From Candidatus Pelearchaeum maunauluense (GTDB lineage Archaea > Thermoproteota > Nitrososphaeria_A > Caldarchaeales > Caldarchaeaceae): a stretch of 25,421 nt of DNA. The notes below the pieces were generated by a model that saw nothing but the letters and a program-made list of their open reading frames with translations, searched no databases and was not told where the DNA came from. How positions within the stretch are numbered: the stretch's first letter is position 1; every line of letters starts with the position of its first letter. This document shows, one piece after another, positions 1 through 25,421 of this stretch. The stretch spans positions 1-25,421 of the forward strand of contig JANVYQ010000015.1 of assembly GCA_030059675.1 (NCBI GenBank), written 5' to 3'. A program made the translations under genes and the position numbers.

Positions 1-19
1 GGGGAGTACGGCCGCAAGG

Positions 20-63
<44 letters not shown>

Positions 64-229
64 CGTTGCGGCTTAATTGGAGTCAACGCCGGAAACCTTA
101 CCGGGGGCGACAGCAGGATGAAGGCCAGATTGAAGGTCTTGCCGGACGAGCTGAGAGGAGGTGCATGGCCGTCGCCAGTGCGTGCCGTGAGGTGTCCTGT
201 TAATTCAGGCAAACCGGGGTGTTCCCTCG

Positions 230-968
230 ATGGTTGCTGAAGGGCTAGATACGTGGGTATATTGGATGGCTGGAATATGGGCCGCTGATAAAGGGACTTT
301 GGCGAAGGGTGTCATGAGTATAAGAAGCAAAGACCATGAAGTAATTCAACGTTGCCAACATATCTTTACAGCTTACTTAGGTCTGGCAGAAAACAAGATA
401 AGACTTCGCACAACAAAAGGCTATAGTGCCGTAGTCAGCAGTTTCAAGATAGATAGACTTCAGATGGAGGGGTTTTCCCCAGGCCTAAGGCTCTTCCAGG
501 AGCTTATGAGGGCTCCGATGAGCTCATGAGGAGCCCCGAGGCTGATGAATCCCATGACCTACGTATGCCCATGAAAGACTACGCAGGTCAGAACCCTCAA
601 CAGAGATATACGTTGTTTCTTCCGATATTAGAAGAGTTATTGAACAGATAGTCGCTGAAAGGACGAAGCTGAGGAATGCTAAAGCTCAAGCATACCTGGC
701 TGGTTTATTCGATGGAGATGGTTCGGTAGACCCACCAAGAAGCTTACTATACTATTGTTATGGAAAGCACCAACAGCAAGAAATATCTGAGGACCGTAAA
801 CTTATAGAGGTACTTGGATTCAAAACTTCATGCGGCCCATCAGTTAGAGCATTAAAATTACGCGTTCTTAAACCACGTAACTTCGCTCCCCTCATACTTC
901 CTTGGATAGTTATTCCACGTAAGATTATAGGCCTTCCGCAACTAATTGAGGGCTACCCCCGGGTCGAA
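230..968 (+). pseudogene. Intron-encoded two-motif LAGLIDADG homing endonuclease, interrupted by a 166-bp insertion
   Basis: Motif 1 YWMAGIWAADKG is in the 230 frame. Motif 2 AYLAGLFDGDGSV (from 690) is in a different frame. Deleting 431-596 fuses them in frame (..TTKGYSA|STEIYVVSSDIRR..). SD-like GGGGTG at 216-221. Confidence 0.92.
431..596 (+). mobile_element. Non-autonomous IS607-like miniature element, copy 1, with a putative tnpB 3' end/omega-RNA remnant
   Basis: CC core at 429-430 and 595-596. Shares CAGTTTCAAGATAGATAG (439-456), CTTCAGATGG (458-467) and the terminal CAGAAC-CC with copy 2. Excision restores the endonuclease frame. Family assignment is inferred. Confidence 0.88.
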
Positions 969-1490
969 CGGACGAGACCCGCGCCCCCAGTTGCCACAAG
1001 GCCGTTAGGCGCTGGGCACTCTGGGGGGACTGCCCCGGAAACGGGGAGGAAGGAGCGGGCCACGGCAGGTCAGTATGCCCCGAATCCCCCGGGCCGCACG
1101 CGACGTTCAATGGTGGGGACAGTGGGTTGCCACCCCGAAAGGGGGAGCTAATCCCTAAACCCCACCTCAGTTGGAATCGAGGGTTGCAACTCGCCCTCGT
1201 GAACGCGGAATCCCTAGTAACCGCCCGTTACCACCGGGCGGTGAATACGTCCCCGCTCCTTGCACACACTGCCCGTCGCTGCACCCGAGCTGGGGTTGGA
1301 CGAGGACCCGTCGTTGTTGGCGGGTTCGAGTCCGACCCCGGTGAGGGGGCAGAAGTCGTAACAAGGTGGCCGCACGGGAACGTGTGGCCGGATCACCTCC
1401 TACCGCCAATCCGTACTCGCTGATAGGTGCCTGGGGAGCTGCGTTGGGTTGGGCTTGTGGGTGCGGATAGGGTGTTTGGGCCCCGTGCTT

Positions 1491-2306
1491 TTACATATCT
1501 TGATGTTTGAAGAATGTGAGCGCAGCTACTAGTGTGGTTGCTGTCCATGCTATGAGTGAGGAGGTCAGTAGTGTGGGGAGTATTGCGCCTATGTTTTTGG
1601 CTATGTATGCGCTTGTTGGGCCTAGGACGAGTAGTGAGGGGTCTAGTGCGTGCACCATTAGTAGGCGGGCGCTCTCGACTGGGTTTATTGCGAGTAGTGT
1701 GAATATCTGCTCCCATTTGAGCTGCGCTCCTATTGCGGCGCCCATTAGTATGAGGTCGTAGATTACGAGCAGAAATAGCCAGGTCATTAGTATTATTCCC
1801 AGGGCTTCGAACCTGCTTCTGGAGAGGGTGGATATGAGCAGGCCTAGGCCTGTGAGCGTAGCCGCTAACAGTATGCAGGTGGCCATTATCTTGAGGTAGA
1901 TTATGAGGTCGCCTGACGATAGTATGGCCCATAGATACCATGCGGCGGCTCCGTATCCCAGTGCTGTTGCCAGCGCGATGGAGACGGTTATTCCGATGTA
2001 TTTGCTGAGTAGCACTTCAGCCTTTGAGAGGGGCTGTGATAAAATGACCTCAAGCGTCCCACGTTCGCGTTCTCCTATTATCGAGAGCCCGGCCAGCGAC
2101 ATGGCCATTAGCGGGACTAGGTAGAGCGTCATGTTTATGAGCGCGGCCGAAACTCGGCCGAATGCCCTAAATCCTAGATATCCTAGACCAAGCGAGCTGA
2201 AGTAGGATAGTGAGAGGCCCAGAATAGCGTAGATGACTGCATAGAGGATGAGCCACCTATTTCTTAGCGCGTCAAAAAGCTCTTTCTTTATGAGGGGCCA
2301 GAGCAC
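1491..2306 (-). CDS. nosY: NosY, ABC transporter permease for N2O reductase maturation
   Basis: Multi-TM ABC-2 permease with ERERGTLEVILSQPLS motif; last gene after nosD-nosF. Confidence 0.9.
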   Translation of the reverse strand: MLWPLIKKELFDALRNRWLILYAVIYAILGLSLSYFSSLGLGYLGFRAFGRVSAALINMTLYLVPLMAMSLAGLSIIGERERGTLEVILSQPLSKAEVLLSKYIGITVSIALATALGYGAAAWYLWAILSSGDLIIYLKIMATCILLAATLTGLGLLISTLSRSRFEALGIILMTWLFLLVIYDLILMGAAIGAQLKWEQIFTLLAINPVESARLLMVHALDPSLLVLGPTSAYIAKNIGAILPTLLTSSLIAWTATTLVAALTFFKHQDM

Positions 2307-3194
2307 CTACACACCACCCGCGGATAGCTTCATGATTAACTCATCCACGTTGGGCTCCTCTATTATTACGCTACTCATGTCTATTCCTAGCCTCATCAGG
2401 TTTGACAGTGTTTTCTGTAGGTTGTGTGTTTTTATGATGGTCCAGCCGTTTGTTGGGCTGCTAATTTCTTCGGCAGAGCTATCAATTATGTGGTATTGTT
2501 GTTGGATGTATATGCGGTATGCTGTTGGTATTGTTTTTAGAATCTCCTCAGACTTCATGATTCCCAGAACCTTCCCCCTGTCTAGGACTATTACATTATC
2601 AGCCATGGTTAGGAGGCCGCTGAGCGTGTGTGTTGATATGATGATTGTCTTGCCGCTTTCTTTGAGGCGGCGCATAATCCCGATTGTCTCGGTTCTACTC
2701 AGCGCATCCATGTTGCTGAAGGGCTCATCAAGGAGCAATGCCCGTGGATTGCCCAACAGCGCAACTGCGAGACTCAAACGCTGCTTCATACCTCCAGACA
2801 GCGCGCCAACCTTCACATGAGCCTTATCAAGTAGCCCAACCGCTCCAAGCGTCTCCTCAAGCGTGACATCAATACCCCGCAGGTCTGAGAAGAAATCTAT
2901 AACCTGAAAACAGGTCATGTCGCTGTATAGATTTACAGTCTGCGGGAGGTATCCTACGTTCTTCCTCACCTCCTTCCCCTGCTTTTTAACGTCGTAGCCG
3001 AATATCCTTATCACGCCCTCAAACTTTAGCAAGCCAAGCATACATCTTAGGAGCGTGGTCTTTCCTGAGCCGTTGGGGCCTAGGAGAAGTGTAAAGCTAC
3101 CATCGTTGAGGCTGAAGGAGATATCCTCCAGCGCTTGTGTCTTTCCATAGTACCTAGATACGTTTTCTACCTCTATTGCCTCCATAAAAACCAC
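2307..3194 (-). CDS. nosF: NosF, ABC transporter ATPase
   Basis: Walker A GPNGSGKT, signature LSGGMKQR, Walker B LLLDEP; lies between nosD and nosY. Confidence 0.92.
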   Translation of the reverse strand: MVFMEAIEVENVSRYYGKTQALEDISFSLNDGSFTLLLGPNGSGKTTLLRCMLGLLKFEGVIRIFGYDVKKQGKEVRKNVGYLPQTVNLYSDMTCFQVIDFFSDLRGIDVTLEETLGAVGLLDKAHVKVGALSGGMKQRLSLAVALLGNPRALLLDEPFSNMDALSRTETIGIMRRLKESGKTIIISTHTLSGLLTMADNVIVLDRGKVLGIMKSEEILKTIPTAYRIYIQQQYHIIDSSAEEISSPTNGWTIIKTHNLQKTLSNLMRLGIDMSSVIIEEPNVDELIMKLSAGGV

Positions 3195-4524
3195 CTCTTA
3201 TGGCTGCCACGATTAGGCTTGCTGGCGATATTGTGAGGACCGCCGCCGCTATGAGCCAGGATATGTCTCCCTCCGCTGATGGGGTAGGCATGAAGGATAC
3301 CTCTGTGCGGGGCTGTTCATCAACAGCCTTAACCCGCGCACCCATCGGAATAGCCTTCTTCATAATCTCCAACATCATATACGCGGGGCTGTACATCATA
3401 ATCCTAAGATACGGGTAGTTGTCCATCAAATCCTCCAGCGGGTCTTCTGCCTTGTAGGGCTGCCCCTCTATTCCGCGGTAATCGCTCCAGAAGTTTCCGC
3501 TCCAATATGCTATGGTATCTACGCTGCCTATGAGCATCACTTGCTCAACGTTCTCAACAAAGTTATTGCCGTAGAACTCTCCGCGGGAATCAACATCTAG
3601 ACTAACGCCCACATAGTTGAAGGCAACCGTGTTATTCCTCACCAGCAGATATGTTGTTTCAGGCGGGTATGGAGAGTATGTTATATCAAGCCCCAAGTAA
3701 TGTCCATATATCATGTTATATTCCAGCGTTACATTTCCTGAATCGCGGAGGAATATTCCCTCACTAACCGCCATCCCCTTATTCTCGCCCACCATATTAA
3801 ACTTGACGGTAAGATTCTGGGAATACATCAAAGCCATACCAACCAGATTCCCAATCACAGTATTGTTAAGAATCTCATAATTAGCCGAATACATCAAATG
3901 TATTCCATACCGCGATTTTGAGACCTTGTTTTTTATTATCTTAGTGTAGTAGGAGTGCTCATTATATATTCCATCTTTCGCGTCTCTCACTGTGTTGTTT
4001 ATTATAAGTGAGCCAAAAGCATACCACAGGTATATGCCGTGGCCTCTATCGTTGATATGCTTCTGCGGCATTCCCAGTAATATGTTGTTTGCTGCAGTCG
4101 TGTTATGTACTCCTTCAAGATAGATTCCAAAGAGAGTATCTTCTATGATGTTATTGGTTATTTTGCTGTTGTTTCCCCTTATCTTTACGCCAGCCGCTTC
4201 ACTGCCATACCAGATATTGCTGTTAATTATCCTGAAGCCATCCAACACCACGTCGTTTGCCTCGATAACAACTACATCACCAACTTCCCGCCCCTCTATC
4301 GTTGGATAGCCCTTGCCCACAAGGGTCAGGGGCTTATCTATTACGATGGGGCCATAATACCTTCCAGGGGGAATCTCCAAGACATCGTAGGGCTTGGCCT
4401 CGTTGATTAGCTGCTGTAATTTATTTGCTGCTTCTATGCTCTCACCCATCACCATACGTGGAGTTGTTATTATGGATAGCAGGACGAAAACAGTGAGGAG
4501 GGCGGCGAGTTTATAGGTGGTCAA
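3154..4524 (-). CDS. nosD: NosD, copper-binding beta-helix maturation protein
   Basis: Signal peptide, IPPGRYYGPIVIDKPLTL, RGHGIYLW, SRYGIHLMYS, GNFWSDY, C-terminal TM anchor. Confidence 0.95.
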   Translation of the reverse strand: MTTYKLAALLTVFVLLSIITTPRMVMGESIEAANKLQQLINEAKPYDVLEIPPGRYYGPIVIDKPLTLVGKGYPTIEGREVGDVVVIEANDVVLDGFRIINSNIWYGSEAAGVKIRGNNSKITNNIIEDTLFGIYLEGVHNTTAANNILLGMPQKHINDRGHGIYLWYAFGSLIINNTVRDAKDGIYNEHSYYTKIIKNKVSKSRYGIHLMYSANYEILNNTVIGNLVGMALMYSQNLTVKFNMVGENKGMAVSEGIFLRDSGNVTLEYNMIYGHYLGLDITYSPYPPETTYLLVRNNTVAFNYVGVSLDVDSRGEFYGNNFVENVEQVMLIGSVDTIAYWSGNFWSDYRGIEGQPYKAEDPLEDLMDNYPYLRIMMYSPAYMMLEIMKKAIPMGARVKAVDEQPRTEVSFMPTPSAEGDISWLIAAAVLTISPASLIVAAIRGGFYGGNRGRKRI

Positions 4525-5094
4525 CGCTCCTCACTGCTCTTCCACCTGAAGGCTGTGAAGATTTGGAGGATAGCCGCTGCGAGGGGTAGGAAAAAAGCCT
4601 GGGCCTAGATAGCTGGTTATATCGAAGTTGGCTATCCTATAGACACCGAAGAACGGTGGGTCAAATGGTTCAACCTTTATAGGCGCTTCTGGGTTTATCG
4701 TATGGGTATAGTCATACATCCATAGATAAGCGTATATCGGTATCCCCAACAATATTACAACGTATATAGCCCAGACTAGGTAGAAACGCCTTCCGCTACC
4801 GTTGAGCGCAGCCGCAGCGACGGAGAAAACCAATAAGATTGCATATACAAACTTCAGATACACCAGCTCAGGCATGCTGGCTGGGTCAATCTTACCCAAA
4901 CCAACATAGTGGTTAACTATATTCACGTTTTGAAGGTCTCCAACAACGCCTGCCAGGGGGTATACTTCAACGAGGAGCGGCTTCTCCATGAATGGGGCTT
5001 TTAGGTTTATGGTCCACATGGGCAGGAAGAATGAAACAGCCACGAAAGCCGCTGAGATTAGTATGAGCAGGCTTTTACGTTTGGATAATTTCAT
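4521..5094 (-). CDS. Conserved membrane protein of clade II nos clusters (NosB-like); frameshifted near the C-terminus
   Basis: PMWTINLKAP..NIVNHYVGL..MPEL..PFDPPFFG pattern. Removing one base of the A6 run at 4591-4596 gives a final TM helix (FFLPLAAAILQIFTAF), and its TGA overlaps the nosD TTG. Confidence 0.8.
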
Positions 5095-5097
5095 GTC

Positions 5098-5616
5098 TCA
5101 TGACTCACCCATCATAGTTGGTTTCAGCTCTACCTTAAGTAGCTCGCTCCAGCTCAACACTACGCCAGAATATTCTTCGGCAAGCTTCTCCGCTCTCTCC
5201 TTCTCGCTTAGCGCGACTACCCCAAAGCCCATGGGTGTCTTCAGGCTCGTTGGGTCAGCCTTTACATACCACGCGCGCGTAGCGTCCAACGGCTCTTTAG
5301 TAGCGTAATCAAATACTATGATTTCGATTATTTTGCGGGACCCGCTGTTCTTCTTATAATCTAAAACCATCTCACCTATATCGTCGTACTTCCAGTAGTC
5401 CTGTTCCCCCTCTACGAGTATTGCGGCAGCGTATCGCAGGTCGCTTATGAGCATACCGCATCTCTTGCATTTTTCTCTATCAAGCTCTATGGAGAGCGCG
5501 GGTTTTGTGTTTGAGTGTGAGGTGAATAATAATCCTCCTATAACTACAACTACTATAATGACGCCAACAACACCAATTATTACTTTGCGTTTCTCATCCA
5601 TGCCCTTTACATCCAC
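5098..5616 (-). CDS. nosL: NosL copper chaperone family
   Basis: N-terminal TM anchor, CKRCGM, YDDIGEM and TPMGFG motifs. Confidence 0.9.
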   Translation of the reverse strand: MDVKGMDEKRKVIIGVVGVIIVVVVIGGLLFTSHSNTKPALSIELDREKCKRCGMLISDLRYAAAILVEGEQDYWKYDDIGEMVLDYKKNSGSRKIIEIIVFDYATKEPLDATRAWYVKADPTSLKTPMGFGVVALSEKERAEKLAEEYSGVVLSWSELLKVELKPTMMGES

Positions 5617-5652
5617 CAGCTATTGAGAGCTAGAAAATTAAAAGAATGGGGG

Positions 5653-7725
5653 TTAGGCTGGCTCCACTTCTAGCCAGCCAGCCATCTCTAGGTGCAGTGG
5701 AGAGCAGAACTCCACGCAGTAGAAGGCATACACCCCAGGTTTGTCAGCCACGAACTCCACGGTAACAGTTTCTCCAGGCTCTAAACTAGCTATTATGTTG
5801 TACTCGGCAACAGCGAAGGCATGCGTAACATCCTTGGCGGTCTCTATGTTCGTTATATGTATCCTCAGCAAGTCTCCCTGCTTGCATTTAATTATGTCGG
5901 GCGTTATGGTGCTCCTCACCCCCGTCATCCACACCTCAGTAACCCACCTACCATCCTCCTGGTGACGCTCAACGCCCATTTTACCCTCGACATACTGGGC
6001 ATGTCTCTGGAACGTCTCAGGGTCCGTACCCAGCTCATACACGGTTATCGGCTTTATCTTATCAGCCGAGATTATCTTGGCGTAGTGCGGCTCGCCTATG
6101 CCTATCGGCATATCATAGAGGAGCTGCATCTTCTCGCCTGAGATGTCAACGAGCTGGAAGTTCTGCGGGAATAATGGGCCTACGTTCATGAACCTATCCA
6201 CCGACCACTTGTTGAGAGCTACCAGATACTTACCCTTCGGGGTGGGTGAGTTGCTCTCTGGTGTGGCTAGGTGGCCTATGTTGTAGTGTATCTGTATTCT
6301 ATCAACAACCTGGAATGGCTTATCGCCAGTATAGTCAGGCGGCCCTAGCGTGTATTTCACAACCTGGTTGCTGATGAAGCAGCTCACATATCCATGGCCT
6401 TTGTCATCAAACTCATCATGCAGCGGCCCTAGACCAACCTCTATCTGCGCAGCCTTTACGTCTTCAAACCTAAGTATAGGAACGCCATATGGGTCTTCTC
6501 CCTGGAAACGCTGGTCGACTATTGCGCGCTTAATCTTCTCTATATCATAGACGGTTACAAGCGGCTCCAGCTTTCCTCCTATTACTATATACCTCCCACT
6601 GGCGGTTATGTCACAGCCATGTGGGCTCTTCGGCTCTGGCGCAAAGAACAGAACACCCTCCTTAATCGCCGTCTCCAACGTTATCACCTTTATACCATTC
6701 ATCTCCTTGGCCTTCCCTGCGCGCACCAGCTCCTCGGCCTTCTTCCAATTCACTATGTGCAAATAATCAAAGTCCTTTTGTGATGCTGCTATTTCCAGCG
6801 GCGGCTTTCCTTCAAGAACACCGCCTATAGCGAGCTCTGTGTTAATGCAGTTTGTGAAAGCCCATCCATCACTCGGGCCCCATCCGATTATCTCAAGGTC
6901 TTGCATGTATGGTGGAAGCTCTATCTGGAAGCTGTTACTCAAGTCAAAACGGCCACGCACCCTATCAAATCTAATGAACGTCATAGTCCCCCTGAAATAG
7001 TCTTGGAAGTTCTTTTCAGTCAGGGGGATGTATGTTACGCCTGGCTTATATCCACGGCCAGGCTCCCACGGAGCGGCAAACTGGCTACCACATCCTATGT
7101 ATTCCGTATTTGGTGTAGCACACGCTCCGCCGTGCTGAGTTTGCGTGTTTGGAATCTTTATCATGTCTTTCGTCTCAAAGTCTTTTAGGCTTATTACAGC
7201 TTTTCGCGCGTTGAGCTTGTCTCCTATGAAGAGCCACTCACCATCATACTCGGCGTTTGTCCTGCTTATCTCTGGATGATGCGTGTCTCCACATGTGAGG
7301 AAACGTATTCCGTTGCTTCCCTTCTCAAGAAGCTTCATCGTCTTTACGTCGCCGTATCCGTAGCCCTGCCAGGGCTCTGGAGTGAATACCGCTATTATCT
7401 TGTAAATACGCATTGATGGAATGCCAATTACCATTACTTGGCCGCTGTGGCCTCCTGAGGAGAACATTAGGAACTCATCTGGCATTCCTCCAGGGACGTA
7501 TGTCTTAAGAGCGCCAACTACATGTGCGGGCTGTAGGTTTCTCTGTTTTATTATATCCTCCACTTGTCTGAGTGTTGGTGGTGCTGCGGGTGTTATTAGG
7601 CGGGAGAGGCCGAATCCAGCTACTCCTCCTACCGCCAGCCCCGCAACGGCAGCGGCTATGAAGCCCCTTCTACTGACCTTATTCTCCTTTGTTGTTTGAG
7701 GTTTTTCTTTCTTTTCCACACCCAT
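5653..7725 (-). CDS. nosZ: Nitrous oxide reductase, clade II-type sequence with twin-arginine leader
   Basis: SRRGFI leader; FSSGGHSGQ..GIPSMR..EPWQGYG. CuZ histidines in DTHH, QHGG, SPHG, GPLH, IGHL, EPHY. CuA ligands THAF..CVEFCSPLHLEM. Confidence 0.97.
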   Translation of the reverse strand: MGVEKKEKPQTTKENKVSRRGFIAAAVAGLAVGGVAGFGLSRLITPAAPPTLRQVEDIIKQRNLQPAHVVGALKTYVPGGMPDEFLMFSSGGHSGQVMVIGIPSMRIYKIIAVFTPEPWQGYGYGDVKTMKLLEKGSNGIRFLTCGDTHHPEISRTNAEYDGEWLFIGDKLNARKAVISLKDFETKDMIKIPNTQTQHGGACATPNTEYIGCGSQFAAPWEPGRGYKPGVTYIPLTEKNFQDYFRGTMTFIRFDRVRGRFDLSNSFQIELPPYMQDLEIIGWGPSDGWAFTNCINTELAIGGVLEGKPPLEIAASQKDFDYLHIVNWKKAEELVRAGKAKEMNGIKVITLETAIKEGVLFFAPEPKSPHGCDITASGRYIVIGGKLEPLVTVYDIEKIKRAIVDQRFQGEDPYGVPILRFEDVKAAQIEVGLGPLHDEFDDKGHGYVSCFISNQVVKYTLGPPDYTGDKPFQVVDRIQIHYNIGHLATPESNSPTPKGKYLVALNKWSVDRFMNVGPLFPQNFQLVDISGEKMQLLYDMPIGIGEPHYAKIISADKIKPITVYELGTDPETFQRHAQYVEGKMGVERHQEDGRWVTEVWMTGVRSTITPDIIKCKQGDLLRIHITNIETAKDVTHAFAVAEYNIIASLEPGETVTVEFVADKPGVYAFYCVEFCSPLHLEMAGWLEVEPA

Positions 7726-7760
7726 ACTTCTCTCAAGCCTGTGATACTCTATGCCCCTCG

Positions 7761-7791
7761 GAAAAGCATTATACCTAACATATTAGGGGCA
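7761..7791. promoter_or_regulatory. Divergent promoter region with palindromic operator candidate
   Basis: GAAAAGCATTATA (BRE/TATA-like) directly followed by CCTAA-cata-TTAGG (7774-7787), between nosZ and the cupredoxin gene. Confidence 0.45.
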
Positions 7792-7840
7792 ATACTAAAT
7801 TTGAGCCATAGGCCTATGCCTAGCCAAGGATGGTGAGAAT

Positions 7841-8338
7841 ATGCGAGTAGCGCTGGTTGCGGTAATAGTAGCTGTCGTAGTGATAGTGGCTGTCGTGCCG
7901 TTTCTTCTAATGCAAGGCGGACAACAGGCTGGTGAGCAGCAGACAGCACCGACGCAAACACAGAAGCCAGAGACAGGAAAGGTAGAAATAGTGATTGAAG
8001 GCGGCGAGATAAGCGTCTCCAAACAAGGCTTCGGATTAAAAGGCCAACAATTGCAGTCACCTGGCCCTGAGCTTCGCGTGAAGGTAGGCTCTCTCGTTGT
8101 AGTCACGTTCATAAACGTCGGCCAGCTTCCACATACTTTCGTGGTCACTGATGAGAAGAAGTTTGACGCAGAGCCGTTGTGGGGTGCTCAGATAGGGACG
8201 CCCACATCTCCAGTACAGCCTAAGCAGCAGTCTTCAATAAGCTTCACACCAACGAGGCCAGGCGAGTATTACTACATCTGCCAAGTACCTGGGCATATAG
8301 AGCTTGGCATGTGGGGAAAGTTTGTCGTGGAGGAATAA
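7841..8338 (+). CDS. Membrane-anchored blue copper protein (cupredoxin; sulfocyanin/rusticyanin-like)
   Basis: N-terminal TM, Q/T/P linker, type-1 Cu ligands PHTF and CQVPGHIELGM. Confidence 0.9.
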   Translation: MRVALVAVIVAVVVIVAVVPFLLMQGGQQAGEQQTAPTQTQKPETGKVEIVIEGGEISVSKQGFGLKGQQLQSPGPELRVKVGSLVVVTFINVGQLPHTFVVTDEKKFDAEPLWGAQIGTPTSPVQPKQQSSISFTPTRPGEYYYICQVPGHIELGMWGKFVVEE

Positions 8339-8556
8339 ACAACCTCATACGATGTGTCGAAAATACCTCAATTTTTTACAATTTTAAAGTGGATTCCACA
8401 TTTCCATATTTAAATGGCATGTGAATAATTATTGGATTAAAACGTGTGTTGTTTGGGATTTTTATCCCAGCAAGCAGAATTAGTACATATATGAGGAACT
8501 ATGTCAGACCAAGTTAGTGAGCAGTATGATTAGCGTTTTTGGCGGGATTTGCCTAG

Positions 8557-9840
8557 TATGGTGATGCCGAGTATGTAGTAGGCCCTGACGGCTGGGTTGA
8601 GATTATCGTCTCATCCCAGAAGGTTGGAGCGGTAGAAGTAAAGCCCACACTCTCCGATTACTATGGTCTGGAGGAAATCATATTCAACGTGGTGCCTACA
8701 GTAATATTCGATGCGGTTGAGGTATACGACATAGAGGTTAACGGCACGCGCGTTGATGTTGGGAGCTATGTTTCAATAGAGTTCAAGGCGCGATATGCAT
8801 ATGACAAAACACCATTCAAGGGGAGGCTAACGCTCAATAACGGCGTGAATCTAACTTATGCTGATGGGTATAAGCTGGTATGGAGCGAGCCCGAGGTAAA
8901 GGCTCTAGAGTTCTATGTCAGGTCTATCTATGACGAGCTATATGGTCTGACGGCGCTTAAATCTAAAAGCATTCAAGTCATATGGGATAAGGTAATAATT
9001 ACACTCTCAGCGGAACATGAGAGGATTAACGTAGGAGAGCCAGTAAAGATTTCATGGACGGCCAAATACGCTTATGATGAGAAGCCGTTTAGAGGTGAGG
9101 TAATATTATCAGACCGCTATCCAGTGATGGAGAAAGTCGGTAGCAAAACAATCCAAGTTGTAGCCGTAGATGATGGCCTCTACGGGTTGACAACGTTTGA
9201 GGCAAACCAACTGAAGATTTCGTGGGATAGGGTGATAGTTAAGCTCTCTACACCGTATCCGCGTGTGGAGATTGGCACGGAGGCGAAGATAGACATATAC
9301 GCCTTCTACGAGCTTGATGGAGAACGTTTCGACGGGAGCGTGAGGCTTGACAGCCCACCCACCAGCAACACGGTGGGCAAGAAGATAATAGGAGTAGCAT
9401 CGATATCAGACAGCAAATACGGAATAACAGCATTCACATCCAACACAATAGAGATAATCTTCGACAAGATTCTATACAAGATAATTGATGAGCAGCCCGT
9501 TCCTGGGACAGTTATGTTCAGGATAAAGGCATGGTATGCGAGTGATGGCGAGCCTGTCGATGCGGTCTTAACCATAGGGAATGTTACAGTCTCGGGCAAG
9601 GATGGTGAGTATATGTATGAGGAGACTTTCTGGGGGCTTTTCTTCCAGGAGGTGGCGAATCTTAGTGTTGAGGGATTCGGCGATAAGGAGCTGCTCCTCT
9701 CAACAACCCATGCCAGCAACGCGCTACTATACACCAGCGCTGTCCCAGTGGCGGGGCTCATGGCCTATAACTATGGCCGTAAGCGGCTACTGGGCCGTTT
9801 CGGTAAGCGTAAGATAGAGGAAGAGCTTGAGGAAATCTAG
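8557..9840 (+). pseudogene. 5'-truncated surface protein with ~80-aa beta-rich tandem repeats and a C-terminal TM anchor
   Basis: Three full repeats (R(V/I)xVG..AxYxxD..F.G..YG(L/I)T..I(W/F)D) plus partial ones. The frame is open from 8557 with repeat-like sequence, but has no start codon or signal peptide before GTG 8689. Confidence 0.65.
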
Positions 9841-10187
9841 ACATTCTTCAGGGCTACTAGTATAAGCCATACACTAGCCATACTCATCGTTATTGTTTCT
9901 TGAATTGCCACACCTTGCCAAGGCCATCTCACAAACCAGATGAGCGCTGAAGCTATGCCGAATGCAAGCGCTAGGGCGCCTAGCCTAGGAGAGCCGAGAG
10001 GCCATGAGACATAGCTGTATATGAAGAGGGTAATAGGCGTGGCGATGAATAGAGTAATAGACAATGTTCTATGTATCTCTCCGAAGTCTTCGGAGAAGAA
10101 TCCGCCAAGCGCCAGGTTTATTCCTACAATTGTTAGGGGGATGAGCCACGCACTATACTTCCAAGACCTATGAACAGCCATTATGCC
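9837..10187 (-). pseudogene. DUF998-family membrane protein, C-terminal part
   Basis: GIMAVHRSWKY..LALGGFFSEDFGEIH..GVAIQE; continues in frame from the inverted middle part once reconstructed. Confidence 0.85.
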
Positions 10188-10358
10188 GCAACGGTGGCTT
10201 ATGTCTTCATAGCAGTCTCAAAATCGTTAGCCCCCTGGTTTGACTTTAGGAATAACGCATTAAGCGACTTGGGCGGCTCGGTATATCACGGCTCCCTCAC
10301 ATGGATATTCAACACAGGACTCATGCTCTCAGGTGCTTTAGTTATAGTCTTCGCGATA
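10188..10358 (+). pseudogene. DUF998-family protein, middle part, inverted relative to the rest of the gene
   Basis: ATVAYVFIAVSKSLAPWFDFRNNALSDLG..IFNTGLMLSGALVIVFAI, a typical DUF998 N-terminal motif. Confidence 0.85.
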
Positions 10359-10360
10359 GG

Positions 10361-10625
10361 GTTCTGGTCTACATCGAGATACGTGGACCTTGGCCGTCAC
10401 CAGGCCTTGGCCCCCTCTCGGGCTCGGCATCGCCCTCCAGCCCTGTCGGGTCGAACCCGCCCCACACGTCTTCGCTCAGGCCGTTTCCAGCCCGAGGTCA
10501 TCCATGTGGGGAAAGCCCCCCATCTGAAGGTTTACATCATCCACAGGCCGCTAAGCGAGCCAGACCCAATGTACATAAAAGACTTTTGTCTATTTAAGCC
10601 TATCTATCTTGAAACTGTTAGTAAC
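10361..10625 (-). mobile_element. Non-autonomous IS607-like miniature element, copy 2 (265 bp)
   Basis: GG cores at 10359-10360 and 10626-10627. An 18-nt block identical to copy 1 at 10600-10617, CTTCAGATGG at 10520-10529, terminal CAGAAC. TATA-like CTTAAATA at 10591-10598 on the minus strand. Confidence 0.88.
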
Positions 10626-10658
10626 GGCGAGGATGCCGATTATCTGAGGCGCTTTCAA
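10626..10658 (-). pseudogene. DUF998-family protein, first 11 codons (MKAPQIIGILA)
   Basis: The TTG start overlaps the methyltransferase TGA and joins in frame to the inverted middle part across the shared GCCG. Confidence 0.8.
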
Positions 10659-11527
10659 GGCTGTTCCTTCTGCGCCACAACTAGCGTGTTTCCACCTAAT
10701 AACTTGATTCCAGGCATTCTTCCAAGCAGTTTATCTAACATGCTCAATAAACGAGCCGTGGAGAGAATGATTCTATTCTTAGTGTTTTGCTGTACAACCG
10801 TTGGTATTAGCCCAGCTAGGAGAAGGGCGCTTCTCTGGCTAATTATACGGAATCCCACGCGCCTAAGTAGGCTTCGTATCTCCTTATGCGTGAAGACGCG
10901 CATATTCAGTACCTCCCTAGTTGCTGGGAGCCTCCACCTTATCAGGCCACCATCAGGCGACTTGACAAGCTTCAACATCTGCTCACTCGTGGTAACGTAT
11001 CCTATCCTGTTTCCTATTAGGCTATCAACCAGCATCCACATAGTATCTAAACTCCATTTAACATCATACCCCAATACTAGCAGGCCGCCTGGCTTCAATA
11101 TCCTATGAGCCTCCATGAGCATTCTGCCTGGGTCTACGCTGTCATGGCATATCAGTTCCCCAACCGCTATTACCATATCAGCTGAGAGGTCTCGTATGGG
11201 CACGTTGTTGGCGTCGGAGCATACTAGGCTCACCCGCTCTTCATTACCATTATTACGGACTATCCTGAGCGAGTTGTATGAGAAGTCAGTCGCCACCAGC
11301 TTCGCGTCATCCTTACCATCCAGAAGCTCCACAAACGGGTCCCAGCCAGAGCCCAGCTCCACTATCACGCCGTTATGCGGCGCGGCCCCGCATACAACGC
11401 TCAACTCAAGCTCATACAGCGACAAGTCATATGGATTCTCGCGATAAATCTTGTCTTGTTCAGCCCAAGTGGCTGATTCTGATATTTTTTCATATACCTC
11501 ACGCGTGGAGGACGCTTTCATTATCAC
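10655..11527 (-). CDS. Class I SAM-dependent methyltransferase
   Basis: IVELGSG motif I, ATDFS, CSDANNVP, HRILKPGG. Confidence 0.88.
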   Translation of the reverse strand: MIMKASSTREVYEKISESATWAEQDKIYRENPYDLSLYELELSVVCGAAPHNGVIVELGSGWDPFVELLDGKDDAKLVATDFSYNSLRIVRNNGNEERVSLVCSDANNVPIRDLSADMVIAVGELICHDSVDPGRMLMEAHRILKPGGLLVLGYDVKWSLDTMWMLVDSLIGNRIGYVTTSEQMLKLVKSPDGGLIRWRLPATREVLNMRVFTHKEIRSLLRRVGFRIISQRSALLLAGLIPTVVQQNTKNRIILSTARLLSMLDKLLGRMPGIKLLGGNTLVVAQKEQP

Positions 11528-12011
11528 CCCTGCCGCCCACCACGGGTGGCCACTTCCAACCCGGCCCTCGGTTTTTAACAGATTATTAAATCTTTCTTTT
11601 TCATCGCTCTGGCCAACGCAGGAGAACGATTCTAGAATTCTGAGAAACTATCTCTGCCTGTCGCACCCCTCATAGCTTTAGGATAATTATGTAATGCCAA
11701 TAGTGTCAGTAGCCCTTTACTCGCTCGGCTAGTCAGAGGATGAAGGTACAGGCCTAAACATTGTTCTGGCCGTTCTTAGGCGGCTGCGGTGGGTCTGAAC
11801 CTTCTGTGACTACTAGCTTCCCATGACCAGTCCTTTTGTGAGAATTGCCGTAGCTACGTGGCTATGCTTCTTTCTCTCTGCTGGTTCTTGAAATTGTTGT
11901 TGCATAGCTCCAGCAGCGGTGAGGGCGGCAGTAAGAGAAGAGGCTCCTCAAGCATCTAGGTCGAGGCTGGCGCGATGGGCTGCCCAGCGGTCAGCAGGTA
12001 GATTGGGGATG

Positions 12012-12060
12012 TTTATATCTGGGTTTGACTGGTTTAACCTTAGGTTGACTTGGTTTGACT
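12012..12060 (+). promoter_or_regulatory. vapBC promoter with repeated operator-like motifs
   Basis: TTTATAT at 12012-12018, then GGTTTGACT, GGTTTAACCT, GGTTGACT and GGTTTGACT at about 10-bp spacing. Confidence 0.55.
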
Positions 12061-12321
12061 CTTCGGCTAAAGGTCGGTCGGAAGGGCTATATAATCTTGC
12101 CTAAAGCTGTAAGGGAGGCCGTAGGTATAGACGAGGGCGATGAGGTAACAGTCGAAATAATGGATGGGATACTGCTCAAACCCGTAAGGAGGTTCAATAG
12201 AAGGAAATTGGAGAGCGCTCTTAAAAGACACCTAGATAACATACAAAGGCTACCAGGCTTGAAGGAGCCTAAGCCAGGCGAACTAGCAGCGATATATCTG
12301 GAGGAGGAATTCGAGGATTGA
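12055..12321 (+). CDS. vapB: AbrB/MazE/SpoVT-family antitoxin
   Basis: KVGRKGYIILPKAVREAVGIDEGDEV swapped-hairpin motif; overlaps a PIN-domain gene. Confidence 0.9.
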   Translation: MTLRLKVGRKGYIILPKAVREAVGIDEGDEVTVEIMDGILLKPVRRFNRRKLESALKRHLDNIQRLPGLKEPKPGELAAIYLEEEFED

Positions 12322-12725
12322 GAATATTCATGGACTCCAACCTTTTAATCTACTTGAATGCCGTAAGAGCGGCTGAAGCTAGAGCAGCCTACGAAAACTT
12401 TTACCTTAACCTACTCGCGGAGAACAAAGCCTATACAGACGTATTAGTCTTGGATGAGTTGCTCTACATCTCCAAAAAGAAGTACAACATCCCATACAAC
12501 GTCAGCATCCAGTTTATAAAATCAATAGTACAACCATATGTTGAAATTCTAGCCCTTGGAAGCGAGGAATTCGGCAAGGCGTCCGAGATTATAAACTCAT
12601 ATAACATAAAACCATCCGATGCACTGCATGCAGCAGCGATGACAGTAAACAGCATTTCAAAAATAGTCTCCGAAGACAAGGAGTTTGACAGAATCAAAGG
12701 ACTAAATAGAATCTGGTTAACATAA
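12318..12725 (+). CDS. vapC: PIN-domain ribonuclease toxin
   Basis: IFMDSN, VLDEL, SDALHAA and SEDKEFD acidic PIN motifs. Confidence 0.92.
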   Translation: MRIFMDSNLLIYLNAVRAAEARAAYENFYLNLLAENKAYTDVLVLDELLYISKKKYNIPYNVSIQFIKSIVQPYVEILALGSEEFGKASEIINSYNIKPSDALHAAAMTVNSISKIVSEDKEFDRIKGLNRIWLT

Positions 12726-13120
12726 TAAGCAAATCAGCCCTAGGAATCCCCGCCAAAACCTCTGTCAGTCTCTCAGCCCTGTTAGGTGAGTAGCCAAGAC
12801 CGCCGCTGCAGTATTATCTTAGTGTTTTGCGCATGTCTTTGAGGAGCTAGCTACTGTTGTTAGCGTTATTGCTGGGAGTGGCTTTCTCCCCGCTGTCTAG
12901 GAGTACTAGGGCATAGCTTCAAGCCCTGTCCGGGGGTCTTTCAGCACGCGGGTGTTACAAGCACCTCCCTGACCCAGTGCACGGTTATCTCCAGGGACCT
13001 GTCAACCACTATTGAGAGGAGCTTAGAGGGATGTTGCTGGTCTTCTATTGTCTATGGCTAGGGAGTTCTATCCGCGGGAGATGATAGCGGCGTTATCTTT
13101 AAAAATGCGGGTCATGTATT

Positions 13121-14008
13121 TTGTTGTGGTGGTTTGGCCTGGCGTTGCTTGGGTATGTTAAGCTGCCTAGGCTGGTGCCTCTCTTTCCACGGGATGTGAT
13201 GGAGGCTGTACAGCTTAGGAAGGAGAACCCCGACGCGGAGTATCTCGCTGGGGGGACAGCGCTGATACCCCTACTAAAGTCTGGAGCTTATAGGGCTGGG
13301 AAGCTCATAGACCTGAGTAGGCTTAAGGAGCTTCGCTACATCAGGGTTGGGGATGGCGTTATAAGGATAGGCCCTCTAGCTACTCACGCTGACATTACGA
13401 ATAACACAGCCCTACGCTCCATCAACGCTTTCCAGAACTTCGCAAAAGGCTACACCTCGCCTGCCGTGATGAACTCAGCCACGGTAGGTGGGAGCATAGC
13501 AATAGCATCCCACACCGAAGACCTGATACCAATACTCCTAGCCTTAAACACAGAACTAACACTACTAACCCCCGACGGGGGCAAGCTCGTAGTAGAGCTG
13601 GAGAAATATGTCAAAGAGCATAACAAGCTTAAGGAGTATTTGATACTTGAGGTAGCGTTCAAACTTCCAGCAAGTGGTGTTTTATGTGATTTTGAGAAGC
13701 TGGCTTTGGGTATCTCGCGTATCCCGCTCTCGTCTGTGGCTGTTAGGGTGGAGCTTGATAGAGGCAGGGTAAACGGCGCTACTGTGGCGGTAGCACAGGC
13801 GTATGGAACAAGGCCTGGGAGAGTAAGAGAGGTTGAGGAACTACTCAAGAGAAGGGAAATCACTGAGGAGTTAATCGGAGAAGCGGCAAACAAGATTAAG
13901 CAGAGCATATCACCCCCAGAGGATACGCAGGCGTCAAGCTGGTATAGACGCGAGTTAGCCGCCTCACTCTTCACACGCATAATGAGGAGGGAAGTGGAGC
14001 ATGGCTGA
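13121..14008 (+). CDS. Molybdenum hydroxylase FAD-binding subunit (CoxM/XdhB family); start may lie slightly downstream
   Basis: LAGGTAL, LIDLSRLKEL, NSATVGGSI, ASSWYRR. Confidence 0.9.
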   Translation: MLWWFGLALLGYVKLPRLVPLFPRDVMEAVQLRKENPDAEYLAGGTALIPLLKSGAYRAGKLIDLSRLKELRYIRVGDGVIRIGPLATHADITNNTALRSINAFQNFAKGYTSPAVMNSATVGGSIAIASHTEDLIPILLALNTELTLLTPDGGKLVVELEKYVKEHNKLKEYLILEVAFKLPASGVLCDFEKLALGISRIPLSSVAVRVELDRGRVNGATVAVAQAYGTRPGRVREVEELLKRREITEELIGEAANKIKQSISPPEDTQASSWYRRELAASLFTRIMRREVEHG

Positions 14009-14474
14009 GGAACTGCTCAAGATAAGGCTCACCGTTAATGGGCGGGAGTATGAGGTAGGACTAGGAGGTAGTGAGCTGCTGATTGATGTTCTACGCGACA
14101 GGCTGGGGCTGAAGAGCGTAAAGGAGGGGTGCGGTGAAGGTGATTGTGGCCTATGCCTAGTCATCGCCGACGGCGTGCCCATTCACTCCTGCTTGGTGAT
14201 GGCCTTCCAAGCGGATGGAAAGAAGATAACTACGGTTGAGGGGCTTGGAGACGGGGAGAACCTTCACCCAATCCAGAGAGCCTTCATAGATGTCGGGGCA
14301 GTCCAGTGCGGCTACTGCATACCCGCAGCAATACTAGCTGCCAAGCACCTGATAGACACAACAAAAAACCCAAGCAGGGAGGAGATAAGACGCGCTCTCA
14401 GAAGCGTCTTATGCAGATGCGGCAGCTACATCAGGTTTGAACAAGCAATACTAAAGGTGGTGGGCAAAACATGA
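14001..14474 (+). CDS. Molybdenum hydroxylase 2x[2Fe-2S] subunit (CoxS/XdhC family)
   Basis: GCGEGDCGLC..SC and QCGYC..CRCGSY. Confidence 0.95.
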   Translation: MAEELLKIRLTVNGREYEVGLGGSELLIDVLRDRLGLKSVKEGCGEGDCGLCLVIADGVPIHSCLVMAFQADGKKITTVEGLGDGENLHPIQRAFIDVGAVQCGYCIPAAILAAKHLIDTTKNPSREEIRRALRSVLCRCGSYIRFEQAILKVVGKT

Positions 14475-16819
14475 GCAGCGAGGAGGAGATTCTAAAGAGG
14501 TTCGCGGCAATAGAGCAGGCCAGAGAGTTCTACATAATCGGAAAGAAGGTCTCGCGCGTTGATGCGCTTGACGCGGTATTAGGTAGGCCGATGTACACGG
14601 GAGACCTAGTTACTGGGGATTTCCTATTCGTTAAGGCGGTACGGTCTCCGTATGCCCATGCGCTCATAAAGGGGATAGACATATCCAGAGCTCTTAAACA
14701 AAGAGGGATAGAGGCGGTGATTACTCATAGGGACATACCTGGGGAGAACGACGCAGGCTCCCTAATACCAGATAGACCACTCCTCGCGGTTGACAAAGTA
14801 AGACACTACGGCGAGGCAGTAGCCCTGGTGGTGGGTAGCGGGATAGAGACTGTGGAAGAGGCGATAAGACTGGTGGATGTTGAGTATGAGCCTCTACCAG
14901 TCGTCAAAGACCCCTTTGAAGCGATGAAGCCAGACGCGCCAAGAATACAAAACCGCGACAACATAGTAACGCACTTCAAGATAAGGAAAGGCAACATAGA
15001 GGAGGGCTTCTCCAAAGCCGACATAATAGTTGAAAACACCTACAAGACGCAGTTCATGGACGGCCTACCCCTTGAGACCGAGGTTGCCTACGCATTCCCA
15101 GAGAAGGATGGTAGAATAACATGCATATCATCCATGCAGAACCCGTTTGACGTCTATAACAAGGTTGTTAAGATTCTAGGCGTAGGGCCTGAGGATGTAC
15201 GTGTAATCCAGGCTGCTACTGGAGGTGGTTTCGGCCCAAAATCTGACGAAACACCCATAGACATAGCTGCTTACGCCTGTCTCGCTGTAAAGAAGACTGG
15301 AAAACCAGCCTTCGCCGTCTTCACGCGCGAGGAAGCCACAACAGTCCAGAGTAAGCGCCACGCATTCACAATAAGGCATAAGACAGGAGCAACGCGCGAT
15401 GGTAAGCTCGTTGCGTGGAAGTCGGAGCTGGTCGCAGACACTGGAGCGTACATCTCAAAGGGACACTTGGTAATAGCGCGGGCAACATTCCACTGCACAG
15501 GGCCCTATGAGGTGCCTCACGTATGGGCTGACGGTTACTGCGTCCTTACCAACAACACCATTGCAGGCTCCACACGCGGCTTCGGAGCACCGCAAGCACA
15601 CTTCGCAGCCGAGCTACAGATGGACGCTCTGGCGAAGAAGCTGGGGATAGACCCAGTTGAGATACGTGCCAGGAATATACTCCGCCCAGGCTCGCTGACC
15701 GCTACATCACAGCGCATAGATGATGCTGGCCTTGAGATATGCTTCGGCAAGGTGGTGGAGACGGCGCGCTGGCACCAGAAGAGACGCGAATACGAGGAGC
15801 TCAACAGGACCAGCAGCAGGATTAAGAAGGGCATAGGTATAGCCCTCCTCTACCACGGGAACACCTTAGGGCCTGAGGGAGAGGACTTCGCAACAGTCCA
15901 CGTAAGGATAGAGGAGGATGGCAGCGTGGTTGTTCAGACCGGCCTGACCGAGTATGGGACAGGCGCTTTGACTTCGCTAGTCATAATCGTGGCTGAGATT
16001 CTTGGAATACCAGCGAGCTGGGTTAGGATGGAGAGACCCGACACCAGCGCTGTTACAAGCTCTGGCCCGACGGTTGCTTCTAGGACTACAGTGATAGGCG
16101 GTAGAGCGGCAGCTGACGCTGCGACGCAGCTACGGGGAAGGCTTGCCGAGGTGGCGGCGGGTCTTCTCGGATGCAGCCCTGACGAGCTTGTCTTCAAGGA
16201 TGGTGTGGTAAGCGTGGGAGGCGACAGGAGACGCGGCATAGGATTCAGGGAGCTTGTTTCCGAAGCATCTAGGCGCGGCGTGGAGCTTAGGGTAAGGGGC
16301 TACTACATCGCGCCACCAACCAGGTGGGACCCCGAAACAGGGCAGGGAGCGCCCTACAACCAATACACCTTCGGCGCTCTTGTCAGCGAGGTTGAGGTGG
16401 ATACCGAGACAGGCCTGGTCGTGGTGAAGCGCATGACAGCCGCATACGACGCTGGCCGCGTAATCAACCCGCTTGGGCTCCTCGCTGTTATTGAGGGAGG
16501 CTCAATACAAGGCCTGGGCCATGCTCTCACCGAGGAGATAATCCATGAAAACGGGGTAGTCGTTAACCCAAGCCTGCACGGCTACATAATACCAACAGCC
16601 AGCGAGGCCCCTGAGTGGATAGAGCCAATCGCAGTAGAGTCTCCTGGTAGGATAGGCGCCTTTGGCGCCAAGGCGATGGGCGAGATACCAGTCGTCCTAC
16701 CCATGGCGTCAATAGCTAACGCGGTAGCACACGCTATAGGCGTCTTCATACGCGAGACACCGCTGAAGCCTGAGCGGGTTCTAAAGGCGATTAGAGAAGC
16801 GGAGAGAAAAGAGCGGTAA
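14471..16819 (+). CDS. Xanthine dehydrogenase-family molybdopterin subunit
   Basis: GGGFGPK, STRGFGAPQ, EYGTG, SGPTVASR, KAMGE catalytic Glu motif. Confidence 0.93.
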   Translation: MSSEEEILKRFAAIEQAREFYIIGKKVSRVDALDAVLGRPMYTGDLVTGDFLFVKAVRSPYAHALIKGIDISRALKQRGIEAVITHRDIPGENDAGSLIPDRPLLAVDKVRHYGEAVALVVGSGIETVEEAIRLVDVEYEPLPVVKDPFEAMKPDAPRIQNRDNIVTHFKIRKGNIEEGFSKADIIVENTYKTQFMDGLPLETEVAYAFPEKDGRITCISSMQNPFDVYNKVVKILGVGPEDVRVIQAATGGGFGPKSDETPIDIAAYACLAVKKTGKPAFAVFTREEATTVQSKRHAFTIRHKTGATRDGKLVAWKSELVADTGAYISKGHLVIARATFHCTGPYEVPHVWADGYCVLTNNTIAGSTRGFGAPQAHFAAELQMDALAKKLGIDPVEIRARNILRPGSLTATSQRIDDAGLEICFGKVVETARWHQKRREYEELNRTSSRIKKGIGIALLYHGNTLGPEGEDFATVHVRIEEDGSVVVQTGLTEYGTGALTSLVIIVAEILGIPASWVRMERPDTSAVTSSGPTVASRTTVIGGRAAADAATQLRGRLAEVAAGLLGCSPDELVFKDGVVSVGGDRRRGIGFRELVSEASRRGVELRVRGYYIAPPTRWDPETGQGAPYNQYTFGALVSEVEVDTETGLVVVKRMTAAYDAGRVINPLGLLAVIEGGSIQGLGHALTEEIIHENGVVVNPSLHGYIIPTASEAPEWIEPIAVESPGRIGAFGAKAMGEIPVVLPMASIANAVAHAIGVFIRETPLKPERVLKAIREAERKER

Positions 16820-16844
16820 AGGATGGCTTTGGAGGCTCTGCGCT

Positions 16845-18221
16845 ATGCGCCTCCTCATAAGCGGCGGATACGTAATCCCTGTTAATGGTAGGCGTCGGAT
16901 AATAAAGGATGGCGCCATCTATGTTGAGGATGATAGGATAATTGCCGTAGGTAGTCGGGAAGAAGTTAGAGGGAACTCTGGAAGAGGGGCGGAGGAGATA
17001 GACGCCAGAGGATGCGTGGTTATCCCAGGCTTGATAGATATTCACGTTCACCTAGCCCAAGCTCTCATACGCGGCGTCGTTCCTGATGATGTCTCGCTGA
17101 TAGCGTGGCTGCGCGACTGGGTTCTCCCACTTCAGGGCGTATACGATGCTGAAGACGGCAGAGTGAGCGCCAGCCTCTGCATACTTGAGATGCTCAAGAC
17201 AGGCACAACATGCTTCCTAGAATCGCTCCTCCACACCCGCTACGGCTTCAACGGGATAGCGGAGGTCGTCAAGTCTTCTGGGATAAGGGGGGTACTCTCC
17301 AAGTCCATCATGGATATACCAGAATACGCTAAGGCGGGTAGCATAATACCGCCTGGCATGATTGAGGAAGGCCCAGCAACGCTGCGCGAGTTTAAGGAGA
17401 TGCACAAGCGGTGGGCGGGCGCTGCCGGGGGCAGGATAGATGTCTGGGTAGGGCTGCGCACACCTGGGGCTGTGTCGGATGAGCTGTATAGAGAGGCGAT
17501 AAGCGAGGCGGAGCAGCGTGGAGCAGGTGCTACGATGCACCTAGCAGAAGTTAAGGAGGACCTAGAATACTTCAAGTCCCGCGGAACAACCCCCGCGGGC
17601 TTTCTCAAGCAACTAGGTATGCTGGGGAGGAAGCGGGTATACGTACACTGTGTCTGGCTTAGCGACGACGACATCCAAGCCTTCGCATCAACGGGAACAA
17701 GCATAGCCCATTGCCCATCGTCAAACCTGAAGCTCGGCTCAGGTATCGCGCGCGTGTATGAGATGCTACGCGCTGGCGTAGTTGTCGGCCTGGGTTGTGA
17801 CGGCGGCCCAAGTAATGACAGCTACGACATGATACGCGAGATGAAGCTCGCAGCGATATTGCAGAAGGGTAGGCTGGTGAACCCTACTGCGCTCTCTGCT
17901 TGGGATGCGCTGGAGATGGCCACGATAAACGGAGCGCGTGCGCTGGGATTGGGGAAGGAGATAGGAAGCCTAGAGCCTGGGAAGAAGGCGGACATAACAA
18001 TAATATCACTACGCCACCCGTCTGTGCAGCCGCTAACAGATCCCCTCTCACTCCTCGTATACGCCGCAACCGGAAGAGATGTCCGCGACGTAATCATAGA
18101 CGGAAAACCAGTAGTCAGAGACGGGAAAGTCCTAACTATGGATGAGGAGAGAATCCTAAAAGAAGCCAATCAACACCTTCCTAAGGTCTTGGAGAGGGCT
18201 GGCAAGCTGGATAGTAACTAG
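16845..18221 (+). CDS. Metal-dependent amidohydrolase (guanine/MTA-SAH deaminase superfamily)
   Basis: PGLIDIHVH, MHLAE, VHCVW, HCPSSNLKLGSG, GCDG, GSLEPGKKAD. Confidence 0.92.
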   Translation: MRLLISGGYVIPVNGRRRIIKDGAIYVEDDRIIAVGSREEVRGNSGRGAEEIDARGCVVIPGLIDIHVHLAQALIRGVVPDDVSLIAWLRDWVLPLQGVYDAEDGRVSASLCILEMLKTGTTCFLESLLHTRYGFNGIAEVVKSSGIRGVLSKSIMDIPEYAKAGSIIPPGMIEEGPATLREFKEMHKRWAGAAGGRIDVWVGLRTPGAVSDELYREAISEAEQRGAGATMHLAEVKEDLEYFKSRGTTPAGFLKQLGMLGRKRVYVHCVWLSDDDIQAFASTGTSIAHCPSSNLKLGSGIARVYEMLRAGVVVGLGCDGGPSNDSYDMIREMKLAAILQKGRLVNPTALSAWDALEMATINGARALGLGKEIGSLEPGKKADITIISLRHPSVQPLTDPLSLLVYAATGRDVRDVIIDGKPVVRDGKVLTMDEERILKEANQHLPKVLERAGKLDSN

Positions 18222-18345
18222 AAAAATACAAAAATGTCAAGCTCAGACATACTCGTTAAAAACTACAAACATCTAAAAAGACACTAAAGAATGGCAGACT
18301 TTATACTTCAAAAATCACATTATTATCTCCTTCTTATTTAGTTAA

Positions 18346-19104
18346 TTAAGACATTTTCTCGATTACAGCTTCTATATAGTAATCAAAGAATCGTAGATAT
18401 CCTTTTTTACTAAAGAACAATAAACCAATAATTACGTCAAGGAGTAATAGAAAGAATTTTCCTCCATTTCTGATTGCTGATTCTAAAAGGCTAATTTTAC
18501 CTCCATTTGTTTTTATTACTCTGATTTTCTTTAGATATTTTCCTGGCGTTTGGCCTTTATAGGCTTCCAAAGCAGTCATAAAAATATAAACTGCAAAAAA
18601 GACATGAGCATAAGCGCTTACTAGCCTATAGATTACTTCTCCAGCCATAGGTAAATGCTCGGGATGGAATAACCATGGATGAAGTTCAAATGCTGCCAGA
18701 TAACTGTACAGAAAGTTCTGCTAAAGTGCTCCAAAGGAACGGATCAAACATAACGCCTGAAATAACCAAGAAAATAAGCGAATCAATTAAAAAGTGGAAA
18801 TTCTCAAAAGGCTTAACGATAGGCTTATGGGGGGAGGCATACTAATGCTATCTGTGACTTTAACTTCATCATAAGTTATAGCATACCTTATTAGATTGTA
18901 AGCTACTTTTCCATATTTGGATAGTATATAAGTCCCTTTATCAGTGTGTTTAACAAATGGCCTTAACTTGCGTAAATGAAAATTGAGTAATCCTGTTCCT
19001 ATCTTGAGAGAATCTAGAAGATCTGTATAGCTTAATTCAATATACTCGTATAGCAATACAATTATCCTTCTTCTCACTAGATGAGAGAGTATATCACTAC
19101 GCAT
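18346..19104 (-). pseudogene. Winged-HTH-RDD fusion membrane protein, split by two frameshifts
   Basis: ArsR-like HTH (LSHLVRRRI..LNFHLRKL). Adding one T at 18789-18793 gives RISTFLID, and a second near 18713-18716 links to the RDD C-terminus (GQTPGK..SAIRN). Confidence 0.7.
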
Positions 19105-19686
19105 GTTAATTCATTATCTCACAGCCATTTGTACTTAGGAGAGATTTACATATGGAAAATATATCGTCTTAATTTTTCATACCCTCTTTTACCCTTCCTG
19201 CTAGTACAAATAGTCATGCGTTAGAGCATTACTTATAATTAGTCTATAACGTTGTTGTACAGCTAACATAGCATCTGATACCTTAGCCTATCTTCAATAG
19301 CTGGGCATAAACTCACATCTCCATCTACCTCTGCAGATGCTAAGAGGGAACTGATTAGAGTCTTAAAATGCTATTCATTAATAGGTCAATCATAACTATT
19401 ATTGAAAACCATTAAATCTTTAGCTATACTCCCCTTCAACATAATACTTTAACGACTAACCTCCTTAGTAATAATTCTGAGGCTATTTCATTCACATAAT
19501 TCTTATTCACGCATATCTCTTACCTATTCCTACTTCTATCCTATTGATTTTTAGTTCATCGGATTCCGCTTAATTTCACACAATATGCATGAGGCTTCCC
19601 TGCATTATGTTATAGTCGCGAAAGCTACTATTAATGTTACAGGAATTGTTAAAGTTTAACAAGTCCGTAATGAAGATATAAAACTT

Positions 19687-20237
19687 CTAGCGCGTATCAT
19701 GAATTTGAATGAGATTCATGGTATCTTTAGCCAACTCGTCAAGCTCGGTACTAAATGTGTAAGTCCTTACGTCTTTGAGCCCAACTTTAGAGGCAACAGT
19801 TGAAGATGTAATGACACATCCTAGTAAAGGTTCACTACATCCATCAATCATGTTGGCTACTTCCTCCGGGCCGCGGCCTACCACTAATTTATGAACTCTT
19901 CCACTATGTGCTAAAGCTTGATAAAAACCTTCCAAAAGCATCAAATCGACCTTGTAATTTGACAGTAATTTAAGGAGTTTATCCTCATTAATTTCGCCTC
20001 CTGAAACTTTCTCTATTAAAACATACTCATTAGGCGATAATATACAGACTTTACTAGCTCCAGCTGCACTGAACCTCCAGCTATCCTTACCTGGATAATC
20101 CATTGTAAAATCGGCGCGATACACTTGCTTTACGGCCATGATGGCAAATTTTTTCTAGATAATGTGTGAATTAAAGACTCTATAACTGCTATCTTTCCAC
20201 TCTTCTTCTTACCAAATACTGCTATAATGAGTGTCAA
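19687..20237 (-). pseudogene. mobB: MobB molybdopterin-guanine dinucleotide biosynthesis protein, frameshifted/degenerate
   Basis: The upstream frame gives IIAVFGKKKSGK (P-loop), with a shift at the T6 run 20149-20154, followed by DYPGKDSWRFSAAGA and DLMLLEGF. Confidence 0.75.
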
Positions 20238-20428
20238 AGCATTTTCACTCTTATAATGGAATATTTCCACCTGCTTGCTAGTATCTTATCAACAACAGCC
20301 TTAGAATTTGCTCTCATAGACGATTAGCAGTGCTATCACGATGATGATTGAAAAGTTAGCGGCCTAATACCACTAAAGAAGTGGGAGTAAAATCTGATTA
20401 AGGCCAAGGTTATAGCCTGAGACAGAAA

Positions 20429-21091
20429 TCACATGTGTCGGGATTTTATCGCTTTATTTCCGTTTTTGTCTCGACCCGACTTGTGGATTATGTCTTCGAG
20501 GAGCTTTATTAATTCATTAGATAACATGTTTGAGAGTTTTCTTGGCGGATTCTTTCTTAATGTCTCATAAGCATTCATTCGTTGGAGGGCTTCTTTGAGA
20601 TACTGTGGCTCAAGCTCATTCTTCTGAGCCATAAATATCATATTAACCCGCTGAACAGCTTCCTTTGAAGGCTCCCAACGAATAATTTCTGATAAATAAT
20701 ATGCAAGAGTATCTTCAAGGGCCATAATTTGCACACGGTCTCCGCCTATCTCTACTTCTATAAATCTAAAGGGAATGTCCAGCCCTATGAAGTCTAATAC
20801 GGTCTTTGTTTCTTCGAGAATCCAAGGAGAACGAATGTATTCTTTATGCTGCTTGAATCCTAGGCGGGTTAATATGTCTGGGTTTGACATGAGTTTTGGG
20901 GCATAAATGTCCGCTTCCACCGTCACCGTGTATCCATTTGTGTAGTATGCGGCGGCTAGTCCTCCTATAATCTTTATCTCTCCGGGATCTCCGAGGATTC
21001 TTGTCGCGATGTAGGCGAGAACTCTTATGTGATTATATGGGTATCGAAGCTTTTTAGCCTCTTCTATTACGCGCTTGAAATGCTCATTCAA
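20429..21091 (-). CDS. Nucleotidyltransferase-fold protein (AbiEii/DUF6036-like)
   Basis: IIGGLAAAYY..TVEADI motif, later LDF and MALED. Confidence 0.65.
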   Translation of the reverse strand: MNEHFKRVIEEAKKLRYPYNHIRVLAYIATRILGDPGEIKIIGGLAAAYYTNGYTVTVEADIYAPKLMSNPDILTRLGFKQHKEYIRSPWILEETKTVLDFIGLDIPFRFIEVEIGGDRVQIMALEDTLAYYLSEIIRWEPSKEAVQRVNMIFMAQKNELEPQYLKEALQRMNAYETLRKNPPRKLSNMLSNELIKLLEDIIHKSGRDKNGNKAIKSRHM

Positions 21092-21275
21092 GTATCTCCA
21101 CGACCTCTAAGTTATTCGAGACGCGTCTCACCCTAACCTCCCTCAAGCCCTCGACCAAGAGCTTGTCGAGCCTGACCCTGAACCCATAACTAGTTTTTTC
21201 GTTAAGCTCCCGGAACTCTTTTCCGGCCAGCTCTCCGAGAACCAGTGTCACCTCGTCTAGTCGAATTCGGGTCAA
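21084..21275 (-). CDS. Small hypothetical protein, translationally coupled to the nucleotidyltransferase-like gene
   Basis: 63-aa ORF with 8-nt overlap; TATA-like TTTATAAA at about 21309-21316. Confidence 0.55.
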   Translation of the reverse strand: MTRIRLDEVTLVLGELAGKEFRELNEKTSYGFRVRLDKLLVEGLREVRVRRVSNNLEVVEILE

Positions 21276-21425
21276 TGGATCGCGCCAGGCTTGAGTTCTC
21301 CATAATCATTTATAAACATTGTAAGTTTAAGCACGGCAATAATCTTTCCTTTCTTATTGAAGTAGGGGCACGGGAATTAGGCTTTAACTCTGATTCGAGA
21401 TGAAAAGGGAAAGAGGTTTGGTATG

Positions 21426-21528
21426 CGCCGGGGGTGGGATTCGAACCCACGCGGCCCGCGGGGGCCGCAGGCTTTCTTTCGATTATGTGGGCTCAAGGCC
21501 TGCGCGTTATCCGCTCCGCCACCCCGGC
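21426..21528 (-). tRNA. tRNA-Ser(UGA) with an 18-nt intron at canonical position 37/38 (21474-21491); CCA not encoded
   Basis: Acceptor stem GCCGGGG/CCCCGGC, anticodon arm CAGGC-CTTGAG[intron]A-GCCTG, long variable arm, T-arm GTGGGTTCGAATCCCAC, discriminator G. Confidence 0.95.
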
Positions 21529-21554
21529 CTGGGGCGCGGCGTGCTTTCCTGTTT

Positions 21555-22655
21555 TTAGGCTTTTAGCTCGGCCAGTTTCATCCTCAGGAGCTCTAGCTCT
21601 CTTTTCGCGGCTTCTTCGTGGAATTCCATGAACCATGGCTCGGGCTTGGAGATACTCCAGAGCCTCTCTATCAACTCTATGCTGTTCTTCAGGTGTTTCT
21701 CGATTCCCCCGGGTTCGTAGCCTGTTCCCGTGTAGACGAGTTTCTGGCGGGCTGACCAGTCTCCGGGCTGGTCTGCACCTGGGATGAACTCTGGGATGTA
21801 TCTCTCCAGGGTCTCGTGGTCTGCTACTCCGCCCAGCCTCTTGAGCTCGTGATGCTCCGAGTAGTAGCTCTCGTCTGGGCCATAGAGGGGCATATCGTAC
21901 ATGTTGTGGCAGAGGGCGGTTACATCTCCGGCCGCGAGGAAGTAGATCTGCTTAAAGCCGAGCCTCCGGGCCGTCTCCTCGACCACGCGCAACCCTGGCT
22001 CCGAGATGAATCCGTAGATTATTAAGTCCCTTGGGTTTGAGCCGCGTTTCTCGGCCTCCTCGACAAGCCTCCTCAGGGATGCCTCCGCCGTCTTCCCGCT
22101 TGCCTCGGTGTCAGGTTTAAGAACTGTTAACTCGACCCCTTCGGGGAGCTGGGAAAAGTCTTCGTAGATTATCTCTATCTCCTTCGTGGCCTCCTCGTCA
22201 TGGTCTCGGTAGGATGGGAGCTTGTATCTGGGCCTGACCCAGACCTCCCTGAACCTTATTCCGAGGCTCTGGAGGGCGGCGTGAAGCCTGTATCCGGGCG
22301 CCGCTCTGAGAATGTGCTCGAAGACCAGCGCATCTTCTCCTGCCTCCTTTATCGGGGTCAGTTCTAAGAGGACCCTCGAGGCGTCGAGAGCCGCGCGCTC
22401 CATCAACGCTATCAGCTCATCTCCGACTATGTGCGGATGGCAGGCGACATCCTTCAGCTCCGGTGCGTCGAGGATATAGACCTGAGAGCTCCTGGAAACA
22501 CCCTTGACGCGATAAACCCTGCTTCCAGGCCTTAATCCCGGGATACCGAGTCTTTCAGTTAGGTCAACCCTGATACCAAACTCATCTACAAGTCTATCGA
22601 GAACCGCTTGCCCCTGAACTCTCGCCAGCTTGAGCCCTTCCAAGCCACCAGACAT
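21555..22655 (-). CDS. Divergent uracil phosphoribosyltransferase-like (type I PRTase fold) protein
   Basis: HILRAAPG, LKPDTEASGKTA and FIPGADQPGDWSAR parallel the UPRTase motifs ILRAG, DPMLATGGS and IVPGLGDAGDR in the same order. Confidence 0.6.
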   Translation of the reverse strand: MSGGLEGLKLARVQGQAVLDRLVDEFGIRVDLTERLGIPGLRPGSRVYRVKGVSRSSQVYILDAPELKDVACHPHIVGDELIALMERAALDASRVLLELTPIKEAGEDALVFEHILRAAPGYRLHAALQSLGIRFREVWVRPRYKLPSYRDHDEEATKEIEIIYEDFSQLPEGVELTVLKPDTEASGKTAEASLRRLVEEAEKRGSNPRDLIIYGFISEPGLRVVEETARRLGFKQIYFLAAGDVTALCHNMYDMPLYGPDESYYSEHHELKRLGGVADHETLERYIPEFIPGADQPGDWSARQKLVYTGTGYEPGGIEKHLKNSIELIERLWSISKPEPWFMEFHEEAAKRELELLRMKLAELKA

Positions 22656-22783
22656 CTACCTAAATAAGATTTCTTGGAGCCGTGGAGCCGGATGAGGTGG
22701 GTGATGGGTCGGAGAGGAGTGTTGGCCGGAGTTTGTCGAGAATTGTTTCCGGAGCTGATACTTAGGGAATAGCCTGTTTTGGG

Positions 22784-24127
22784 TTATGGCTCTTGGTTGC
22801 TGTCTCCCAGCCCTATTGCCTTGAACTTTATCTCCCGGAATTCTTCGGGTTTGTAAAGCCTTCTTCCGTCTAGGAGAGCGGGAGTCTTCATTAACCTCTT
22901 CAGGGTCTCGGCGTTTATCCGCCTGTATTGGGGCCACTCGGTCGCGAGGATGCAGAGCTCGGCGCCGCGCATGCATTCCTCAATCGACCCCGCATAGCTC
23001 ACCCTCTCTCCCAGAACCTTCCTCGCATTTTCTATGGCCTTCGGGTCGTGGACCCTCACCCTTGCCCCGCGTTCCAGGAGTTTCTCCACTAGCCTTATGG
23101 ACCTGGATTCCCTTATGTCGTCAGTCCCGGGTTTGAATGCGAGGCCTAGGACCGCGACCAGCTTACCCCCCAGATCTCCTATCAACTCTTCGGCGAGTTT
23201 GACCGTGTGCTCTATCTGAGACTCGTTGACCTTTATCGCGGCCTCAACTATTGGAAGCTGGACTCCGAGCTCTTCGCCGAATCTTAGGAGCCCGAGCGCG
23301 TCTTTCGGGAAGCATGAACCACCCCATCCGAGACCAGCGGCGAGGAACTCTCGTCCGATTCGTTTATCCATTCCCATGCCCTCGGCCACCACCTTCACGT
23401 CGGCTCCGGGAAGGGCTTGGCAGAGCTGGGAGACCATGTTGATAAAGCTTATCTTTGTTGCGAGGAAGGCGTTGCTCACATATTTGATCAGCTCGGCGTT
23501 GACGAGGGTCGTGATGAGGGTTGGAGGGAGCTTGTCGCCATAGAATTTCCGGTAGATGACGAGTAGTTTTTCGCCGGATTCTCTATCGACGCATCCTATG
23601 ACGATTCTGTCGGGGTTGAAGGTGTCTTCGAGCGCCTTTCCTTCGCGCAGGAATTCGGGGTTGAAGCAGAGGCCGAAGTCTCCGATGCTTCTTCCGCTCT
23701 CCTCCTCCAGGATTCTCCTGACCAGGTTCCTGGTGGTTCCGGGCGGAACTGTGCTCCTGACAACAACTAGATAGTATCCGGGTTTATCCTTGAGAGCCTT
23801 TCCCAGCATCCGCGCCGTCTCCTCGACGTATCTTAGGTCAACTGAGCCGTCGGGGTTTGATGGCGTTCCGACGCAGATGAAGCAGGCCTCACTCTCCCTG
23901 ACCGCCTCCTGATAATCCGAAGTGACCTTGAGCGCACCGAGTTTTAGGACGTGGTTGAGGAGGGGCTCTAATCCCTCTTCGTAGATGGGTGGGGTTCCTC
24001 TGCGAATCTTCTCCAGCTTCTCCTCGTCCACATCCAGCCCCGTTACCTGGAAACACCTCGAGGCTAGCGCGCATGCTAGGGTTAAGCCGACGTATCCGAG
24101 GCCTATTACGGCCACCTTCTCGGTCAA
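22784..24127 (-). CDS. ugd: UDP-glucose/GDP-mannose dehydrogenase family (likely start TTG 24127)
   Basis: VIGLGYVG, CVGTP, STVPPGT, NPEFLREG, GGSCFPKD, GLAFKPGTDDIRES. Confidence 0.93.
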   Translation of the reverse strand: MTEKVAVIGLGYVGLTLACALASRCFQVTGLDVDEEKLEKIRRGTPPIYEEGLEPLLNHVLKLGALKVTSDYQEAVRESEACFICVGTPSNPDGSVDLRYVEETARMLGKALKDKPGYYLVVVRSTVPPGTTRNLVRRILEEESGRSIGDFGLCFNPEFLREGKALEDTFNPDRIVIGCVDRESGEKLLVIYRKFYGDKLPPTLITTLVNAELIKYVSNAFLATKISFINMVSQLCQALPGADVKVVAEGMGMDKRIGREFLAAGLGWGGSCFPKDALGLLRFGEELGVQLPIVEAAIKVNESQIEHTVKLAEELIGDLGGKLVAVLGLAFKPGTDDIRESRSIRLVEKLLERGARVRVHDPKAIENARKVLGERVSYAGSIEECMRGAELCILATEWPQYRRINAETLKRLMKTPALLDGRRLYKPEEFREIKFKAIGLGDSNQEP

Positions 24128-24134
24128 GCGGTTC

Positions 24135-25095
24135 TCACTCCCTGGTCTTGAACTCCGAGATGAACCACTTAGCATAGCGTTCTACCATCTCTTCTAGGTC
24201 TACCTTTGGATGCCATCCCAAGACTTTCATGGCCTTCGTGTTATCTGAGTAGCTGATAAGGGATTCGTGGGGCTTAAGTTCCCCGCGCTCTATCTCCACC
24301 CTCCCTCCCAGCTTCTCCATCATCAGCTCCGCCACCCTCAGGATGCTCACGGGTCTCCCGAACCCTAAGTTGAATATCTCTAAACCTCTTCCCTTCTCGC
24401 CGACCCTGATTGTTCCATCGACTGCGTCGGAGATGTAGGTGAAGTCTCGCTCCGCTGGCCTGAACTTCCCGTCCATCCATCTACCGTTCACCCTTATCGG
24501 GCTCTCGGATAGAACCCTCTCGGCGAAGACCCTGAAGACTATGTTCCCCTACACCTCTCACCCACTATGTTGAAGTACCTGATTATGGGGCACTCGAGAC
24601 CATAGAGCTCGTGGTATAGCTTGCAGAGCCTCTCACCGAAGTATTTGCTGAGGGCGTATGGTCCCTTTGGCCTCGGCTCCATGTCCTCTCTCAGCGGAGG
24701 CTCATTATCCCCGTAGACGCTTGAACTCGAGGTGAAGACTATCTTGGGAGACGGCTCAACTCTTCGCGCGACCCCCAAAACATTCAGCACAGACCTATAA
24801 TTGTTCTCTAGGTAGGTGTAGGGCTCGTTTATGCTGAGCCTATGGGAGGCGATGCCGGCCAAGTGATAGATGGTGTCGAATCTAAATGTCTTCAGGACTC
24901 CGAGCATGGAATCGAAGTCCCCAACGTCGGCTAAGACTAGCTTCGTCTTCGATGAGCTCGGATGGGCGTCGATATACCTGTAGTTGTTTGCCGGGGTCTC
25001 GGATGGCTGAGGACCACTACTTCTTCTCCCCTTTCGAGGAGCTTCTCGGCGAGATGGCTTCCGATGAAGCCGAGCCCACCTGTGACGAGTATCAA
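24135..25095 (-). pseudogene. NAD-dependent nucleotide-sugar epimerase/dehydratase, two apparent frameshifts (~25000 and ~24547)
   Basis: ILVTGGLGFIGSHL from TTG 25095; YHLAG, TSSSSVYG, YALSK and RYFN in the next frame; RDFTYISD in the third. Confidence 0.85.
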
Positions 25096-25122
25096 GGCCC
25101 GGGGTAGAGCGTGGCAGGGATG

Positions 25123-25421
25123 TTAAATATCTGTGCCGCCTGCGTGGATGTAGGAGACTTTCAGGGCTTCCCAGATTGTTTCGGGGCTTCCTATGTCGAG
25201 CCTCGGGGTCTCGTCTGGGAGTTTTACGGCCATGACTTTTTCGCCGTGTTTCAGGAGCCCGGCTATTCCGTCGGTGAGCTGTATCTCTCCACCCCTTCCA
25301 GAAGGCGTCTCGGCCAGGGAGTCGAATATCTGGGGCTCGAAGACGTAGACGGGGAGGATTGCGAGCCTCGACCAAGGCTCCAGCGGCTTCTCCTCCAGCC
25401 TCTCAACCTCCCAGACCCCCT
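25123..25421 (-). CDS. Sugar-phosphate nucleotidyltransferase (GalU-like), C-terminal part; runs off the window; one apparent frameshift near 25217
   Basis: Manual translation gives LEEKP..SRLAILPVYVF..GGEIQLTDGI, then RLDIGSPETIWEA in the adjacent frame. Not in the ORF track. Confidence 0.85.
   Translation of the reverse strand, partial: GVWEVERLEEKPLEPWSRLAILPVYVFEPQIFDSLAETPSGRGGEIQLTDGIAGLLKHGEKVMAVKLPDETPRLDIGSPETIWEALKVSYIHAGGTDI

What the first reader, a model, noticed from the sequence alone, without database searches (positions are those of the whole stretch)
213..968. Triple nesting: IS607-like mini-element inside a homing endonuclease inside a 16S rRNA intron
Seen: a 166-bp insert (431-596) with CC on both sides lies between the two LAGLIDADG motifs, and exact removal restores one frame (GYSA|STEIY). 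A related copy lies 10 kb away. Known: BHB introns are excised by the tRNA splicing endonuclease using only their terminal structure. Inference: the intron is a safe harbour, so the insert is harmless to the ribosome but disables the intron's own homing enzyme. An RNA-guided-type parasite has knocked out a protein-guided one. Precise excision by a trans-acting serine transposase could switch the endonuclease back on.
Basis: partly seen in the sequence, partly recalled or inferred. Interest (0 to 1): 0.9.

Follow-up and report, generated by a model that had tools for sequence, protein, structure and literature searches.

The report
Mini-transposon splits rRNA-intron homing endonuclease
A 166-base gene-less offshoot of an IS607-type transposon has landed inside the homing-endonuclease gene of an intron in an archaeon's 16S rRNA gene, giving three mobile elements nested in one another; each layer is of a known kind and only the combination is unusual.

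Summary
The window starts inside an archaeal 16S rRNA gene that carries a 756-nt intron (213-968). A same-genus genome has the intronless junction GGCAA|CGGACGAG.

The intron holds a two-motif LAGLIDADG reading frame cut at codon 67 by a 166-bp insert (431-596). Six uninterrupted homologues run straight across that point, and all six pass Pfam LAGLIDADG_3.

The insert is a repeat, with 11 places in this genome. It consists of 27 nt of left end plus the last 139 nt (tnpB 3' end and right end) of an element. Full-length relatives of that element in other archaea carry a MerR-HTH/serine-recombinase tnpA and a tnpB between the same borders, YGCC|GTAG...CAGAACCC|. So it is an IS607-family miniature element.

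This assembly (94% complete) has no tnpA and no cognate tnpB. The proposed "switch back on" is therefore unsupported here. Splicing, read support and an empty allele could not be tested.

Each layer is known and the nesting appears unreported. Interest is moderate.

The parts
1..212 (+). 16S rRNA exon (5'-truncated by the contig start; Rfam model position 830 onward)
   Evidence: Rfam RF01959, 586.6 bits. Matches in 8 family genomes end at 212.
213..968 (+). 756-nt archaeal rRNA intron. The borders can shift by up to 2 nt because of the AA repeat.
   Evidence: Intronless junction GGCAA|CGGACGAG in G001 and G003. Same-site intron with a homologous ORF in G026. A terminal stem pairs 216-237 with 938-959.
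230..430 (+). Homing endonuclease gene, N-terminal 67 codons, with the first LAGLIDADG-type motif (WMAGIWAADKG)
   Evidence: Translation. 61% identical to residues 5-65 of the uninterrupted G026 homologue.
431..596 (+). IS607-family miniature element: 164 bp plus one copy of the CC core dinucleotide at 595-596. It lies in the sense orientation of the rRNA.
   Evidence: 11 places in the genome. Exact 166-nt gap in the homologue alignment.
431..457 (+). Left end of the element (27 nt, GTAGTCAGCAGTTTCAAG...)
   Evidence: Matches the left ends of full-length elements L017 (241-270), L032 and L036.
458..596 (+). Remnant of the tnpB 3' end plus the right end (guide-RNA/omegaRNA-type module). It has a 43-nt internal deletion relative to the 207/208-bp copies and the full-length elements.
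   Evidence: 80-86% identical to the region from the tnpB 3' end to the right end in relatives. 4 covarying pairs in the consensus structure.
230..529 (+). 99-codon chimeric ORF: 67 endonuclease codons fused in frame to 32 element-encoded codons (the old TnpB tail frame)
   Evidence: ORF list. The TnpB tail in L017 reads ...LQMEGLSPSPKLFKELMRAW.
597..968 (+). Homing endonuclease gene, C-terminal part, with the second motif (YLAGLFDGDGS). There is no stop before the intron ends, and the frame runs on into exon 2 to about 1135.
   Evidence: Translations. 21 database relatives, best E 7.7e-23. Homologues also read into exon 2.
969..1401 (+). 16S rRNA exon 2, to the 3' end of the gene
   Evidence: Rfam alignment.
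10359..10625 (-). Second miniature element of a diverged subfamily (267 bp) with the same border logic, cgcc|GTTACT...CAGAACCC
   Evidence: 97% twin at C13:34517-34762.

Best explanation
An archaeal 16S rRNA gene carries a protein-coding intron that its close relatives lack. The intron sits at a site where related archaea carry homologous introns.

The intron's LAGLIDADG homing-endonuclease gene was hit by a 166-bp non-autonomous derivative of an IS607-family transposon. That derivative keeps only 27 nt of the left end and the last 139 nt (tnpB tail plus right end, the region that encodes the guide RNA in full elements).

Inferred: a serine-recombinase TnpA supplied in trans inserted it by recombination at a CC core dinucleotide within a YGCC target. 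This left CC at both junctions. The insertion shifts the frame after codon 67, inside the first LAGLIDADG domain, so the endonuclease is inactivated.

Also inferred: the insert lies about 220 nt from either splice border and leaves the predicted terminal stem unchanged, so the intron should still be removed by the two-subunit splicing endonuclease and RtcB ligase that the genome encodes. The ribosome would be unaffected.

In this assembly the element family has neither its transposase nor its nuclease. The copies are probably stranded.
For: Shown:
- Intron borders against intronless relatives.
- The insert is a repeat with fixed ends at 11 places.
- The window's two halves align to residues 5-65 and 68-124 of an uninterrupted same-site homologue.
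- Five full-length database homologues are also gap-free across the site.
- 6 of 6 homologues exceed the Pfam LAGLIDADG_3 cut-off.
- Full-length relatives L032 and L036 read YGCC|GTAG..., then MerR HTH (38.2 bits), Resolvase (79.6 and 60 bits), tnpB, then ...CAGAACCC|.
- L017 is a tnpB-only form with the same ends.
- Of the 5 near-full tnpB copies preceding the 23-nt right-end motif with at least 2.5 kb of upstream sequence, 4 have a near-full tnpA. The fifth has a tnpA remnant.
- The predicted terminal intron stem is the same with and without the insert.
- Two tRNA-intron-endonuclease paralogues and RtcB are present.

From the literature (passages read, PMC10690162): IS607 TnpA needs the same core dinucleotide beside the left end and at the right end. 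It excises precisely, and the TnpB TAM equals the transposase target.
Against: - No tnpA (PF00239, or the L032 TnpA as query) and no cognate tnpB were found in the 94.4%-complete, 21-contig assembly. Who moved the element is therefore unknown.
- The window's own halves do not pass Pfam on their own. The C-half scores 18.4 against a cut-off of 22.5, and the N-half has no hit at E<=0.01.
- PDB sequence matches are at motif level only, E about 0.1.
- A canonical 3-4-3 BHB is not met at the borders: central helix 3 of 4, outer 1 of 3, inner 2 of 3.
- Both tnpA copies in G031 are split between the HTH and the catalytic domain.
- Copies differ by 2-7%, so the family is not freshly active.
- There is no read-level support, and the contig starts about 210 nt upstream.
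Confidence: 0.82

Rival explanations
1. The insert derives from an IS200/IS605-type element moved by a Y1 (HUH) transposase, that is, a PATE. It would have inserted 3' of a short target (GCC) without duplication, and the CC at the right end would simply be part of the element.
For: Some full-length relatives are tnpB-only (L017). A subterminal hairpin with compensatory changes lies near the right end. PATEs that carry guide-RNA modules are described for IS605 (PMC10055086, passages read).
Against: No Y1_Tnp in this genome. Inside the same borders the relatives carry a MerR-HTH/resolvase TnpA, in 4 of 5 informative full-length copies from different archaeal lineages. The same dinucleotide beside the left end and at the right end is the IS607 signature.
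Confidence: 0.06
2. The 166 nt are removed at the RNA level, as an intron within the intron or an archaeal 'IStron'. The endonuclease message would then be restored without DNA excision.
For: Removal of exactly 166 nt restores the frame. IS607 elements with self-splicing introns exist in bacteria (PMC10690162, abstract and passages). The host has a broad-specificity two-subunit splicing endonuclease.
Against: 624 cut-site pairs around the element borders were scanned. None with a 4-bp central helix removes a length that restores the frame, and the best candidate (9 of 10 pairs) removes 179 nt. Such motifs are common by chance, with 496 in 195-990 at the same stringency. The downstream flank that a BHB would need differs between copies. 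No Rfam intron or other family matches.
Confidence: 0.03
3. Assembly artefact: the repeat was wrongly placed in the intron by the assembler, or it is present only in a minority of the population.
For: The assembly is fragmented. Three contig ends fall inside copies of this repeat, and the 16S itself is split between C10 and C18. No sequencing run could be listed.
Against: The two flanks are consecutive codons of one gene, in the right order and orientation, joined through a complete element with both canonical borders. A mis-join would not produce that. The copy also has 2 private substitutions relative to the other four complete copies.
Confidence: 0.04

Closest known systems
Protein-coding 16S rRNA introns of Thermoproteales, Desulfurococcales and Aigarchaeota (Jay & Inskeep 2015, PMC4496867; passages read), probably their locus 1093
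   Same: A roughly 700-nt intron in the 16S gene with a LAGLIDADG-type homing endonuclease ORF. It is patchy among close relatives: absent from the same-genus genome and present at the same site in another family.
   Different: Here the endonuclease gene is interrupted by a transposon derivative. That paper has 0 occurrences of 'transpos' or 'insertion sequence'. The E. coli numbering of the site was not computed here. I assign it from the sequence context by recall.
IS607-family insertion sequences (serine-recombinase TnpA plus TnpB), as characterised for the Clostridium botulinum IStron (PMC10690162; passages read)
   Same: The same core dinucleotide beside the left end and at the right end. 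The target motif includes that dinucleotide. Relatives carry a MerR-HTH plus resolvase TnpA and a TnpB. The right end overlaps the tnpB tail, where the guide RNA is encoded.
   Different: The core dinucleotide is CC (target YGCC) rather than GG (TGGG). The element here has no genes. There is no group I intron. The host is archaeal. No activity was tested.
PATE / MITE-like gene-less derivatives of tnpB elements that keep a guide-RNA module (Meers et al., PMC10055086; passages read)
   Same: Short left end plus right end with the guide-RNA region, dependent on TnpA and TnpB supplied in trans.
   Different: Those described there are IS605-type (Y1 transposase) in a bacterium. This one is IS607-type in an archaeon, and in this assembly no partner proteins were found.
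Mobile introns that home into other mobile introns' ORFs (archaeal group II introns in Methanosarcina; recalled, not looked up here)
   Same: One selfish element sits inside another's coding region, so that the host gene is spared.
   Different: Different element classes. Here the inner element is a DNA transposon derivative with no splicing of its own.

Membership tests
Archaeal (BHB-type) rRNA intron | Extra sequence in the rRNA gene, absent from intronless relatives, with a clean exon-exon junction | tested here: met
   G001 and G003 read GGCAA|CGGACGAG. 8 family genomes match only up to window 212.
Archaeal (BHB-type) rRNA intron | Canonical bulge(3)-helix(4)-bulge(3) motif at the splice borders | tested here: inconclusive
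   The best register at the true borders has 3 of 4 central pairs, 1 of 3 outer and 2 of 3 inner. The constrained fold is 12.6 kcal/mol worse than the free fold. Only a relaxed motif plus a long terminal stem is present.
Archaeal (BHB-type) rRNA intron | Host encodes the splicing endonuclease and RNA ligase | tested here: met
   Two PF01974 loci (98.5 and 65.3 bits) and one RtcB (575.9 bits).
Archaeal (BHB-type) rRNA intron | The intron is actually spliced from the pre-rRNA | not testable with these tools
   No sequencing run was listed.
LAGLIDADG homing endonuclease (two-motif, monomeric type) | Two LAGLIDADG motifs about 100 residues apart in one chain | tested here: met
   WMAGIWAADKG in the N-half and YLAGLFDGDGS in the C-half. 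They fall at alignment columns about 12-22 and 104-113.
LAGLIDADG homing endonuclease (two-motif, monomeric type) | Passes the curated family profile | tested here: inconclusive
   The window's C-half scores 18.4 bits against a cut-off of 22.5, and the N-half has no hit. 6 of 6 uninterrupted homologues pass: 32.2, 25.8, 46.2, 43.2, 25.7 and 29.2 bits.
LAGLIDADG homing endonuclease (two-motif, monomeric type) | Cleaves the intronless allele | not testable with these tools
   Needs a biochemical assay.
IS607 family (non-autonomous derivative) | Full-length members encode a serine recombinase with an N-terminal MerR-type HTH | tested here: met
   Met in relatives only: L036 MerR 38.2 bits and Resolvase 60 bits, L032 Resolvase 79.6 bits. 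4 of 5 informative full-length copies in named archaeal MAGs have tnpA. Not found in the window's own genome.
IS607 family (non-autonomous derivative) | Full-length members encode TnpB whose 3' end overlaps the right end | tested here: met
   L017, L032 and L036 TnpB, PF07282 at 44-49 bits. Element nt 28-166 align to the tnpB tail plus right end.
IS607 family (non-autonomous derivative) | Identical core dinucleotide abutting the left end and ending the right end; no longer duplication | tested here: met
   CC abuts the left end in 8 of 9 copies and ends the right end in 9 of 9. The same holds in L017, L032, L036 and the second subfamily.
IS607 family (non-autonomous derivative) | Mobilised (excised and integrated) by the serine TnpA | not testable with these tools
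   Needs an excision assay.
TnpB guide RNA (omegaRNA) module | Conserved structured RNA at the right end, supported by covariation | tested here: inconclusive
   30 predicted pairs, 4 with compensatory changes. However, much of the region is also tnpB coding sequence. The single-sequence fold has z = -1.33, and no Rfam family matches. The 166-bp form lacks 43 nt of the module.

The most novel reading that the evidence does not exclude
The mini-element is not just debris. It sits in sense orientation inside an intron that is transcribed with the rRNA, and by analogy with other archaeal rRNA introns that intron may persist as a stable circle. The element would therefore deliver its guide-RNA module at very high level, with the downstream endonuclease sequence (TCAACAGAG...) as guide and the upstream TGCC as TAM.

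With a cognate TnpB supplied in trans, by a plasmid, a virus or an unassembled copy, this RNA would direct cleavage of insert-free copies of the same intron. The insert-bearing allele would then be copied in. An RNA-guided homing system would be riding on, and replacing, a protein-guided one at the same locus.
Probability: 0.06. Interest if true: 0.75.

Novelty: new member of a known kind. Interest (0 to 1): 0.38.

Why it matters
This is a clean natural example of three layers of selfish DNA and of conflict between them. A transposon derivative has silenced the enzyme that lets an intron spread, and the essential rRNA is presumably spared because the whole intron is spliced out.

It supports the idea that spliced introns are tolerated landing sites for transposons in compact archaeal genomes. 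It also gives a dated "death" event for a homing endonuclease.

In addition it defines an archaeal IS607 lineage with a CC core dinucleotide (target YGCC). Its 23-nt right-end motif recurs in MAGs labelled as very different thermophilic archaea. That is useful for anyone mining thermostable TnpB/guide-RNA pairs.

None of this changes current understanding of any of the three element types.

Tried and rejected
- A word-indexed protein search with the C-half found nothing. The exhaustive HMMER search then found 21 relatives.
- PDB sequence searches gave only motif-level LAGLIDADG hits for the C-half (E 0.11-0.77). For the G026 homologue they gave spurious kinase hits.
- Rfam at a permissive threshold over 400-640 gave only chance-level hits, E 0.48-1.7.
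- The single-sequence fold of the element is not better than shuffles (z -1.33).
- A simple BHB scanner is non-discriminating, with 496 hits in 195-990. It gave no frame-restoring motif at the element borders. The nested-intron idea was dropped.
- A metagenome scan for close HEG relatives gave one 44%-identical locus, L044, and no same-species empty allele.
- The look-up of sequencing runs listed no run, and no RNA holder was listed.
- The viral contig scan for the right-end motif found 0.
- Literature searches found no paper describing a transposon or MITE inside an archaeal rRNA-intron endonuclease gene. Only the held open-access library was searched, and supplements were closed.

Full report
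**What is there**

The window is the start of contig C18 of a 1.79-Mb, 21-contig, 94.4%-complete archaeal assembly. Rfam's archaeal SSU model aligns window 1-1401 to model positions 830-1478, with a single 756-nt insertion after ...CCUGUUAA. The 5' part of the same 16S lies at the end of contig C10. No second 16S was found.

To fix the borders I searched window 100-330 in 18 genomes of the same family, G000 included. 10 matched. In 8 of them the match stops exactly at query position 113, which is window 212. The same-genus genome G001 and the family genome G003 continue directly with exon 2...TTCAGGCAA|CGGACGAGACCC. There is a 2-nt ambiguity because AA precedes both borders.

G+C drops from about 0.6-0.7 in the exons to about 0.4-0.5 inside the intron.

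**The intron's gene**

From the ATG at 230 the frame reads 67 codons ending ...TTKGYSA at 430. From 597 it reads STEIYVVSS...YLAGLFDGDGS... with no stop before the intron ends.

A 619-bp contig of G026 (same order, different family) carries the same 16S site with an intron. That intron has an uninterrupted 126-codon ORF. The window's N-half aligns to its residues 5-65 at 61% identity. The C-half aligns to residues 68-124 at 65%. The DNA alignment shows one gap of 166 nt in the relative at the insert.

An exhaustive HMMER search with the C-half found 21 representatives at E<=1e-3, and 6 at E<=1e-10. The five long ones start their match at residues 58-68, leaving room for an N-half of about 57-67 residues. 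In a joint alignment all five, plus the G026 protein, are gap-free across the insertion point: GYSE-GTDLY, GYSD-TEETY, GFSP-TSEVY, GYSK-VIEVY, GYGT-SNEAY and GYGR-STEVY, against the window's GYSA|STEIY.

All six pass Pfam LAGLIDADG_3. The window's own halves do not: the C-half scores 18.4 against 22.5, and the N-half has no hit. This is as expected for half-proteins of a divergent family. A metagenome contig (L044) shows a further 16S intron with an intact 214-codon homologue.

In these homologues, as in the window, the ORF runs through the 3' splice border into exon 2. The missing in-intron stop is therefore a family trait and not decay.

The insertion lies inside the first LAGLIDADG domain. 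The motifs fall at about alignment columns 12-22 and 104-113, and the break is at column 68. It shifts the frame, since 166 = 3x55+1, so the enzyme is inactivated. Apart from that break neither half has a stop or frameshift.

**The insert**

431-596 recurs at 11 places in the genome, itself included:
- five complete copies of 164-166 bp, 92.8-97.6% identical pairwise;
- two copies of 207/208 bp that keep 41-42 extra internal bases;
- three partial copies at contig ends;
- one 5'-truncated copy.

8 of 9 readable left flanks end in GCC. The ninth has GCC followed by a 4-nt GTAG duplication. 9 of 9 readable right ends are ...CAGAACCC.

When each copy is removed in silico, only the C18 copy restores a long frame, 264 codons. 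The others sit at gene ends or between genes.

The "related copy 10 kb away" is a 267-bp element of a diverged subfamily at 10359-10625 on the minus strand. Its borders are cgcc|GTTACT...CAGAACCC, and it has a 97% twin on C13.

**What family**

In 41 related genomes, G000 included, 8 have matches. Outside G000 most matches cover element positions 28-166 and not the first 27 nt.

In G039 (locus L017) those positions are the last codons of a 418-codon tnpB plus the sequence up to ...CAGAACCC. The element's first 30 nt match a left end 170 nt upstream of that tnpB, preceded by CGCC.

In G031 two loci (L032, L036) have the full layout:
- YGCC|GTAG(C/G)...CAGTTTCAGAAT...;
- a MerR-type HTH (38.2 bits);
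- a Resolvase catalytic domain (79.6 and 60 bits);
- tnpB (PF07282, 44 bits);
- ...CTCAGAACCC|.

In both G031 copies the HTH and the catalytic domain are in different frames.

A 23-nt right-end motif taken from the alignment occurs in 36 stretches of the species-representative genome collection. These come from MAGs labelled Caldarchaeales/Nitrososphaerales, Sulfolobales, Thermofilaceae, Ignisphaera, Bathyarchaeia, Methanomethylicota, Methanodesulfokora, Hadesarchaea, Archaeoglobaceae and Jordarchaeia. It does not occur in the viral collection.

18 of those stretches have at least 2.5 kb upstream. 5 of the 18 have a near-full tnpB, and 4 of those 5 also have a near-full serine tnpA on the same strand. 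The fifth has a tnpA remnant. The other 13 of the 18 are truncated or gene-less.

This fits the published behaviour of IS607 TnpA (PMC10690162, passages read): the same core dinucleotide beside the left end and at the right end, precise excision, and a TAM equal to the target. I therefore file the insert as a miniature IS607-family element with core dinucleotide CC and target about YGCC.

It is made of 27 nt of left end fused to the tnpB-tail/right-end module. In the 166-bp form that module has lost a further 43 nt. The right-end module has a consensus structure with 4 compensatory pairs, mostly in the terminal hairpin GA(C/G)CUA(C/U)G...C(G/A)(C/U)AG(G/C)UC. Most of the region is also coding in full elements, and no Rfam family matches. 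"Guide-RNA module" is therefore an inference from position and homology.

**What is missing**

The window's genome has no Resolvase-domain gene and no Y1 transposase. It has no hit to the relatives' TnpA better than E 0.07. It also has no cognate TnpB, only the tails inside the mini-elements and two fragments of a distant tnpB on C13. The controls for these family searches rang in the expected reference genomes. With 94% completeness and contig breaks inside repeats, absence is not proven.

**Splicing**

The genome encodes two tRNA-intron-endonuclease paralogues and RtcB. The predicted fold brings the intron ends together in a long stem (216-237 with 938-959). That stem is identical whether 431-596 is present or not.

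A textbook 3-4-3 BHB cannot be drawn. The best register at the true borders has 3 of 4 central pairs (CCG/CGG), 1 of 3 outer and 2 of 3 inner. In G026's intron the fourth central pair would form (U instead of A), provided its exon 2 is the same, which the short contig does not show. That the rRNA matures normally is thus an inference. It rests on this being the only 16S copy found.

**Mechanism and rivals**

Most likely, a serine TnpA acting in trans integrated the mini-element at a TGCC in the endonuclease gene. That killed the endonuclease, while the intron goes on being spliced.

I rated three rivals low:
- A Y1-type PATE is disfavoured by the gene content of the relatives and the matched dinucleotide.
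- RNA-level removal found no support.
- Mis-assembly is unlikely, because a complete element with both canonical borders joins consecutive codons and carries 2 private substitutions. No reads could be examined.

It has no enzyme to run it in this assembly.

**Novelty**

16S introns with homing endonucleases at this kind of site are catalogued (PMC4496867, passages read). Gene-less tnpB-element derivatives that keep guide-RNA modules are described for IS605 (PMC10055086, passages read).

My searches found no report of such an element inside an archaeal rRNA-intron endonuclease gene. Only the held open-access library was searched, and supplements were closed.

Noticed in passing
L058-L093 (genome contigs): A 23-nt right-end motif of this IS607 lineage (AAAGACTACRYAGSTCAGAACCC) occurs exactly in 36 stretches. 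They come from MAGs labelled as very different thermophilic archaea: Caldarchaeales/Nitrososphaerales, Sulfolobales, Thermofilaceae, Ignisphaera, Bathyarchaeia, Methanomethylicota, Methanodesulfokora, Hadesarchaea, Archaeoglobaceae and Jordarchaeia. This suggests wide and fairly recent horizontal spread. There were 0 hits in viral contigs.
   Followed up: partly
window 10359-10625 (-): A second, 267-bp mini-element of a diverged subfamily lies inside the long + strand frame 10170-11108. That frame begins like a membrane protein, so the gene may be truncated by the element. A 97% twin lies at C13:34517-34762.
   Followed up: partly
window 230-529; C13:1-42: In the intron copy and in the C13 contig-end copy the element follows a GCC (Ala) codon in frame. 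The host ORF therefore reads on into the old TnpB-tail frame (...A|VVSSF(K/E)IDRLQMEG). With two cases this may be chance.
   Followed up: no
window 597-1135; P0008; L044 624-1268: The homing-endonuclease ORFs of this family have no stop inside the intron and read through the 3' splice border into 16S exon 2. Termination must therefore depend on the RNA form that is translated. In a circularised 213-968 RNA the window's frame would meet TAG at 246-248 (and my reading).
   Followed up: no
window 1402-2306: No 23S rRNA follows the 16S. The next feature is a 271-codon minus-strand ORF that looks like a membrane protein, and Rfam finds no LSU in the 25-kb window. The rRNA genes seem unlinked.
   Followed up: no
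window 21426-21528 (-): Rfam finds a tRNA whose 71 model positions span 103 nt. ARAGORN finds no tRNA in the window. It is probably an intron-containing tRNA.
   Followed up: no
L032 1328-1932; L036 1366-1945 (-): Both tnpA copies in G031 have the MerR HTH and the resolvase domain in different frames, with the shift at about the same place. Either both are decayed or the shift has a function.
   Followed up: no
G009:C4:1672-2418: One family genome has its 16S match split at query position about 83 (window about 182), with about 630 nt between the parts. This suggests an intron at a different 16S site in that relative.
   Followed up: no
G000 C13:4520-6306: Two fragments of a distant tnpB lie in opposite orientation. 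They are the only TnpB-like coding remains in the assembly outside the mini-elements.
   Followed up: partly
G000 C10 end / C18 start: The single 16S gene is split between two contigs, with roughly 45 nt of the gene missing between them and no overlap.
   Followed up: partly

Follow-up and report, generated by a model that had tools for sequence, protein, structure and literature searches.

Near the left end of a contig of the archaeon Candidatus Pelearchaeum maunauluense, a short repeated segment lies inside an intron of the 16S rRNA gene, in the same orientation as the rRNA. A first-pass annotation of this DNA described the segment as a promoterless scaffold resembling the omega RNAs of TnpB nucleases and suggested that the excised intron RNA could carry an abundant guide directed against uninterrupted alleles, replacing homing by a protein endonuclease with homing guided by RNA. 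The question raised by this locus is what the segment is, how it came to lie in an rRNA intron, and whether its transcript is likely to work as a guide RNA. In this article, the window, namely the whole analysed stretch of 25,421 nucleotides whose positions are used below, is compared with the remainder of its genome, a 21-contig draft assembly that is 94% complete, and with the genomes of related archaea.

The 16S rRNA intron and its interrupted endonuclease gene

The Rfam model SSU_rRNA_archaea matches positions 1-1401 on the forward strand with 586.6 bits, which bears out the earlier placement of the segment on the rRNA sense strand. The contig starts within the gene, at model position 830; the gene is divided between two contigs, and no further 16S gene was found in the assembly. 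The upstream exon occupies 1..212 (+) and is matched over 8-212 at 100% identity by the intron-less 16S gene of a sister species of the same genus (G016), and the downstream exon, at 969..1401 (+), is matched by that gene over 967-1401 at 99%, both exons also falling within the Rfam match. Between them lies an intron of 756 nt at 213..968 (+), delimited by exon matches that abut in G016 (exons 99-100% identical) and in at least 10 other genomes of the order, where the rRNA gene is uninterrupted at this site. The junction is ambiguous by 2 nt, with AA at both edges and a 2-nt overlap between the exon matches 1-212 and 967-1401. The two ends of the intron pair with each other in a co-fold (216-234 with 941-959), from which a canonical 3-4-3 bulge-helix-bulge could not be drawn. 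Archaeal introns are described as being excised at bulge-helix-bulge (BHB) motifs and as possibly persisting as circles (PMC12558985). The present site corresponds to an intron locus already described in the vicinity of E. coli position 1093 (PMC4496867). Lying within the intron in the sense of the rRNA, the segment must be transcribed together with the pre-rRNA.

The segment divides a gene of the LAGLIDADG endonuclease type. The N-terminal half, at 230..430 (+) in an open reading frame spanning 230..529, carries the first motif (YWMAGIWAADKG), and its frame now runs into the insert and stops at 527-529. The C-terminal half, at 597..968 (+), was recognized from its translation and from a homologue in another genome (G056); it carries the second motif (YLAGLFDGDGS) and contains no stop codon before the 3' splice site. 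This half matches the Pfam family LAGLIDADG_3 with E=0.0026 and 18.4 bits, below the cut-off of 22.5, and it is 59% identical to the G056 homologue over 66 aa (E=1e-20). When 431-596 is removed, a single open frame runs across the site with both LAGLIDADG motifs readable in it, and the uninterrupted gene of G056 (contig C19, only 59% identical), which reads ..MGYGRSTEVYFVSS.. across the insertion point, aligns to it with no difference in length. The equal length is obtained only when the GCC at 428-430 is kept in the endonuclease gene. In a search of 401 genomes of the phylum with the endonuclease half, G056 was the sole useful relative, six others giving E values of 0.001-0.01, and a word-index search scored no homologues. 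A PDB sequence search with the half from the window gave matches covering the motif only (E 0.11-0.44), and a single-sequence structure model of the C-terminal half was unusable (pLDDT 44.7). PDB matches of the G056 fragment to kinases, with E values of about 0.01, were rejected as spurious.

The repeat family and its IS607-type parents

The insert is a mini-IS607 element occupying 431..596 (+), with a length of 166 bp, or 169 bp when the GCC at 428-430 is counted, as delimited by the alignment of its copies and by ends common to the elements of relatives. It lacks an open reading frame, terminal inverted repeats and a target duplication, and no inverted-repeat pair linking both ends within a copy was found among the copies of this genome. 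A blastn search recovered 13 loci of the repeat family in the genome, with E values down to 1e-77 for close copies, which greatly exceeds chance expectation, and these loci share sharp common boundaries. The element consists of a left end of 30 nt followed directly by the final ~140 nt of tnpB together with the right end. The left-end remnant (GTAGTCAGCAGTTTCAAGATAGATAGACTT), at 431..460 (+), aligns to the left ends of elements in three other genomes (G051:C9, G060:C7 and G007:C13). As first noted, copy 1 passes from ..GATAGATAGACTT directly into CAGATGG at 458-460, where CTT marks the microhomology of the internal deletion that would have given rise to the mini-element; in the G051:C9 element, CTT stands at both edges of the deleted part.

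Copy 2, a mini-element of 270 bp at 10359..10628 (-), belongs to a second, related sub-family according to blastn and alignment, and scores 59.2 bits with the covariance model described below. Its left end is longer and its scaffold more complete than those of copy 1; it follows a minus-strand gene at a distance of 27 nt, and its twin at C13:34517-34783 is 97% identical. Its 67 extra nt, which include TTTTATG and are flanked by CTT at both edges, account for the TATA-containing segment and the microhomology reported previously. Rather than being alternative states of a single element, copies 1 and 2, at ~65% likeness, represent separate sub-families. The true sisters of copy 1 comprise four full-length copies (167-172 bp, 94.6-96.5% identical), four partial copies and two copies of 210-211 bp that keep the central segment. 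The short, scaffold-deleted form is thus represented by five full copies, three at contig ends and one truncated copy, and the intact form by two, so the spread of the short form was independent of an intact scaffold. Divergence among the copies amounts to 3.5-5.4%, which indicates that the burst is not fresh. The sister copies lie in unrelated locations and are mostly antisense, copy 1 being the only one of the nine full copies that is in sense with an interrupted long frame.

The sister species G016 contains no copy of the element. An exact-pattern scan for the junction of left end and core, in collections from which records of the present genome may have been excluded, gave no match in genome contigs or in metagenome contigs. 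When the sites of two sister copies were compared with G016, the flanks matched, but the alignment broke at least 20 bp from the element or the flanks lay on different contigs, and neither site could be seen cleanly empty.

Full-length parents with both ends are found in other genera and families only, none being present in this assembly, so the expectation of a tnpB-bearing parent held outside the genome and failed within it. The implied type of parent also needs correction, from IS605 to IS607, with a serine-recombinase tnpA next to tnpB. The element ends are common to the tnpA_S-tnpB elements of G060 and to tnpB-only derivatives in G051 and G007. The 210-211-bp form can be aligned over its positions 31-211, with no interruption and at 76-83% identity, to the 3' ends of full elements, and its positions 1-33 are 88% identical to the left end of G051:C9, the other left ends being matched by motif scan and by eye. 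In the G060:C7 element, the left end is followed by a resolvase-type gene, then by tnpB and finally by a right end finishing in GAACCC; G060:C5 has a similar layout. The resolvase-type gene of G060:C7 matches the NCBIfam model transpos_IS607 (NF033518) with 165.6 bits against a cut-off of 110. Matches to PF00239 were obtained in two of the five relatives' genomes searched. As in IS607, one dinucleotide, here CC, occurs at both junctions, in the left flank and at the right end (595-596), and all full copies of this genome read ..GCC/GTAG....GAACCC/N at their junctions, in agreement with the boundary at 596 that had been drawn for copy 1. A reading as an IS200/IS605 element (Y1 TnpA) or as IS1341 was rejected in view of the serine-recombinase partners and the shared dinucleotide; with respect to the PATEs of IS200/IS605, PF01797 has no match in the genome and the partner in relatives is a serine recombinase.

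The resemblance of copy 1 to the C-termini of archaeal TnpB proteins, noted earlier, is substantiated by the intact 418-aa TnpB of G051:C9, whose gene stops 10 nt before the right end of its element. The translation LQMEGFSPGLRLFQELMRA has 14/19 identities with residues 363-381 of this protein (pairwise E=4e-8), and a second frame, PRLMNPMTYVCP, matches its ..PKLMNPKSYVCPPKTT end. Copy 1 can be described, much as before, as a putatively promoterless descendant of a tnpB element in which the omega-RNA region is retained, the promoter scan having covered bacterial sigma-70 sites only and being mute on an archaeon.

Profile searches of the genome with PF01797, PF00239 and PF01385 gave no matches, and the sole match to PF07282, a protein of 297 aa on C13, has ends unrelated to the element. 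In tblastn searches with the TnpBs of G051 and G060, only residues ~334-443 were matched, all inside mini-elements, apart from a separate TnpB-like N-terminal fragment on C13 that was weakly matched (36-38% over 63 aa); the TnpA of G060 had no tblastn match in the genome. Hence the cognate TnpB, and TnpA of either type, are absent from the 94% complete assembly, and none of the viral contigs was confirmed to carry a cognate TnpB. Three contig ends lie inside repeat copies (C8:5-113, C13:1-45 and C15:42448-42538), so a full IS607 could be unassembled, or could reside on an unbinned plasmid or virus. In an index of sequencing runs, the highest share of sampled words was 6%, in two DNA runs, and no RNA run was listed.

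The guide-RNA scaffold and its flanking sequences

The part of the element at 458..596 (+), comprising the last tnpB codons and the right end, is the remnant of an omega-RNA scaffold, as indicated by alignment and a covariance model. It aligns to the last 181-182 nt of intact elements and lacks ~42 nt between 509 and 510. Both hairpins noted earlier were recovered at their coordinates, each with compensatory changes across 21 sequences. The first, GGGCTCC/GGAGCCC at 510..536 (+), corresponds to helices 8-9 (7+2 pairs), with 97.5-100% of cells paired and three pairs changed on both sides. The second, GACCTACGT/ACGCAGGTC at 556..589 (+), lies next to the right end and corresponds to helix 11, whose 11 pairs have 91.4% of cells paired; three of them are changed on both sides, columns 158/189 for instance being GC in 12 sequences, CG in 7 and UA in 2. 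For the family structure as a whole (21 sequences, 11 helices, 56 pairs), 94.4% of cells are paired, compared with 29.5-49.1% for slid partners, and 14 pairs change on both sides, a number reached in 0/500 shuffles, in a structure that was derived from a subset of the 21 tested sequences and in a region that is also coding. The pattern of sequence change indicates that the scaffold family is under structural constraint.

The caveat that copy 1 lacks a central segment proved to be structurally relevant. The missing ~42 nt contain one strand of helices 2, 3, 5 and 7 and the whole of helix 6, amounting to 24/56 pairs, and include GGGTTC, the partner of the terminal GAACCC, which holds the 3' end of the scaffold. 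Copy 1 retains 32/56 pairs, its two 3' hairpins can still form, and its guide-proximal end is intact. With a covariance model of the family, built from eight relatives only, copy 1 is recognized as a member (86.4 bits, E of about 2e-21) at a score well short of those of the two intact copies of 210-211 bp (197.7 and 154.7 bits). Rfam contains no family for the scaffold RNA at the gathering threshold. In other TnpB systems, omega RNAs that have been trimmed can remain functional.

On the left side of the element, the motif GCC at 428..430 (+) is invariant, being present in 11/11 of the genome's copies that bear a left end and in 14/14 of the relatives' left ends inspected, and the sequence beyond it varies over the next 4-8 nt. 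The proposal of a TGCC-like target-adjacent motif (TAM) is therefore upheld for GCC and not for the T, which is not conserved. Judging from this invariance, GCC at 428-430 is probably the target or TAM sequence. In one studied IS607 element, the core is GG and the TAM is TGGG (10.1101/2023.11.20.567912), a relation paralleled here by a CC core and GCC. According to the same source, the guide begins directly after the core dinucleotide, and by this rule the 3' flank at 597..616 (+), which is also where the endonuclease frame resumes (STEIYVV..), would be the guide of any omega RNA produced, in agreement with the guide predicted in the first-pass annotation. The first 16 nt of this flank are unique in the genome, every other place having at least two mismatches. 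At position -3, the flank and the element's own end differ (HGCC versus ACCC, that is, GCC versus CCC), and this difference is intact in copy 1.

Origin of the insert and its possible roles

The reading in which we place good confidence is that 431-596 is a non-autonomous, protein-less mini-IS607 (MITE/PATE-like), a decaying passenger that inactivated the endonuclease gene. As judged from the alignments, an internal deletion between two CTT microhomologies would have removed tnpA and nearly all of tnpB, leaving the 30-nt left end next to the remaining 3' end of tnpB and the right end, which together form the omega-RNA scaffold, and a second deletion of ~42 nt would then have taken out the centre of the scaffold. 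A serine-recombinase TnpA acting in trans, no longer visible in the assembly, may have spread the short form to at least nine places, and one landing would have been at the GCC site inside the LAGLIDADG gene of the 16S rRNA intron. There, the insert would be passively transcribed with the pre-rRNA and would depart with the spliced intron, so that the ribosome would be unharmed and the insertion tolerated, its main effect presumably being the inactivation of the endonuclease gene. With the scaffold damaged and the cognate TnpB absent, the RNA of the insert is most likely inert today. Several points run against an inert passenger: the draft state of the assembly, from which a full IS607 may be missing, the good preservation of the retained part of the scaffold, the position of copy 1 in what is probably the cell's most transcribed unit, the possible persistence of archaeal introns as circles, and the activity that trimmed omega RNAs can have in other TnpB systems.

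The best of the alternatives, although decidedly unlikely, is a working guide RNA, in which an unassembled or incoming IS607 TnpB would cut the omega RNA from the abundant, possibly circular intron precursor, the guide from 597 onwards would target insert-free intron alleles beside GCC, and the insert would be copied by recombination. Its position and orientation are suitable for such a role, the geometry of guide and TAM fits the IS607 rule, the difference at position -3 distinguishes the self site from the flank, and the high pairing of the scaffold family speaks for structural constraint. Furthermore, PMC10055086 discusses PATE-like elements whose omega RNAs serve in trans, and TnpB is described as being able to trim its own RNA from longer transcripts (PMC12558985). 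Against this stand the absence of a cognate TnpB from the assembly, the loss of 24 scaffold pairs including the helix that holds the 3' end, a covariance score not even half as high as that of the top-scoring intact copy, and the age of the burst indicated by the divergence among copies. A scan of metagenome contigs with the 3' flank also gave no match to an insert-free intron allele, which is weak evidence, as the scan was exact-only and may have excluded near relatives. Should a cognate TnpB exist in this organism, copy 1 would represent a novelty, a guide RNA driven from the rRNA transcript. The further proposition, that the rRNA intron serves as a vehicle for a TnpB guide RNA whose scaffold is made at rRNA level, departs with the spliced and possibly circular intron, is trimmed by the TnpB of an unassembled or incoming IS607 and directs cutting of insert-free introns beside GCC, is highly unlikely; an intron whose protein endonuclease is destroyed would thereby gain an RNA-guided route of super-homing. 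According to the literature, TnpB ordinarily cuts the empty site adjoining the TAM, and the idea that protein homing has been replaced by RNA-guided homing finds no support at this locus.

An exapted RNA module, in which the folded insert would alter the fate of the intron RNA (its stability, circle formation or protein binding) or act as a small RNA independent of TnpB, is extremely unlikely. Small RNAs with host functions are known to derive from transposons, the two 3' hairpins are intact and the host RNA is made in large amounts; however, the insert is limited to one species representative, with no copy in G016 and no exact match of its junction in the scanned genome and metagenome contigs, and its sister copies lie in unrelated places, mostly antisense. 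As for a repeat copy wrongly threaded into the rRNA intron while the metagenome-assembled genome was built, the contigs do break at this repeat and the 16S gene itself is on two contigs, but the chance is minimal, given that the flanks belong to one gene, whose reading frame is restored to the exact codon by removal of the element, and that copy 1 has private substitutions, such as T at 555 where the others have A, so that it is not a collapsed consensus.

As a protein-less IS607/TnpB derivative that retains the guide-RNA region, the element belongs to a known kind, and it is the location that is unusual. IStrons, in which an IS607 or IS605 element is joined with a group I intron, likewise combine transposon, intron and TnpB guide RNA in one stretch of RNA, but with the topology reversed, since their intron belongs to the transposon and splices it out of host genes, whereas here a transposon remnant is a passenger in the endonuclease gene of a spliced rRNA intron of host type. 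With IS607 elements and their mini derivatives, such as the clostridial IStron mini-IS described in 10.1101/2023.11.20.567912, the present family shares the serine-recombinase tnpA next to tnpB in its parents, one dinucleotide at the left flank and right end, with the TAM overlapping it and the scaffold ending with it, and the absence of inverted repeats and target duplication. In that work, short ends of 40 bp on the left and 60 bp on the right suffice for mobility. The present element differs from those studied in its CC core and HGCC flank in place of GG and TGGG, its archaeal host, a left-end remnant of only 30 nt, the absence of the recombinase from the genome and the absence of a group I intron. 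The PATE-like IS200/IS605 elements of Geobacillus stearothermophilus (PMC10055086) are similarly minimal, with a left end and an omega-RNA right end, and rely on TnpA and TnpB of other copies; in that account, they use a Y1 (HUH) TnpA, single-stranded DNA and sub-terminal hairpins, whereas the parents here have a serine recombinase and the Y1 gene is absent from the genome.

Structured RNAs overlapping the 3' end of tnpB have been reported in an archaeon as omega RNAs or sotRNAs (PMC4615843), and circular omega isoforms have been described (PMC12558985), so that the present scaffold would also lie in a circle if the intron circularised. The RNAs of these two reports come from tnpB-bearing elements and were detected experimentally, whereas the present scaffold is tnpB-less and its RNA is predicted from sequence, and its circles would arise from intron splicing, unlike the route discussed in PMC12558985. 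The introns at locus 1093 of the 16S gene in thermophilic archaea (PMC4496867) agree with the present intron in site region, size (~0.75 kb), a LAGLIDADG frame in which two motifs can be read, and patchy occurrence among close relatives, and degeneration of the endonuclease after fixation is expected for them; here, degeneration came by transposon insertion, and none of the terms transpos, MITE and insertion sequence appears in that paper. A literature search found no report of a transposon remnant in the endonuclease gene of an rRNA intron.

The locus presents three clean levels of nesting of selfish elements, with a transposon remnant in a homing-endonuclease gene, in an rRNA intron, in a 16S gene. 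It indicates that a transposon can land safely in an rRNA intron that is spliced out, and that transposition is among the routes by which intron endonucleases are lost. The family also represents a further archaeal lineage of IS607, whose core is CC and whose flank motif, drawn from 25 left ends, is HGCC, and HGCC can be put forward as the predicted TAM of the intact 418-aa TnpB of G051:C9. Internal deletions of the scaffold recur in the family, in the short form of this genome, in a copy of G007 and in two copies of G060, and they may be viewed as natural minimisation experiments on the omega RNA.

The 16S rRNA intron and its split endonuclease gene

The window comprises the entire contig C18 of the Candidatus Pelearchaeum maunauluense genome (G000) and starts within an archaeal 16S rRNA gene on the plus strand (1-1401; Rfam SSU_rRNA_archaea, model positions 830-1478, 586.6 bits), the remaining half of which lies at the end of another contig (G000:C10:57608-58376). 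In G016, a genome of the same genus, the stretches that match 8-212 (100%) and 967-1401 (99%) are directly adjacent, overlapping by 2 nt, and at least 10 further genomes of the order show the same arrangement; a 756-nt intron is therefore placed at 213-968, its junction being ambiguous within AA. This site agrees with the 16S intron locus near E. coli position 1093 described in PMC4496867. The intron ends (216-234 and 941-959) are able to pair, and a canonical bulge-helix-bulge could not be drawn. In another genome, G056, both an intron-bearing 16S fragment on a 619-bp contig (L068, G056:C19) and a 16S sequence that is intron-less at the same site (G056:C31:65301-65800) are present, so the intron looks polymorphic in that population. 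Separately, neither C10 nor the window covers Rfam model positions ~752-829, and an additional intron, or a repeat, at one of the known intron sites may have broken the assembly there. Match breakpoints also recur in many genomes at window positions 25/33, 89/95, 131 and 1076/1077, and the order seems to use several further intron sites in its 16S genes.

Within the intron lies a two-motif frame of LAGLIDADG type, the first motif, around 260, reading YWMAGIWAADKG and the second, around 690, YLAGLFDGDGS. The family assignment is tentative, with a Pfam LAGLIDADG_3 match below the cut-off (E=0.0026), PDB matches limited to the motif, and a single-sequence fold of pLDDT 44.7. The homologue on G056:C19, at the same 16S site, is uninterrupted, and its gene is equal in length only when 431-596 is removed from the present copy and GCC is kept (GYGRSTEVY vs GYSA/STEIY, the slash marking the break), although the reading frame alone cannot assign GCC to the gene or to the element, as GCC is 3 nt long. 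Downstream of the insert, the frame (597-1151) has no stop inside the intron, remains open past the 3' splice site (968/969), and ends at an exon TAA (1149-1151); if the intron were circularised by joining 968 to 213, a stop would follow 11 codons further on, at TAG 246-248.

Origin and family of the inserted element

The repeat occurs at 13 loci in the 1.79-Mb genome (blastn). The short form is represented by five full copies (167-172 bp), of which the intron copy shares 94.6-96.5% identity with the other four, and by three copies that run off contig ends; one copy is truncated at its 5' end, two measure 210-211 bp, and two ~270 bp, namely that at 10359-10628 (-) and its 97% twin on C13. As the first-pass annotation had described, ..GATAGATAGACTT directly abuts CAGATGG in the intron copy, and the hairpins lie at 510-536 and 556-589. 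In the minus-strand copy ending at 10359, the two blocks are separated by an additional 67 nt that have CTT at each edge. Because the 270-bp pair resembles the remaining copies at only about 65%, it represents a second sub-family instead of an undeleted form of the intron copy. A 312-aa plus-strand ORF (10170-11108) that crosses the 270-bp copy and overlaps a 290-aa minus-strand gene (10655-11527) is probably spurious.

The best-supported boundaries remain those originally proposed, with the element at 431-596 and the would-be guide from 597 onward. All copies in this genome read ..GCC/GTAG....GAACCC/N (slashes marking the boundaries). In a sister copy (G000:C15:40005-40176, minus strand), the GTAG of the left edge occurs twice (GCC GTAG GTAGTCAG..). 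For the suggested TGCC target-adjacent motif (TAM), GCC is invariant at left ends (11/11 own; 14/14 from relatives, these being rows with left-end context picked from a noisy motif scan plus one read by eye), but the T falls away, as the preceding base is C, T, or A; the 4-8 nt after GCC are variable. The final dinucleotide of the element repeats the CC of this motif, the same pattern as in a clostridial IS607, for which 10.1101/2023.11.20.567912 describes a GG core dinucleotide at both junctions, the TAM TGGG, and a scaffold ending in ..UCGG with the guide directly after it.

A tnpA/tnpB parent had been envisaged; blastn and tblastn returned none in G000, whereas parents sharing these ends exist in relatives. 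Among 18 family genomes searched at the DNA level, G007 and G013 contain the core, the G007 match lying at the 3' end of a frameshifted tnpB with a similar left end upstream. A search with the C-terminal part of this TnpB gave relatives at E<=1e-10 in 15 genomes out of 76 from the order, G000 not being among them, and intact genes exist, such as that of G051:C9 (418 aa). The 210-211-bp form aligns in one unbroken stretch to the last ~180 nt of the relatives' elements (76-83% identity); its initial 33 nt show 88% identity to the left end of G051:C9 and resemble other left ends. Because both parts align to the ends of full elements, the mini-element is, judging from these alignments, a left end fused to the right end together with the 3' end of tnpB. 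In G051:C9 the tnpB stop is 10 nt short of the right end, so that the entire scaffold doubles as coding sequence, and the noted resemblance to archaeal TnpB C-termini is borne out by LQMEGFSPGLRLFQELMRA (14/19 identities to residues 363-381 of the intact TnpB, E=4e-8) and by a second frame matching its ..LMNPKSYVCPPKTT end.

The recombinase domain PF00239 was found in 2 of the 5 relatives' genomes searched, and at G060:C7 and G060:C5 the gene lies directly upstream of the cognate tnpB; the G060:C7 protein passes the NCBIfam IS607 transposase model (165.6 bits, cut-off 110). The sequence upstream of the G060:C7 match reads, by eye and unscored, like the helix-turn-helix part of the transposase, and the same leader is kept as a remnant in G051:C9 and G007. 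Assignment to IS605 was rejected on account of this neighbouring IS607 transposase and of the lack of any Y1 transposase in the G000 assembly.

Predicted scaffold fold and its deletion

From the 10 full-length sequences in an alignment of 21 (9 own copies, 12 relatives), a structure of 56 pairs in 11 helices was predicted, with 94.4% of cells paired against 29.5-49.1% when partners were slid by 1-3 columns. Fourteen pairs change on both sides, a number reached in 0 of 500 shuffles, to be read with the caveat that some of these rows also supplied the structure, that the rows are related to one another, and that the region is coding. The early caveat that a central segment is missing was well placed: the short form lacks alignment columns 56-100 (~42 nt), so that helix 6 is gone altogether and helices 2, 3, 5, and 7 each lose a strand, amounting to 24 of the 56 pairs; the lost part includes GGGTTC, the partner of the GAACCC that ends the scaffold beside the guide. 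Scored against a covariance model derived exclusively from 8 relatives, the intron copy reaches 86.4 bits (short copies 86-99), below the 210-211-bp copies (197.7 and 154.7), with the 270-bp pair at 51.6-59.2. Among relatives, G007:C13 (L021) lacks almost the same segment (columns 53-98), and in G060:C27 (L047) and G060:C16 (L054) columns 94-132 are missing, and helix 8 with them; segment loss in the tnpB 3' region is a repeated event in this family.

A probable decaying passenger and the proposed guide RNA

The insert is most probably a decaying passenger, a mini-IS607 element that splits the endonuclease gene and is tolerated through splicing. It would have been moved in trans by a recombinase since lost or never assembled, would have landed at a GCC in the endonuclease gene and so split it, and could be tolerated because splicing would take it out of the rRNA. 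In the literature searched, no published case came up of an rRNA-intron endonuclease gene that carries an element of this type. Protein-less IS605/IS607 derivatives that keep omega RNA are already known (PMC10055086).

The first-pass annotation had instead proposed that the intron yields a functional omega RNA, replacing protein homing with RNA-guided homing. This is mechanistically coherent, and being sense-oriented inside the only 16S gene found, the insert must, by prediction, be transcribed with the rRNA. Nevertheless, a working guide is improbable, given that the scaffold is not whole and the protein is absent from the assembly: tblastn with the G051 and G060 TnpBs detected no cognate TnpB in the G000 assembly (94% complete), the matches being residues ~334-443, tails inside mini-elements, and a 63-aa fragment on C13 (36-38%), and the same assembly contains no resolvase-type transposase. 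At this completeness, their absence from the organism is not proven, although the three contig-end copies are all of short type by their junction bases and therefore conceal no full elements. The sole TnpB-like gene (PF07282, C13, 297 aa) shares nothing with the mini-element ends; its locus (L019, G000:C13:4111-7302) combines this minus-strand C-terminal part, with readable DVN, MED, and DRD motifs, and a convergent plus-strand 152-aa TnpB-like N-terminal ORF, and resembles what is left of another element after rearrangement. Furthermore, it is the scaffold-deleted form that has multiplied, and among 9 full copies only the one in the intron interrupts a long frame with which it is co-oriented; the family therefore shows no need for an intact scaffold and no habit of sense insertion, both of which were counted against RNA function. 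The 16-nt would-be guide has no second site in G000 and matches elsewhere with at least two mismatches. Nor would the proposed homing be novel, since cutting the element-free site next to the TAM, after which recombination restores the element, is the ordinary TnpB role described in PMC10055086. Exaptation of the insert as an RNA module is highly improbable, and an assembly artefact equally so.

Elsewhere in the window, an Rfam tRNA match at 21426-21528 (-), absent from the ARAGORN report, spans 103 nt (48.8 bits) and presumably contains an intron.

Follow-up and report, generated by a model that had tools for sequence, protein, structure and literature searches.

What is the short, gene-less element at positions 10,359–10,625 of this archaeal contig, and how did it come to lie in a broken DUF998 gene? 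The whole stretch of 25,421 nt that was analysed (hereafter the window) is contig C18 of the 1.79-Mb draft genome of Candidatus Pelearchaeum maunauluense (G000; 21 contigs, estimated completeness 94%). An initial annotation had proposed a mobile unit that expresses a guide RNA, each insertion of which would add to a dispersed guide repertoire for a TnpB nuclease encoded in trans. The explanation favoured here, in which as a whole we have good confidence, is that the element arose by deletion from an archaeal IS607-family element as a gene-less, non-autonomous derivative (MITE), which a serine TnpA would have moved in trans and which is laid out as a stand-alone omegaRNA. The earlier idea was largely right about the origin of the element and left its parent family, an IS607-type one with a serine recombinase, unnamed.

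Element ends and copies in the genome

The window element is read on the minus strand and measures 267 nt from left end to right end (10,359–10,625), with the sequence GTTACTAA...CCAGAACCC. A 97% identical copy is located on contig C13 (34,517–34,784), and these two are the genome copies of what is termed here the B type. The A type is about 166 nt long and is present as six full copies, two variants of about 210 nt and fragments at three contig ends; by BLAST and alignment, approximately nine genome copies or fragments share 93–97% identity. One A-type copy lies on the plus strand of the window itself (431–596, 166 nt, with GCC before it at 428–430); it shares the left end and the right-end plan of the B-type element and lacks the TATA-like segment described below. 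The corresponding deletion junction in the A type falls at CTT, which is found on both sides in the B type. The left end common to both window copies, already recognized in the initial annotation, is a 33-nt inverted match between 428–460 and 10,596–10,628 (82% complementary), and the right end of the A-type copy was placed at 596, not past it as first supposed.

Printed in register, the genome copies of both types begin with GCC-N8-CAGTTTCAAGATAGATAG. The conserved 18-mer (10,600–10,617 in the window element, minus strand) accounts for 11 genome matches, nine of them exact and two with one mismatch, and a reversed control pattern had no occurrence in the genome. It also heads TnpB-bearing elements in three related genomes (G039, G055 and G031) and, judging from the sequence, is likely to be the region recognized by TnpA. 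The GCC target motif (10,626–10,628, minus strand), common to the element junction and the empty site, precedes all 11 genome copies, standing 4 nt further out in one of them, and it also precedes most related elements in other genomes. The longer motif TGCC, said to stand before both window insertions, did not hold: only the A-type copy is preceded by TGCC, the B-type element by CGCC, and across the 11 copies the base before GCC is T in four, C in five and A in two. Of the flank pattern anticipated earlier (TGCC/GCC), GCC alone was retained.

Both types finish in a hairpin followed by AGAACCC. In the window element this hairpin, GGTCCACGT..ATGTAGACC (10,366–10,389, minus strand), was matched by covariance model R1, and the right terminus AGAACCC (10,359–10,365, minus strand), whose final CC corresponds to the presumed core, is invariant in A-type, B-type and TnpB-bearing elements. 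Neither terminal inverted repeats nor a target-site duplication were found in the alignment of ten A-type copies and fragments with their flanks, or at the empty site of the related genome G001. In a given element, the variable 8 nt after the left-end GCC resemble the 3′ arm of the hairpin at its right end (for example, GTAGCTAG vs GTAGCTCAG); this was seen in the A type, the B type, two related elements (L030 and L083) and the copies of G031, and the two sequences may be transposase half-sites.

A-type fragments were observed at the ends of contigs C8 (5–113), C13 (1–46) and C15 (42,448–42,538). Because the assembly breaks at this repeat, the true number of A-type copies may be higher than that counted. 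The identity of 93–97% among copies implies, moreover, a fairly recent spread, for which a helper would have been required, since lost or encoded on DNA that the assembly does not include.

Between the ends of the window element, a TATA-like box, CTTAAATAG, is situated at 10,590–10,598 on the minus strand and is predicted to be the retained tnpA promoter. The initial annotation had pointed out this box as CTTAAATA, which was confirmed at 10,598–10,591. Among the left ends compared that are not of the A type, most have a box at the corresponding place, identical to that of the window element in two left ends of G039 (L014 and L018) and a variant of it in the remaining ones. Near the predicted transcript start lies a 5′ hairpin, GGCTCGC-TTA-GCGGCC (10,546–10,561, minus strand), with GGCTAC-GTA-GTAGCC at the same position in L106, a B-type MITE of another genome, and GGCCGC-TTA-GCGGCC in the C13 copy, all three having been read off the alignment and being unscored. 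The 3′ half had been described as GC-rich and structured, and both descriptions were borne out: 10,359–10,529 has a GC content of 65.5%, whereas 10,530–10,628 has 41.4% (whole window, 49.8%), and the fold beats 200 of 200 shuffles (z −3.52).

As had also been noted, the 267-nt element has no transposase ORF, and a Pfam search of the frame that traverses it returned the start of DUF998 only. A plus-strand ORF of 312 codons (10,170–11,108) is an artefact, in which the reading frame continues from the start of the DUF998 gene across the antisense strands of the MITE and a methyltransferase gene (10,655–11,527, minus strand); for annotation purposes, this long ORF reflects a broken DUF998 gene read across the MITE. 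At gathering thresholds, Rfam matched a 16S rRNA and one tRNA in the whole window and no family for the element, and a search of 10,300–10,700 in E-value mode gave a single chance match (E 0.69). The tRNA match (21,426–21,528, minus strand; 48.8 bits) has a 21-nt insert in the anticodon region and is probably an intron-bearing archaeal tRNA; ARAGORN reports none at this position.

The 16S rRNA match concerns the site of the A-type copy. Positions 1–1401 of the window are the 3′ part of a 16S rRNA gene containing an intron of about 755 nt (approximately 213–966), and this intron holds a two-motif LAGLIDADG (homing-endonuclease) frame that is interrupted by the A-type MITE, which lies on the rRNA strand. 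Removal of 431–596 in silico restored one open frame of 214 codons spanning both LAGLIDADG motifs. Among the 16S genes of 30 relatives there was no MITE-free copy of the intron: 23 matched the exon parts only, and one short contig matched the intron start at 73%.

Parentage and the search for partner enzymes

When 60 relatives were searched for the left end, G039 had eight matches, and a few more came from other members of the order. Past the left end and its TATA-like box, the elements of G039 and G055 have a start codon (about 22–24 nt downstream), then a remnant of a MerR-type HTH and a TnpB ORF of 294–416 aa, the 3′ end of which runs into the hairpin and AGAACCC; in the full-length relatives, it is the tnpA ATG that stands about 22–24 nt past the box. 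Four relatives (L030, L031, L033 and L034) are TnpB-only elements between the shared ends. A further relative in G031 (L083) has every part of an IS607-type unit, with a frameshift separating its MerR HTH and Resolvase parts: between the left end GCC-GTAGCCAA-CAGTTTCAGAATA and the right end GAGCTATG..CATAGCTC-AGAACCC, it contains MerR HTH (2e-6), Resolvase (5e-22) and TnpB TNB (2.5e-11) domains.

Both MITE types can be traced to elements of this kind. The A type shares 83–89% identity with the final 190 nt of the L030 element; for the 3′ 100 nt of the A-type copy in the window, identity with the 3′ end of L030 tnpB is 83%. The B type is colinear with the same tnpB 3′ end, and its omegaRNA-like scaffold (10,359–10,529, minus strand), which lies on the tnpB strand, comes from the last codons and 3′ region of that gene. 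What the window element retains is thus the left end, including the tnpA TATA box, some 25 codons from the end of tnpB with the 3′ untranslated part, and the right end (hairpin and AGAACCC). Since the left end, tnpB 3′ end and right end are shared, both MITE types are internal-deletion derivatives, the B type having also kept the predicted tnpA promoter.

B-type elements are not confined to G000. At least 11 B-type matches were found in G031, and the seven copies scanned for ORFs were all gene-less, followed a common plan and had no TnpB ORF upstream; L106 is a further B-type MITE in another archaeal MAG. The TATA-like box is present in every B-type copy printed, its sequence being exact in L050, L106 and both copies of G000. 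The B motif was absent from ten TnpB or resolvase loci. An exact 21-mer of the B scaffold had nine matches in species-representative genomes (six contigs of one MAG that were left unexamined individually, L106 and two bacterial chance matches), among which no full-length parent was recognized; it had two chance matches in metagenome contigs and none in viral contigs. A protein-coding parent of the B type was not found in three archaeal lineages.

The partner enzymes were searched for in G000 (94% complete) with Resolvase, Y1_Tnp and OrfB_IS605 domains, none of which had a match, and one match was obtained to the TnpB zinc-ribbon domain PF07282. Likewise, tblastn of this genome with five related TnpBs, one TnpB from a different IS607 subfamily and two TnpAs recovered, besides the MITE copies, no more than one distant and broken tnpB. 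This sole tnpB homologue (L009, G000:C13:4111–7302) is distant from the cognate TnpBs, is split into two pieces that are encoded on opposite strands, and lacks an AGAACCC end. On the plus strand, a left-end-like motif and a TATA-like box precede its N-terminal part, on either side of which stands a direct repeat of about 22 nt; a tRNA-Phe (934–1010 of the locus) follows this part, and the C-terminal part is on the minus strand. In the same-genus genome G001, neither TnpB nor Resolvase had a match, and the counts were 41 TnpB and 4 Resolvase matches in G031 and 12 and 4, respectively, in G039.

Because this genome is without a cognate TnpB or TnpA, its copies are orphans, most likely relics of a past invasion or of helpers located outside the assembly. 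The earlier proposal is accordingly divided. A mobile, gene-less unit derived from TnpB-bearing elements, with a promoter-like TATA box and a scaffold region that shows covariation, stands. A dispersed guide repertoire serving a trans-encoded TnpB is unsupported in this genome, since it is 94% complete and has no cognate TnpB and no serine recombinase, nor does it have a Y1 transposase.

Conserved pairing in the hairpin and scaffold

A covariance model was built from seven right-end hairpins, and all of its matches in 78 sources were aligned; this model replaced a simple hairpin scan, the 369 matches of which were mostly due to chance. Among 33 distinct rows, 95.3% of the cells were paired and 8 of 13 pairs showed two-sided changes. 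None of 500 shuffles was as good, and sliding the partner reduced pairing to 16–37%. When antisense rows were removed, 243 of 257 cells remained paired in 24 distinct right ends, and none of 1,000 shuffles performed as well. The initial annotation had drawn attention to the terminal stems of the two window copies, GGTC..GACC in the B-type element and GACC..GGTC in the A-type copy, each followed by AGAACCC, and had concluded that the 3′ hairpin covaries. The swap is indeed as described, and it is part of a family-wide pattern, since the rows of the covariance model keep pairing through two-sided changes. With 8 G.T cells vs 12 A.C cells, the right-end hairpin by itself names neither the folding strand nor RNA over DNA.

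The B scaffold gave a comparable result: in ten rows, which are related copies, 92.2% of the cells were paired and 12 of 40 pairs, predicted from the same alignment, had two-sided changes, none of 500 shuffles being as good. With L106 added (11 rows, 8 of them from one genome), two-sided changes were counted in 12 of 32 pairs. The internal B helices contain many G.U pairs on the element strand. Two pair-breaking changes were found in the C13 copy, and the A type alone folds less distinctly (z −1.44; 16 of 200 shuffles as good). In this small sample of related copies, hairpin and internal helices alike keep their pairing through two-sided changes.

These data bear on the alternative that survives best, according to which the element is an IS607-derived MITE as described above, the hairpin and scaffold are merely inherited DNA or cis transposition signals, and no functional RNA is made. 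Such a reading would accommodate the lack of a partner TnpB in the genome, the right-end hairpin without an excess of G.T over A.C, the pair-breaking changes in the C13 copy and the missing TATA box of the A type. However, IS607 transposases are described as recognizing short direct repeats on double-stranded ends, and the word "hairpin" is absent from the main text of that study (PMC6188088); a strictly covarying hairpin would thus be left unexplained. The internal helices also covary, with their many G.U pairs on the element strand, and the TATA-like box has been kept in all B-type copies printed. We therefore regard a DNA-only role as unlikely. Because end recognition is described in that main text in terms of direct repeats on double-stranded DNA and not of hairpins, a covarying hairpin that abuts the flank is more readily understood as the final stem in the scaffold of a guide RNA, and we infer that this is what it would be in the window element. 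The putative guide, TATCGCGAAGACTATAAC (10,341–10,358, minus strand), is the flank past the right end, named by its position only and with a function assigned by the known layout of TnpB omegaRNAs. As the initial annotation stated, it is antisense to the start of the DUF998 gene in its present orientation.

Insertion, inversion and relation to known systems

The same-genus genome G001 provides the DUF998 locus without the element (C121, 1300–1560; L038), with the gene intact on the minus strand. The empty site reads ..CTC-GCC-GCAACAG. In the window, the left end of the element is joined to ..CTC-GCC, whereas its right end is joined to TATCGCG.., found in G001 at a distance of 171 bp and oriented the other way. 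The reciprocal joint, CATTAT-GCC-GCAACGG, is found at 10,180–10,194, where GCC (10,185–10,187, plus strand) stands between the left flank of site 2, CATTAT, and the right flank of site 1, GCAACGG. The 171-bp gene segment between these joints (10,188–10,358, codons approximately 12–68) has been inverted between two inverted CC cores. The G001 comparison and Pfam concur on this point, as positions 3–64 of the DUF998 profile match on the plus strand (10,170 onward) and positions 68–183 on the minus strand (10,181–9837). Flipping 10,188–10,358 and removing 10,359–10,625 in silico yielded a frame of 208 codons, of which 188 of 208 residues are identical to the G001 protein without gaps.

CC is present at the left junction (..GCC|G..), at the right junction (..AGAACCC|), in the G001 empty site and in the second site. 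The element was inserted at GCC with a CC core and with neither target duplication nor inverted repeats, and one of its ends was exchanged precisely and reciprocally with a second, inverted GCC site; from these junctions, the CC within GCC is inferred to be the crossover core. Insertion at one GCC and conservative exchange between an element end and a pseudo-site are expected to give the 171-bp inversion observed. Two insertions, recombination between them and one precise excision would lead to the same outcome, and either route needs cuts exactly at the CC core. The precise inversion between inverted GCC sites is compatible with serine-recombinase chemistry; an assembly error is conceivable as its source, but the exact match of the joints to both CC cores argues against one.

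The same joints weigh on a second alternative, a palindrome-associated element (PATE) of the IS200/IS605 family, which would be moved as single-stranded DNA by a Y1 (HUH) TnpA reading subterminal hairpins. Such an element would likewise have no inverted repeats and no target duplication, its hairpin would sit a few bases inside the right end, and it would insert 3′ of a short fixed motif, as is seen here. An IS200/IS605 identity was indeed considered first, and it was dropped when full-length relatives sharing these ends turned out to encode a serine recombinase with a MerR HTH instead of a Y1 enzyme. The genome also has no Y1_Tnp match, and the reciprocal, precise inversion joint fits a conservative double-strand exchange, making a PATE very improbable. 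Least credible of all is a non-mobile host small-RNA gene, for example an antisense regulator of DUF998, which would account for the TATA-like box, the stable fold and the flank antisense to DUF998, but the element is absent from the homologous locus of G001, occurs at several unrelated loci and in other archaeal lineages, and has no Rfam family, and the DUF998 gene is broken at this locus where a regulator would have controlled it.

The second B copy also lies at a junction (L049 1387–1767, G000:C13). Its right flank, after GCC, is homologous to a nucleotidyltransferase-like gene of G001 (C34, 1–440; L097), where the corresponding site reads GCC|TTTATTTC; its left flank is a HEPN-like fragment, which is not the neighbour in G001. 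This arrangement suggests an end-adjacent deletion or rearrangement, as judged from the flanking sequences. For the C13 copy, only the right flank was informative in G001; the sequences flanking the C20 copy matched two different contigs there, at a distance from the junction, and those flanking the C14 copy matched nothing in that genome.

Under the IS607-derived explanation, a serine TnpA acting in trans would have moved the element through a circular double-stranded intermediate with CC as the crossover core. From the retained promoter, a transcript of the scaffold would run into the flank and form a stand-alone omegaRNA, with the 16–20 nt past the right end as its guide, and the cognate TnpB would recognize GCC as its transposon-adjacent motif. 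As no helpers are encoded here, the copies would be orphan relics of a past invasion, or their helpers would reside on DNA outside the assembly.

This scheme corresponds in many respects to IS607, described as having a serine TnpA, a circular double-stranded DNA intermediate, a 2-bp core, no target duplication and no inverted repeats, and a TnpB whose TAM equals the TnpA target (10.1101/2023.11.20.567912; PMC6188088). As in H. pylori IS607 and the C. botulinum IS607-type IStron, as far as the cited texts describe them, terminal inverted repeats and target duplications are absent, and a 2-bp core is found at both junctions and in the target; the gene order in the relatives is a MerR-HTH serine recombinase and then tnpB, the 3′ end of tnpB together with the right end accommodates the guide-RNA region, and the expected TAM coincides with the target. 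Unlike the IS607 elements described there, the present one uses CC within GCC and not GG within (T)GGG, is found in archaeal hosts and lacks both genes.

Stand-alone omegaRNAs acting in trans have been described (PMC10691335), and gene-less PATE-like elements are stated to "often encode" omegaRNAs (PMC10055086). The window element adds one more case to those known. It resembles them in combining gene-less mobilized ends with a guide-RNA scaffold and in needing TnpB in trans; according to the same sources, however, those are of IS200/IS605 type or occur in genomes that hold an effector, whereas the window element is of IS607 type, keeps a tnpA promoter and has no cognate effector. SMN1 of Sulfolobus islandicus (320 bp, non-autonomous and mobilized by ISC1733; PMC3718332) is, in the description cited, also an archaeal gene-less element that needs a transposase in trans, but it has no sequence relation to the window element and serves as a lead only. 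TnpB-only (IS1341-type) elements are likewise represented among the relatives, since L030, L033 and L034 have, between these ends, tnpB but no intact tnpA, in contrast to the window element, which keeps only the last tnpB codons. In the literature searched at title and abstract level, no IS607-derived guide-RNA MITE was described in archaea.

A more far-reaching view, which we put forward tentatively and think rather doubtful, is that the promoter-bearing B-type guide-RNA MITEs form a self-sustaining lineage. Their RNA fold would be under selection so that any compatible TnpB protects and re-copies them, and their ends would be portable recombination sites, with which a serine TnpA could invert or delete adjoining host DNA by way of GCC pseudo-sites; DUF998 would be one instance and the HEPN/MNT junction of the C13 copy a possible second.

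The mechanism by which IS607 transposases select and exchange DNA has been called unresolved (10.1101/2023.11.20.567912, in the text cited). The DUF998 locus, being a natural record of a precise exchange between an element end and a pseudo-site, bears on both the choice of target and the exchange of DNA in this family. To the known gene-less guide-RNA elements, the window element adds an archaeal, IS607-type (serine-recombinase) case that has kept a promoter and uses a GCC/CC target in place of GG. Lastly, the related full-length elements offer pairs of thermophile TnpB and scaffold with a predicted GCC motif.
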